From Eledone cirrhosa (Eukaryota), in contig OZ024743.1 of the NCBI GenBank assembly GCA_964016885.1, positions 25,730,001-25,794,000 on the forward strand: 64,000 nt of DNA, written 5' to 3'. Every line of letters starts with the position of its first letter. Positions within the stretch are counted from its first letter, which is position 1. Position numbers and translations under genes: made by a program. This document shows, in pieces, positions 1 to 64,000 of this stretch. The notes under the pieces were generated by a model that did not search any database, had not been told where the DNA came from, and saw only the letters and a list, made by a program, of their open reading frames with translations.

Positions 1-1850
1 ACTGAACGAGTACGTGCAGGACGGTTTCGTCGCCCTGCACGCATCTCGGACAGGCTCGGCTGACAGTACCTCCGTGCCTGTAGAGCTTATCTCGAACAGG
101 CAACGCTCCCCAGTAGCACTGCCAGGCCAGAGATTTCTGGAAGTTGCCCATAGGCCCCGGTCTGAAAAATTTCTTGAAGAGAGCGAACAGCTGATCGTCT
201 TCGACGCCCAGGGTCTCCCAGAGAACGTCGTCGCTCTTTCCCTCTACTAGCCCACTATAGAACGCCGAGGTGGCTGTTCCACCGATACTAGTGCCCAGCT
301 AGTAGAGGGCGGTGAGCGCTTGGAGACATTCCAGCTTCCAAGCGCTATCCTTGGACTTTTCCTGATCCAGGACTGCAGCTCCGTCAAGGAGACGAGCTGG
401 GTAAAGCGCGTCTGGCAAACGGCGACCACACATGTTCACCGTCAAGGAAGCACCAGAGATGTCGCAGCCTCAGCGCATGTTTGCGCATCATCAGCCACGG
501 CATGCCTAGTCCTCCACGCAACGGGTGTTGACAGAAAATGGATCGTCTGACCATGGGAGCACGTCACTTCCACAAAAAGCGGAAGAGAAGGCGTTCCATT
601 TTGGTCAGAGTTGGGCGGGGGCAAGGTACGGCGGTCAGGCGGTAGCAGATGACGGACGCTATGTACGCATTCGCCACCTCTGCTCGACCTTTCAAAGACA
701 GCCTCCTCTCGACCCATTTCTGGGTGAGAGATGCCACCCTACTCGTCACCTCGCTCCAGTTTTTCTCCATCTGGAGGTCCGGACCGAACCAGACCCCGAG
801 CAATTTAACCGGTCCTTCCGTCCAGCGCCCCACGACGCTGTCGGACGGTATAGACTTGCCTCTCCAGGTGCCGAGTTGCAAGCTCACCAACTTTTCCTGG
901 TTTATCTTTGCTCCTGTCACTGCATCGTATTCCTTGAGAGCGGTGTTGAGCATCTGGACGTGTTTTCTGCTCGATACCTACCACCACGGTGACGTCGTCG
1001 GCGTAAGCTGACACGGATCTACCACATCCCTGTTCACATGGGACAAGACTATCTCCTCACTCTTTAGGGTTTCCAAAGAGTGAGACTTCCCCTCTTGGGG
1101 GGGGGGCGAAAAGTACGTCTACTGTGACGTACTTTTTGCTTCGGGTGATGTGGGTTTTGCGCGCCCAGACGCACCCCAAGGCCTTTTGGATTTGAGCCTC
1201 CGTGGCTCTCTCCACCCGATGTGACATTTTGCTTACGGTGCGGTAAGTCACTGTGCGCAGTTGCTGGTCTTTGAAGAAATCGGCTGGAGGTTTCAGGGAA
1301 ATTCTATTATCATTTCTTGTCACCATGGCTCTTGCGACTGCCATCTCCTCCTCCGTGACTAGCAACACCACCACCCTCTCCGAACATTCGGACAAAGTAC
1401 AGGCGAAAGACCGCACACATCTGCCTAAAATCGTTCAGCACACGTTCGTCTCGATCTGTCAAATACTGAATCGTGGTTTTGTTACCACGATACGCTTCCA
1501 CCATATGGGCCATTCGAATAGCTTTCGTGATCTCGTTTCTTAGAGCGCGCGCCTTAGCTCTGATAATGCAACTTTCGTGTTTCAATTTGAAGAAATGTTC
1601 TAATACCATTCTCGCCGCTAGCACCTCAGTTGCAATGCCACTACAAATAGCCTTGTCTAATTTAGCTACCAGCCCCCTCCTTTCTATTTTTTTCTAGCGC
1701 ACCTTCTTTACTAAATCTATTCTAATCTCTATATTGAGAGCCCACCACCACCACCTGTTGTTGACGAACTTCCCTGTCAATTTACACGTAACTAAAGTGG
1801 TGACCCGGTCCCTTTAAGCATTTCCAGTAACCAGGTCCAAATCTACCCGT
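1..1850 (-). pseudogene. Decayed, rearranged Tx1/L1-clade LINE (ORF2 remnants with an embedded ORF1 fragment)
   Basis: Minus-strand ORF pieces (SAYADDVTV; LQLGTWRGKSIPSDSVVGRWTEGPVKLLGVWFGPDLQ; QLVSLTELQSW) closely match ORF2 of the intact element at 9758-13219 but are broken by frameshifts. Confidence 0.9.
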
Positions 1851-1944
1851 CCTAAGCTAAGTGCTTACACAAAGCATAACATAAAGGACAGCACATGATG
1901 TTACAACAAAACATAAAACAATTTGGGGAGAAGGGAAAATCGAT

Positions 1945-2100
1945 TAAATCGATCCAGTGCATTACTGGTACTTAATTTTAACGACCCCGTAAGGATGAAA
2001 GGCAAAGCTAACTTCGGCGGAATTTGAACTCAGAACGTAAAAGGCTGTAACTCTAGGCTGCGAAGCATGTTGTCCGACGCTCTCCCGATTCTGCGAATCC
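1945..2100 (-). mobile_element. tRNA-derived SINE, family B
   Basis: Reverse complement has B box gagttcaaattcc followed by tttgcctttcatccttacggggtcg...aagtaccag. The same sequence recurs at 19144, 23183 and 25669. Confidence 0.8.
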
Positions 2101-2146
2101 AATAATATTAACACAACTACTATTATAACTACGACTGAAGAGAAGA

Positions 2147-2473
2147 CCCCCCTCGATCACAAATGACCATGGGATTTGCACCTAGAAAGTTTCCCTCCGA
2201 GACACAAGTCCGGGCAAAGTTATTTGTGGAAGATCAGCAGTCACTAATGCATACCAGCCTCCCCTCTCCACGCCACCGATGATGTCCAGGAAAGGCTTTG
2301 ACCGATACAGCTTGGCACTAGTGACGTCGCAACTCATTTCTACAGCTGAGTGAACTGGAGCAACGTGAAATAAAGTGTCTTGCTCAAGGACACAATGCAT
2401 CACCCGGTCTGAGAATCGAACTCACAACCTTTCGATTGGAAGCCCAATGCGCTAACCACTAAGCCATGCGCCT
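2147..2473 (-). mobile_element. tRNA-derived SINE, family A (CORE-like)
   Basis: Reverse complement has A box tggcttagtgg, B box gagttcgattc and core tgtgtccttgagcaagacactt. A full-length homologue lies at 47587-47917. Confidence 0.85.
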
Positions 2474-3147
2474 ACTTATATAACTTTTATCAGCTCCGCT
2501 TCCTTAGATGACCACTAAAAACTACTCTGCCAATACCCTACCCTAATAATAATAATAGTTCATTTTTACAAGACATAATTTTTCCAATGATGGTATATAG
2601 AGGAACGAATCTTCGTAGATGGATAGATAATAGTTTCTAGGGGTTATTCTGAGTTGATAAGTCAAAACAAATTTGTTTCAGATGTCAGCTGTATTAGAAG
2701 GCTCAATAGCAGAATTTGAACCGCTTCTCCGTACAGAAGTGACCTCCAGGAAAGATAACAGACTGTAAAAAGTAAAAGTAGAAAACATATCACTCTTTGA
2801 GATATTTATAATGTTTCAAAATGTCATCTTTAGTAAATTATGTCTGCACAATAAGTACGTATAGCTGACATCACAAGACGTTATATTATCAGCAGCAACA
2901 CCAACTCTTCAACAGAAAGGAAGCTGATCAAACGATATGAAGTACAAAAGGGAGGAATTATTTTAAAATAAAATAGAGTGTCTTACGCACTTGTGAGCAT
3001 GGGAACATACACCCTAAATTACATATACATGCGTATACATATACATACATACATGTATGCATGCATGCATACATACATACATACATACATACATACATAC
3101 ATACATACATACATACATACATACATACATAAAGAATAATCTCTCTA

Positions 3148-3280
<133 letters not shown>

Positions 3281-3289
3281 TCTTTATAT

Positions 3290-3560
3290 TCGCCCACATA
3301 TTCCTGAGAGGGTCATGCAGGCAGAGTCCTCAAACACTCCTTCCAGTGAGATCTGTCAGAAGTAACCCTCTCCAACTTATCCGGCTGGATACCCAAACGA
3401 GACCAACCAAGCTCATGGATTTGGAGTCTAATCCTGGGTCACCTGCCGGTTGCTTTTGCCCGTAAAATCTCTCCAACGATTCTTTCCACATGCCCATAGT
3501 ATTGGATATGTGATCTCTCAATTCGTGGCAGTAGCGGCTCTACCTGGAATGACTCTCTGT
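3290..3560 (-). mobile_element. RTE-like LINE 3' fragment
   Basis: One minus frame reads [26 protein letters not shown], resembling the RTE C-terminal A.DR..W motif. It ends against (TA)n. Confidence 0.55.
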
Positions 3561-4071
3561 GAAATATTTCAATGAATTTCTCCGGACAATCATACCTGTT
3601 AACCAGAATCAATAAGCCTTCTTTTCACACGTTGTACAATGCGTTTGTAACTTTAATGAATGTAGCAAAAAATGTCTGAATAGCGTTTTTTTCTGGATTT
3701 GTCTGAAGGTAAAAATTATGTCATTGATGTTCCTAGACATACGGACACCCCATTGGTTTTCAAGAAGAATGGGCTCGGATATTTTGTAATCACTTGATCA
3801 GCGTTTTTGGTAGAATTTTTCCTGCGATTAAGAATGGAAATTTCTCAGTAATTTTCACAGTCCTGCGAATCAGTCTTCAGCTTTTAAATGGTGACTATCT
3901 TATGGTTTTTGAAATGTTGCAGTAGGTTACCACACATTGCCAACATTTCATGAAACCCCTTTTATTTGAGTATTACCACTTTTCTGGGGACCGTATTCCA
4001 CATAAACTTCATATACCATGCAAATATACATCAACACACAAACGTATTCACTAACGCCACTTCTTGTGACG

Positions 4072-4625
4072 CTAAATTCCGCCAGCTGCAGACTGCGCAT
4101 TAACATATGATATCTCTCTCCACAAAGTTCGATCACCAGCAGCAGAGTTTAAAGAGCAAAGATCAAGTCCAGTCCATGAATTGACATTGTTAAGCCATCG
4201 TTTTTGCTGCCAGTCTCTGCTTCTCTTACCAGCCAACCTTCCTTCCAGGCATAACCTACTCACGCCACAAGTTGATCTTTTTATATGGCCGTATAGTTTG
4301 AGTACTCTTGACTTGACAGTTGATGTAATTGGTCTAAGTTTGGTAATGTTGAGCAGCTCACTGATACAGATACGGTCGCTGGATGTGGTGCTGGAATGTT
4401 GAGAGCTTCTGAAGTGACCTTGTCGTTCAATTAACACAGTCAAGACCATATAACACAACTGATAGGATATAAGTATCAAAGATCTTAGCCTTCAAATGAT
4501 AGGAAACTCGTTTGTTAGTACTTCCTTGTTCTCGTTGAAAGCTGCCCAACCTAGAGCGATTCGATATTGCGCAGCAACCATGCCATTGTTGTTTGATGAT
4601 AGTTTGTGACCGAGATATACAAACT
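4072..4625 (-). mobile_element. RTE-clade LINE 3' fragment
   Basis: KAKIFDTYILSVVLYG; LKLYGHIKRS...LEGRLAGKRSR..KRWLNNV...AAGDRTLWR. Confidence 0.8.
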
Positions 4626-5366
4626 CCGTAACGCCACACATTCTCATAAATACTCACATTTCTACAAACAAAACCCTACTCTCAATCGGAGAGACCTCCT
4701 TGAACATCTTTGCACACCCGCAGATCACTTCCTCACGCCCCTTTCCTTTCTTCCTACTCTCCTCCCTTTTCTCTCCCTATGCCAATTTACATTACTATCA
4801 CCAGTACCACCTACTCTCGACGAGAGACTACTCCCTTATACATTTCTACCACTTTTTCCACACCCCCCATTGCCTCTCTTCTTCATTCTTCCCTCTTTCC
4901 TACTCACTTTTTTCTATCCAGAAGTTTACGTTACTATCACATTTTCCACTATCTCCCCTTTGTTTTTACAGTCACCTTGTTTGTTTGTCCACTTCCTATC
5001 CTAACAGTCAAACTTATATTCTACAGGATGTAGACTTTAAACTACCTCTTCTCTCCAATATGGTATCGTTCCAACACTATTTATTATTTCTCATTATTTT
5101 AATTTCTTCATTTACTTTGATAAAGGGTTTAATCCGAAACATCAGCTCAGTTCCCTTTTTATTCGGCGTAAATATTTCTACTATACAGTTATTGTTCATT
5201 TTTTGTGCGTATATATTATCGTGTCTTCGTTTTCCTCTTTCGTTTTTTTAATGTTTTATACTTTTAAGTTTTAACTGTTTGATATATATACATACATATA
5301 TACATACATATATACATACATATATACGTGTAAAATTTGGCTTCGTTTATTATAAATTATAGATAT

Positions 5367-5421
5367 ACTGCTATATATATTTCAGTGACAGCCATCATTG
5401 GTTGTGACCTCTTCAGGCAGT
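5367..5421 (-). ncRNA. Minimal type I hammerhead ribozyme
   Basis: Minus strand: ACUGC CUGAAGA GGUCACAACCA-auga-UGGCUGUCACU GAAA U-AUAU-A UA GCAGU. Stem I ACUGC/GCAGU, palindromic loop III, AUA cleavage triplet. Confidence 0.88.
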
Positions 5422-6016
5422 CCGAATTGGTGTGGGAAAGGCAGGTACACATGTTGTTGAAGTGTGTTTTACTCTGTCAATACATCGATATGTCCAGCTC
5501 CTGGTTGTGTTGTTATTTCTCTGAGGAATTGGAATCATATGAATTAGAAGAAACGAATTTCGGCATCCTAGGACACTCACGCATCCCATTGGTCAGTTGT
5601 GAGAACACTCCTCAGTCAAAAGTCTATAGACATTTTTTTTAGGCAAGACAATCTGTTGTAGTTGTTTTTATTTAAGTACAGCTGACCTCCTCCATTGTGT
5701 TGATAGTGGTAGTGGTGTTAAGGGGTCAGCTGGCAGGTCAGCTTTAGTGTGCTGTTGCTATGTTCAGAAGAATTTGTGTGTGTAGGTTGGCATCTATCCT
5801 GCCCCCATTTCACGTGGTGGCGGGTGCCAAACAAATATCAAAATTTGAAAAATTTGAAAAATTTGAAAAATATTAACTGAAGTAGAAAACCTGTGTCAGA
5901 ATCGAGAAGTGTAAAGAATTACAATTCTTACTATAATCGAGTGGGGCGTTTTAAGAGCGACCTACATAAATACACACATATATACGCACATAGACATAAA
6001 TGCATATACCTCCACC

Positions 6017-6061
<45 letters not shown>

Positions 6062-6066
<5 letters not shown>

Positions 6067-6850
6067 GTGAGGTTTTTTTACAAAATGAAAAATAACCGTG
6101 TGAAAGTATAAAGAAAAGAAGATGAAATCGAAAATGCAACTAGAGTCTTATTTTAAAAAAAATATATATATTTATTTGGTTCCTTTACCGGTTTCGCAGT
6201 TCTTCTGCTTTTCAAAAGTAGAGTTGAGATGAAGGGTCTGTGGTTTTTCTCACATCTGGTTGGTTTTTGAATGTTACTTGTTTTATATGGAAAAAAGTGG
6301 CTCGAAACGCCGGGTTTCTAGAAGTAATTTGATTGGTTGGTCAATAAGTATAATAAATTTCGCGCCAGTTCGCGTTACAAAGTTCTTCAAACAAGAGGCG
6401 GGGGACTCAGGTTGTTTTTTCATATATAAGTGTTTGAATTTCTTTTTACTTAAAAAAAGGGGCTCACGAAGGCTTTTTTTAATAAATGTAATTTGATTGG
6501 TTATAAATGAAATTATTGCCGTCACGTAAACAAGTTCATTAAATTTTCGCGCCCTATTTCGGAATTTATTTTGTAGCCTTTTAGAGAATTTTATGACAAA
6601 TAAAAGATAATGGTCAAGAGAAATGGGATGGGAGAATTGTTCTGGTTCAGTGAATATAGCAGGTTGTTTTTTCATATATGAGTGAAGTTTGGTTGGTCGA
6701 TGTAGTCACCTGAATAAGTATATCAGCTTTCGGGTAAGTTTATTTGAATTTCTTTTTACTTTTAAAAAAAGTGGCTCACGTAGGCTTTTTTTTAATAAAT
6801 ATAATTTGATTGGTTATAAATGAAATTATGACTGTCACGTGAACAAGTTA
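6062..6850 (-). mobile_element. Dispersed TA-flanked repeat with a degenerate hammerhead and repeated CCAAT/E2F-like motifs
   Basis: Homologous in reverse orientation to 23390-24450. Variant hammerhead at 6181-6219 (UUGAAAA GCAG-aagaa-CUGC GAAA CCGG UA). Confidence 0.7.
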
Positions 6851-7146
6851 TATTATTATATATATTATACATATATATATATGTATATATATGTATATAT
6901 ATATAAAATTTTTAAGTTTATATACATATAAACTAGACAGAGCTATATATATATATGTGTTTTTGGCAACCATTCACGGTGTGGCTCAATGACGAATTAA
7001 TTAAATAATTAACAATCAGAGCAGTATATAAAAAAGTAAGTGCATAGAATCATTAGATAAAATATATATACAGTATTTCTTCTCCCAATCAGCATAATCA
7101 ACCACACATAAAAATCATTTAAACGAGGCTATAAGTTTAAAATATA

Positions 7147-7193
<47 letters not shown>

Positions 7194-7499
7194 AATTAAA
7201 AAGAACAGAAAGATGCAGTAAAAGAGATTTATTCGGTTCTTACGTACGTTTCAATAGACATCAATTTGCTTAGATCTCGCTACATCTATAATATTATATA
7301 TTTAGTAGAGCATTCGATATCCAATGCACAATCGATCCCATATCATCATAATCTCTGTTCTTTTTAATTCTTTATACACGCCCCGGAATATAGGTAAACT
7401 GGAATATACACCTTTTTTCTGCATTTCGTTGAGCACCACTCTGTTGTAAGCTGACATTCCACTACACGGTACAAAACATTAATGCACTCGTGCATAACC

Positions 7500-7606
<107 letters not shown>

Positions 7607-7821
7607 TATATCGGGTTGAGGTATATGCATTTATGTCTATGTGTGTATATATGTGTGTATTTATGTAGGTCGCTATATATGTGGCTAAATAATATCTACG
7701 TATATTTGTTTGTCGCCGTGGATTACTGTAAAAAGAGTCTTGGCAGAATATTCGGCCTCCTATGTTCTACATTTTGTTAGTATGTGTGTGAATGGTAGTG
7801 AATGTTAATGTGCATGTATAC

Positions 7822-7878
<57 letters not shown>

Positions 7879-8281
7879 TCTGTGTGTGTGTGTATGCGCG
7901 TGCGAATTCGTCTATGTGTATGTGTGTGTATATGCAATTACTATTTCAAGATAAGATTTAATTCAAGACAACAACTGCAAGGATAAATTGAATTCCCAAG
8001 ATATTTACTCACTTTCGATAAACACACGTGCGTATACGCACACACAAACACACACACACAAACACACACACACACACATACATGCACACACATACACACT
8101 CACACGCATGCGCACACAGTTACACTTGTGTGTATACATATATATATTTATACATGTGTGTGTATGAGAACATATATAGAGAGAGTATAGGGTGAGGAGA
8201 GAGGCGTATATTATTGATGGACAATAATACAGGTGTATGTATGGGTGGGTGTTTAAAATAGTTGGTGGTATTGATAAATAG

Positions 8282-8314
<33 letters not shown>

Positions 8315-8315
8315 T

Positions 8316-8439
<124 letters not shown>

Positions 8440-8479
8440 GATATAGATTGAAAAATAGCTACATAAATAGATAAATAGG

Positions 8480-8528
<49 letters not shown>

Positions 8529-8529
<1 letters not shown>

Positions 8530-9430
8530 TGTTTCTTTTATTTGCCACAAGGGCATCAAAAGTCGGACAAGTACAATGGGGGGAGTTTACAGAACAAGGC
8601 GTCCTCAATAGGGAGGAGGCAATAACAATATATAAAAATAAAATAAAATATAACAAAAAATAGAATTATAACAAAATCCTCAATAGAGGATTTTGTTATA
8701 AAATATAACAAAAAATAAAATTCATAACAAAATCCTCAATAGAGAGGAGGCGCCTTGGGGGGTCGCACACACCCCCGAAAAAAGTGTGCAACCCTTTTCC
8801 TCAGGAGCACAGAGAGGGGGTGCTCCCTCGTTCCTTCCTCTTTTCCACCTACAGGCTCATGTAAAGAGAAGGCCCATTCACACGGGCCATTCTCGCCACT
8901 TTCACCCACCTTTCATAAAAACGACTGGGGTGCAGCACCTCTCTCTCCATCCTGATCCTTCTTCCGAAATGATATCGGAAGAAACGGACCAGTTGTTGGC
9001 CAGAGAGAAAGGTGCCTGACCTCAGTCCTTTCAGACGCGTCCACCATACAACCTCTTTCGCCATGGCTATTACGCACAGAAACACCGCCTCTGCTTCATC
9101 TTTGAAGGGGGGAGGCGGCTTGATCATTACAATAGACTCGGTGGTCAACCGGATCGGTCCCACCCTTGACAGCAGTTGTTCGACATAGCCCCACAGATCG
9201 GCTACGCCCGAGCAGTGTACCAATGCGTGTGCAACGGTTTCCTCGTCGCACACGCATCTGGGACAGATCTTTTTGGCGGGGTCCCTACCCGGGCGCCCGT
9301 GTCTGTAGAGCCTTTCTCCAACGGGTAAAGCTCCTCGGTAGCACTGCCAGGCCAGGGACTTCTGGAAGTTGTCCATAGGTCCCGGGCTGAATGTCCTACC
9401 GAACAGGCTGGCCAGTTCGTCCTCCTCCAT
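8529..9430 (-). mobile_element. 5'-truncated copy of the Tx1-like LINE, flanked by (GATA)n on both sides
   Basis: ORF 8849-9430 is nearly identical to the last ~193 aa of ORF2, with a closely similar 3' UTR. GATA tracts at 8466-8528 and 9431-9492. Confidence 0.95.
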
Positions 9431-9493
<63 letters not shown>

Positions 9494-9757
9494 TATTTCT
9501 TTTATTTGCCACTAGGGCATCAAAAGTAGGACAAGTACAAAGGGGGGAGTTTACACAAAAAGGCGTCCTCAATAAGGAGAAGGCAATAACAAAATATAAA
9601 AATAAAATAAGATATAACAAAAAATAAAATTTTTAACAAAATCCTCAATAGAGAGGAGACGCCTTGGGGGGTCGCACACACCCCCGAAAAAAGTGTGCAA
9701 CCCTTCTCCTCAGGAGCACAGAGAAGGGGTGCTCCCTTGGTCTTTCATCTTCCTCAC

Positions 9758-12700
9758 CTATAGTCTGATGTAGAGTGAAGGCCCATTCACACGGGCCATT
9801 CTCGCCACTTTCACCCATCTTTCATAGAAACGGCTGGGGTGCAGCACCTCTCTCTCCATCCTGATCCTTCTTCCGAAATGATATCGGAAGAAACGGACCA
9901 GTTGTTGGCCAGAGAGAAAGGTGCCCGACCTCAGTCCTTTCAGACGCGTCCACCATACAACCTCTTTCGCCATGGCTATTACGCACAGAAACACCGCCTC
10001 TGCTTCATCTTTGAAGGGGGTAGGCGGCTTGATCATTACAATAGACTCGGTGGTCAACCGGATCGGTCCCACCCTTGACAGCAGTTGTTCGACATAGCCC
10101 CACAGATCGGCTACGCCCGAGCAGTGTACTAATGCGTGTGCAACGGTTTCCTCGTCGCACACGCATCTGGGACAGATCTTTTTGGCGGGGTCCCTACCCG
10201 GGCGCCCGTGTCTGTAGAGCCTTTCTCGAACGGGTAAAGCCCCTCGGTAGCACTGCCAGGCCAGGGACTTCTGGAAGTTGTCCATAGGTCCCGGGCTGAA
10301 TGTCCTACCGAACAGGCTGGCCAGTTCGTCCTCCTCCATGTCTAGGGCTTCTCCGAGGGCGTCGTCGCACCTGCTGCGTACCAGCCCTCTATAGAATGTT
10401 GCGGTGGAGTCTCCACTGATAACCGGATCCGCCTGCCAGAGGGCGGTGAGCGCCTGGGCACACTCAGTGTGCCAGGCGCCCAGTTTTCTCGGTCTTTGCT
10501 TGACCCAGGATTGCAGCTCGGTGAGTGAGACGAGTCTGGGAAAGGTTCGTCTCACAAACGAGGCCCACACCGGTTGTCCGGTGAGGAATACGTAGAGGTG
10601 CCGTAGCCTTAATGCGTGTTTACGCATCATTAGCCACGGCATCCCCAGCCCTCCTTTCGAAGGGTGTTGACAGCAGATGGATCTCCTCACCATAGGAGCC
10701 CGCCTCTTCCAAAGGAATTGGAAGAGCGCGCGCTCCATCTTGGTGAGGGTTTCCCTTGGGCAGGGCACTACGGTCAGGCGGTAGTAGATGACGGACGCTA
10801 TGTAGGTGTTCGCCACCTCCGCCCGACCTTTCAGGGATAGTTTGCAACTGGCCCACTTCTGGGTCAGTGCAAACACCCTGTTCGTAACCTCCGCCCAGTT
10901 TTTCTCCACCTGGAGGTCCGGTCCGAACCAGACCCCGAGCAACTTCACCGGGCCCTCCGTCCAGCGTCCGACGACGCTATCGGAGGGCATCGGTCTGCCC
11001 CTCCACGTGCCGAGTTGCAAACCGATCGACTTGTCCCGGTTCAGCTTAGCCCCTGTGAACTTTTCGTACTCCACCAGTAAGGTGCCGACCGCCTCGATTT
11101 CGGAGGCCGTCGACACCATTACTGTCACGTCATCGGCGTAGGCCGACACCGCTTTCCGCAATCCCGGTTCCAAGGGGATGCCCTGCAACAACTCCAACTT
11201 CCGCAGTAGTGGCTCGAGAGTCAACACATACAGAAGGGAGGAGAGAGGGCACCCTTGTCGGATGGACCGCGCGATTTTGAACGGCTCCGAGAGGTAGCCG
11301 TTCACCTTGACCCTAGAGCAGATGCGGCTGCTGTGCATAGCAGTGATCCAGCCCCTGAAAACGGGTCCGAAGCCTGCCGCCGCTAGCACCGCATCCAGGT
11401 AACCATGGTCGACCCTATCGAACGCCTTAGATTGATCCAAGTTGATCAGAGCCCCACCAAAGCCGGGTTCGTTCCCAACCCTCTCTATGATGTATCGCAT
11501 GAGGTGGAGGTTGTCATGGATGGACCTGGACGGGATAGCGCATGTCTGCGCATCTCCCACCAGGTTGCCTACGACAAGCGCCAACCTCTTTGCTAGCACC
11601 TTGGCCAAAATCTGTAACTCTGTATTTAGCAGTGTTATGGGCCTGAAGTTACTTATTTCGTCCCCCTTGTTCTCGTCCTTCCTCACTAGCGTGACTACGC
11701 CCTTGGTCACAGTACAGGGAATTCTCCCGTTCTGTTGCCAGTTGCAGTAGACCGCCTCGAGGAGATCGGGGAACAAGTCCGGCATAGCTAGATATAATTC
11801 GTAAGGAAGACCATCGAGACCCGGGGATTTGCGTTTGCCGCATTGGCTCAGCACGTCCTCTATCTCAGCGGCCGAAATTGGCTCCTCGCAGGACTTCGCC
11901 TCCCTGTCCGAGAGGCGCGGCAGGCCGTCGAGGTATGGACCGAAGTCCACGTTCCCAACCGGCTCCCCGCCCCTCCCGAACAGTCGGGCAAAGTGCCTTT
12001 GAAAGGCCTCACACATCTGCTTAGGCTCAAGAATCGCCCGTCCATCCAGGTCTCGCAAAGACCGGATGGTGGATTTAGTTCCACTGTTGGCCTCTGTCAC
12101 GCGGGCCCAGCTAACAGCTTTGGTCCCCTCGTTCCCTAGAGCACGTATTTTACTTCGGACAACGCAGCCTTCGTGCTTCGCGTCGAAAAACTGGCTCAAA
12201 GCCGTTCTCGACGCTAGCACTCTGGCCACGTCGCCGCTTCTAATTGCCTCTTCTACTCTATCTATTAGCTCCCTTTCCTTCCTATTCCTATCCGCAGCTA
12301 GAACCTTACTAAATTCTATCGAGACTACTCTAATCTCTCTCTTTAGAGATACCCACCACCTGCTGTTGACGATCGCTCCAGTCAACCGTTCCTTAACTAA
12401 CGTACTAATCCGATTCCTGTAGGCTCTACTTGCCGGCAAGGACAAGTTGAGCTTCCAGTAACCGGGGCCCTGTCTATGAGTTCTGTCGAGGTTGACCATG
12501 CAGGTCACTAATTTGTGGTCTGAATAGCCAACAATGCGCATTTTTGGACAACTTAAAAAGTCCTTATCCTTAATTCTAACTAAGAACCTATCTAGGTACG
12601 ACCTAGATGATCCGCTACGATTTGCCCAAGTCCAGGTTGGCGCAGTCGGAAAATCTAGTCGATATCTATCGGCCAGGTCAAATCGACCGATTAACCCTTT

Positions 12701-13219
12701 GAGGCTATTACACCCCTCTCTATCGGGGCAGGCCCCTACGTAGTCCCAGCGTGCATCTAGGATACCATTCCAGTCCCCCACTAATAGCAAGGAGCGGGAC
12801 GTCCCTAGAAAAGTCTCCAGACGATGGAAGAAGTCCGGCCGCATTGACCCGAAAGGGCCGTAGGCGGCTACCAACCTAAATGCTCCGCCTTTACCACTGC
12901 CAAGGTCCAGAACCACTAGTCGACCCTCCGGGTCCAAATGTACCATCTGTGTTGCGAGACCCAGATGTTTTTGCAGCAGAACGACAACTCCACCCCCACC
13001 TCCGGGCTGACAGAGAGATGCGTGCATCTCAAAGTCATCAAAGGTGGGGGCCAGCTGTCGCACGTTGCTGATCCGGGCCTCGCAAATAACCATCACATCT
13101 ATACGTTGTGACCTGAGGTCATTTAGAAGCATTGCTTGCTTCCAAGTTGAGCCCAGGCCACGCGCATTTAAACAGCCTACTCTTAGCATAGCCATGTTGG
13201 TGGTGAAGAGAAAAGGCAC
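9758..13219 (-). CDS. ORF2: APE endonuclease, reverse transcriptase and C-terminal Zn motif (first ATG probably 13195)
   Basis: LNARGL, CEAR, GDWNG, YLDRF and SDH (APE); SPGLDG, FRPITLLN, DQSKAFD, QGCPLS and YADD (RT); CPRC..EETVAHALVHC. 1153 codons uninterrupted. Confidence 0.97.
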   Translation of the reverse strand: MPFLFTTNMAMLRVGCLNARGLGSTWKQAMLLNDLRSQRIDVMVICEARISNVRQLAPTFDDFEMHASLCQPGGGGGVVVLLQKHLGLATQMVHLDPEGRLVVLDLGSGKGGAFRLVAAYGPFGSMRPDFFHRLETFLGTSRSLLLVGDWNGILDARWDYVGACPDREGCNSLKGLIGRFDLADRYRLDFPTAPTWTWANRSGSSRSYLDRFLVRIKDKDFLSCPKMRIVGYSDHKLVTCMVNLDRTHRQGPGYWKLNLSLPASRAYRNRISTLVKERLTGAIVNSRWWVSLKREIRVVSIEFSKVLAADRNRKERELIDRVEEAIRSGDVARVLASRTALSQFFDAKHEGCVVRSKIRALGNEGTKAVSWARVTEANSGTKSTIRSLRDLDGRAILEPKQMCEAFQRHFARLFGRGGEPVGNVDFGPYLDGLPRLSDREAKSCEEPISAAEIEDVLSQCGKRKSPGLDGLPYELYLAMPDLFPDLLEAVYCNWQQNGRIPCTVTKGVVTLVRKDENKGDEISNFRPITLLNTELQILAKVLAKRLALVVGNLVGDAQTCAIPSRSIHDNLHLMRYIIERVGNEPGFGGALINLDQSKAFDRVDHGYLDAVLAAAGFGPVFRGWITAMHSSRICSRVKVNGYLSEPFKIARSIRQGCPLSSLLYVLTLEPLLRKLELLQGIPLEPGLRKAVSAYADDVTVMVSTASEIEAVGTLLVEYEKFTGAKLNRDKSIGLQLGTWRGRPMPSDSVVGRWTEGPVKLLGVWFGPDLQVEKNWAEVTNRVFALTQKWASCKLSLKGRAEVANTYIASVIYYRLTVVPCPRETLTKMERALFQFLWKRRAPMVRRSICCQHPSKGGLGMPWLMMRKHALRLRHLYVFLTGQPVWASFVRRTFPRLVSLTELQSWVKQRPRKLGAWHTECAQALTALWQADPVISGDSTATFYRGLVRSRCDDALGEALDMEEDELASLFGRTFSPGPMDNFQKSLAWQCYRGALPVRERLYRHGRPGRDPAKKICPRCVCDEETVAHALVHCSGVADLWGYVEQLLSRVGPIRLTTESIVMIKPPTPFKDEAEAVFLCVIAMAKEVVWWTRLKGLRSGTFLSGQQLVRFFRYHFGRRIRMEREVLHPSRFYERWVKVARMARVNGPSLYIRL

Positions 13220-13693
13220 TTACCTCTCTGCGTCCCGGGTATCGGGCTGCACAATTTCCATTAGGGTGGGGGATGGGTTGTTGGGTGGGGTGGTGGTTTG
13301 TGGAAGTGTGGGGGCATCAGTGTGTTGTGTGGTTGGGGAGCTTGGAGTTGTGTGGGTGTTTGGGGAGGGGGTGGGATAGTTTTTTAGGAGGACGCGGTTA
13401 ATGGGCCCGACGCAGGGGGGACCCACGTCCTCTTTAAAATTGTTTTTTAAAGTTTTATAGGTGTCCTGTGGGGCCTTAATCATTTTGAGGTGGGGGAAAT
13501 CCCCTGCCTGGGTGAAGTTAGGCCCTTGTGTTTTTATTAGATTGTTGTTGTACACAATGTTTAACAGTTTTTTGTTTCTTGTATTTATGTATGTGTATGC
13601 ATGTTTTTGTTTTTGTGTGGTGTTTTTTGTTTGCTGTTGTGAGCTCTTTTGTGTTGGTGTCAGTGTTATGTTTTGGGGAGGGGTTTTTTTCAT
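13220..13693 (-). CDS. Pro/Thr-rich ORF, either the ORF1 C-terminal continuation or a separate middle ORF
   Basis: Its ATG overlaps the ORF1 stop (ATGA at 13693-13690) and its stop abuts the ORF2 frame. Composition resembles the ORF1 tail. Confidence 0.55.
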   Translation of the reverse strand: MKKTPPQNITLTPTQKSSQQQTKNTTQKQKHAYTYINTRNKKLLNIVYNNNLIKTQGPNFTQAGDFPHLKMIKAPQDTYKTLKNNFKEDVGPPCVGPINRVLLKNYPTPSPNTHTTPSSPTTQHTDAPTLPQTTTPPNNPSPTLMEIVQPDTRDAER

Positions 13694-15006
13694 TTGTGTG
13701 TCTGAGGTGTGTTTTCTTTTTTTTCTTTTGATTGTGTGGAAGTGCTCCTCCTCGTCTGACGACGAACTAGGGTATCTTCCGCGTTGGAGGGGAGGGGTAT
13801 ATTTTCGGGTTGTGTTTGCGGTACGGGTGTTTTGGAAATTGTTTTTGTTTTTTGAGTGGAGGGGATGGGTTGGACATTGTTTTGTTTTGGTTTGAGCTGT
13901 GGTGGTTGTATTTGTTGTGGTAGTTGTGGTGATTGTGTTGGTTGTGCAGTTGTTGGTGGTGTAGGCAGGATTGGGGTTTTCTTATTAAGTTGGGGACAGA
14001 CAGCCCTCAGGTGACCTCTGGTTCCGCAGAGGTAACACGAGGGCCGTCTACCCTCAACGGTAATGTTGATGAAGGTTAGATCATCCAGTATGACGCGTTC
14101 AGGGATCTGGGCGATCCTTTCGGGCCTCATTTGAACTACAAGTTCGAGGCTCGTTCCACTGAACGCGTCACCCGATGCCTTTCCCATGGACACCAGCATG
14201 TCATCCTCCAGGTCCAGAAAACCTGTCAAAACCCACCATATGTCCATAATCGGCAGGATGGTGTGGATTTTTATTTTTTGTGTTCTTCTACCCATGTACG
14301 TAGGGTAGAAGGTGTATGCGGTGGATGTGATTGGTTTGATGGACAGTTTCACTGCTGTGTCCCTGTCCTTCATGAGAATGGATAGACTCCCGTAGAGTCT
14401 ATCCTTCTGAATGAAGGTGATGTCCTTCATGACGTCTTTTAAAACCAGCTCTATCTCGCTCTGTGATGGTTGAGCTGGTTTTTTACTTTTGTTCGAGATT
14501 GTCCTAAACATGACCGTGTTTAGGAGTCTCTGGCTTTTTAGTTCCGGGGGGGAATGGATTGTGAATGAACCATTTTCCCCGTACACTATATATTTTTTCG
14601 CATCCGCCAGTAGCTCCTTCGCTTTTGTTATATCTACTGGCAGATAGTCGAGGGTTTTCCTTGTCGTCTCGGCGAAGGAGAAATTTTGTTTGTTTGTGTT
14701 GTTGTTGTCGTTGGTGGTGTTGTTGTTATCATTGTTGTTGTTGTCACCGTTATTGGTCTTGTTGTTGTTATTGTTATTGTTATTGGTGTTGCTTTCGTCC
14801 GTCGCATTGTTGTTGTTGTTGCTGTTGCTGCTGGTTCTTTGGGTTGTTGCCATGGCAACGTCAAGTTGTCGGTTAACAGGTGGAGAGAATTCTTCCTCTG
14901 GCTGACCTATCTTCTTGACCTCTGCTACTGTGACAGTGGCAGGGGGAAGCTGTAAGTTCATCTTCCCCTTTCCTCCTTCGAATTTTGGTGAAGAAGCTTC
15001 GGCCAT
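13690..15006 (-). CDS. ORF1 gag-like nucleic-acid-binding protein
   Basis: 438 aa with zinc knuckle CYLCGTRGHLRAVC preceded by VEGRRP, and a poly-Asn tract. It lies upstream of ORF2. Confidence 0.9.
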   Translation of the reverse strand: MAEASSPKFEGGKGKMNLQLPPATVTVAEVKKIGQPEEEFSPPVNRQLDVAMATTQRTSSNSNNNNNATDESNTNNNNNNNNKTNNGDNNNNDNNNTTNDNNNTNKQNFSFAETTRKTLDYLPVDITKAKELLADAKKYIVYGENGSFTIHSPPELKSQRLLNTVMFRTISNKSKKPAQPSQSEIELVLKDVMKDITFIQKDRLYGSLSILMKDRDTAVKLSIKPITSTAYTFYPTYMGRRTQKIKIHTILPIMDIWWVLTGFLDLEDDMLVSMGKASGDAFSGTSLELVVQMRPERIAQIPERVILDDLTFINITVEGRRPSCYLCGTRGHLRAVCPQLNKKTPILPTPPTTAQPTQSPQLPQQIQPPQLKPKQNNVQPIPSTQKTKTISKTPVPQTQPENIPLPSNAEDTLVRRQTRRSTSTQSKEKKENTPQTHK

Positions 15007-15217
15007 TTAAAAAAAATATTGACTTTTCAACAAGAAAAAACTTTTTTTTAACTATTTCGCCTAAAGGCGTAGAATATTTTGAGAGACTGACCAGATCAAA
15101 GTTTGACCTGGCAGTCCCTCTACAAAATGGTACAAAAATTAAAGTTATCAGTCAAGAATTTCTATAGAAATTTAAACAGAACTTACTCAGCAAGTTATAC
15201 GCGTGTGTCCATCCCAG

Positions 15218-15269
<52 letters not shown>

Positions 15270-15270
<1 letters not shown>

Positions 15271-15347
15271 TATTTCTTTATTAGCCACAGGGGCACAAAA
15301 GAAGGGGACAAATACAAAGGGGGAAGTTTACATACAATAAAAACGTG
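15270..15347 (-). mobile_element. Very short 3'-end copy of a related Tx1-like LINE between GATA tracts
   Basis: tatttctttattagccacagggcac...ggacaaatacaaagggggaagtttaca matches the 3' terminus at 9493-9556. Confidence 0.8.
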
Positions 15348-15617
15348 TAGATAGATAAATAGATAGATAGATATAGATAGATACATTTGTTACCACATAC
15401 ATACATTCACAATCTAACCATGCATAAACAATTAATTATACGACCATATAGTATTCTTTTATACTTTTTATATTTCTTTTGCTCTCTTCTTTTTGCTTTT
15501 TAGCTTGTGTTTCTGTTTTTGTTTTTGTAACTTCTAAAAATGTATATTTAGTATCTTCTAAACACAGAAGAATTTAACACATCTATGAATTATACATACA
15601 TATATACGTATATACAT

Positions 15618-15649
<32 letters not shown>

Positions 15650-15742
15650 GTATATTCATATATATAGATACATACATACACACATATATATATATAATAT
15701 ATATGCATATACGTATATATGTATTTATAATATACATGTATG

Positions 15743-15777
<35 letters not shown>

Positions 15778-15793
15778 ATATATATATATATAT

Positions 15794-15830
<37 letters not shown>

Positions 15831-16839
15831 GCAAGGCATCTAATACTTAAAAGAAAACCATTGTCGAATGTTAAATTTACCAGCACCGCCATCTCTACTA
15901 CCACGACCTTCCCCACCAACAACGCTACCTGAGGGCATCGACTCCAACAACATCCCATTCATCCACAAGTTTATTTATTTCCCTATAGGGGAAAAATCAC
16001 ACGCTAACTACCAACATTAAATATGGCGGCCAAATCGGACTTTCATGCATTTTAAACAAAAAGATGCTTAAGTGGACGTTTATATTTATTCCTGGACATG
16101 CAAATTGCATGAAAACACTGAAGATAAAACATACCTTAATAGGCTTCTATGTCTATGTAAAACATATTAAAGATTGTGGCATGCATTAAATAGGCAAAAA
16201 TAAAGCATATGTTCTGTAGTGAGGCTTAACAATAAATAGTCTCAGTTACTATGACAACAATGCTCTATTAACAACGTTTTTTTTTGTTTTTGTTTTCGTT
16301 TGTTTTGTTATTTATTATATATTGTTGTTGTTGTTGCTGGCTTGTATTTTTGCAGTAACTGTTCTTCTTCCACTACATCTTCTTCGCTACTCTGATGTCG
16401 GTGATTAGACGATGAATTCGTTCGCTGAAAATTGTCGGGGGTCGTTAGCTTACACCATTACGGGCAAGTGGTTTCTATTGTTGTACACAAATGGATAACA
16501 CAATATACAATCGGCACACACACACACACATACATACATACACACTTACACACACACACAAACATACACACATACATACACACACATACACATATACATA
16601 CACACACATACATACACACACATACACAGATACATACACACACAAACATATACATACACACACATACACACATACAGACACACAAACACACACATACACA
16701 CACACACATAAATAGACGTTTTATAGGCACAAAGACATACACACTCATTTACATAAATATAATTATTAACATACATACACTCACATACACACACACATAT
16801 ATGTATATATATATATATATAAAAAAATATATATGTATG

Positions 16840-16894
<55 letters not shown>

Positions 16895-16909
16895 AATATA
16901 TATATTTTA

Positions 16910-16944
<35 letters not shown>

Positions 16945-16973
16945 CATACACATATATTTATAAATATATATAT

Positions 16974-17041
<68 letters not shown>

Positions 17042-17076
17042 TTTTTCACATATATAAATATATATATATAAATATA

Positions 17077-17112
<36 letters not shown>

Positions 17113-17259
17113 AATATATACACAAAAACCTAAATATATGAAAACATAAATAGCTTTGTGTAATTTTTACTCTCTCGTGTAGAAACATACTCATACACCC
17201 CCACCACGCATCATATATATATGTATATATATATAGAGAGAGAGGAGGGGGAGAGAGAG

Positions 17260-17340
<81 letters not shown>

Positions 17341-17665
17341 TTGTTATACAAATATATATATATAAGTATGTACATATATATATATGTCTGTGTGTGTGTG
17401 TGAAAGAGAGCGCAAGAGAGAGAAATTAAGAAAGAGGGAGAGTGTGTGTGTTGATGTATAAGTGTGTGTTTGATGATTTAGTGTGTATATCAGTATATAT
17501 TCTATGTTAATATATACGTACATATTTGTGTGTACAATAATAAGTGAACAAATAATCTTACATAACGATAAGTTTATAAACAAACTGTACAGACATTATT
17601 GATTAGATACTCTCTCTCTCTATCTCTCTCTCTCTCTCACACACACACATACACACACAAACACA

Positions 17666-17715
<50 letters not shown>

Positions 17716-17760
17716 GGCACAGACACACAAACACATATGTATCCATCCAACTGGTATACG

Positions 17761-17808
<48 letters not shown>

Positions 17809-17829
17809 CTATATATATATATACATATA

Positions 17830-18575
17830 GTGGTAGAACACTGGAAGGTAATATCCGTAGTGGTAGAGCACTCAGTCCATGGGACGAGTTAGGTAGAAGT
17901 GGTTACACAACAGTTAGTTCACCATACCGAGAACAATTGTTTCATCTTAACGGATCTTCAGCTAGTAATGGACATGGTTATACGGAACAGGAAGGACAAC
18001 CGTACGAACGCGCATGCGCAGAAACCGGTCACTTCACACAGGCAATACTAAAATGCGTGCGAGAAGTGTAAGGGAGATAACTGCGAAAGTCCGAAAAGTT
18101 TTAGTTCATAAGAAAATGATGATGTTGTTGTAATGATTCAATCTGGAGCTTTGTAGTTATGCATGAGGTGTTTCGAGACGTGTGGACAACGTGTGAAAAA
18201 TTCATTTCTCGTGTTTAGGCAATCACTAAAAAGATTATGCAATAGTGATTGCCTAAACACGAGAAATGAATTTTTCACACGTTGTCCACACGTCTCGAAA
18301 CACCTCATGCATAACTACAAAGCTCCGGATTGAATCATTACAACATCATAATTTTCTTATCAACTAAAAATTTTTCGGACTTTCGCAGTTATCTCCCTTA
18401 CACCTTTCGCACGTATTTTAGTATTGTCTGTGTGAAGTGACCGGTTTCTGCGCATGCGTGTTCGTACGGTTGTCCTTCCTGTTCCGTATAACCATGTCCA
18501 TTACGAGCTGAAGATCCGCTAAGGTGAAACAATTTCTCTCGGTATGGTGAACTAACTGTTGTGTAACCACTTCTA
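17830..18575. mobile_element. TA-flanked fold-back element, ~335 bp arms, a hammerhead in each arm
   Basis: Arms 17894-18228 and 18243-18575. Hammerheads at 17927-17965 (-) (CUGAAGA..GAAA C-AAUU-G UU) and 18504-18541 (+), the latter with stem III mutated. Confidence 0.88.
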
Positions 18576-18579
18576 TATA

Positions 18580-18626
<47 letters not shown>

Positions 18627-18632
<6 letters not shown>

Positions 18633-19140
18633 AAATTTTCGCTCTACATGGCTGAATACAATAAATGTAATCTGAGTTTTTCGAATATTAATAATAACAT
18701 TCGGTTTGTTTGCAATTATGCAAACAAGCCTCAATTTTATAGCCATGTGAGTAGAGTAGAATGACCACTTCATTCTTGCTCTTGTGTTGGCATGTGAACA
18801 GAACTGCAGACACTAATGTTTCTGGGCATCACCCTTCATCAGTACAGATCACTGTTCACCTGCTAAACTGTCAGAGCTAGTGAAAATACATGGTATTTTC
18901 AAAAGTACACAGTGACTGATCGGCCTGATTTGCATATTAGCATATATTGTCACTAGCTATGACAGTTTGGCAGGTGAACAGTGAGCTGTACTGATGAAGG
19001 TTGTTACCCAGAACATTAGTGTCTGCAGTTCTGTTCGCATGCCAACACAAGAGCAAGAATGAAGGGTTCATTCTACTGACATGGCTATAAAATTGAGGCT
19101 TGTTTGCATAATTGCAAACGAATCGAATGTTATTATTATT
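18627..19140. mobile_element. Fold-back element next to (TA)n, ~200 bp arms, a hammerhead in each arm
   Basis: Arms ~18690-18889 and ~18945-19137. Hammerhead at 18804-18847 (-): CUGUA CUGAUGA aGGGU-gau-GCCCa GAAA CA-UUAG-UG UC UGCAG. The mirror copy at 18986-19028 (+) lacks one A of GAAA. Confidence 0.88.
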
Positions 19141-19143
19141 AAT

Positions 19144-19268
19144 TGTTTCTACTTTTTGACACAAGGCCAGCAATAACCCAGAACGTTACTGGTACTTTAT
19201 TTTATCGGCCCTGTAAGGATGAAAGGCAAAGTTAACCTCGGCGGCAGTTGAACTCAGATCATAAAGGG
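19144..19268 (-). mobile_element. SINE family B fragment
   Basis: ctggtactttattttatcggccctgtaaggatgaaaggcaaagttaacctcggcgg matches 23183-23360 in reverse. Confidence 0.8.
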
Positions 19269-19290
19269 CCATTATTATTAATATTAGAAA

Positions 19291-19370
<80 letters not shown>

Positions 19371-19579
19371 TATAAGTAAATATACTCAACGATTCTTATA
19401 TACATGTTCTTATTTACGTAAGGGAATGTGGAGGATGATTCCGTACACAGAAGAGGATGTGTGTTTAAAAGGGAAGTAACTCATTGGTGTAAACATATTT
19501 ACTCTGAATTAACTTTAAAATATATTAATCTATACACATACATTTAAATTCATGAATATATATATGAACACTTGCACTC

Positions 19580-19690
<111 letters not shown>

Positions 19691-19974
19691 CCGTAAAATG
19701 GACATTTTGGGGGTCGTTTGAGCCACTAGAAATAGCTATCAGATCTCCCTCAGATCCACCCCTACTCTTTAAAGAAAGATGTATGATACCATAAAGCCCA
19801 TATCTATACAAAGACATGACGGTCACAGCGTGAATGCCTACGTTTATCAAGTTTTCAAATTCATATAATATCATGTCTAATATAGTGTAATTATATAATA
19901 TAGATGCTAAATTCTCTTTAACATATTTCAGCAAAGAGGACAAAAATATGGAGACATCTGTTTGCATATATGGA

Positions 19975-20330
19975 GAGATGAGAGGATTTGATCTGATGGA
20001 AGAGTGGCGAAGATCATGGAAAGAGTTTACTTTTGGTGACCAGGACCCCACATCTAAACCAGCCGACTTTGACCTTCCCAGAAAGCAACAGGTGTCCCTT
20101 AATCGGTTCGGCACAATACATACCAGAACAGCCCAGCGTCTCCATTGATGGAAAAGACGACCCAACCTGTGACTGTGGGGAAACCTAACCAGACAGTACT
20201 GCATGTTGTTCTGGATTGTCTCCTCGGGCGTCTTCCACAATGCTGCAAATGGCACCTTCGTCTGGCTCGCTTGTCTCTCCATCTGTCCCTCTCTAGCTAC
20301 TGTACATATGTCAGACGACAAGAAGAAGAA
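19975..20330 (+). mobile_element. Vingi/Ingi-like LINE 3' fragment with a (GAA)n tail
   Basis: KPADFDLPRKQQVSLNRFGTIHTRTAQRLH*W..TPNCDCG..QTVLHVVLDC across frames. Followed directly by GAA/GGA repeats to 20573. Confidence 0.65.
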
Positions 20331-21364
20331 GGGGATGAGGGAGGGGGAGAAGGGGGAGAAGAAGAAGAAGAAGAAGAAGAAGAAGAAGAAGAAGAAGAAG
20401 GAGGAGGAGGAGGAGGAGGAGGAGGAGGAGAAGAAGAAGAAGAAGAAGAAGAAGAAGAAGAAGAAGAAGAAGAAGAAGAAGAAGAAGAAGGAGGAGAAGA
20501 AGAAGAAGAAGAAGAAGAAGAAGAAGAAGAAGAAGAAGAAGAAGAAGAAGAAGAAGAAGAAGAAGAAGAAGAATATGTTCAGTATCCTTCTGATGACCCG
20601 TTACAGGACTTTACTGACAGGTTAAGCCAGAGAGAGATAAAGAAAGAGAGAGAGTGAGGGAGCGAGAGAGAGAGTGTGGTATGTGAGCGAGAGAGAGAGA
20701 GAGAGAAAGAGAGGTCTTTAATTTTTAGCAACATTTCTGCATCCCTCTTTATGAATAGGACATCTTATACCTTTAACCTTTGGGGAGTTTATCATATACA
20801 AGAAAGGTATGGCAGAGGATGGACAGTGGTCTCTATAAAGCCAATTTATATGTTTGTAGAAAAATCACTGGGAAACTATTAGGCCATGAAGGGAAGTTTA
20901 TATTCTTTTCATGTATGGGTGATGTTACATCTTCCTCTTTTACGTCGATATAATTGATAGTTGGTGTATCTTTATGCAAAGCTATAATGTCAAGAACTCA
21001 TCTGTCTTGTTCCATCGGGGAGTTGAATATTCTTTTCGATTGATCTTTCATTGTTTCAATTATACGTTTAGGGTCTGCAGCTTATGGCCCGATTTCTTTT
21101 TCTGCCCTATCCTTTACATGAGAATATCTGAATTTATTTTCAGACTCTGGCAATATTCGCCCTTAATGAATTTTTTCGCAGGTTTTCCGATTCGAGATCC
21201 TTGTTCTTCATGTCAAAATAACTTTTATTTCTATCACTATCCTAGCTCTGTGTGTGTATGTATAGATATGTGTGTGAGAGTGTGTGTATGTACATATACA
21301 GATGTTTATAAGCATGTGTATTTATGTAGGCATATGCAAATATATATATATATACTGTATATCC

Positions 21365-21581
21365 TGTAGTAAAAGTTTGGTAGAAATATCCAAAGGTAAG
21401 AGCAGTTTAGTATATATAATTACAACAGTGACATAAACAGGTTATAAGTTTCGTTGGGTTGTGGACCCCAACTCATTCAGCTGTCATAAAAAATAAATTC
21501 TTTTTTTTTTTCCTTATGACAGCTGAATGAGTTGGGGTCCAGAACCCAACGAAACTTAAGTACCTGTTTATGTCACTCTTG

Positions 21582-21592
<11 letters not shown>
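21365..21592. mobile_element. TA-flanked fold-back element with a variant hammerhead in each arm
   Basis: Arms ~21411-21489 and 21514-21592. At 21519-21567 (+): ACAG CUGAAUGA GUUGGG-guccagaa-CCCAAC GAAA C-UUAA-G UA cCUGU. Confidence 0.8.
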
Positions 21593-21639
<47 letters not shown>

Positions 21640-21642
21640 AAT

Positions 21643-22110
21643 GTAAGTATGTATGTATGTATCCGTACATACATATATGTATACAGACGTACAGTAGTAT
21701 GTATATATATATACATACATGCACACATATATATATGCACGTATCGGTTTACCGAACATTTATTATAATGCTCTGTTTGTTTGTTTGTAAACAAACAAAC
21801 AGCCCGAATTACGCCGTACAGTGTTTAGGCAACCACGTCACCTTTTTGTTCAACATTGACATAGGAACGATGGTTGCCTAAACACTGTACGGCGTAATTC
21901 GGGCTGTTTGTTTGTTTACAAACAAACAAACCGAGCATTATAATAAATGTTCGGTAAACCGATACGTGCATATATATATGTGTGCATGTATGTATATATA
22001 TACATACTACTGTACGTCCGTATACATATATGTATGTACGTATACATACATACTTAGATTTAAGTAAGTGCCGTACTAAGAGTGAGAAATGAAATTTCGT
22101 TTCATTCTAT
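21643..22110. mobile_element. Fold-back copy of the 418-nt hammerhead family also present at 37460-38420, lacking the ribozyme core
   Basis: Arms ~21643-21835 and ~21868-22055. Shares accgaacatttattataatgctc and ccgtactaagagtg.gaaatgaaatttcgtttcatt with the 37.5-38.4 kb element. Confidence 0.85.
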
Positions 22111-22113
22111 TCC

Positions 22114-22198
<85 letters not shown>

Positions 22199-22203
<5 letters not shown>

Positions 22204-22388
22204 AGGAATTGTGGTAAGGAACCAGATGGACCATAACGCACCAGAGTACTCAATACTTAGGGCAGTAGAGTGGGAAATAGGAAAAAGTAGGACCCCGACG
22301 GCAGAGCTCAAGCCGTTTCGACGGCTATTTCCAGAAATAGCCGTCGAAACGGCTTGAGCTCTGCCGTCGGAGTCATACTTTTTCCTAT
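22199..22388. mobile_element. TA-flanked element with a 55-bp-arm palindrome centred on a hammerhead stem II-like hairpin
   Basis: Arms 22277-22331 and 22334-22388. A homologue in opposite orientation lies at 28727-28918. Confidence 0.75.
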
Positions 22389-23182
22389 ATATATATATAT
22401 ATATATATATATGTGCGTGTGTGTGTGTGTGTGTGTGTATATGAGGAGGAGTGTATACATATATATATATGTGTGTGTGTGTGTGCAAAGAGGGCTATAG
22501 GAAAGCGCTATTGATAAACAAAATCGACTTACCTCAATCTAACAATAATTCTGATGAACGGACAATTAAACGAGATGAAACACAGAAGACAAGTCTCATG
22601 TTTTTTATATAAACAGAATTTGTTGAAAATTTCACAACGAGGCTTCTAAACTGCAGTTATGCCTACATTAACTTTTCTAAGATAAATTTAATGTAGATAT
22701 AGATAGAGTTTATAAAAATTCTGTGAAAATATAAATATATCTTATAATATATGAATCAGATAATAGCTGTACGAGGAAACTTAGTAAAAGTAACAATTAG
22801 TGAAATTGTATGTATGTGCCAGCTTGTGTGTGTAATTTTCATTCGCCTGTGTGCATATGTGTGTGGTAATGTGCATAGGTGATAGCATTAGACAAACCAA
22901 TGCTCTAGATAGTTGCAGAAGATGCTACTGATTAAGACTAAATCAGAAATGATGTAGCTGGGAATTGAACCCCTTCACCACACAGCCATGCGTACACGTA
23001 TATATATGTATACATGCATGTATGTATATATGTATATATGTGTATGTGTATAAATGTATATGTGCATGTATATAAATATATATATGTACATATATATATT
23101 AAAATAACAGATTAAAGTTTAAACAAAGATATCGCTGCTTTCACCCTTAACGGGATCTTCTGATTTATTATTATTACTATGA

Positions 23183-23360
23183 ATTGGCAGTATCGGTAGA
23201 GGGTTGGACGCCATGCTTTCTAGCATAGTTACGTCCTTTTACGGTCTGAGTTCAAATCCCGCCGAGGTTAACTTTGCCTTTCATCCTTACGGAGTCGATA
23301 AAATGAAGTACCAGTAATGTACTGGATAATTGCTGGCCTTGTGCCAAAAGTAGAAACAAT
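23183..23360 (+). mobile_element. tRNA-derived SINE, family B
   Basis: A box-like tggcagtatcgg, B box gagttcaaatcc, then ccgaggttaactttgcctttcatccttacggagtcgataaaatgaagtaccag. Confidence 0.85.
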
Positions 23361-23389
23361 TATTACTATATATATATATATATTTTTTT

Positions 23390-23435
23390 TTTTTAAGTAA
23401 AAAGAAATTCAAACACACACACACACACACAACAC

Positions 23436-23477
<42 letters not shown>

Positions 23478-24450
23478 ACAAGCACACAAATAAACATACA
23501 TATCTTTACTTTCTTTATTCAATAGAAAATCTGAATTCTGACACCCCAGCGAACTAACCATATTCACTGAACCAGAACCATTCTCCCATCCAATTTCTCT
23601 TGACCATTATCTTTTGCTTGTCATAAAATTCTCTAAAAAGACTACAGAATAGATTTCCAAATAAGGGCACGAAAATTTAATGAAAACTTGTTCACGTGAC
23701 AGCCATAATTTCATTTATAACCAATCAAATTACGTTTATTTTAAAAAAGCCTTCGTGAGCTCCTTTTTTGTAAGTAAAAAGAAATTCAAACACACACACA
23801 ACACACACACACACAACACGCACACACACACACAAGCACACAAATAAACATACATATCTTTACTTTCTTTATTCAATAGAAAATCTGAATTCTGACACCC
23901 CAGCGAACTAACCATATTCACTGAACCAGAACAATTCTCCCATCCAATTTCTCTTGGCCATTATATTTTGCTTGTCATAAAATTCTCTAAAAAGGCTACA
24001 GAATAGATTTCCAAATAAGGGCGCGAAAATTTAATGAAAACTTGTTCACGTGACAGCCATAATTTCATTCATAACCAATCAAATTACGTTTATTAAAAAA
24101 AAAGCAGTCGTGAGCCCCCCTTCTTTTTAAGTAAAAGGAAATTCGAACACTCATATATGAAAAAACAACCTGTAACCCGCCTTGCTTGAAGAACTTTGTA
24201 ACGCGAACTGGCGCGAAATTTATTATAATTATTGACCAACCAATCAAATTACTTCTGGCATTTCGAGCCACTTTTTCCATATCAAACAAGTAACATTCAG
24301 AAGCCAACCAGATGTAAGAAAAACCACAGACCCTCCATCTCAACTCTACTTTTGAAAAGCAGAAGAACTGCGAAACCGCTAAAGGAACCAAATAAATATA
24401 TATATATTTTTTTAAATAAGACTCCAGTTGCATTTTCGATTTCATCTTTT
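23390..24450 (+). mobile_element. Second copy of the 6062-6850 repeat, with an internal ~365 bp tandem duplication
   Basis: 23390-23760 is repeated at 23765-24120. Variant hammerhead at 24347-24386. Confidence 0.75.
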
Positions 24451-24528
24451 TTTCTATATATATATATATTTATATATATGTATACATGTATGTATATATT
24501 TGTGTGTATGTGTATAAATATATAAGAG

Positions 24529-25258
<730 letters not shown>

Positions 25259-25513
25259 ACATATGTATGTATATATATATATGTGTATATATATATACAT
25301 ACATACATATGAATACACATATACACATATATGTACATATATATATATATAAATAAATATACACGGGTGTGTATGATTGTGTATAAAAGATTATTATTAA
25401 TAAAAGGAATCCCAACTTTGTCTGATTTACTCGTTTTATTTACAATCCTTTAAAATGTATAATGATATTATAATGAAATAGTATGGTAGAATATTAAATG
25501 TTAAGTGTTAATT

Positions 25514-25550
25514 GAACAAGTACTTTCATGCTTTCGCAATCTTCAGGTTC
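25514..25550 (-). ncRNA. Minimal (37 nt) type I hammerhead ribozyme
   Basis: GAAC CUGAAGA uUGC-GAAA-GCAu GAAA GUAC UU GUUC. Stem I GAAC/GUUC, GNRA-capped stem II, palindromic loop III GUAC. Confidence 0.8.
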
Positions 25551-25865
25551 ATATTCTGTGGTGACAGTCAAGTTTGCAATTTTCAACTCTACATATACAT
25601 ATATTACATATATATACATGTATATATATGTAATATATATACATGTATATATATATTACATATATATACGGGGTCGATAAAATAAAGTACCAGTAATACA
25701 CTGGGAAATTGCTGGCCTTGTGCCAAAAGTAGAAACAATTACATATATATACATGTATATATATATATGCGTATGTATAGTTATGTATATCTATATCTAT
25801 CTAATCAATATAATGAAATACTTGTTATAAACGCATTCATATAAACATGCAAACAACCACATTTC

Positions 25866-25992
<127 letters not shown>

Positions 25993-26162
25993 GAGTGTGT
26001 GTGTGTGCAGCCAGGATATACATCTGTGGTGTACATGTATATACCTGTCTCTATAAATATATGTATATGTGTATGTATGTATATATGTATATATGTATGC
26101 ATGTGCATATGTATGTGTATATGTATGTAAGAGTGAATGTATATATGTATATATATATATAT

Positions 26163-26214
<52 letters not shown>

Positions 26215-26275
26215 ATGTATGTTTATATGTGTGTGCATATAAGTATGTTTATGCCTGTGTGTATGCATGTATGTG

Positions 26276-26306
<31 letters not shown>

Positions 26307-26771
26307 CTATGCCACTTTTGTACTATATGCTTGTTGTGATTGCTATTGCCCTTTTTGTTATTGCTGTCGTTGTTATTGTACATGTCTTCCTTATTGTTGT
26401 TGTTGTTGTTGTTGTTTTAATACTATGCAGAATATTTCTTTTTTCTTTTTTTTTCCCCTAAAATTATGCAGGGGAAAAAAAACCCTAAATAAAAAATAAA
26501 ATAAGAAAAACTAAATAGAATATAATAAAATTTAACAAAAAAAGGGAAATTGAATTGAGTATGAATGACAAAGTTATTACAGGCGATTTAAATAGGATGG
26601 AATCTATGGAAACTAGCAAATAATATTGTCTCCCTCACTTTGCATGAAACATTAACAACTCCAACCTACCCTGTGTCTATTGGCATTGAACGAGATGGTC
26701 GTGGATGTCTGTATGAGCGTGTGTGTGTGTGTGTAAGCGTGTGTGTGTGTGAGCGAACGTGTGTGTGTGTG

Positions 26772-27222
26772 AGGAGGGTTGTTTTTGTAGTTTGGTGGCG
26801 GTGTGGAGGGGTTGTTTTTGTATTTTGGCGGAGATGTGGAGGGTTGTTTTTGTATTTTGGCGGAGATGTGGAGGGTTGTTTTTGTATTTTGGCGGAGATG
26901 TGGAGGGTTGTTTTTGTAGTTTGGCGGAGGTGTGGAGGGTTGTTTTTGTATTTTGGCGGAGATGTGGAGGGTTGTTTTTGTAGTTTGGTGGCGGTGTGGA
27001 GGGTTGTTTTTGTATTTTGGCGGAGGTGTGGAGGGTTGTTTTTGTATTTTGGCGGAGGTGTGGAGGGTTGTTTTTGTATTTTGGCGGAGATGTGGAGGGT
27101 TGTTTTTGTATTTTGGCGGAGGTGTGGAGGGTTGTTTTTGTATTTTGGCGGAGGTGTGGAGGGGTGGTTTTTGTATTTTAGCGGAGGTGTGGAGGGTTGT
27201 TTTTAAATTTTGGCGGAGGTGC
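26772..27222. repeat. 32-bp GT-rich minisatellite, ~14 copies
   Basis: Unit gtggagggttgtttttgtattttggcggag(a/g)t; tattttggcg occurs at 26821 and 26853. Confidence 0.92.
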
Positions 27223-28000
27223 GGCTAGGGAAGACATGGGGGAGTGTATATTTCTTCTTTTCGTTGTTGATTTGGTGGGTTACGTTAAGCTGTTTTTTTT
27301 TTCTTTTGTTAATGTTTACATTTATACATACACACGTACATACTCATATATATATATGTGAGTACATATACTTACATATATATATATATATACATATATA
27401 CATACATACATATATATATACATACATACATCCATACATATATACAATCATACATACATACATACATATATACAAATATATATATACATACCAACATACA
27501 TATATGCATGCATGCATTTATACATACACGCATACGTACACATGTTTACTTCGTCGGCTCACATATATATATACATACATACACACACACAAACATTCAT
27601 ACACACAAACATACAAGCATACATACACAAACATACATACAAATATATATACATACACAAACATACATACATACATACACAAACATACATACATACATAC
27701 ATACATACATACATACATACATACATACATACATACATACATACATACATACATACATACATACATACATACATACATACATACATACATACATACATAC
27801 ATACATAATTGTGTGTCTAACTGAATACATCCAGATTTCAACTCTAAAAAAACCATCAGTCATGGAATTATTAATATTATTATATACATTTCATTCTCCG
27901 ATATAGATGTAAAACATGAGTCATGTTTTAATGTCAGGAAAATATCTTAACACTTTCAAAATTGCCACATTTGCACGAGTAGAAATAGATTTCCTTAACA

Positions 28001-28077
<77 letters not shown>

Positions 28078-28080
28078 GCA

Positions 28081-28142
<62 letters not shown>

Positions 28143-28296
28143 AATATGATTTCGCTTCAAGCATAGCTTTATACAATATGTATAAGTATTTCGTTGTCCG
28201 CCTTGTTTCTGCTGGACATCACCAGAGGGCGTTAGCCCCCCGGTGTTTGCATAGCTACGGCTTCCTAAAACCGTATTTTCTTGGAGATACGAAATA

Positions 28297-28376
<80 letters not shown>

Positions 28377-28499
28377 GTAATAATGATAAATGTGAAGACT
28401 AAAACCCCAAAGAGGGCTCGATAAGGATAAATATATATCAAATATATAAGAACCCTAGAGCAGCGATTCTTTGCTTAAACTTTAATGTTATTTTAATAA

Positions 28500-28549
<50 letters not shown>

Positions 28550-28687
28550 AGAACAATGAAAAAAAACAGAAGTCAGACGTAGCTAATTAGTTCATCATAT
28601 TACAATCGTTTCACAGGGTTGATTGATCATTGGAGATCGATGTATCGACTAGCACGGTAGGGGTTAAGCCACTACCTATTTCTAGTC

Positions 28688-28726
<39 letters not shown>

Positions 28727-28729
<3 letters not shown>

Positions 28730-28917
28730 AAAAGAGCCAGGACCCCACGGCTGAGCTCCGGCTGTTTCGACAGCTAGATCTGATCTAACTGTCGAAACGA
28801 CCGGAGTCCAGCCGTCGGAGTCCTGCCTCTTTTCATATCACCCACTCTACTACCCTAAGTATCGAGTACTCCGGTGCGTTGTTATGGTCCACCTGGTTCC
28901 TTACCACTCTTCCTTCG

Positions 28918-28918
<1 letters not shown>
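28727..28918. mobile_element. TA-flanked half-hammerhead palindrome, same family as 22199-22388
   Basis: gtttcgacagctagatc-t-gatctaactgtcgaaac; the tail cccactctactaccctaagtatcgagtactccggtgcgtt matches 22199-22275 in reverse. Confidence 0.75.
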
Positions 28919-28968
<50 letters not shown>

Positions 28969-29251
28969 AGTACAGCATATTCGAAGTTCGATCAGCAGCT
29001 AAGCCAAGGAATGCCTTCAGCAGTGCAGCCAAGCACTCGACAAGGTATAGACCTCAGAGTAATAACATACAGTTTAAAGGGCTTTGCAAAATGAAAATAG
29101 CGACCGCTAATTCAGCCGCGTGATCTGTAGCAACGAAAGAACTGACTAGTGAGAAAAGGATATACACACACACACACATACGCACACATGCTTATATACA
29201 TATAAGAATATACATACATACATATATGCACATATCTGTAAATATATATAT

Positions 29252-29537
29252 ACAATGATATTTAATAAATGGAAACTATATTTATAAAACCATATTTATT
29301 CTATTATTTATATTTCAATGGTACCAAAACTTTGGTACGCTTTCATCAGATAAAATACAAAGTTTGTTTTATAAATTTTTACATAACCAAGAAAAGATAC
29401 CTTAACGGTTCAAGTTTTTCTTCCATTTATTAAATATCATTGAATATTATACTCCAGAAACATGTCGAGTGCTCTGAATCAGTTATAAACATTTATATTT
29501 GTTGAATTACCAACAAATTGAATATCCCTTTTGCTTA
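29252..29537. mobile_element. TA-flanked hammerhead element (family of 24640 and 46712) with a 22-bp inverted repeat
   Basis: Hammerhead at 29298-29356 (-): AUUUUAU CUGAUGA AAgcGUACCAAA-gu-UUUGGUACcaUU GAAA U-AUAA-A UA AUAGAAU. Inverted repeat caatgatatttaataaatggaa / ttccatttattaaatatcattg. Confidence 0.85.
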
Positions 29538-29559
29538 TATATATATATATATATATGTG

Positions 29560-29678
29560 AAGGCGTGTGGCTGAGTGGTTAGAGAATTGGATTCGCAATC
29601 GTAAGTTTGTGAGTTCGATTCCTGGACCAGGCGATGCGTTGTGTCCTTGAGCAAGACACTTTATTTCACGTTGCTCCT
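29560..29678 (+). mobile_element. SINE family A 5' fragment
   Basis: ggcgtgtggctgagtggttagag...gagttcgattcc...gtgtccttgagcaagacact. Confidence 0.85.
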
Positions 29679-30255
29679 TCTACCTGGAGTTGCGACCGAT
29701 AGATAGTATTAGCAATTGGAAAGACCAACGCAAACATTGTTCCTTCGGTCTGATTTGACGAAAGTCGATCGTTCCTATTTTTTTATATATATATATATAT
29801 ATCAATTAAAAGGTTATTTATCTCTAATACTTAGACATCTCAATGAATGGATAAAATATACAGATAAGATATTAAGTTGTCACCCAGAGAAGTAATTTTG
29901 CAAAACTCTATTTAGGGAAGTATAAGTGAGACAGACTAAAATAAGAGTCTCACTAATATAAATGTCTCCCTACCATGGTTTCAAAAACAATAGAAGTAGT
30001 ACCAGGCATTCCAAATCATTGGAATAACCAATGCTGTAAGAATTGTTTTGTTTTTTGTCTTCAGGGGAATATTCTTTGGAAAAAGAGGAGATATTGATCA
30101 AGAAGCATACATACCAATTCGTTGTCGAAACCTTGTGCTGTCCAACACGTCGTTTTGGAAATCTACTAAATGAACAAATCTTTCTTTATATATATTAAGA
30201 CAATGCGACAGGTTTATAATGACGCTAGAAATAGCAGCCAAACGTCCGTCTAAAT

Positions 30256-30409
30256 CAGTGGTTCTCAACATTTTTTTACTCATGGACCCCTTTTCCCTTA
30301 TTTTTTGGGGGGTGGACCTCCTCATAGCTATTCGTCAAAAGAAAAGCTTATTCTATTTTTTGCCTGTGACCCCCAGGAATATTACATGGGCCGCTATTGA
30401 GAACCACTG
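30256..30409. mobile_element. hAT (Charlie-like) MITE with an 8-bp target site duplication
   Basis: TIRs cagtggttctcaa / ttgagaaccactg; TSD GTCTAAAT at 30248-30255 and 30410-30417. Confidence 0.92.
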
Positions 30410-30689
30410 GTCTAAATCAACTCTACAATAAATGATAACTGGAGTTGTTAATATTAATTAAAAGGTTATTTGTCTCTAATACATAGACATCTCAATGAAT
30501 GGATAAAATATACAGGTATATGACTCAGAGAAGCAATTTTACATTATGCCCTAAGACTTATACCCCAAAAATATCTATTGAGGGAGTCTCACTTATATAA
30601 ATGTCTCCCTGCCAGTATTGATTATGCCAATGATTTGAAATACTCGTTACCATATTATCTTCCTTCAGGTGAGACACTCTTGGAATCTA

Positions 30690-31310
30690 ACACCAGTGAC
30701 CTTTGAGAAATTGTCGATAACAACTTAAACTGGAGACACCACATAAACAGATAAACAGCAAGTTGACTTCCCCAAGTGATGTGTACTTGGATTCTTAGAA
30801 CTTTACTGTTTATTGATATTCATGCCATTATCCTCCTCTTCTCTATCTTTGTCCGCCTCCACACTAAATGTTGCTGCCTACTTTGGACTCCCCAAACGAA
30901 AGAAAGTGTTATGAAAACTGAAGCATCACAGAGATCAATTACAAAACCGATAGACAGCATGGCAGACCTTGACTATTGGGGTCGACTAGAAAATATCAAA
31001 CTCTATTGTCATTTGTATGATGAGAAAAAATAACCCAACATAGGCCAAATTATGTGGGCATCACCTTTCCACTCCCTACAAAAATTGATGGCGTATCTCA
31101 TAATAACGTTAGAATATAACTATTTCACCTTGATTGGTCCAGCTCTGTTTAATATCATATCAAAATAGATCATGCCAGAAAAAGATCCCATAAAATTTTA
31201 AATGCCCCTGAACAAATTCCTCCAAGATATTCCGCATAAAACCCCTACACCTAGGTATGCTTCCAGCAACAATAATTCTTTACTGAAGTGGGTCATATTG
31301 TCAATACTGG
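30690..31310 (+). mobile_element. Decayed CR1/L2-like LINE 3' fragment
   Basis: IVDNNLNWRHHI; FVRLHTKCCCLLWTP..KTEASQRSITK..LDYWGRLENIKLY resembles the post-RT region of CR1-group LINEs. Confidence 0.65.
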
Positions 31311-31951
31311 CTGAAACCTATCAAAGTTATTGAAGTTATATGTACTTCACATTCTCTTAATTTTGAGTTTATATTTGACCGGCCACCTTCCCGGTGGCAA
31401 GGTTGTGAAGAAAAAAAGCTTATAATACAAACTCTATCATACTCTGGCCCAGGTGAGTTGGTATATACCTTGTAGCTCCAATAATAATAGGTATATAGTT
31501 GACTGTGTATTTTGTGTACTGGATCTATAAACTTCTCAAAAATAGACCGTTGGTAACCTCCTTCTCTTGCATATTTCTTATTATATTGTCATCTTTTATG
31601 GCAAACATGACTGTGTTCCAGTTTGATCATTTCTCAAACAAAACAAACTATCCTCACATCTCCAAGACCGAACTCCATTTAAGGGTGTTTAGTTCGTGGA
31701 AAGTAGGCAAGGGAGATAACTCCTATAACCCGGAGTGAGCGGAGCTTTTTTGAAACAATTCATTACAATGCCATGGGAGAAGACCTTGTGTATATGTCTA
31801 CTCATTCAAAGTAATGAAGTTGTTTCGATCTTATTAAATCTCCTCAGCGAAATATATTTGGCTTTGCAAGTTGGCATAACTGATACCCAGACACAGACAC
31901 ACATATATACAAACAAATATACGTAAACACACACAAACACGCATATATGTG

Positions 31952-32021
<70 letters not shown>

Positions 32022-32380
32022 CACAAATATATACGAGTAATCATTGTAAAGATTGGAGGAAGTTGTTATATATAGAAGAGGACGCAACTAGCACGCATTA
32101 CGGTAATGAAGAAATCAGCTGTAAGATGTCGGAGACACAAACACTTCTGTAGCATCCGATCCATCCTTCCTTATCTTAACCGGTAATAATCATTTAAAAA
32201 TCAACAGCTAGGAGAATTACAAGATTAACAAATGCAATGATAACAACAAGCTCAGTCAAGACAACAGCTAAAATAAGAGCAATCGCAAACCTCAAGATCA
32301 ACATCAGTAAAATCAAAATTGGTAGATCAAAACAAAAAAATAACTTATATTATCATATATCAGAGACAGAAACATAAATC

Positions 32381-32533
<153 letters not shown>

Positions 32534-32543
32534 GGCATGAATA

Positions 32544-32667
<124 letters not shown>

Positions 32668-32669
32668 CA

Positions 32670-32718
<49 letters not shown>

Positions 32719-32723
32719 GTATG

Positions 32724-32786
<63 letters not shown>

Positions 32787-33303
32787 AGAGAGAGAGAGAG
32801 AGAGAGAGAAAGAGAAAGAGAGTCGATGTATAAAGGTGTATAAAAAAGAGAGTAGTGAAAGAAAAGAAAAGTAAGAGCCAGACATGAAATATTTTGAGCC
32901 TAATGGCGCCAAGCTGTCGGGATGGCGTCGAATGTATAATGGTGTTTAAATGGACAGGAAATTCGTCAGGTGTTGCAGGTGGAAAACAAGAGTCTTTAGT
33001 AAGTAATTAGGCTAGGAAGAGTTTATGAAATCAGTCTTCACTAGATATTTTTTCTTTAGTTGTTAACCGTTTTATATATATTACATTCATGGGTGTGTGA
33101 CTCTGTGTGTGTCTGTCTGTGTGTGTCTGTGTGTGTGTGCGTCTGTGTCTGTGTGTGGGGGGGGGCAGATATCTATATATACATACATGTATGTGTATAT
33201 AGAAAAACATGCATATGTATGTCTACAAATATGTGTGTGTACAAAATATATATATATGTAGGTATATATATATACATTTATATATATATATATATATATG
33301 TGT

Positions 33304-33348
<45 letters not shown>

Positions 33349-33425
33349 CATCTATATTTGTATATATATGTATATTTGTATATATATACTTTATATATAT
33401 ATATATATATATATACATACATACA

Positions 33426-33459
<34 letters not shown>

Positions 33460-34989
33460 ACATATATATATATATATACTTATACACTGTGTATGTGTAG
33501 GTAATTATTTATTGTTTTTATTCTTTCGCCGGGGATTTTGGGTTTTGTTTTGTTATCTTTTCCTTTTGTGTTGTTTGCATGTTGTATCCATTGATTTTTT
33601 GTTGATATTTTTCTACACGTAAATTCGGATGCCATTACAGAGTAGAAAATCGCCTGCAAAACATTATCAATTGCTTGATTACATTGTTTCGTTGATATCG
33701 TTTAATATATGGGTTAAAGGGATATGTTTAATTGTTTTTATTTAATCGTATTCAACAGTTCATTGAACAACTGATGACAAAAATGATATCCTTATATAAT
33801 TGTACGTATGTACGTAAGGATTTGTGTAATTGAGTGTCTGTTTGTTTTGTTTTGTTTTTGATTTTTGGGGGGTTGTTGTTTTTTTCTTATATATATATAT
33901 ATCTTTTGTATTTGTCTGTCTTTTGTTTGTCAATCTCTCGAGCTATTGCGGTGAATAAATACATGAATTCCGCTTAGATTTTCAAAGGTTAGAAGTCGTT
34001 TCATAAAAGGTATTAATGTTGACAATACATTTGAAGACAATATCTTTAGCTAATCGGGTGTCACTAAATAGACAGTTGTTCTTGAAATTGCGGCATTTGA
34101 TTGCGGTGTGATTATTGTTTATGCTGTATTGGTGGAGGCTCGATGTAGCTAAATTCTGTTCAAAATTAAAAATTGTGGAATATGAAATTCTCGTTACTTG
34201 TGTTGTGGGTAGAGTTTTTTTTTTTTTTGGGGGGGGGGGGGGGGGTCTAAATAAAATGATGAAGATTTGGGTGAATGGTGTAGGTACATCAATATTGTAT
34301 GGAGATGTCATCTACTAAACTTTTCCTAAAAAGTTGCTATGATTGTATTTGTTTTCTAACGTGAAGAGTATGTAAGACATTGTTCTCAATCAAATCCGCT
34401 TCTAGTTATGTAGTAAGATGCCACGTTAGTGAATATTTTTCTATTGGCAGAATAGTATTATAGTCTAGGTGTCTGAATAAGTTCTTAGGGTGCTAGAGTG
34501 AATGTGCATGTGTATAGTGGTTCATTTGTTTGTGCAACGATTAGAAAAGAGAGTTAGTGAGACGTCTAAATTATAAATCTAGTGAAGTTGTGCTCTATTG
34601 TGATTGTTGTTTGTTTGCGATTACAGTTGTTAAGAATTAAGAAACCAAGTATATACTCCCATCAAACTCTTGTAAATGTGTTTTTGATATTCTATAGATA
34701 TTTTCTATGCGAGTATGCATATATATCGCAGAGAACGAAAGAACACTACGTACAAAAATATGAACTTTCCTCCCTAAATATGTAAGTAAAAACTAATTTT
34801 TTTTTCTCTATTTTATTATTATTATTATTAATATGCAATTTAACTGTACTATACACTTCAGTCGTTGAAAAAGCATATAAAGCTGAAACCGGTACAATTA
34901 AATGCGGAAATCCCTACTTTGTAAATAAGTGTTACACTGAAAAACATCCCTCTAGCATTTTCTACTGTGTTTTTCCTTTTTACTATTTG

Positions 34990-35088
<99 letters not shown>

Positions 35089-36141
35089 TTCATCTTTTCA
35101 CATTTTGAGATTAATTTATACTTTCGTGTGCCTCCTATTTATATAATAAATGTACTATGAGTAGTAAGAATTACATGCAATAATATGAACAATGTTAATT
35201 TGAAATCGAGTTCAAGCGACCCAGATGGGTAATAATTAAATCAATTTTAGAATACTGGTAGATAACCTGAATTTGGGAGTAGTTTAAAGTTTTTATACCA
35301 CGGTTTACGTGCATGTATTGGACCTCCATCTGTTTCAACGACGAGTCTTCCAGTTGATTCGATCAACGGAACATCTCAGCTGTGAAATGAAAGGGCACAT
35401 AGATGAACATTCCACAGACTCATGTACTCTTAACGTAATTTTAAGGGAGATTCATTGTGACACCATGAATGAACAGAGTGGGGACAGAAAGAAACGGAGG
35501 GGAAATTGGGAGGAAAAGCATTTGTATTTCAGTCAGCCGTTTGGGTGAAATGCTAGTCAGTGGGTAACTTAGATATGATAGAGATTTTGAAAACCTTTTA
35601 TATTTTGTGTGGACATGTGGGTGTGGGTGTGTGAGCGCGCGTGCGCGCGCGTGTGTGTGTGTGTGCATGTGTGTGGTTGTATGTCTGTGCAAAGCTGAGA
35701 ATGGACGTGCCTTAGTCCGTAACAGAGCCTGCTGCTTTGAGAAAGTAGATGTGTGAGTGTGCGCCTGCGTGTGAACTGATGATCAACGCAGGGTGTTATA
35801 CCTATGTATGTGACATTTTGTTTACAAATACATACAACCTCACGAAGAAAGAATCGCAGGAGATTATAGAAAAAGGAAATGGTAACGAATATGTTGGTAG
35901 CTCTGTCTCATATCGTGGTACGACCGTAAGAGAGACTACTTGGTTTCAGGTACGATGATATGGCGGTACAGTCGCAAACTACTGAACAACGATGTGTGGA
36001 GTCACTGCGTGCATAGAGCCGGGAGTGGTGGTGGTGGTGGTGGGTGGAGTAATTGTGGAGAAACATTCAGTACTGTCGGAACCCCAGCACCGGTACAGGG
36101 TGCCATGCAAACACAATCACGCGCATAGGTGATGCAAGCAC

Positions 36142-37020
36142 TCATACACCCTCAAACGAGAACCATAGAGTGTTCTTTGTCGGTAGTGTGTGATGTCTGA
36201 GGGCGTGTATATGTAACAATGTCATGGCTGTGGCATCTGTCAAGATGATTTTAACGGAAGAGGCTCTCATTGTCACGTGATCTTTCATCCGTATGTGTAG
36301 CCTCCTTATGGTAACACCGAAGTATGAAGAGCTACATTTTTTGCAGGTGATCTTATAGACAACATATGCTCTCATGCACACTTCTGCGCTGTTTACGAGA
36401 CAATTAGGAAGTGTGCATATATCGCTGTATCTGAGTTGGTGTCTGTAGAGCCGACTTCTCAATGAGACTCCCGAGTGTGCCAACCGTATATTCAGTCCCT
36501 CTCTACGGATGGTTTGTCTGATGGCAGCTGTCGTCTTTTCATTGACATGTGGCAGCTTTAGGTAACATATCTTCCTTAGGGATGCGTGTCCTCCTGGTTC
36601 TTTTATGTTTTGCCTCCTTGGCATTTCGGTGTTTGATGAGAGAAATAAGGTAGCCGTTTTCAGTGAGAACTCTTTGGAATTCCACCGTATCGTATGTCTG
36701 TCGCTACCCTCACTGCATTTGTTGCATATACGGGAGATCTCATTCCGTGTATAGGTCATTTTCGCTCTGTAGGGAAAAGTGGGGTAGTGATGCACAAAAA
36801 TATCTCTGCAGGCATCCTTCCTGTAAAATTTGGTGTATATGGATCCCTCTACTGTGACTCTTAGTGTAAAGTCAAGTAGAGAGAGTGATCCAACAGTGTC
36901 TGGATGTTCAACTTTAAATGTTAGTTATGCTTCCTATGTTTTCAACAATATAGATATTGACAGATTCTTCGTATGAGGAAGTGGACATAAGGATGTCATC
37001 CACGTACCTGGAGGAGACGC
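36142..37020 (-). pseudogene. Penelope-like element remnant (RT C-terminus and GIY-YIG endonuclease)
   Basis: SRYVDDILM (RT) and VVYKITCKKCSSSYFGVTIRRLHIRMKDH (Penelope-type GIY-YIG with CxxC). Frameshifted. Confidence 0.88.
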
Positions 37021-37459
37021 CATCAATATCGTTGCTACCACTGCCACAACTACTACCTCTATCAACGCTAACTTTGGATCTTTCCCCATATTCCACCCTG
37101 ACAACCCACTCCAACTACCCACCATCCAAGAACTTAATGCTAAACTAGCCTGACTTAAGAATTCCATCTCTAAGATCTTACAGGAGCACTCTTCTCCCTC
37201 CCACAATCTCTCTAGGACCCAGCTCTTCACTCCAAGTGAACTACGTTAAAAACAATTAATATACCTCCCATCAGTCAAAGGAAAAGAATTCTGCGTCATT
37301 GAGCAGAACATTTTCACACGACTAGCGCTAGAACACCTTATACACATAATACATGCATACATACGTACATATATACATGATGATAGCTGCCCCCTCGTTA
37401 TCGAGTATGGCCATTGCACGAGAAAAAAAATAGAAAAAAAAAAAAATATATATATATAT

Positions 37460-38419
37460 AAGTATGTACACGTACATACATATATGTATACAGACGTACA
37501 GTAGTATGTATATATATATATATACATACATGCACACATATATATATGCACGTATGGATTCACCGAACATTTATTATAATGCTCGGTGTGTTTGTAAACA
37601 AACATCCCGTATTAAGCCGTAGTGTCTAGCAACCATCGTTGCTCGTTTGTTCAACACTGACAAAGGAACGCTGTACTAGTTTCAAGCTTATTAGCTATCG
37701 TCAGCAACGTATACCTTTCTGCCAGATTGTTGAACGTATATACTTACCTTATGCATATTAACGGCTGAGTAGCCCAATTTGCATATCGAGTGGGTTAATC
37801 GGCCGGGTGCACCGAAAACGATAAACGGAAAAAATGAAACAAAATTTCATTTCCCACGTGCATATTTATATGTGTGCATGTGTGTATATATATATACATA
37901 CTACTGTACGTCTGTATACATATATGTATGTACGTGTACATACTTATATTTAAGTAACAGCCGTACTAAGAGTGGGAAATGAAATTTCGTTTCATTTTTT
38001 CCGTTTATCGTTTTCGGTGCACCCGGCCGATTAACCCACTCGATATGCAAATTGGGCTACTCAGCCGTTAATATGCATAAGGTAAGTATATACGTTCAAC
38101 AATCTGGCAGGAAGGTATACGTTGCTGACGATAGCTAATAAGCTTGAAACTAGTACAGCGTTCCTTTGTCAGTGTTGAACAAACGAGCAACGATGGTTGC
38201 TAGACACTACGGCTTAATACGGGATGTTTGTTTACAAACACACCGAGCATTATAATAAATGTTCGGTGAATCCATACGTGCATATATATATGTGTGCATG
38301 TATGTATATATATACATACTACTGTACGTCTGTATACATATATGTATGTACGTGTACATACTTATATTTAAGTAACAGCCGTACTAAGAGTGGGAAATGA
38401 AATTTCGTTTCATTTTTAC

Positions 38420-38420
<1 letters not shown>
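37460..38420. mobile_element. Hammerhead element with a 418-nt direct-repeat period plus an inverted copy (retrozyme- or pseudo-LTR-like)
   Basis: aagtaacagccgtactaagagtgggaaatg at 37952 and 38370. 37460-37857 is the reverse complement of ~37970-38367. Hammerheads at 38120-38160 (+) (CGUUG CUGACGA uAGCU-aaua-AGCUu GAAA CUAG UA CAGCG) and 37669-37709 (-). Confidence 0.9.
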
Positions 38421-38461
<41 letters not shown>

Positions 38462-38559
38462 CAATAATAATAATAATAACAACAATAATAATAACGACAA
38501 CAACAATAATAATATACATATATATATACACACATAAACATATCTATACACACACGATA

Positions 38560-39362
38560 GCAACTAACAGCGCTGCGATCGAATGTGGCTTTTTAGCCCA
38601 GCCAATGATCTAAAATGTCTTGCACAGAGTCGGCAACCAAAACATTCACTGGGAATAGTCGGCTGTGGTTGGAGTTCATGTACTTTTGCATGTCGCTTGA
38701 GCCCTCCTGCTGATTTACATTCTCTACCACATGCTTGGCAAGCATGATGAGTAGCATCTCCAACAGCAGCCTGGTAGTCAACCACTGGTCTTACTTTATG
38801 ACTGCGAAGATGACTTTGAGTCCAGCTTTGCTTAGGCAGAGTCTCGCACTGACGCTGCATGTCAGCACCATAGGAGGACCCTCGCCGTCTGGAAGTGCAA
38901 CAGCAATGCCCTTCCTCACATCCCGCTTTACTTTCTCGTATGCGATTCGAGATGCCCCAAAGGCAACTTTTCCCTCATATACAGTCTTTCTCCATTCATT
39001 ACGATGAGCAGCAATATTTTCCCATGTATCAGCAGAGATGTTAGCGTCTTTCAAAGAGGCTTTCGAGGAATCCTTATACCTCTTTTTTGGTTTATGTGGT
39101 GGTCGTTTTCCTTTAACTAACTCTCCATAAAAGAGTTGTTTTGGTATTCTAGAATCCTTCATCCTGGCAAGGTGACCACTCCAACGGAGTCGTTGCTTAA
39201 GCACAAGAGCTTCTATACTGTCACACATAGAGCTTTCCAAAATCTCGACATCACTGATGTGGTCCCTCCAGTGAACGCCATGGATCCGTCTGAGACACAT
39301 CTGATGGAAACGCTCCAATTGTTTAAGGTGGTGTCGATATGTGACCCAGGTCTCGCAGGCAT
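38560..39362 (-). mobile_element. RTE (BovB-like) LINE 3' fragment with C2H2 fingers
   Basis: ACETW..LERFHQMCLRRI..RLRWSGHLARMKDSRIPKQLFYGEL; CQACGRECKSAGGLKRHAKVH; CRLCARHFRSLAGLKSH. Confidence 0.9.
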
Positions 39363-39467
39363 GCATACATACATACATACATACATACATACATACATAC
39401 ATACATACATACATACATACATACATACACACATACATACAGTCATACATACAGTCATACATACATA

Positions 39468-42400
39468 CAGTCAACGTGATCAGTCGCATATTTTGGCGTG
39501 GGAGACTATTTATTAAATTTAAGATGAATAATACCTCCGACAGTAATGCCACAACTACAGTCATGTTGAATAAATGGTTATTCTTCTAACTATATCTTCT
39601 GAAGACACCTTTTATTCGAATTCGTAGAGATATCCGACTAAACACATAATTCATTTTACAAGGATTTGCTACAAACAGCTTGGCTGAACACAACATCAAC
39701 AACAAAATTAAGGAAGTACCGAAGACAAATAACAAGGAAGGTAAACAAACTTTATTCAGTTGTAGCTACAGAAGAAACCGAAATTATAAATTGCATTTCT
39801 CTTGGAGTTGCGAACTTAATAATGATTTATTTAATTGTTATAAAATGGCAAAAAACAATCCCTCCATTGGCTATATGAACAGAATGAAGCTACACTGGGA
39901 CGAAATACACCCAGAGCTAAATTATTTCACAGCGAAACAATTACGCCAACAAGCGACGTTTGTTGAACGTAAAAATATGATAAATATTATTAATTGTAAG
40001 TCCCCCACAACAAACATGTTATCAACAACACGTGCTACAGGTTGCCATGCTACTAGACTTCCTAGCAGCCAGGTCGAAGAGCGCCTTGAAACAACTATGC
40101 CTGTAAGAAACTTGACACCACCTGTACCATCTAAGTCTACCTCGAATGCTGGGGAAAACACTATCGATAATAATAATAATCGAAGAAATAATAATAATAA
40201 TCGAAGAAATTTGACACCACGTGTACCATCCGAGTCTACCTCGACTGTTGTGGAAAATACTATCGATAATGATAATCAAAAGTATAAACAATTGAAATTT
40301 TCCCTCAACGAAATCTTCCAGAGAGAAATTAACTCATGTATAAATATCTCTCTTGCTGAACGTATTAAAACGACAATGTTTAATAAAAAACCAAATAATG
40401 AAATATTACGTGTTATTGACGAAATAGGGATAAATATTTAAGACGGATAAAAACCCCAACATTTTGGCAAATCAATGCCTGTTTATATGCCTTAGCAACG
40501 ACAGTGAAGCATTATGTTGGTGATAGCAGAGATATTAACAAGAACAAAACACCACCAAAACTACCATCATATATAACTAAAATAGAAAAAAAGATTGCTG
40601 ACCTACGAAAAAACATAGAATATGTGACAATGCTCCTTACATGCAAACGAACACAAAAAAACCTCACTCCTCACCAACAAAGAGTGAAAAATAAAATAAA
40701 GACGATGTTTGGTAACAGTAGAACCAGAACTCTCCAATATAAGCTGATCACCCTCAAACAAGAATTGAGAGCTGTTAGCGAAAAACGCCGATACCTGAAG
40801 AAGGTAGATGAGAGAAAAGTGCTTAATAAAAGATTCGGACGAAACCAAACATCAGTCTATAGAGATATGAAGGGCAAAATAATAAGTGTCACTGAGGCCC
40901 CATCCCAGAAAGACATAGATTCCTTTTGGAGAAAAATATGGGGTGAAAAGAAGAATTTCAACCAAGATGCAGTGTGACTAAGAGAAATCCGAAAGAATTA
41001 TTGCTCCTACACTACAACAAAAACATACGAAATAAGTGAGGGTACCCTTGAGACTGTGATAGGAAAACTCCAAGATAAGAAAACACCAGGAAGAGACATG
41101 ATTGTCGGCTACTGGTACAAAAAACTGATATTCTATCGGAGGTATCTTACTGACCTCTAACATCAAGTTCTTAAGGGAGATACACTTATACCAGAATGAT
41201 TGACATTAGCACAAACATTACTGGTCCCCAAGAACAAAGACACCCACTTGCCAAAGAACTACCGACCCATTGCATGCCAGAACCTGATGTATAAGATGTA
41301 TACAGCCTGCCTGAACCTATTCCTCCAAGATCACTGTGAAAATAATAACATCATCACAGATGACAAGCAGCTGGAAAGAAAAGGGTTTGGGGATGTGCTG
41401 AACAACTCCTAATCAACAAAACTGCGATGTCGGAGGTGCGACAACTTACGAGGAATTTGGCTACAGTCTGGCTGGACTACAGGAAAGCTTTCGATTCTGT
41501 TCCCCACTCTTGGATGATAGAGGCCCTCCAACTTGCTAAAGTCCCAGACATTATTATTCAGAATCATAGAGAGGCTGTCTTCTTCTTGGGCTACTATCCT
41601 CAGGTTAAAGACAGAGAGGGAGGACTCTATTTTCACTGATAAAATAAAATATTGCAGGGGTATATTTCAGAGGGACAGTCTCTCTGTGATATTATTCATT
41701 TTGTCATTAAACCCCTTGTCCTTTCTGCTCAAGAAATGTGAGGGATACATCATTGGCTCACAGGAGGACAAAAATACGAACCTAACCCATAATTTCTTTG
41801 TGGATGATCTGAAACTCTATGCCAAGAACATGGATGGGATGAAGAAAAATCTTTACCTGGTTACAACGTTCTCAAAGGATATAGGAATGGAGTTTGGCCA
41901 AGATAAATGTTCATACATGACTGTAAAGCGGGGAAAAACAACAACCCAATCTAGCAACATTGTCAACAATGGTCTAACTGTTTCACCGATATCTGATGAG
42001 GACTGCTACAGATACCTGGGGATAGATGAGAACATATCCTATAATGGTATCTGTAATAAAGAACGCGTAACCAGGGAATACTACACCAGATTAAGAAAGA
42101 TATAGTCATCGGAACTCTCTACGCAAAACAAAACAGTGGCTCACAATGTGTTTGCTGTGCCTGTCCTAACACCAACGTTTGGAATACTCAATTGGACGAT
42201 AGACGAAATCCGAGAAGTTGATGTTGGAACTCGAAAAACACTAAACAACACCGGAAACTTCCACATCAACAGTGACATAGACCGCCTTTACTTGAAACGT
42301 AAGCAGAGAGGCAGAGGCCTAACATCAGTCCAGACAACATTTGAATGTCGCATCATATCTCTCCGACAACATCTACGAACCTCGAAGCGTAGGGGCCCAT

Positions 42401-43590
42401 TTCTCGAGCAAGTCTATCTACATGAAATAGATAAGATCATGAGAGTTGGGAAAGAACTCCTCGAGAGATATTCCCTGTGTGATAATCAAAAACTCACACC
42501 CAGGGAAGTCGCTCAGCAGTATCGCAGTGAATCCATGGATGAAAAACTACATACTTATCAGCAAAAAATCATGCATGGATATGTTGCCAGAAAGCTCCAG
42601 AGTGAGAGTAATATAGATAAGGAAAGTAGTCTATCTTGGACCAACAACCGCTATATTGGCTCCCACTTTGAAGGATACGCTTTTGCAATCCAGGAACAGG
42701 AGATTGGCACGAAATACCTGATTCACAAAAGAGATAGGCATGCAGGAAAAACACCTAGATGTGATAACAAGTGCAGACTCTGCAGAACTAACATCGAGGA
42801 TATCACCCATGTCATCAGCAGCTGTCCAAAGATGTCATCGCGGTACTATCTACCTATGAGGCATGATGTAGTGGCCAAAACACTGTACAATGCAGTTCGT
42901 AAAAAAGATAGCCCCGATAATAAACACATTAAAAGCTACAGCAATGTGGAAGACATCCATGTACATAATATGAAAGAGTACTGGTGGAATGTTCCAGTAA
43001 AAACCCCAATAAAATGCAGGCATAACAGACCAGATATTATGATATGGGACAGGGAGAAGAAAACATGCACAGTAGTGGAAATTCGCTGCCCAGCAGATGC
43101 CAATATAATATCAAAGATTAGTGAAAAGGAGAATATCTATGCAAAACTGAGAAATCTGCAGATACTCCACCCTGATTACACCTTCAGATTTATGCCTGTG
43201 ATTATTGGGGCACTGGGGTATGTTAGTAACTGCCTCAATACAAATCTTGAGAAGCTAAGCTTCACAGGAACAGAAAGAACACAACTAGTTAAGAAATTAC
43301 AAGTACAATCCATTAATGGAACAGTAAAAATATGTAAAACATTCCAAAACTTTTGCATCTAATAACTGCATATACACATGTACAAATGCAAAGCATATAC
43401 ACATGCACACATACAACTCAAAACATACACATCCACACATACAATAACGTCCATATCTACACATGCATACATACATGCATATCTACCTAGTTGATGTTGT
43501 GTATATTCCAATGAGAGAGTCTTGTGTCTATGTTAGAAACCGACTCTCTCTCTATTGGTAAAACTTTGTGAAATTATAAAACCAGAAGAA
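39468..43590 (+). mobile_element. Near full-length, decayed R4/Dong-like RLE non-LTR retrotransposon in (CATA)n
   Basis: One ancestral ORF (39680-43362) broken by stops: NYRPIAC, DYRKAFDSVPH, GIFQRDSLS, FVDDLKLY, YRYLG, CRLC..EDITHVISSC, RHD, RPDIMIWD..VEI (RLE). CATA tracts on both flanks. Confidence 0.92.
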
Positions 43591-44814
43591 CATACATACA
43601 TACATACATACATACATACATACATACATACATACATACATACATACATACATACATACATACATACATACATACATACATACACTCTCTCTGTGGCTGT
43701 CTGAAAGCAAGATTTACAGTGTTTCCACTATCAACAATTAGTGTACTCAAATACCGCTGCTGTAACCAAATAGTTTTTGAGTCATCAATGCTTCGTGTAA
43801 ACCATTAAACCTTAGTTCAACGTGTTAGAAATAGCTGCAAAATTTTCCTCAAATCAAACAATACTGTTCTTAAAAAACATATTAAAGATAAGAATCCATT
43901 GGAGAATATAGTCCACTTCGTTGAAAAATATATGGTCTTGTCATGCCCGACACACATTTGATCAGGTTTCGCCTTGGGCTAAACAACACTTCTGACATGT
44001 TACCAACCCATTGCTATTGTTTTTGATTAGTCCCATGTGATTCCTGGCTGAGTAAACCTATAACCAAATTCATTCCTAACCGTGATCATCCGGTCCTTAT
44101 CTTATTGAGTATTTTCCCATCTGATATTGGTCTACTTGAGTTATTTTCCTAGATTCATGCTTTGGGGAAAGGTTTTTTTTTTTTGGGGGGGGGGGGGGGG
44201 GGGTCAACCAATAACTATCCAAAATACTACTAGCAAAAATTCTTTTTAACTCTTTTTCTGTGATTTAATATAGCAAGCTCAATATGACTGCCTCCCTGGC
44301 GAGATCTAATAAGATTAAAACATGTTTGTTGGTATCGCCTTGCTCGCTAACAAAGATCAGAATTTCCCTCAACATGATATTTAATAATTTTCTATGAAAT
44401 GATTTCTTAATTATCTGAAAGGCAAATTTCAATTAATTGATTTTCTTATTTTCGTGCGTTATTCAGTGTAACAACAGCCACAGTCTCAGACTATATTATC
44501 CAATGTGTCTTTCCCAGTAAGGTGGCCAACTGGTGGCGTCGTTATGGCGTCGGATTGAAAATACCTCGGTATCTGCTCCGGCTCACTGCGCTCTTCTTCC
44601 TACGTATTAGTTGGTCTCAGCTTGTAGTCTTTCGTCTGATTGAGATCAGAGATCAGTGGTGAGATTTCAGGACACACAACGTGTGTCATGCGGATGCTCC
44701 TACGATTCCATCCGGAGATAAGAAACATTTAATTTTACTTTTTATCTTTATCGTCTAATTTGATATATATTTCAATGCTATGTTTAGCATGTCGGAGGAC
44801 CACGGAGAAGTCTT

Positions 44815-44952
<138 letters not shown>

Positions 44953-44955
44953 ACT

Positions 44956-44995
<40 letters not shown>

Positions 44996-45015
44996 AAGTT
45001 TGTCCTCATCAGTGG

Positions 45016-45112
<97 letters not shown>

Positions 45113-45170
45113 TTATATAAAATAAGAAAATGCGAAGTAGTTTCAGATGTTAAAGACTTTTATTGATAAT

Positions 45171-45245
45171 GCTGTGATACATATTTCGATGACGACAGTG
45201 GCCACGCGATTCCGCATACCCAGTGCCATGATCTCATCAGACAGC
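45171..45245 (-). ncRNA. Type I hammerhead ribozyme with an extended stem II, in a TA-flanked island
   Basis: GCUGU CUGAUGA GAUcAUGGCAcUGG...CCAcUGUCGUcAUC GAAA U-AUGU-A UC ACAGC. Confidence 0.88.
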
Positions 45246-45338
45246 TTCTTACATAATAATATTACGTTCCTGAGGCAATCCAGATTGAAACGACAAGGGA
45301 ACGGACAAAGATGATGTTCTTGAAGCCTTCGCCCGTCC

Positions 45339-45381
<43 letters not shown>

Positions 45382-45566
45382 AAGAATGAAGAGTAACATG
45401 GTACAACAAGTGGCTTTATTTCAGGTATTGATAATTGTTTCATTGATCAGGTGAGTCTAGAGGGCGCTAATCGCTTGAAGTTGCGTCACTCGATCTCCAT
45501 TACGTTATTCACCTCTGACCAACCTCTAACTGGATTACCTATAACGATAACTTGTTACCCCATAGG

Positions 45567-45613
<47 letters not shown>

Positions 45614-45616
<3 letters not shown>

Positions 45617-45890
45617 TTATATGAATCAAAGTTCTGTTCGAATCATTTATATGCTTACAATTGTTTCTTCCAAACCTTGGTTTGGAGGAATGATTCGAAC
45701 AGAACTTTGATTCATATAACTTATATATAACTGCTCTGTAAAACAACTGATGTTATTACATTGAGCTATTTATCTTACTGGTAATAAGGTAGTAATATAT
45801 TCCTGCCTATCACTATTTAGGGTTTGAAAAAATATATATAACTACAAAAGGTTTTTGTATATGCATAATCATAAATAGTACCCTTAATAC
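45614..45890. mobile_element. TA-flanked element with 34-bp inverted arms around a half hammerhead
   Basis: Arms 45614-45647 and 45689-45722. The spacer on the minus strand reads UCCAAACC-aa-GGUUUGGAa GAAA C-AAUU-G UA. Confidence 0.75.
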
Positions 45891-45929
45891 TATATATATA
45901 TATATATATATATACATCCCTCTCTTATT

Positions 45930-46055
<126 letters not shown>

Positions 46056-46679
46056 GACACACACACACACACTTTCTCTTGTTAGTTACTCTTCCACCTT
46101 CAAGTCATTGCTGTTCCCGATCACCACTATACATTTACAACAACATAAAAAACTTGTTCAATATTTGTCATTTATTTATTTATTTTTTATTTATTTATTT
46201 TTTATTTATTTATTTTTTATTTATTTATTTTTTATTTATTTATTCGTAGCTCTCCACATTTGACTGATTGATCAGATCATCTTCATGCTTCACTGGTCAC
46301 TAGTCGGTTTGTCTACTTGTCTATTTATACACTTGGACATTCGTCTAGATCAGTCTCGATGTAACACGTAAATAATGGCTTTTAAATATGAGACACTCGT
46401 TTCACCTTATTTTATTTATTTACTATTTTCTTTTCTTAAAACAGATCATCTAGCCCTGTATCAATTAAGAACTGACAGAGTGTGTGTAAGTGTGAATAAG
46501 TGTGAATAAGTGTATGTGTTTGTATGTGTGTATATGTGTGTGAAGTTGTGAATGTATACGTGTGAGAGTATACGGATAAATTGTGTAATGTGTAGTGTCT
46601 GTGTGTACGAATGAGTGGTTGTCCTCTCTCAATTAAGAAGTGGCGGAGTGTGTGTGAGGAGTGGGTGTTTTTTATGATT

Positions 46680-46711
<32 letters not shown>

Positions 46712-46712
<1 letters not shown>

Positions 46713-47114
46713 ACCAAAGATTAATATGGTTCATTGATTACTCAATGAATACAGTTTTACAATAGATTAAAAGCACTCAACAGTTATTATTCCTGGAGTT
46801 TTAATATTATTCAAAATATTAACAAATGAAGATATTCACATAATCAAAATATATGCTTTATTATACATATTTCGAAGGTACTGGGTTGTTTCTTTTCCCC
46901 AGTACGTCCTCGTCAGATAAAATATATGATTTGATATATGACATACCTCTGGAATTGAAATATCAAGACGGTAGAGGTATTTCATATATCAAATCATATA
47001 TTTTATCTGATGGGGACGTACTGGGAAAAGAAACAACACAGTACCTTCGAAATATATATAATAAAGCATATATTTTGATTATGTGAATATCTTCATTTGT
47101 TAATATTTTGAATA

Positions 47115-47118
<4 letters not shown>
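46712..47118. mobile_element. TA-flanked fold-back element, ~146 bp arms, a hammerhead in each arm
   Basis: Arms ~46804-46950 and 46973-47118. At 46856-46922 (-): UUUUAU CUGACGA GGAcGUACUGGG..CCCAGUACcUUC GAAA U-AUGU-A UA AUAAAG. The mirror at 47001-47066 (+) has CUGAUGG. Confidence 0.9.
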
Positions 47119-47195
<77 letters not shown>

Positions 47196-47213
47196 TGTGT
47201 GTGTGTGCGTATT

Positions 47214-47244
<31 letters not shown>

Positions 47245-47318
47245 GGTGGGATATATATATATATACAGTATGTATATAATAAATAAGAACGACGTTTTCA
47301 TTTGCCATCCCTATTTAT

Positions 47319-47387
47319 TTTGTTATACGTATTTCAAAATGTTAGGTAGTTGTATAATAACTGGCCTATGTGTTCTCTTCAGACAAA
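47319..47387 (-). ncRNA. Type I hammerhead ribozyme in a TA-flanked island
   Basis: UUUGU CUGAAGA GAA..UAGG..CCUA..UUU GAAA U-ACGU-A UA ACAAA. Confidence 0.82.
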
Positions 47388-47459
47388 GATCCAAACGAGA
47401 TGTAAATATCCATTGATATGTTTCCGGTTATACGTTTTATTCGCTTCGCCAACCAGTAA

Positions 47460-47585
<126 letters not shown>

Positions 47586-47586
47586 A

Positions 47587-47917
47587 GGCACATGGCTTAG
47601 TGGTTAGAGCATTGGGCTTGCAAGTGGAAGGTTGTGAGTTCGATTCTCGGACCGGGAGATGTGTTGTGTCCTTGAGCAAGACATTTTAATTCACGTTGCT
47701 CCAGTTTACTCAGCTGTAGAAATGAGTTGCCACGTCACTGGTGTCAAGCTGTATCCGCCATTGCCTTTCCCTTGGACATCATCGGTGGCGTGGAGAGAGG
47801 AGACTGGTATGCATAGGCGACTGCTGCTCTTCCACAAACAACCTTTCCCGGACTTGTGCAACGGAGGGAAACTTTCTAGGTACAAATAACATGGCCATTC
47901 ATGACCGAAGGGGGTCT
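47587..47917 (+). mobile_element. tRNA-derived SINE, family A, full length
   Basis: A and B boxes plus the CORE-like segment; colinear with the reverse complement of 2147-2473. Confidence 0.88.
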
Positions 47918-48402
47918 TTACCCTTTACCCTTTTATATATATATATTATATATAGGTGGTGTTGCTGTGTATATACATATACGAATGAGATGATGGCATG
48001 ATATAATCGCTTATAAGCGTTTGACGAAGTATTTGGTGAATGTGTAAGAACAAAAGTATGCGCCCAAGCTACCTCGCGGTCCCAGCGAATAAAATGGAGA
48101 AAGCTTTGCCCGGAGGATAGCGAGAGTGACGTGTTGAAACAGTCATTCCAACTCCGTCTGACAGTAAAGAGTAGAGAGGTGGTATGGTACCACAAACTCT
48201 GGAAGTCTCCACTGCAACAGGATTTGCGATAATCCTATCGTAAAGCGGCTGACACTTCAACGGCTTGCTGGGCAACAAAGATTGTGTCTGTTGCCGAATG
48301 CACCAGTTAGTCGCTAGAGAAAGTATGTGTGTGTAAGTCGACCTTAAGTAGGAGCAATAACATTAAGAAAGACATGAAAGACACAACATGATTTTGTATT
48401 GA

Positions 48403-48723
48403 AAATTTTGAAAGTAGACTTATAAGTATGAATTTTCAATAGATTTTCGAAGTTGTCTTTGTGGCCTAGCGTTAGGTACTAAAGACGGTGGAGAGCCTGG
48501 TCTTGGGTTCAATCCTAGTCGAGAGGTACATGTAAATTTTTTAAATTTTTATTTTACATCCCATAGAAAAAAATACTGAAAAGGTTTACCGGGAACACTA
48601 CTCCCGACCAGGATCGAACTTCAGACCAGGATCACCACCGTCTATGGTCCCGCCAACTAGGAAACCGAGACAGCTACAAAAGTGTTTTGAAAATTAATCA
48701 TTATAACCCTACTTTCAAAATTT
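48403..48723. repeat. Diverged inverted repeat with two convergent tRNA-like heads
   Basis: aaattttgaaagtag / ctactttcaaaattt at the ends. Both arms contain agacggtgg..cctggtct..gttc(a/g)atcct(a/g)gtcg. Confidence 0.65.
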
Positions 48724-49087
48724 GGTTTCAGAGCTGAAATGGTCCTGTCAACTTCGAAAACCCTTCTCTAGTCATTACAAAATGTTTTACCCAAAAGATT
48801 GATCTTTTTCCTCTTCCCACCACACTCTAGCATAACCTTTTTGTATTTTCATTACTTGAACTTATACAAAAACTACCAAAATTAATCTCAGTTTAAGAGA
48901 GCTCAATTTTCTGTCGTCAGACTGGCGCCCGTTATCATTTCAAATGATAAATTAGTTTCTCTATCCTGTTGAGGATACAGACAAAAATGATTATAGAATA
49001 AAAACTCTATTGAGATTTAATATGAATTTACAAAAAGAATCCTCATAAGTCAGGGGTTTTTGTTTTATTAGTTTCTTATTTATTTTT

Positions 49088-52000
49088 GTTACTGGGATAC
49101 ACTTATATCAGTTGACAATACTGTTGTTACTGGAATACACTTATATCAGTTGACAATACTGTTGGTACTGGAATACACTTATATCAGTTGATAATACTGT
49201 TGTTACTGGAATACACTTATATCAGTTGACAATACTGTTGTTACTGGAATACACTTATATCAGTTGATAATACTGTTGTTACTGGAATACACTTATATCA
49301 GTTGACAATACTGTTGTTACTGGAATACACTTATATCAGTTGATAATACTGTTGTTACTGGAATACACTTATATCAGTTGACAATACTGTTGTTACTGGA
49401 ATACACTTATATCAGTTGATAATACTGTTGTTACTGGAATACACTTATATCAGTTGACAATACTGTTGTTACTGGAATACACTTATATCAGTTAATAATA
49501 CTGTTGTTGCTGGAATACACTTATATCAGTTGACAATACTGTTGTTACTGGAATACACTTATATCAGTTGATAATACTGTTGTTGCTGGAATACACTTAT
49601 ATCAGTTGATAATACTGTTGTTACTGGAATACACTTATATCAGTTGACAATACTGTTGTTACTGGAATACACTTATATCAGTTGATAATACTGTTGTTAC
49701 TGGAATACACTTATATCAGTTGACAATACTGTTGTTACTGGAATACACTTATATCAGTTGATAATACTGTTGTTGCTGGAATACACTTATATCAGTTGAT
49801 AATACTGTTGTTACTGGAATACACTTATATCAGTTGACAATACTGTTGTTACTGGAATACACTTATATCAGTTGATAATACTGTTGTTACTGGAATACAC
49901 TTATATCAGTTGACAATACTGTTGTTACTGGAATACACTTATATCAGTTGATAATACTGTTGTTGCTGGAATACACTTATATCAGTTGATAATACTGTTG
50001 TTACTGGAATACACTTATATCAGTTGATAATACTGTTGTTACTGGAATACACTTATATCTGTTGATAATACAGTTGTTACTGGAATACACTTATATATGT
50101 TGACAATACTGTTGTTACTGGAATACACTTATATCAGTTGACAATACTGTTGTTACTGGAATACACTTATATCAGTTGATAATACTGTTGTTACTGGAAT
50201 ACACTTATATCAGTTGATAATACTGTTGTTACTGGAATACACTTATATCAGTTGACAATAATGTTGTTACTGGAATACACTTATATCAGTTGATAATACT
50301 GTTGTTACTGGAATACACTTATATCAGTTGACAATACTGTTGTTACTGGAATACACTTATATCAGTTGACGATACTGTTGTTACTGGAATACACTTATAT
50401 CAGTTGACAATAATGTTGTTACTGGAATACACTTATATCAGTTGACAATACTGTTGTTACTGGAATACACTTATATCAGTTGACAATAATGTTGTTACTG
50501 GAATACACTTATATCAGTTGACAATACTGTTGTTACTGGAATACACTTATATCAGTTGATAATACAGTTGTTACTGGAATACTCTTATATCTGTTGATAA
50601 TACTGTTGTTACTGGAATACACTTATATCAGTTGACAATACTGTTGTTACTGGAATACACTTATATCAGTTGATAATACAGTTGTTACTGTAATACACTT
50701 ATATCAGTTGACAATACTGTTGTTACTGGAATACACTTATATCAGTTGATAATACTGTTGTTACTGGAATACACTTATATCAGTTGACGATACTGTTGTT
50801 ACTAGAATACACTTATATCAGTTGACAATACTGTTGTTACTGGAATACACTTATATCAGTTGATAATACTGTTGTTACTGGAATACACTTATATCAGTTG
50901 ATAATACTGTTGTTAGTGGAATACACTTATATCAGTTGACAATACTGTTGTTACTGGAATACAATTATATCAGTTGACAGTACTGTTGTTACTGGAATAC
51001 ACTTATATCAGTTGATAATACTGTTGTTACTGGAATACACTTATATCAGTTGACAATAATGTTGTTACTGGAATACACTTATATCAGTTGACAATAATGT
51101 TGTTACAGGAATACACTTATATCAGTTGACAATACTGTTGTTACTGGAATAGACTTATATCAGTTGACAGTACTGTTGTTACTGGAATACACTTATATCA
51201 GTTGACAATACTGTTGTTGCGGGAATACACTTATATCAATTGCTAATACTGTTGTTGCGGGAATACACTTATATCAGTTGCTAATACTGTTGTTACTGGA
51301 ATACACTTATATCAGTTGACAATACTGTTGTTACTGGAATACACTTATATCAGTTTACAATACTGTTGTTACTGGAATACACTTATATCAGTTGATAATG
51401 CTGTTGTTACTGGAATACACTTAAATCAGTTCACAATACTGTTGTTACTGGAATACACTTATATCAGTTGATAATACTGTTGTTACTGGAATACACATAT
51501 ATCAGTTGATAATACTGTTGTTACTGGAATACACTTATATCAGTTGACAATACTGTTGTTACTGGAATACACTTATATCAGTTGATAATACTGTTGTTAC
51601 TGGAATACACTTATATCAGTTGATAATACTGTTGTTACTGGAATACACTTATATCAGTTGACAATACTGTTGTTAATGGAATACACTTATATCAGTTGAC
51701 AATACTGTTGTTACTGGAATAGACTTATATCAGTTGACAGTACTGTTGTTACTGGAATACACTTATATCAGTTGACAATACTGTTGTTGCGGGAATACAC
51801 TTATATCAATTGCTAATACTGTTGTTGCGGGAATACACTTATATCAGTTGCTAATACTGTTGTTACTGGAATACACTTATATCAGTTGACAATACTGTTG
51901 TTACTGGAATACACTTATATCAGTTTACAATACTGTTGTTACTGGAATACACTTATATCAGTTGATAATGCTGTTGTTACTGGAATACACTTATATCAGT

Positions 52001-55000
52001 TGACAATACTGTTGTTACTGGAATACACTTATATCAGTTGATAATACTGTTGTTACTGGAATACACATATATCAGTTGACAATAATGTTGTTACTGGAAT
52101 ACACTTATATCAGTTGATAATGCTGTTGTTACTGGAATACACTTATATCAGTTGACAATACTATTGTTACTGGAATACACTTATATCAGTTGACAATAAT
52201 GTTGTTACTGGAATACACTTATATCAGTTGACAATAATGTTGTTACTGGAATACACTTATATCAGTTGACAATAATGTTGTTACTGGAATACACTTATAA
52301 CAGTTGACAATACTTTTGTTACTGGAATACACTTATATCTGTTGACAATACTGTTGTTACTGGAATACACTTATATCAGTTGATATTACTGTTGTTACTG
52401 GAATACACTTATATCAGTTGATAATACTGTTGTTACTGGAATACACTTATATCAGTTGACAATACTGTTGTTACTGGAATACACTTATATCAGTTGACAA
52501 TACTGTTGTTACTGGAATACACTTATATCAGTTGACAATACTGTTGTTGCTGGAATACACTTATATCAGTTGATAGTACTGTTGTTACTGGAATACACTT
52601 ATATCAGTTGACAATACTGTTGTTACTGGAATACACTTATATCAGTTGACAATATTGTTGTTACTGGAATACACTTATATCAGTTGATAATACTGTTGTT
52701 ACTGGAATACGCTTATTTCAGTTGACAATAGTGTTGTTACTGGAATACACTTATATCAGTTGATAATACTGTTGTTACTGGAATACACTTATATCAGTTG
52801 ATAATACTGTTGTTACTGGAATACACTTATATCAGTTGATAATACTGTTGTTACTGGAATACACTTATATCAGTTGATAATACTGTTGTTACTGGAATAC
52901 ACTTATATCAGTTGACAATAATGTTGTTACTGGAATACACTTATATCAGTTGATAATACTGTTGTTACTGGAATACACTTATATCAGTTGACAATACTGT
53001 TGTTACTGGAATACACTTATATCAGTTGACGATACTGTTGTTACTGGAATACACTTATATCAGTTGACAATAATGTTGTTACTGGAATACACTTATATCA
53101 GTTGACAATACTGTTGTTACTGGAATACACTTATATCAGTTGACAATAATGTTGTTACTGGAATACACTTATATCAGTTGACAATACTGTTGTTACTGGA
53201 ATACACTTATATCAGTTGATAATACAGTTGTTACTGGAATACTCTTATATCTGTTGATAATACTGTTGTTACTGGAATACACTTATATCAGTTGACAATA
53301 CTGTTGTTACTGGAATACACTTATATCAGTTGATAATACAGTTGTTACTGGAATACACTTATATCAGTTGACAATACTGTTGTTACTGGAATACACTTAT
53401 ATCAGTTGATAATACTGTTGTTACTGGAATACACTTATATCAGTTGACGATACTGTTGTTACTAGAATACACTTATATCAGTTGACAATACTGTTGTTAC
53501 TGGAATACACTTATATCAGTTGATAATACTGTTGTTACTGGAATACACTTATATCAGTTGATAATACTGTTGTTAGTGGAATACACTTATATCAGTTGAC
53601 AATACTGTTGTTACTGGAATACAATTATATCAGTTGACAGTACTGTTGTTACTGGAATACACTTATATCAGTTGATAATACTGTTGTTACTGGAATACAC
53701 TTATATCAGTTGACAATAATGTTGTTACTGGAATACACTTATATCAGTTGACAATAATGTTGTTACAGGAATACACTTATATCAGTTGACAATACTGTTG
53801 TTACTGGAATAGACTTATATCAGTTGACAGTACTGTTGTTACTGGAATACACTTATATCAGTTGACAATACTGTTGTTGCGGGAATACACTTATATCAAT
53901 TGCTAATACTGTTGTTGCGGGAATACACTTATATCAGTTGCTAATACTGTTGTTACTGGAATACACTTATATCAGTTGACAATACTGTTGTTACTGGAAT
54001 ACACTTATATCAGTTTACAATACTGTTGTTACTGGAATACACTTATATCAGTTGATAATGCTGTTGTTACTGGAATACACTTATATCAGTTGACAATACT
54101 GTTGTTACTGGAATACACTTATATCAGTTGATAATACTGTTGTTACTGGAATACACATATATCAGTTGACAATAATGTTGTTACTGGAATACACTTATAT
54201 CAGTTGATAATGCTGTTGTTACTGGAATACACTTATATCAGTTGACAATACTATTGTTACTGGAATACACTTATATCAGTTGACAATAATGTTGTTACTG
54301 GAATACACTTATATCAGTTGACAATAATGTTGTTACTGGAATACACTTATATCAGTTGACAATAATGTTGTTACTGGAATACACTTATAACAGTTGACAA
54401 TACTTTTGTTACTGGAATACACTTATATCTGTTGACAATACTGTTGTTACTGGAATACACTTATATCAGTTGATATTACTGTTGTTACTGGAATACACTT
54501 ATATCAGTTGATAATACTGTTGTTACTGGAATACACTTATATCAGTTGACAATACTGTTCTTACTGGAATACACTTATATCAGTTGACAATACTGTTGTT
54601 ACTGGAATACACTTATATCAGTTGACAATACTGTTGTTGCTGGAATACACTTATATCAGTTGATAGTACTGTTGTTACTGGAATACACTTATATCAGTTG
54701 ACAATACTGTTGTTACTGGAATACACTTATATCAGTTGACAATATTGTTGTTACTGGAATACACTTATATCAGTTGATAATACTGTTGTTACTGGAATAC
54801 GCTTATTTCAGTTGACAATAGTGTTGTTACTGGAATACACTTATATCAGTTGATAATACTGTTGTTACTGGAATACACTTATATCAGTTGATAATACTGT
54901 TGTTACTGGAATACACTTATATCAGTTGATAATACTGTTGTTACTGGAATACACTTATATCAGTTGACAATATTGTTGTTACTGGAATACACTTATATCA

Positions 55001-58000
55001 GTTGACAATACTGTTGTTACTGGAATACACATATTTCAGTTGACAATACTGTTGTTACTGGAATACACTTATATCAGTTGATAATACTGTTGTTACTGGA
55101 AAACACTTATATCAGTTGATAATACTGTTGTTACTGGAATACACTTATATCAGTTGACAATACTGTTGTTACTGGAATACACATATATCAGTTGATAATA
55201 CTGTTGTTACTGGAATACACTTATATCAGTTGACAATACTGTTGTTACTGGAATACACTTATATCAGTTGACAATAATATCGTTACTGGAATACACTTAT
55301 ATCAGTTGATAATACTGTTGTTACTGGAATACACTTATATCAGTTGACAATACTGTTGTTACTGGAATACACTTATATCAGTTGACAATACTGTTGTTAC
55401 TGGAATACACTTATATCAGTTGACAATACTGTTGTTACTGGAATACACTTATATCAGTTGATAATACAGTTGTTACTGGAATACACTTATTTCAGTTGAC
55501 AATACTTTTGTTACTGGAATACACTTATATCAGTTGATAATACTGTTGTTACTGGAATACACCTATATCAGTTGACAATACTGTTGTTACTGGAATACAC
55601 TTATATCAGTTGATAATACTGTTGTTACTGGAATACACTTATATCAGTTGACAATACTGTTGTTACTGGAATACACTTATATCAGTTGACAATACTGTTG
55701 TTAATGGAATACACTTATATCAGTTGACAATACTGTTGTTACTGGAATACACTTATATCAGTTGACAATACTGTTGTTACTGGAATACACTTATATCAGT
55801 TGACAATACTGTTGTTACTGGAATACACTTATATCAGTTGACAATACTGTTGTTACTGGAATACACTTATATCAGTTGACAATACTTTTGTTACTGGAAT
55901 ACACTTATATCTGTTGACAATACTGTTGTTACTGGAATACACTTATATCAGTTGATAATACTGTTGTTACTGGAATACACTTATATCAGTTGACAATACT
56001 GTTGTTACTGGAATTTACTTATATCAGTTGAGAATACTGTTGTTACTGGAATACACTTATATCAGTTGACAATACTGTTGTTGCTGGAATACACTTATAT
56101 CAGTTGATAGTACTGTTGTTACTGGAATACACTTATATCAGTTGACAATACTGTTGTTACTGGAATACACTTATATCAGTTGACAATATTGTTGTTACTG
56201 GAATACACTTATATCAGTTGATAATACTGTTGTTACTGGAATACGCTTATTTCAGTTGACAATAGTGTTGTTACTGGAATACACTTATATCAGTTGATAA
56301 TACTGTTGTTACTGGAATACACTTATATCAGTTGACAATACTGTTGTTACTGGAATACACTTATATCAGTTGACAATAATATCGTTGCTGGAATACACTT
56401 ATATCAGTTGATAATACTGTTGTTACTGGAATACACTTATATCAGTTGACAATACTGTTGTTACTGGAATACACTTATATCAGTTGACAATACTGTTGTT
56501 ACTGGAATACACTTATATCAGTTGACAATACTGTTGTTACTGGAATACACTTATATCAGTTGACAATACTGTTGTTAATGGAATACACTTATATCAGTTG
56601 ATAATACTGTTGTTACTGGAATACACTTATATCTGTTGATAAAACTGTTGTTACTGGAATGCACTTATATCATTTGACAATACTGTTGTTACTGGAATAC
56701 ACTTATATCAGTTGACAATACTGTTGTTACTGGAATACACTTATATCAGTTGACAATACTGTTGTTGCTGGAATACACTTATATCAGTTGATAATACTGT
56801 TGTTACTGGAATACACTTATATCAGTTGACAATACTGTTGTTACTGGAATACACTTATATCAGTTGACAATACTGTTGTTACTGGAATACACTTATATCA
56901 GTTGATATTACAGTTGTTACTGGAATACACTTATTTCAGTTGACAATACTGTTGTTACTGGAATACACTTATATCAGTTGATAATACTGTTGTTACTGGA
57001 ATACACTTATATCAGTTGATAATACTGTTGTTACTGGAATACACTTATATCAGGTGACAATACTGTTGTTACTGGATTACACTTATATCAGTTGACAATA
57101 CTGTTGTTACTGGAATACACTTATATCAGTTGACAATACTGTTGTTACTGGAATACACTTATATCAGTTGACAATACTGTTGTTGCGGGAAAATACTTAT
57201 ATCAGTTGCTAATACTGTTGTTACTGGAATACACTTATATCAGTTGACAATACTGTTGTTACTGGAATGCACTTATATCAGTTGACAATCCTGTTGTTTC
57301 TGGAATACACTTATATCAGTTGATAATACTGTTGTTAGTGGAATACACTTATTTCAGTTGACAATACTGTTGTTACTGGAATACACGTATATCAGTTGAT
57401 AATACTGTTGTTACTGGAATACACTTATATCAGTTGATAATACTGTTGTTACTGGAATACACTTATATCAGTTGACAATACTGTTGTTACTGGAATACAC
57501 TTATATCTGTTGACAATACTGTTGTTACTGGAATACACTTATATCAGTTGACAATACTGTTGTTACTGGAATACACTTATATCAGTTGACAATACTGTTG
57601 TTACTGGAATACACTTATATCAGTTGATAATACAGTTGTTACTGGAATACACTTATTTCAGTTGACAATACTGTTGTTACTGGAATACACTTATATCAGT
57701 TGATAATACTGTTGTTACTGGAATACACTTATATCAGTTGATAATACTGTTGTTACTGGAATACACTTATATCAGTTGACAATACTGTTGTTACTGGAAT
57801 ACACTTATTTCAGTTGACAATACTGTTGTTACTGGAATACACTTATATCAGTTGATAATACTGTTGTTACTGGAATACACTTATATCAGTTGATAATACT
57901 GTTGTTAGTGGAATACACTTATATCAGTTGACAATACTGTTGTTACTGGAATACAATTATATCAGTTGACAGTACTGTTGTTACTGGAATACACTTATAT

Positions 58001-61000
58001 CAGTTGATAATACTGTTGTTACTGGAATACACTTATATCAGTTGACAATAATGTTGTTACTGGAATACACTTATATCAGTTGACAATAATGTTGTTACAG
58101 GAATACACTTATATCAGTTGACAATACTGTTGTTACTGGAATAGACTTATATCAGTTGACAGTACTGTTGTTACTGGAATACACTTATATCAGTTGACAA
58201 TACTGTTGTTGCGGGAATACACTTATATCAATTGCTAATACTGTTGTTGCGGGAATACACTTATATCAGTTGCTAATACTGTTGTTACTGGAATACACTT
58301 ATATCAGTTGACAATACTGTTGTTACTGGAATACACTTATATCAGTTTACAATACTGTTGTTACTGGAATACACTTATATCAGTTGATAATGCTGTTGTT
58401 ACTGGAATACACTTATATCAGTTGACAATACTGTTGTTACTGGAATACACTTATATCAGTTGATAATACTGTTGTTACTGGAATACACATATATCAGTTG
58501 ACAATAATGTTGTTACTGGAATACACTTATATCAGTTGATAATGCTGTTGTTACTGGAATACACTTATATCAGTTGACAATACTATTGTTACTGGAATAC
58601 ACTTATATCAGTTGACAATAATGTTGTTACTGGAATACACTTATATCAGTTGACAATAATGTTGTTACTGGAATACACTTATATCAGTTGACAATAATGT
58701 TGTTACTGGAATACACTTATAACAGTTGACAATACTTTTGTTACTGGAATACACTTATATCTGTTGACAATACTGTTGTTACTGGAATACACTTATATCA
58801 GTTGATATTACTGTTGTTACTGGAATACACTTATATCAGTTGATAATACTGTTGTTACTGGAATACACTTATATCAGTTGACAATACTGTTCTTACTGGA
58901 ATACACTTATATCAGTTGACAATACTGTTGTTACTGGAATACACTTATATCAGTTGACAATACTGTTGTTGCTGGAATACACTTATATCAGTTGATAGTA
59001 CTGTTGTTACTGGAATACACTTATATCAGTTGACAATACTGTTGTTACTGGAATACACTTATATCAGTTGACAATATTGTTGTTACTGGAATACACTTAT
59101 ATCAGTTGATAATACTGTTGTTACTGGAATACGCTTATTTCAGTTGACAATAGTGTTGTTACTGGAATACACTTATATCAGTTGATAATACTGTTGTTAC
59201 TGGAATACACTTATATCAGTTGATAATACTGTTGTTACTGGAATACACTTATATCAGTTGATAATACTGTTGTTACTGGAATACACTTATATCAGTTGAC
59301 AATATTGTTGTTACTGGAATACACTTATATCAGTTGACAATACTGTTGTTACTGGAATACACATATTTCAGTTGACAATACTGTTGTTACTGGAATACAC
59401 TTATATCAGTTGATAATACTGTTGTTACTGGAAAACACTTATATCAGTTGATAATACTGTTGTTACTGGAATACACTTATATCAGTTGACAATACTGTTG
59501 TTACTGGAATACACATATATCAGTTGATAATACTGTTGTTACTGGAATACACTTATATCAGTTGACAATACTGTTGTTACTGGAATACACTTATATCAGT
59601 TGACAATAATATCGTTACTGGAATACACTTATATCAGTTGATAATACTGTTGTTACTGGAATACACTTATATCAGTTGACAATACTGTTGTTACTGGAAT
59701 ACACTTATATCAGTTGACAATACTGTTGTTACTGGAATACACTTATATCAGTTGACAATACTGTTGTTACTGGAATACACTTATATCAGTTGATAATACA
59801 GTTGTTACTGGAATACACTTATTTCAGTTGACAATACTTTTGTTACTGGAATACACTTATATCAGTTGATAATACTGTTGTTACTGGAATACACCTATAT
59901 CAGTTGACAATACTGTTGTTACTGGAATACACTTATATCAGTTGATAATACTGTTGTTACTGGAATACACTTATATCAGTTGACAATACTGTTGTTACTG
60001 GAATACACTTATATCAGTTGACAATACTGTTGTTAATGGAATACACTTATATCAGTTGACAATACTGTTGTTACTGGAATACACTTATATCAGTTGACAA
60101 TACTGTTGTTACTGGAATACACTTATATCAGTTGACAATACTGTTGTTACTGGAATACACTTATATCAGTTGACAATACTGTTGTTACTGGAATACACTT
60201 ATATCAGTTGACAATACTTTTGTTACTGGAATACACTTATATCTGTTGACAATACTGTTGTTACTGGAATACACTTATATCAGTTGATAATACTGTTGTT
60301 ACTGGAATACACTTATATCAGTTGACAATACTGTTGTTACTGGAATTTACTTATATCAGTTGAGAATACTGTTGTTACTGGAATACACTTATATCAGTTG
60401 ACAATACTGTTGTTGCTGGAATACACTTATATCAGTTGATAGTACTGTTGTTACTGGAATACACTTATATCAGTTGACAATACTGTTGTTACTGGAATAC
60501 ACTTATATCAGTTGACAATATTGTTGTTACTGGAATACACTTATATCAGTTGATAATACTGTTGTTACTGGAATACGCTTATTTCAGTTGACAATAGTGT
60601 TGTTACTGGAATACACTTATATCAGTTGATAATACTGTTGTTACTGGAATACACTTATATCAGTTGACAATACTGTTGTTACTGGAATACACTTATATCA
60701 GTTGACAATAATATCGTTGCTGGAATACACTTATATCAGTTGATAATACTGTTGTTACTGGAATACACTTATATCAGTTGACAATACTGTTGTTACTGGA
60801 ATACACTTATATCAGTTGACAATACTGTTGTTACTGGAATACACTTATATCAGTTGACAATACTGTTGTTACTGGAATACACTTATATCAGTTGACAATA
60901 CTGTTGTTAATGGAATACACTTATATCAGTTGATAATACTGTTGTTACTGGAATACACTTATATCTGTTGATAAAACTGTTGTTACTGGAATGCACTTAT

Positions 61001-64000
61001 ATCATTTGACAATACTGTTGTTACTGGAATACACTTATATCAGTTGACAATACTGTTGTTACTGGAATACACTTATATCAGTTGACAATACTGTTGTTGC
61101 TGGAATACACTTATATCAGTTGATAATACTGTTGTTACTGGAATACACTTATATCAGTTGACAATACTGTTGTTACTGGAATACACTTATATCAGTTGAC
61201 AATACTGTTGTTACTGGAATACACTTATATCAGTTGATATTACAGTTGTTACTGGAATACACTTATTTCAGTTGACAATACTGTTGTTACTGGAATACAC
61301 TTATATCAGTTGATAATACTGTTGTTACTGGAATACACTTATATCAGTTGATAATACTGTTGTTACTGGAATACACTTATATCAGGTGACAATACTGTTG
61401 TTACTGGATTACACTTATATCAGTTGACAATACTGTTGTTACTGGAATACACTTATATCAGTTGACAATACTGTTGTTACTGGAATACACTTATATCAGT
61501 TGACAATACTGTTGTTGCGGGAAAATACTTATATCAGTTGCTAATACTGTTGTTACTGGAATACACTTATATCAGTTGACAATACTGTTGTTACTGGAAT
61601 GCACTTATATCAGTTGACAATCCTGTTGTTTCTGGAATACACTTATATCAGTTGATAATACTGTTGTTAGTGGAATACACTTATTTCAGTTGACAATACT
61701 GTTGTTACTGGAATACACGTATATCAGTTGATAATACTGTTGTTACTGGAATACACTTATATCAGTTGATAATACTGTTGTTACTGGAATACACTTATAT
61801 CAGTTGACAATACTGTTGTTACTGGAATACACTTATATCTGTTGACAATACTGTTGTTACTGGAATACACTTATATCAGTTGACAATACTGTTGTTACTG
61901 GAATACACTTATATCAGTTGACAATACTGTTGTTACTGGAATACACTTATATCAGTTGATAATACAGTTGTTACTGGAATACACTTATTTCAGTTGACAA
62001 TACTGTTGTTACTGGAATACACTTATATCAGTTGATAATACTGTTGTTACTGGAATACACTTATATCAGTTGATAATACTGTTGTTACTGGAATACACTT
62101 ATATCAGTTGACAATACTGTTGTTACTGGAATACACTTATTTCAGTTGACAATACTGTTGTTACTGGAATACACTTATATCAGTTGATAATACTGTTGTT
62201 ACTGGAATACACTTATATCAGTTGATAATACTGTTGTTACTGGAATACACTTATATCAGTTGACAATACTGTTGTTACTGGAATACACTTATATCAGTTG
62301 ACAATACTGTTGTTACTGGAATACACTTATATCAGTTGATAATACTGTTGTTACTAGAATACACTTATATCATTTGACAATACTGTTGTTACTGGAATAC
62401 ACTTATATCAGTTGACAATACTGTTGTTACTGGAATACACTTATATCAGTTGACATTACTGTTGTTACTGGAATACACTTATTTCAGTTGACAATACTGT
62501 TGTTACTGGAATACACTTATATCAGTTGATAATACTGTTGTTACTGGAATACACTTATATCAGTTGATAATACTGTTGTTACTGGAATACACTTATATCA
62601 GTTGACAATACTGTTGTTAATAGAATACACTTATATCAGTTGACAATACTGTTGTTACTGGAATACACTTATATCAGTTGACAATACTGTTGTTACTGGA
62701 ATACACTTATATCAGTTGACAATACTGTTGTTGCGGGAATATACTTATATCAGTTGCTAATACTGTTGTTACTGGAATACACTTATATCAGTTGACAATA
62801 CTGTTGTTAATGGAATACACTTATATCAGTTGACAATCCTGTTGTTTCTGGAATACACTTATATTAGTTGATAATACTGTTGTTACTGGAATACACTTAT
62901 TTCAGTTGACAATACTGTTGTTACTGGAATACACTTATATCAGTTGACAATACTGTTGTTGCTGGAATACACTTATATCAGTTGATAATACTGTTGTTAC
63001 TGGAATACACTTATATCAGTTGACAATACTGTTGTTACTGGAATACACTTATATCAGTTGACAATACTGTTGTTACTGGAATACACTTATATCAGTTGAT
63101 AATACAGTTGTTACTAGAATACACTTATATCATTTGACAATACTGTTGTAACTGGAATACAAATATATCAGTTGACAATACAGTTGTTACTGGAATACAC
63201 TTATATCAGTTGACAATACTGTTGTTACTGGAATACACTTATATCAGTTGATATTACTGTTGTTACTGGAATACACTTATTTCAGTTGACAATACTGTTG
63301 TTACTGGAATACACTTATATCAGTTGATCATACTGTTGTTACTGGAATACACTTATATCTGTTGACAATACTTTTGTTACTGGAATACACTTATATCAAT
63401 TGAGAATACTGTTGTTACTGGAATACACTTATATCAGTTGACAATACTGTTGTTGCTGGAATACACTTATATCAGTTGATAATACTGTTGTTACTGGAAT
63501 ACACTTATATCAGTTGACAATACTGTTGTTACTGGCATACACTTATATCAGTTGACAATACTGTTGTTACTGGAATACACTTATCTCAGTTGACAATACT
63601 GTTGTTACTGGAATACACTTATATCAGTTGACAATACTGTTGTTAATGGAATACACTTATATCAGTTGACAATACTGTTGTTACTGGAATACACTTATAT
63701 CAGTTGACAATACTGTTACAGGAATACACTTATATCAGTTGACAATACTGTTGTTGGTGGAATACACTTATTTCAGTTGACAATACTGTTGTTACTGGAA
63801 TACACTTATATCAGTTGATAATACTGTTGTTACTGGAATACACTTATATCAGTTGACAATACTGTTGTTACTGGAATACACTTATATCAGTTGACAATAC
63901 TGTAGTTACTGGAATACACTTATATCAGTTGACAATACTGTTGTTACTGGAATACACTTATATCAGTTGATAATACTGTTGTTACTGGAATACACTTATA
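49088..64000. repeat. 38-bp tandem satellite, ~392 monomers in the window, continuing past its end
   Basis: Monomer gttactggaatacacttatatcagttga(c/t)aatactgtt; gttact at 49088 and 49126. No unique spacers. Confidence 0.98.

What the first reader, a model, noticed from the sequence alone, without database searches (positions are those of the whole stretch)
21643..22110. Fold-back point falls within a few nucleotides of the predicted hammerhead cleavage site
Seen: this element is homologous to 37460-38420. There the ribozyme strand reads GAAACUAGUA^CAGCGUUCCUUUGUCAGUGUUGAAC. In this copy the cDNA-sense strand runs ...gttcaacattgacataggaacg (to 21869), stopping about 3 nt short of the cleavage site, then turns back as atggttgcc. 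The turn matches an upstream complementary patch (gcaaccatcgtt in the 37.6 kb copy). Inference: the template was a ribozyme-cleaved RNA, RT ran off its 5' end and the cDNA self-primed. This would be a genomic fossil of in vivo self-cleavage.
Basis: partly seen in the sequence, partly recalled or inferred. Interest (0 to 1): 0.85.

Follow-up and report, generated by a model that had tools for sequence, protein, structure and literature searches.

The report
Inverted ribozyme retroelement copy, weak cut-site signal
This is one of many thousands of copies of a small non-coding jumping element that carries a predicted self-cutting RNA; this copy has two arms joined head to head, likely from two separate reverse transcripts, and one arm ends exactly at the predicted cut site, but across the genome such ends are under twice the background rate, so it is a weak hint, not proof, that the RNA cuts itself in the animal.

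Summary
The inverted repeat is real. The copy belongs to a ~420-445 nt tandem non-LTR retrozyme (non-autonomous Penelope-like element) with a minimal type I hammerhead. Against its own subfamily, the left arm ends exactly at the predicted cleavage site (+1, window 21872), not 3 nt short.

Of 28,659 copies that reach +1, 39 diverge there and 31 of those are true ends. Seven control positions give 12-39. In a sample, 8 of 261 arm ends lie within 6 nt of the site, against 7.3 expected. 177 of 256 arms read through a site. A 1.6-1.8x excess remains for inversion junctions at +4..-2 (post hoc).

Simple self-priming does not fit the geometry: the right arm runs 57 nt beyond the start of the left arm. 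In 62 of 65 classifiable head-to-head copies, one arm starts at ~+220 and the other at ~+277. This points to two cDNAs joined by microhomology.

Verdict: ordinary Penelope-type insertion; about 40% chance this arm records a cleaved RNA end.

The parts
21586..21640 (.). Left flank, (TA)n target microsatellite
21638..21872 (-). Left arm: retrozyme subfamily B positions +223 (at 21638, start site S1) to +1 (at 21872, first base after the predicted hammerhead cut); no hammerhead core in this copy
   Evidence: 96.9% identity to a natural B unit over 223 nt
21834..21838 (+). Patch complementary to the left arm's end (2 exact nt, 5 of 6 with a bulge); the same patch lies in any second cDNA of the element
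   Evidence: sequence, alignment
21867..21872 (.). Head-to-head junction: +1 of the left arm joined to about +38/+40 of the right arm
   Evidence: four junctions of this position type among 24 at +1, with different flanks and arm lengths
21871..22119 (+). Right arm: subfamily B positions ~+38 to +280 (start site S2)
   Evidence: 97.2% identity
22063..22119 (+). ~57-nt 'tail' between start sites S1 and S2, present only on the right arm (left edge approximate)
22117..22199 (.). Right flank, (TA)n target microsatellite
37453..37857 (-). Second copy in the window (subfamily A), left arm, ends at S1 and reads through an intact hammerhead (37666-37713)
37858..38425 (+). Second copy, right arm, 1.35 units (period 418), ends at S2 and reads through an intact hammerhead
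38116..38163 (+). Minimal type I hammerhead with a short palindromic helix III; predicted cut 38155/38156

Best explanation
This is a head-to-head insertion of a hammerhead-bearing tandem retroelement (non-LTR retrozyme type) whose two arms start at two fixed sites 57 nt apart, and it was likely made by a Penelope-like RT/GIY-YIG protein that would prime two cDNAs, one from each end of a cut in (TA)n, and join their 3' ends through a short microhomology. Shown: the arm anatomy, the two fixed start sites S1 (~+220) and S2 (~+277), their near-obligate pairing, and the spread of junctions along the whole unit. Inferred: mobilisation by a Penelope-like protein, two cDNAs, and end joining. The usual template is inferred to be an uncut multimer or a cut-and-religated circle, because most arms read through the cut site. 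The left cDNA of this copy stopped exactly at the predicted cut. That is about as likely to be chance plus microhomology as run-off from a cleaved 5' end (my estimate: 40% cleaved).
For: 3' ends are bimodal: 121 at S2, 107 at S1, 35 other, of 263 arms. Of 87 head-to-head pairs, 62 are S1+S2, 3 are S1+S1, 0 are S2+S2 and 22 have an unclassified end (P=1e-15 for 62 of 65); 0 tail-to-tail pairs. Single-arm loci use either site (38 S2, 23 S1, 6 other of 67), so both act as independent starts. Arm lengths are uncorrelated (rho 0.03, P=0.82) and 26 of 62 pairs, like the focal copy, fit no simple snap-back. Junction overlaps of 2-6 nt are far above random. 5' ends are spread over the unit, with 8 of 261 within 6 nt of the site against 7.3 expected, P=0.45. 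The 3' flank is a dinucleotide repeat for 147 of 228 arms. The genome holds RT + C-terminal GIY-YIG ORFs (938 aa at L552), and related ORFs carry a weakly scoring minimal hammerhead downstream. In vitro, a Penelope-like protein cuts and extends both strands, starts RT at two adjacent internal sites that define the tail, and uses uncleaved RNA (PMC11167929, parts 1-2 read).
Against: The S1 arm reaches further 5' in 43 of 61 untied pairs (P=0.002), so the arms are not symmetric. 15 of 87 junctions have long palindromic centres, as expected of snap-back (some are artefacts of the AT-repeat region). 61 of 62 pairs share a subfamily, and arms are closer to each other (4.4%) than to other loci (6.3%, 29 pairs); a hairpin model predicts this too. 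No autonomous element sharing this unit was found in 50 GIY-YIG loci. Inversion junctions are 1.6-1.8x enriched at +4..-2, which pure chance does not predict.
Confidence: 0.7

Rival explanations
1. One reading: RT ran off the 5' end of a ribozyme-cleaved RNA and the cDNA snapped back on itself, so the copy is a fossil of in vivo cleavage and cleaved RNA is the normal template.
For: The arm ends exactly at +1. At +1, 9 of 24 inversions rejoin 5-45 nt downstream, against 15 of 129 elsewhere (P=0.004). Snap-back after full-length cDNA is documented for R2 transgenes (PMC11371274, passages read), and self-priming was proposed for Penelope palindromes (PMC3846280, passages read).
Against: No peak: 31 true ends among 28,659 copies at +1, against 12-39 at seven controls; all true ends near vs control P=0.13. 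177 of 256 arms cross a site. The right arm has 57 nt that the left arm could not template. Control -21 also shows local rejoining, 6 of 11.
Confidence: 0.08
2. Minority model, compatible with the best explanation: a small share (<0.5%) of templates are linear RNAs with a ribozyme-made 5' end. The left cDNA of this copy ran off such an end and annealed to a second cDNA.
For: Inversion junctions at +1 number 24, against 11-13 expected; the ratio at +4..-2 is 1.62-1.78 (rank P=0.015 and 0.005, 5 vs 7 positions). Local rejoining is enriched at +1. Helix I shows a compensatory change among subfamilies.
Against: The inversion-only subset was chosen after seeing the data. +4 is as high as +1 (29 vs 24). 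Six positions were scaled from the first 30 hits. The microhomology model counts exact matches only. An RT pause at the stable hairpin around the site (z -2.3 to -2.7) would give the same excess.
Confidence: 0.35
3. Extrachromosomal hairpin model: one cDNA self-primes, is copied into a palindrome, and the endonuclease trims one end at S1 during integration.
For: It explains same-subfamily arms, arm similarity, palindromic centres and the S1-arm bias. Earlier authors ascribe the tail to endonuclease resolution (PMC8557442, passages read).
Against: S1 and S2 both occur alone in single-arm copies. The S2 arm is the further-reaching one in 18 of 61 pairs. 0 S2+S2 pairs were seen, though untrimmed hairpins would give them.
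Confidence: 0.17
4. Assembly or long-read fold-back artefact, or a later DNA-level inverted duplication.
For: No listed public contig spans the junction (a hole there proves nothing).
Against: The arms differ by 4 substitutions and a 2-nt indel over about 188 nt, and one has 57 extra nt. The same S1/S2 anatomy recurs at 62 loci.
Confidence: 0.04

Closest known systems
Metazoan non-LTR retrozymes (PMC7229834, passages read; bioRxiv 10.64898/2026.07.22.740005, part 1 and passages read)
   Same: Non-coding tandem unit with one type I hammerhead per unit, low GC, dispersed monomers to multimers, co-occurring with Penelope-like elements. A circular RNA is proposed there as the RT template.
   Different: The unit (418-455 nt) is at the upper end of the reported range. 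The hammerhead is of the minimal, palindromic-helix-III type seen in Penelope-like elements. In the passages I saw, neither paper describes head-to-head insertions or maps junctions against the cut site.
Penelope-like elements, Penelope/Poseidon type (PMC8557442, PMC3846280, PMC4209133 passages; PMC11167929 parts 1-2)
   Same: Partial tandems, an inverted 5'-truncated copy, a tail on one arm only, AT-rich targets, two RT start sites, a minimal hammerhead expected to act as a dimer, and uncleaved RNA as the main substrate in vitro.
   Different: No ORF. The tail is ~57 nt rather than 30-40 nt. No autonomous partner was identified here.
R2 snap-back 5' junctions (PMC11371274, passages read) and L1 twin priming (recalled, not read)
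   Same: A cDNA 3' end primes on complementary DNA through microhomology and leaves an inversion.
   Different: In R2 snap-back the copied arm is nested inside the first cDNA and ends at no fixed place. Here both arms have fixed, different 3' start sites and overlap widely. L1 twin priming (recalled) inverts without duplicating.

Membership tests
Type I hammerhead ribozyme (minimal, PLE type) | Conserved catalytic core and NUH triplet around three helices | tested here: met
   Of the core columns, all but two are invariant in 19 aligned copies: the variable N position, and C3, which the tool also lists as invariant. 96.8% of cells are paired. Rfam gathering gave no hit.
Type I hammerhead ribozyme (minimal, PLE type) | Covariation in helices | tested here: met
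   One helix I pair takes three forms (6, 6 and 5 of 18 rows); 0 of 500 shuffles reach the score. It is a single pair, inherited by subfamily, and the rows were hand-picked as the commonest variants.
Type I hammerhead ribozyme (minimal, PLE type) | Self-cleavage at the predicted bond | not testable with these tools
   No assay. The genomic proxy is inconclusive.
Non-LTR retrozyme | Tandem 150-450 nt units, each with a type I hammerhead, no ORF | tested here: met
   33 cut-to-cut units of 420-464 nt; array at L017; no ORF of 150 aa or more over the element in the window.
Non-LTR retrozyme | Expressed as linear and circular monomer RNA | not testable with these tools
   No RNA holder listed; not evidence either way.
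Penelope-like element (non-autonomous derivative) | Partial tandem, inverted 5'-truncated copy, tail on one end | tested here: met
   87 head-to-head pairs, 62 of 65 with the tail on one arm only.
Penelope-like element (non-autonomous derivative) | AT-rich or microsatellite target | tested here: met
   147 of 228 classified 3' flanks are dinucleotide repeats; no genome background was computed.
Penelope-like element (non-autonomous derivative) | Sequence shared with the pLTR of an autonomous RT-GIY-YIG element in the same genome | tested here: inconclusive
   Autonomous-type ORFs exist with weakly scoring minimal hammerheads of other sequence (17-19 bits). None of 50 loci, out of 10,597 candidates, shares the unit beyond low-complexity matches or nearby separate insertions.
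Penelope-like element (autonomous) | RT plus GIY-YIG ORF | tested here: not met
   No ORF in the element.
Snap-back (self-primed) insertion | Copied arm nested within the first cDNA | tested here: not met
   The right arm exceeds the left by 57 nt at the 3' side, and the left exceeds the right by ~38 nt at the 5' side.

The most novel reading that the evidence does not exclude
This family keeps a genomic record of its whole RNA cycle. A dimeric Penelope-type protein primes two cDNAs at two fixed sites on a ribozyme-made circle, which is why nearly all arms read through the cut and young arrays have near-identical units on both arms. A rare un-ligated linear RNA leaves an arm that stops at the cut, as in this copy. 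A census of ~29,000 copies would then measure in vivo hammerhead cleavage and settle how Penelope inverted repeats form.
Probability: 0.3. Interest if true: 0.6.

Novelty: new member of a known kind. Interest (0 to 1): 0.36.

Why it matters
Whether Penelope-type hammerheads cut in vivo, and how the inverted repeats and tail arise, are open questions. One in vitro study found uncleaved RNA to be the substrate and no RNA-seq reads ending at the cut (PMC11167929). This family offers tens of thousands of natural insertions in one genome. They show that linear cleaved RNA is at most a rare template. They also show that the two arms almost always start one at each of two sites (62 of 65), which favours two-cDNA priming over the published self-priming idea.

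Tried and rejected
Rfam at gathering threshold: 0 hits in the window. DNA search of the own genome with a 141-nt stretch: nothing, because common words are skipped. Pattern counts were used instead.

Expression: no RNA holder listed. Contigs of four runs laid on 21400-22300: none listed spans the junction and one run laid nothing, so this is uninformative. One contig from another organism matches the left arm to 21872 and then continues into the hammerhead, which agrees with the +1 reading.

Search for an autonomous partner: long ORFs beside 521 loci (not classified by a family search) and 50 GIY-YIG loci gave no shared unit.

Earlier scan findings: none.

Literature: searches found no paper that maps retrozyme or Penelope junctions against the hammerhead site. 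The library is open-access only, and I read no supplements; those of PMC11167929 and PMC7229834 may bear on this.

Rejected: the '3 nt short' reading (wrong subfamily). Rejected: the 60 apparent ends at -2 as a peak, because TA-ending controls give 58 and 47. Rejected: the alternating units at L074 as a dimeric circle, because later tandem duplication explains them. Positions +5, +6 and -1 were not counted, and only +1 and -12 have genome-wide baselines.

Full report
Observation. The element at 21638-22119 is a near-perfect inverted repeat (arms 21704-21835 and 21871-22002, 99%, 35 nt apart) set in (TA)n. It is homologous to 37453-38425. That second copy holds two hammerhead motifs, 38116-38163 (+) and 37666-37713 (-), with the predicted cut at 38155/38156. 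Positions below are counted from that cut (+1 = first base after it). Rfam finds nothing at gathering threshold. An alignment of 19 copies, picked as the commonest variants among 685 occurrences, keeps the catalytic core, pairs 96.8% of cells, and has one helix I pair in three compensating forms. Helix III is two pairs around a palindromic loop, the type described as needing a dimer and cleaving poorly in vitro (PMC4209133, passages read).

The family has subfamilies. The focal copy matches subfamily B (96.9% and 97.2%) better than A, the 37.5 kb copy (89.7% and 92.1%). In B the third base after the cut differs, so window 21870-21872 still belongs to the left arm, which ends exactly at +1. The right arm begins at about +38/+40 through 2 exact shared bases (5 of 6 with a bulge).

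What the family is. Exact patterns give 12,570, 19,716, 1,410 and 28,659 matches in the 3.0 Gb own genome. Cut-to-cut units are 420-464 nt (33 units) and occur as partial tandems and arrays, with no ORF over the element. This fits the non-LTR retrozymes (PMC7229834, passages; bioRxiv 10.64898/2026.07.22.740005, part 1 and passages), and the anatomy is that of Penelope-like elements: inverted 5'-truncated copy and a tail on one end (PMC8557442, PMC3846280, passages). The genome has RT plus C-terminal GIY-YIG ORFs, some with weakly scoring minimal hammerheads downstream. No partner sharing this unit turned up in 50 loci.

Test 1, sample. I mapped 263 arms in 157 of 158 merged loci. Two arms cut by a locus edge were dropped. 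Of 261 5' ends, 8 fall within 6 nt of the site, against 7.3 expected from the flanking 108 nt (P=0.45). 177 of 256 classifiable arms read through at least one site (7 unclassified). The second copy in the window turns far from the site.

Test 2, genome-wide. For twelve positions I counted an exact 21-mer ending there followed by three non-matching bases. Raw counts: +8 21, +4 44, +3 41, +2 37, +1 39, -2 60, -6 21, -12 34, -18 58, -21 14, -25 47, -27 15. Baselines were 28,659 at +1 and 27,042 at -12; other baselines were similar in the sample. Small indels and duplicated loci were then removed. All hits were examined at six positions; at +4, +3, +2, -2, -18 and -25 only the first 30 were examined and the result scaled. 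True ends: 18, 38, 22, 21, 31, 46, 12, 23, 39, 13, 39, 12. The means are 31.6 near the site and 22.3 at controls (rank P=0.13). The rate at +1 is 0.11% raw and about 0.2% corrected, equal to the sample-wide hazard of 0.26% per nt. There is no sharp peak.

The residual signal. Inversion junctions alone are 1.62-1.78 times more frequent at +4..-2 than at seven controls (rank P=0.015 and 0.005). At +1, 9 of 24 rejoin 5-45 nt downstream, against 12 of 75 at controls (P=0.03) and 15 of 129 at all other positions (P=0.004); however, -21 shows 6 of 11. The subset was chosen after seeing the data, +4 is as high as +1, four of the nine use a favourable microhomology, and an RT pause at the hairpin is an alternative. 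If the excess is real, about half of the +1 inversions come from cleaved RNA, under 0.5% of all passes. I put the chance that this copy records a cleaved end at about 0.4.

Mechanism. 3' ends cluster at S1 (~+220; 107 arms) and S2 (~+277; 121 arms), with 35 other. Of 87 head-to-head pairs, 62 are S1+S2, 3 are S1+S1, none is S2+S2, and 22 have an unclassified end; none is tail-to-tail. Single-arm loci use either site. Arm lengths are independent, and 26 of 62 pairs fit no simple snap-back. The focal copy is of this kind: its left arm starts at +223 while its right arm runs to +280, so the left cDNA cannot have templated the right arm. The simplest reading (inferred) is two cDNAs, primed from the two ends of the target cut at S1 and S2, joined 3' to 3' by microhomology. 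This matches an in vitro Penelope-like protein that cuts and extends both strands, starts RT at two adjacent internal sites defining the tail, is predicted to dimerise and does not need hammerhead cleavage (PMC11167929, parts 1-2 read). Against it: the S1 arm reaches further in 43 of 61 pairs, 15 of 87 junctions have long palindromic centres, and arms share a subfamily in 61 of 62 pairs. A hairpin trimmed by the endonuclease therefore remains a rival.

What the lack of a peak means. It refutes linear cleaved RNA as the usual template. It does not refute cleavage, because a religated circle, the proposed retrozyme intermediate (PMC7229834, discussion passage), would be read through. At L017, nine units on both arms differ by 0-3 substitutions per 250 nt, as expected from repeated copying of one template, though a uniform source array explains it too. 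No RNA holder was listed.

Verdict. A new family member of a known kind. Seven literature searches (open-access library, no supplements read) found no such junction census, so the S1/S2 pairing count has some value to specialists. Interest 0.36.

Noticed in passing
window 21430-21580: A second small head-to-head palindromic insert, from a different family, with a type I hammerhead-like core on the + strand near 21520-21570 (read by eye; fold z about 0; not hit by model R1).
   Followed up: partly
window 22200-22390: A near-perfect palindrome (fold z = -18). Related sequence lies near Penelope-like ORFs in L560, L562 and L569, so it is probably a pLTR-derived inverted insert of another family.
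   Followed up: partly
window 25510-25555 (-): A minimal hammerhead-like motif (20.9 bits) of the same sequence as those downstream of RT-GIY-YIG ORFs in L555, L556 and L561.
   Followed up: partly
L017 (G000:C1:9968245-9972400): A young head-to-head array; nine units on both arms differ by 0-3 substitutions per 250 nt. Candidate rolling-circle product.
   Followed up: partly
L074 and L251: Higher-order repeats of the unit: an alternating two-unit pattern at L074 and a ~20 kb array at C1:70.056-70.076 Mb, consistent with later satellite-like expansion.
   Followed up: no
L552:2809-5622 (-): An uninterrupted 938-aa ORF with RT and C-terminal GIY-YIG hits, a candidate autonomous Penelope-like element.
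   Followed up: partly
window 49086-64000: A 38-bp satellite array, about 393 copies, 94% matches.
   Followed up: no
window 36142-36924 (-) and 38791-42105: Broken ORF pieces that look by eye like a Penelope-type endonuclease region and LINE-type RT fragments; no family search was run.
   Followed up: no
sample histogram, +120..+139: The highest bin of 5' ends (31 of 261) lies in the self-complementary AT-rich stretch, not at the hammerhead; partly an alignment effect.
   Followed up: no
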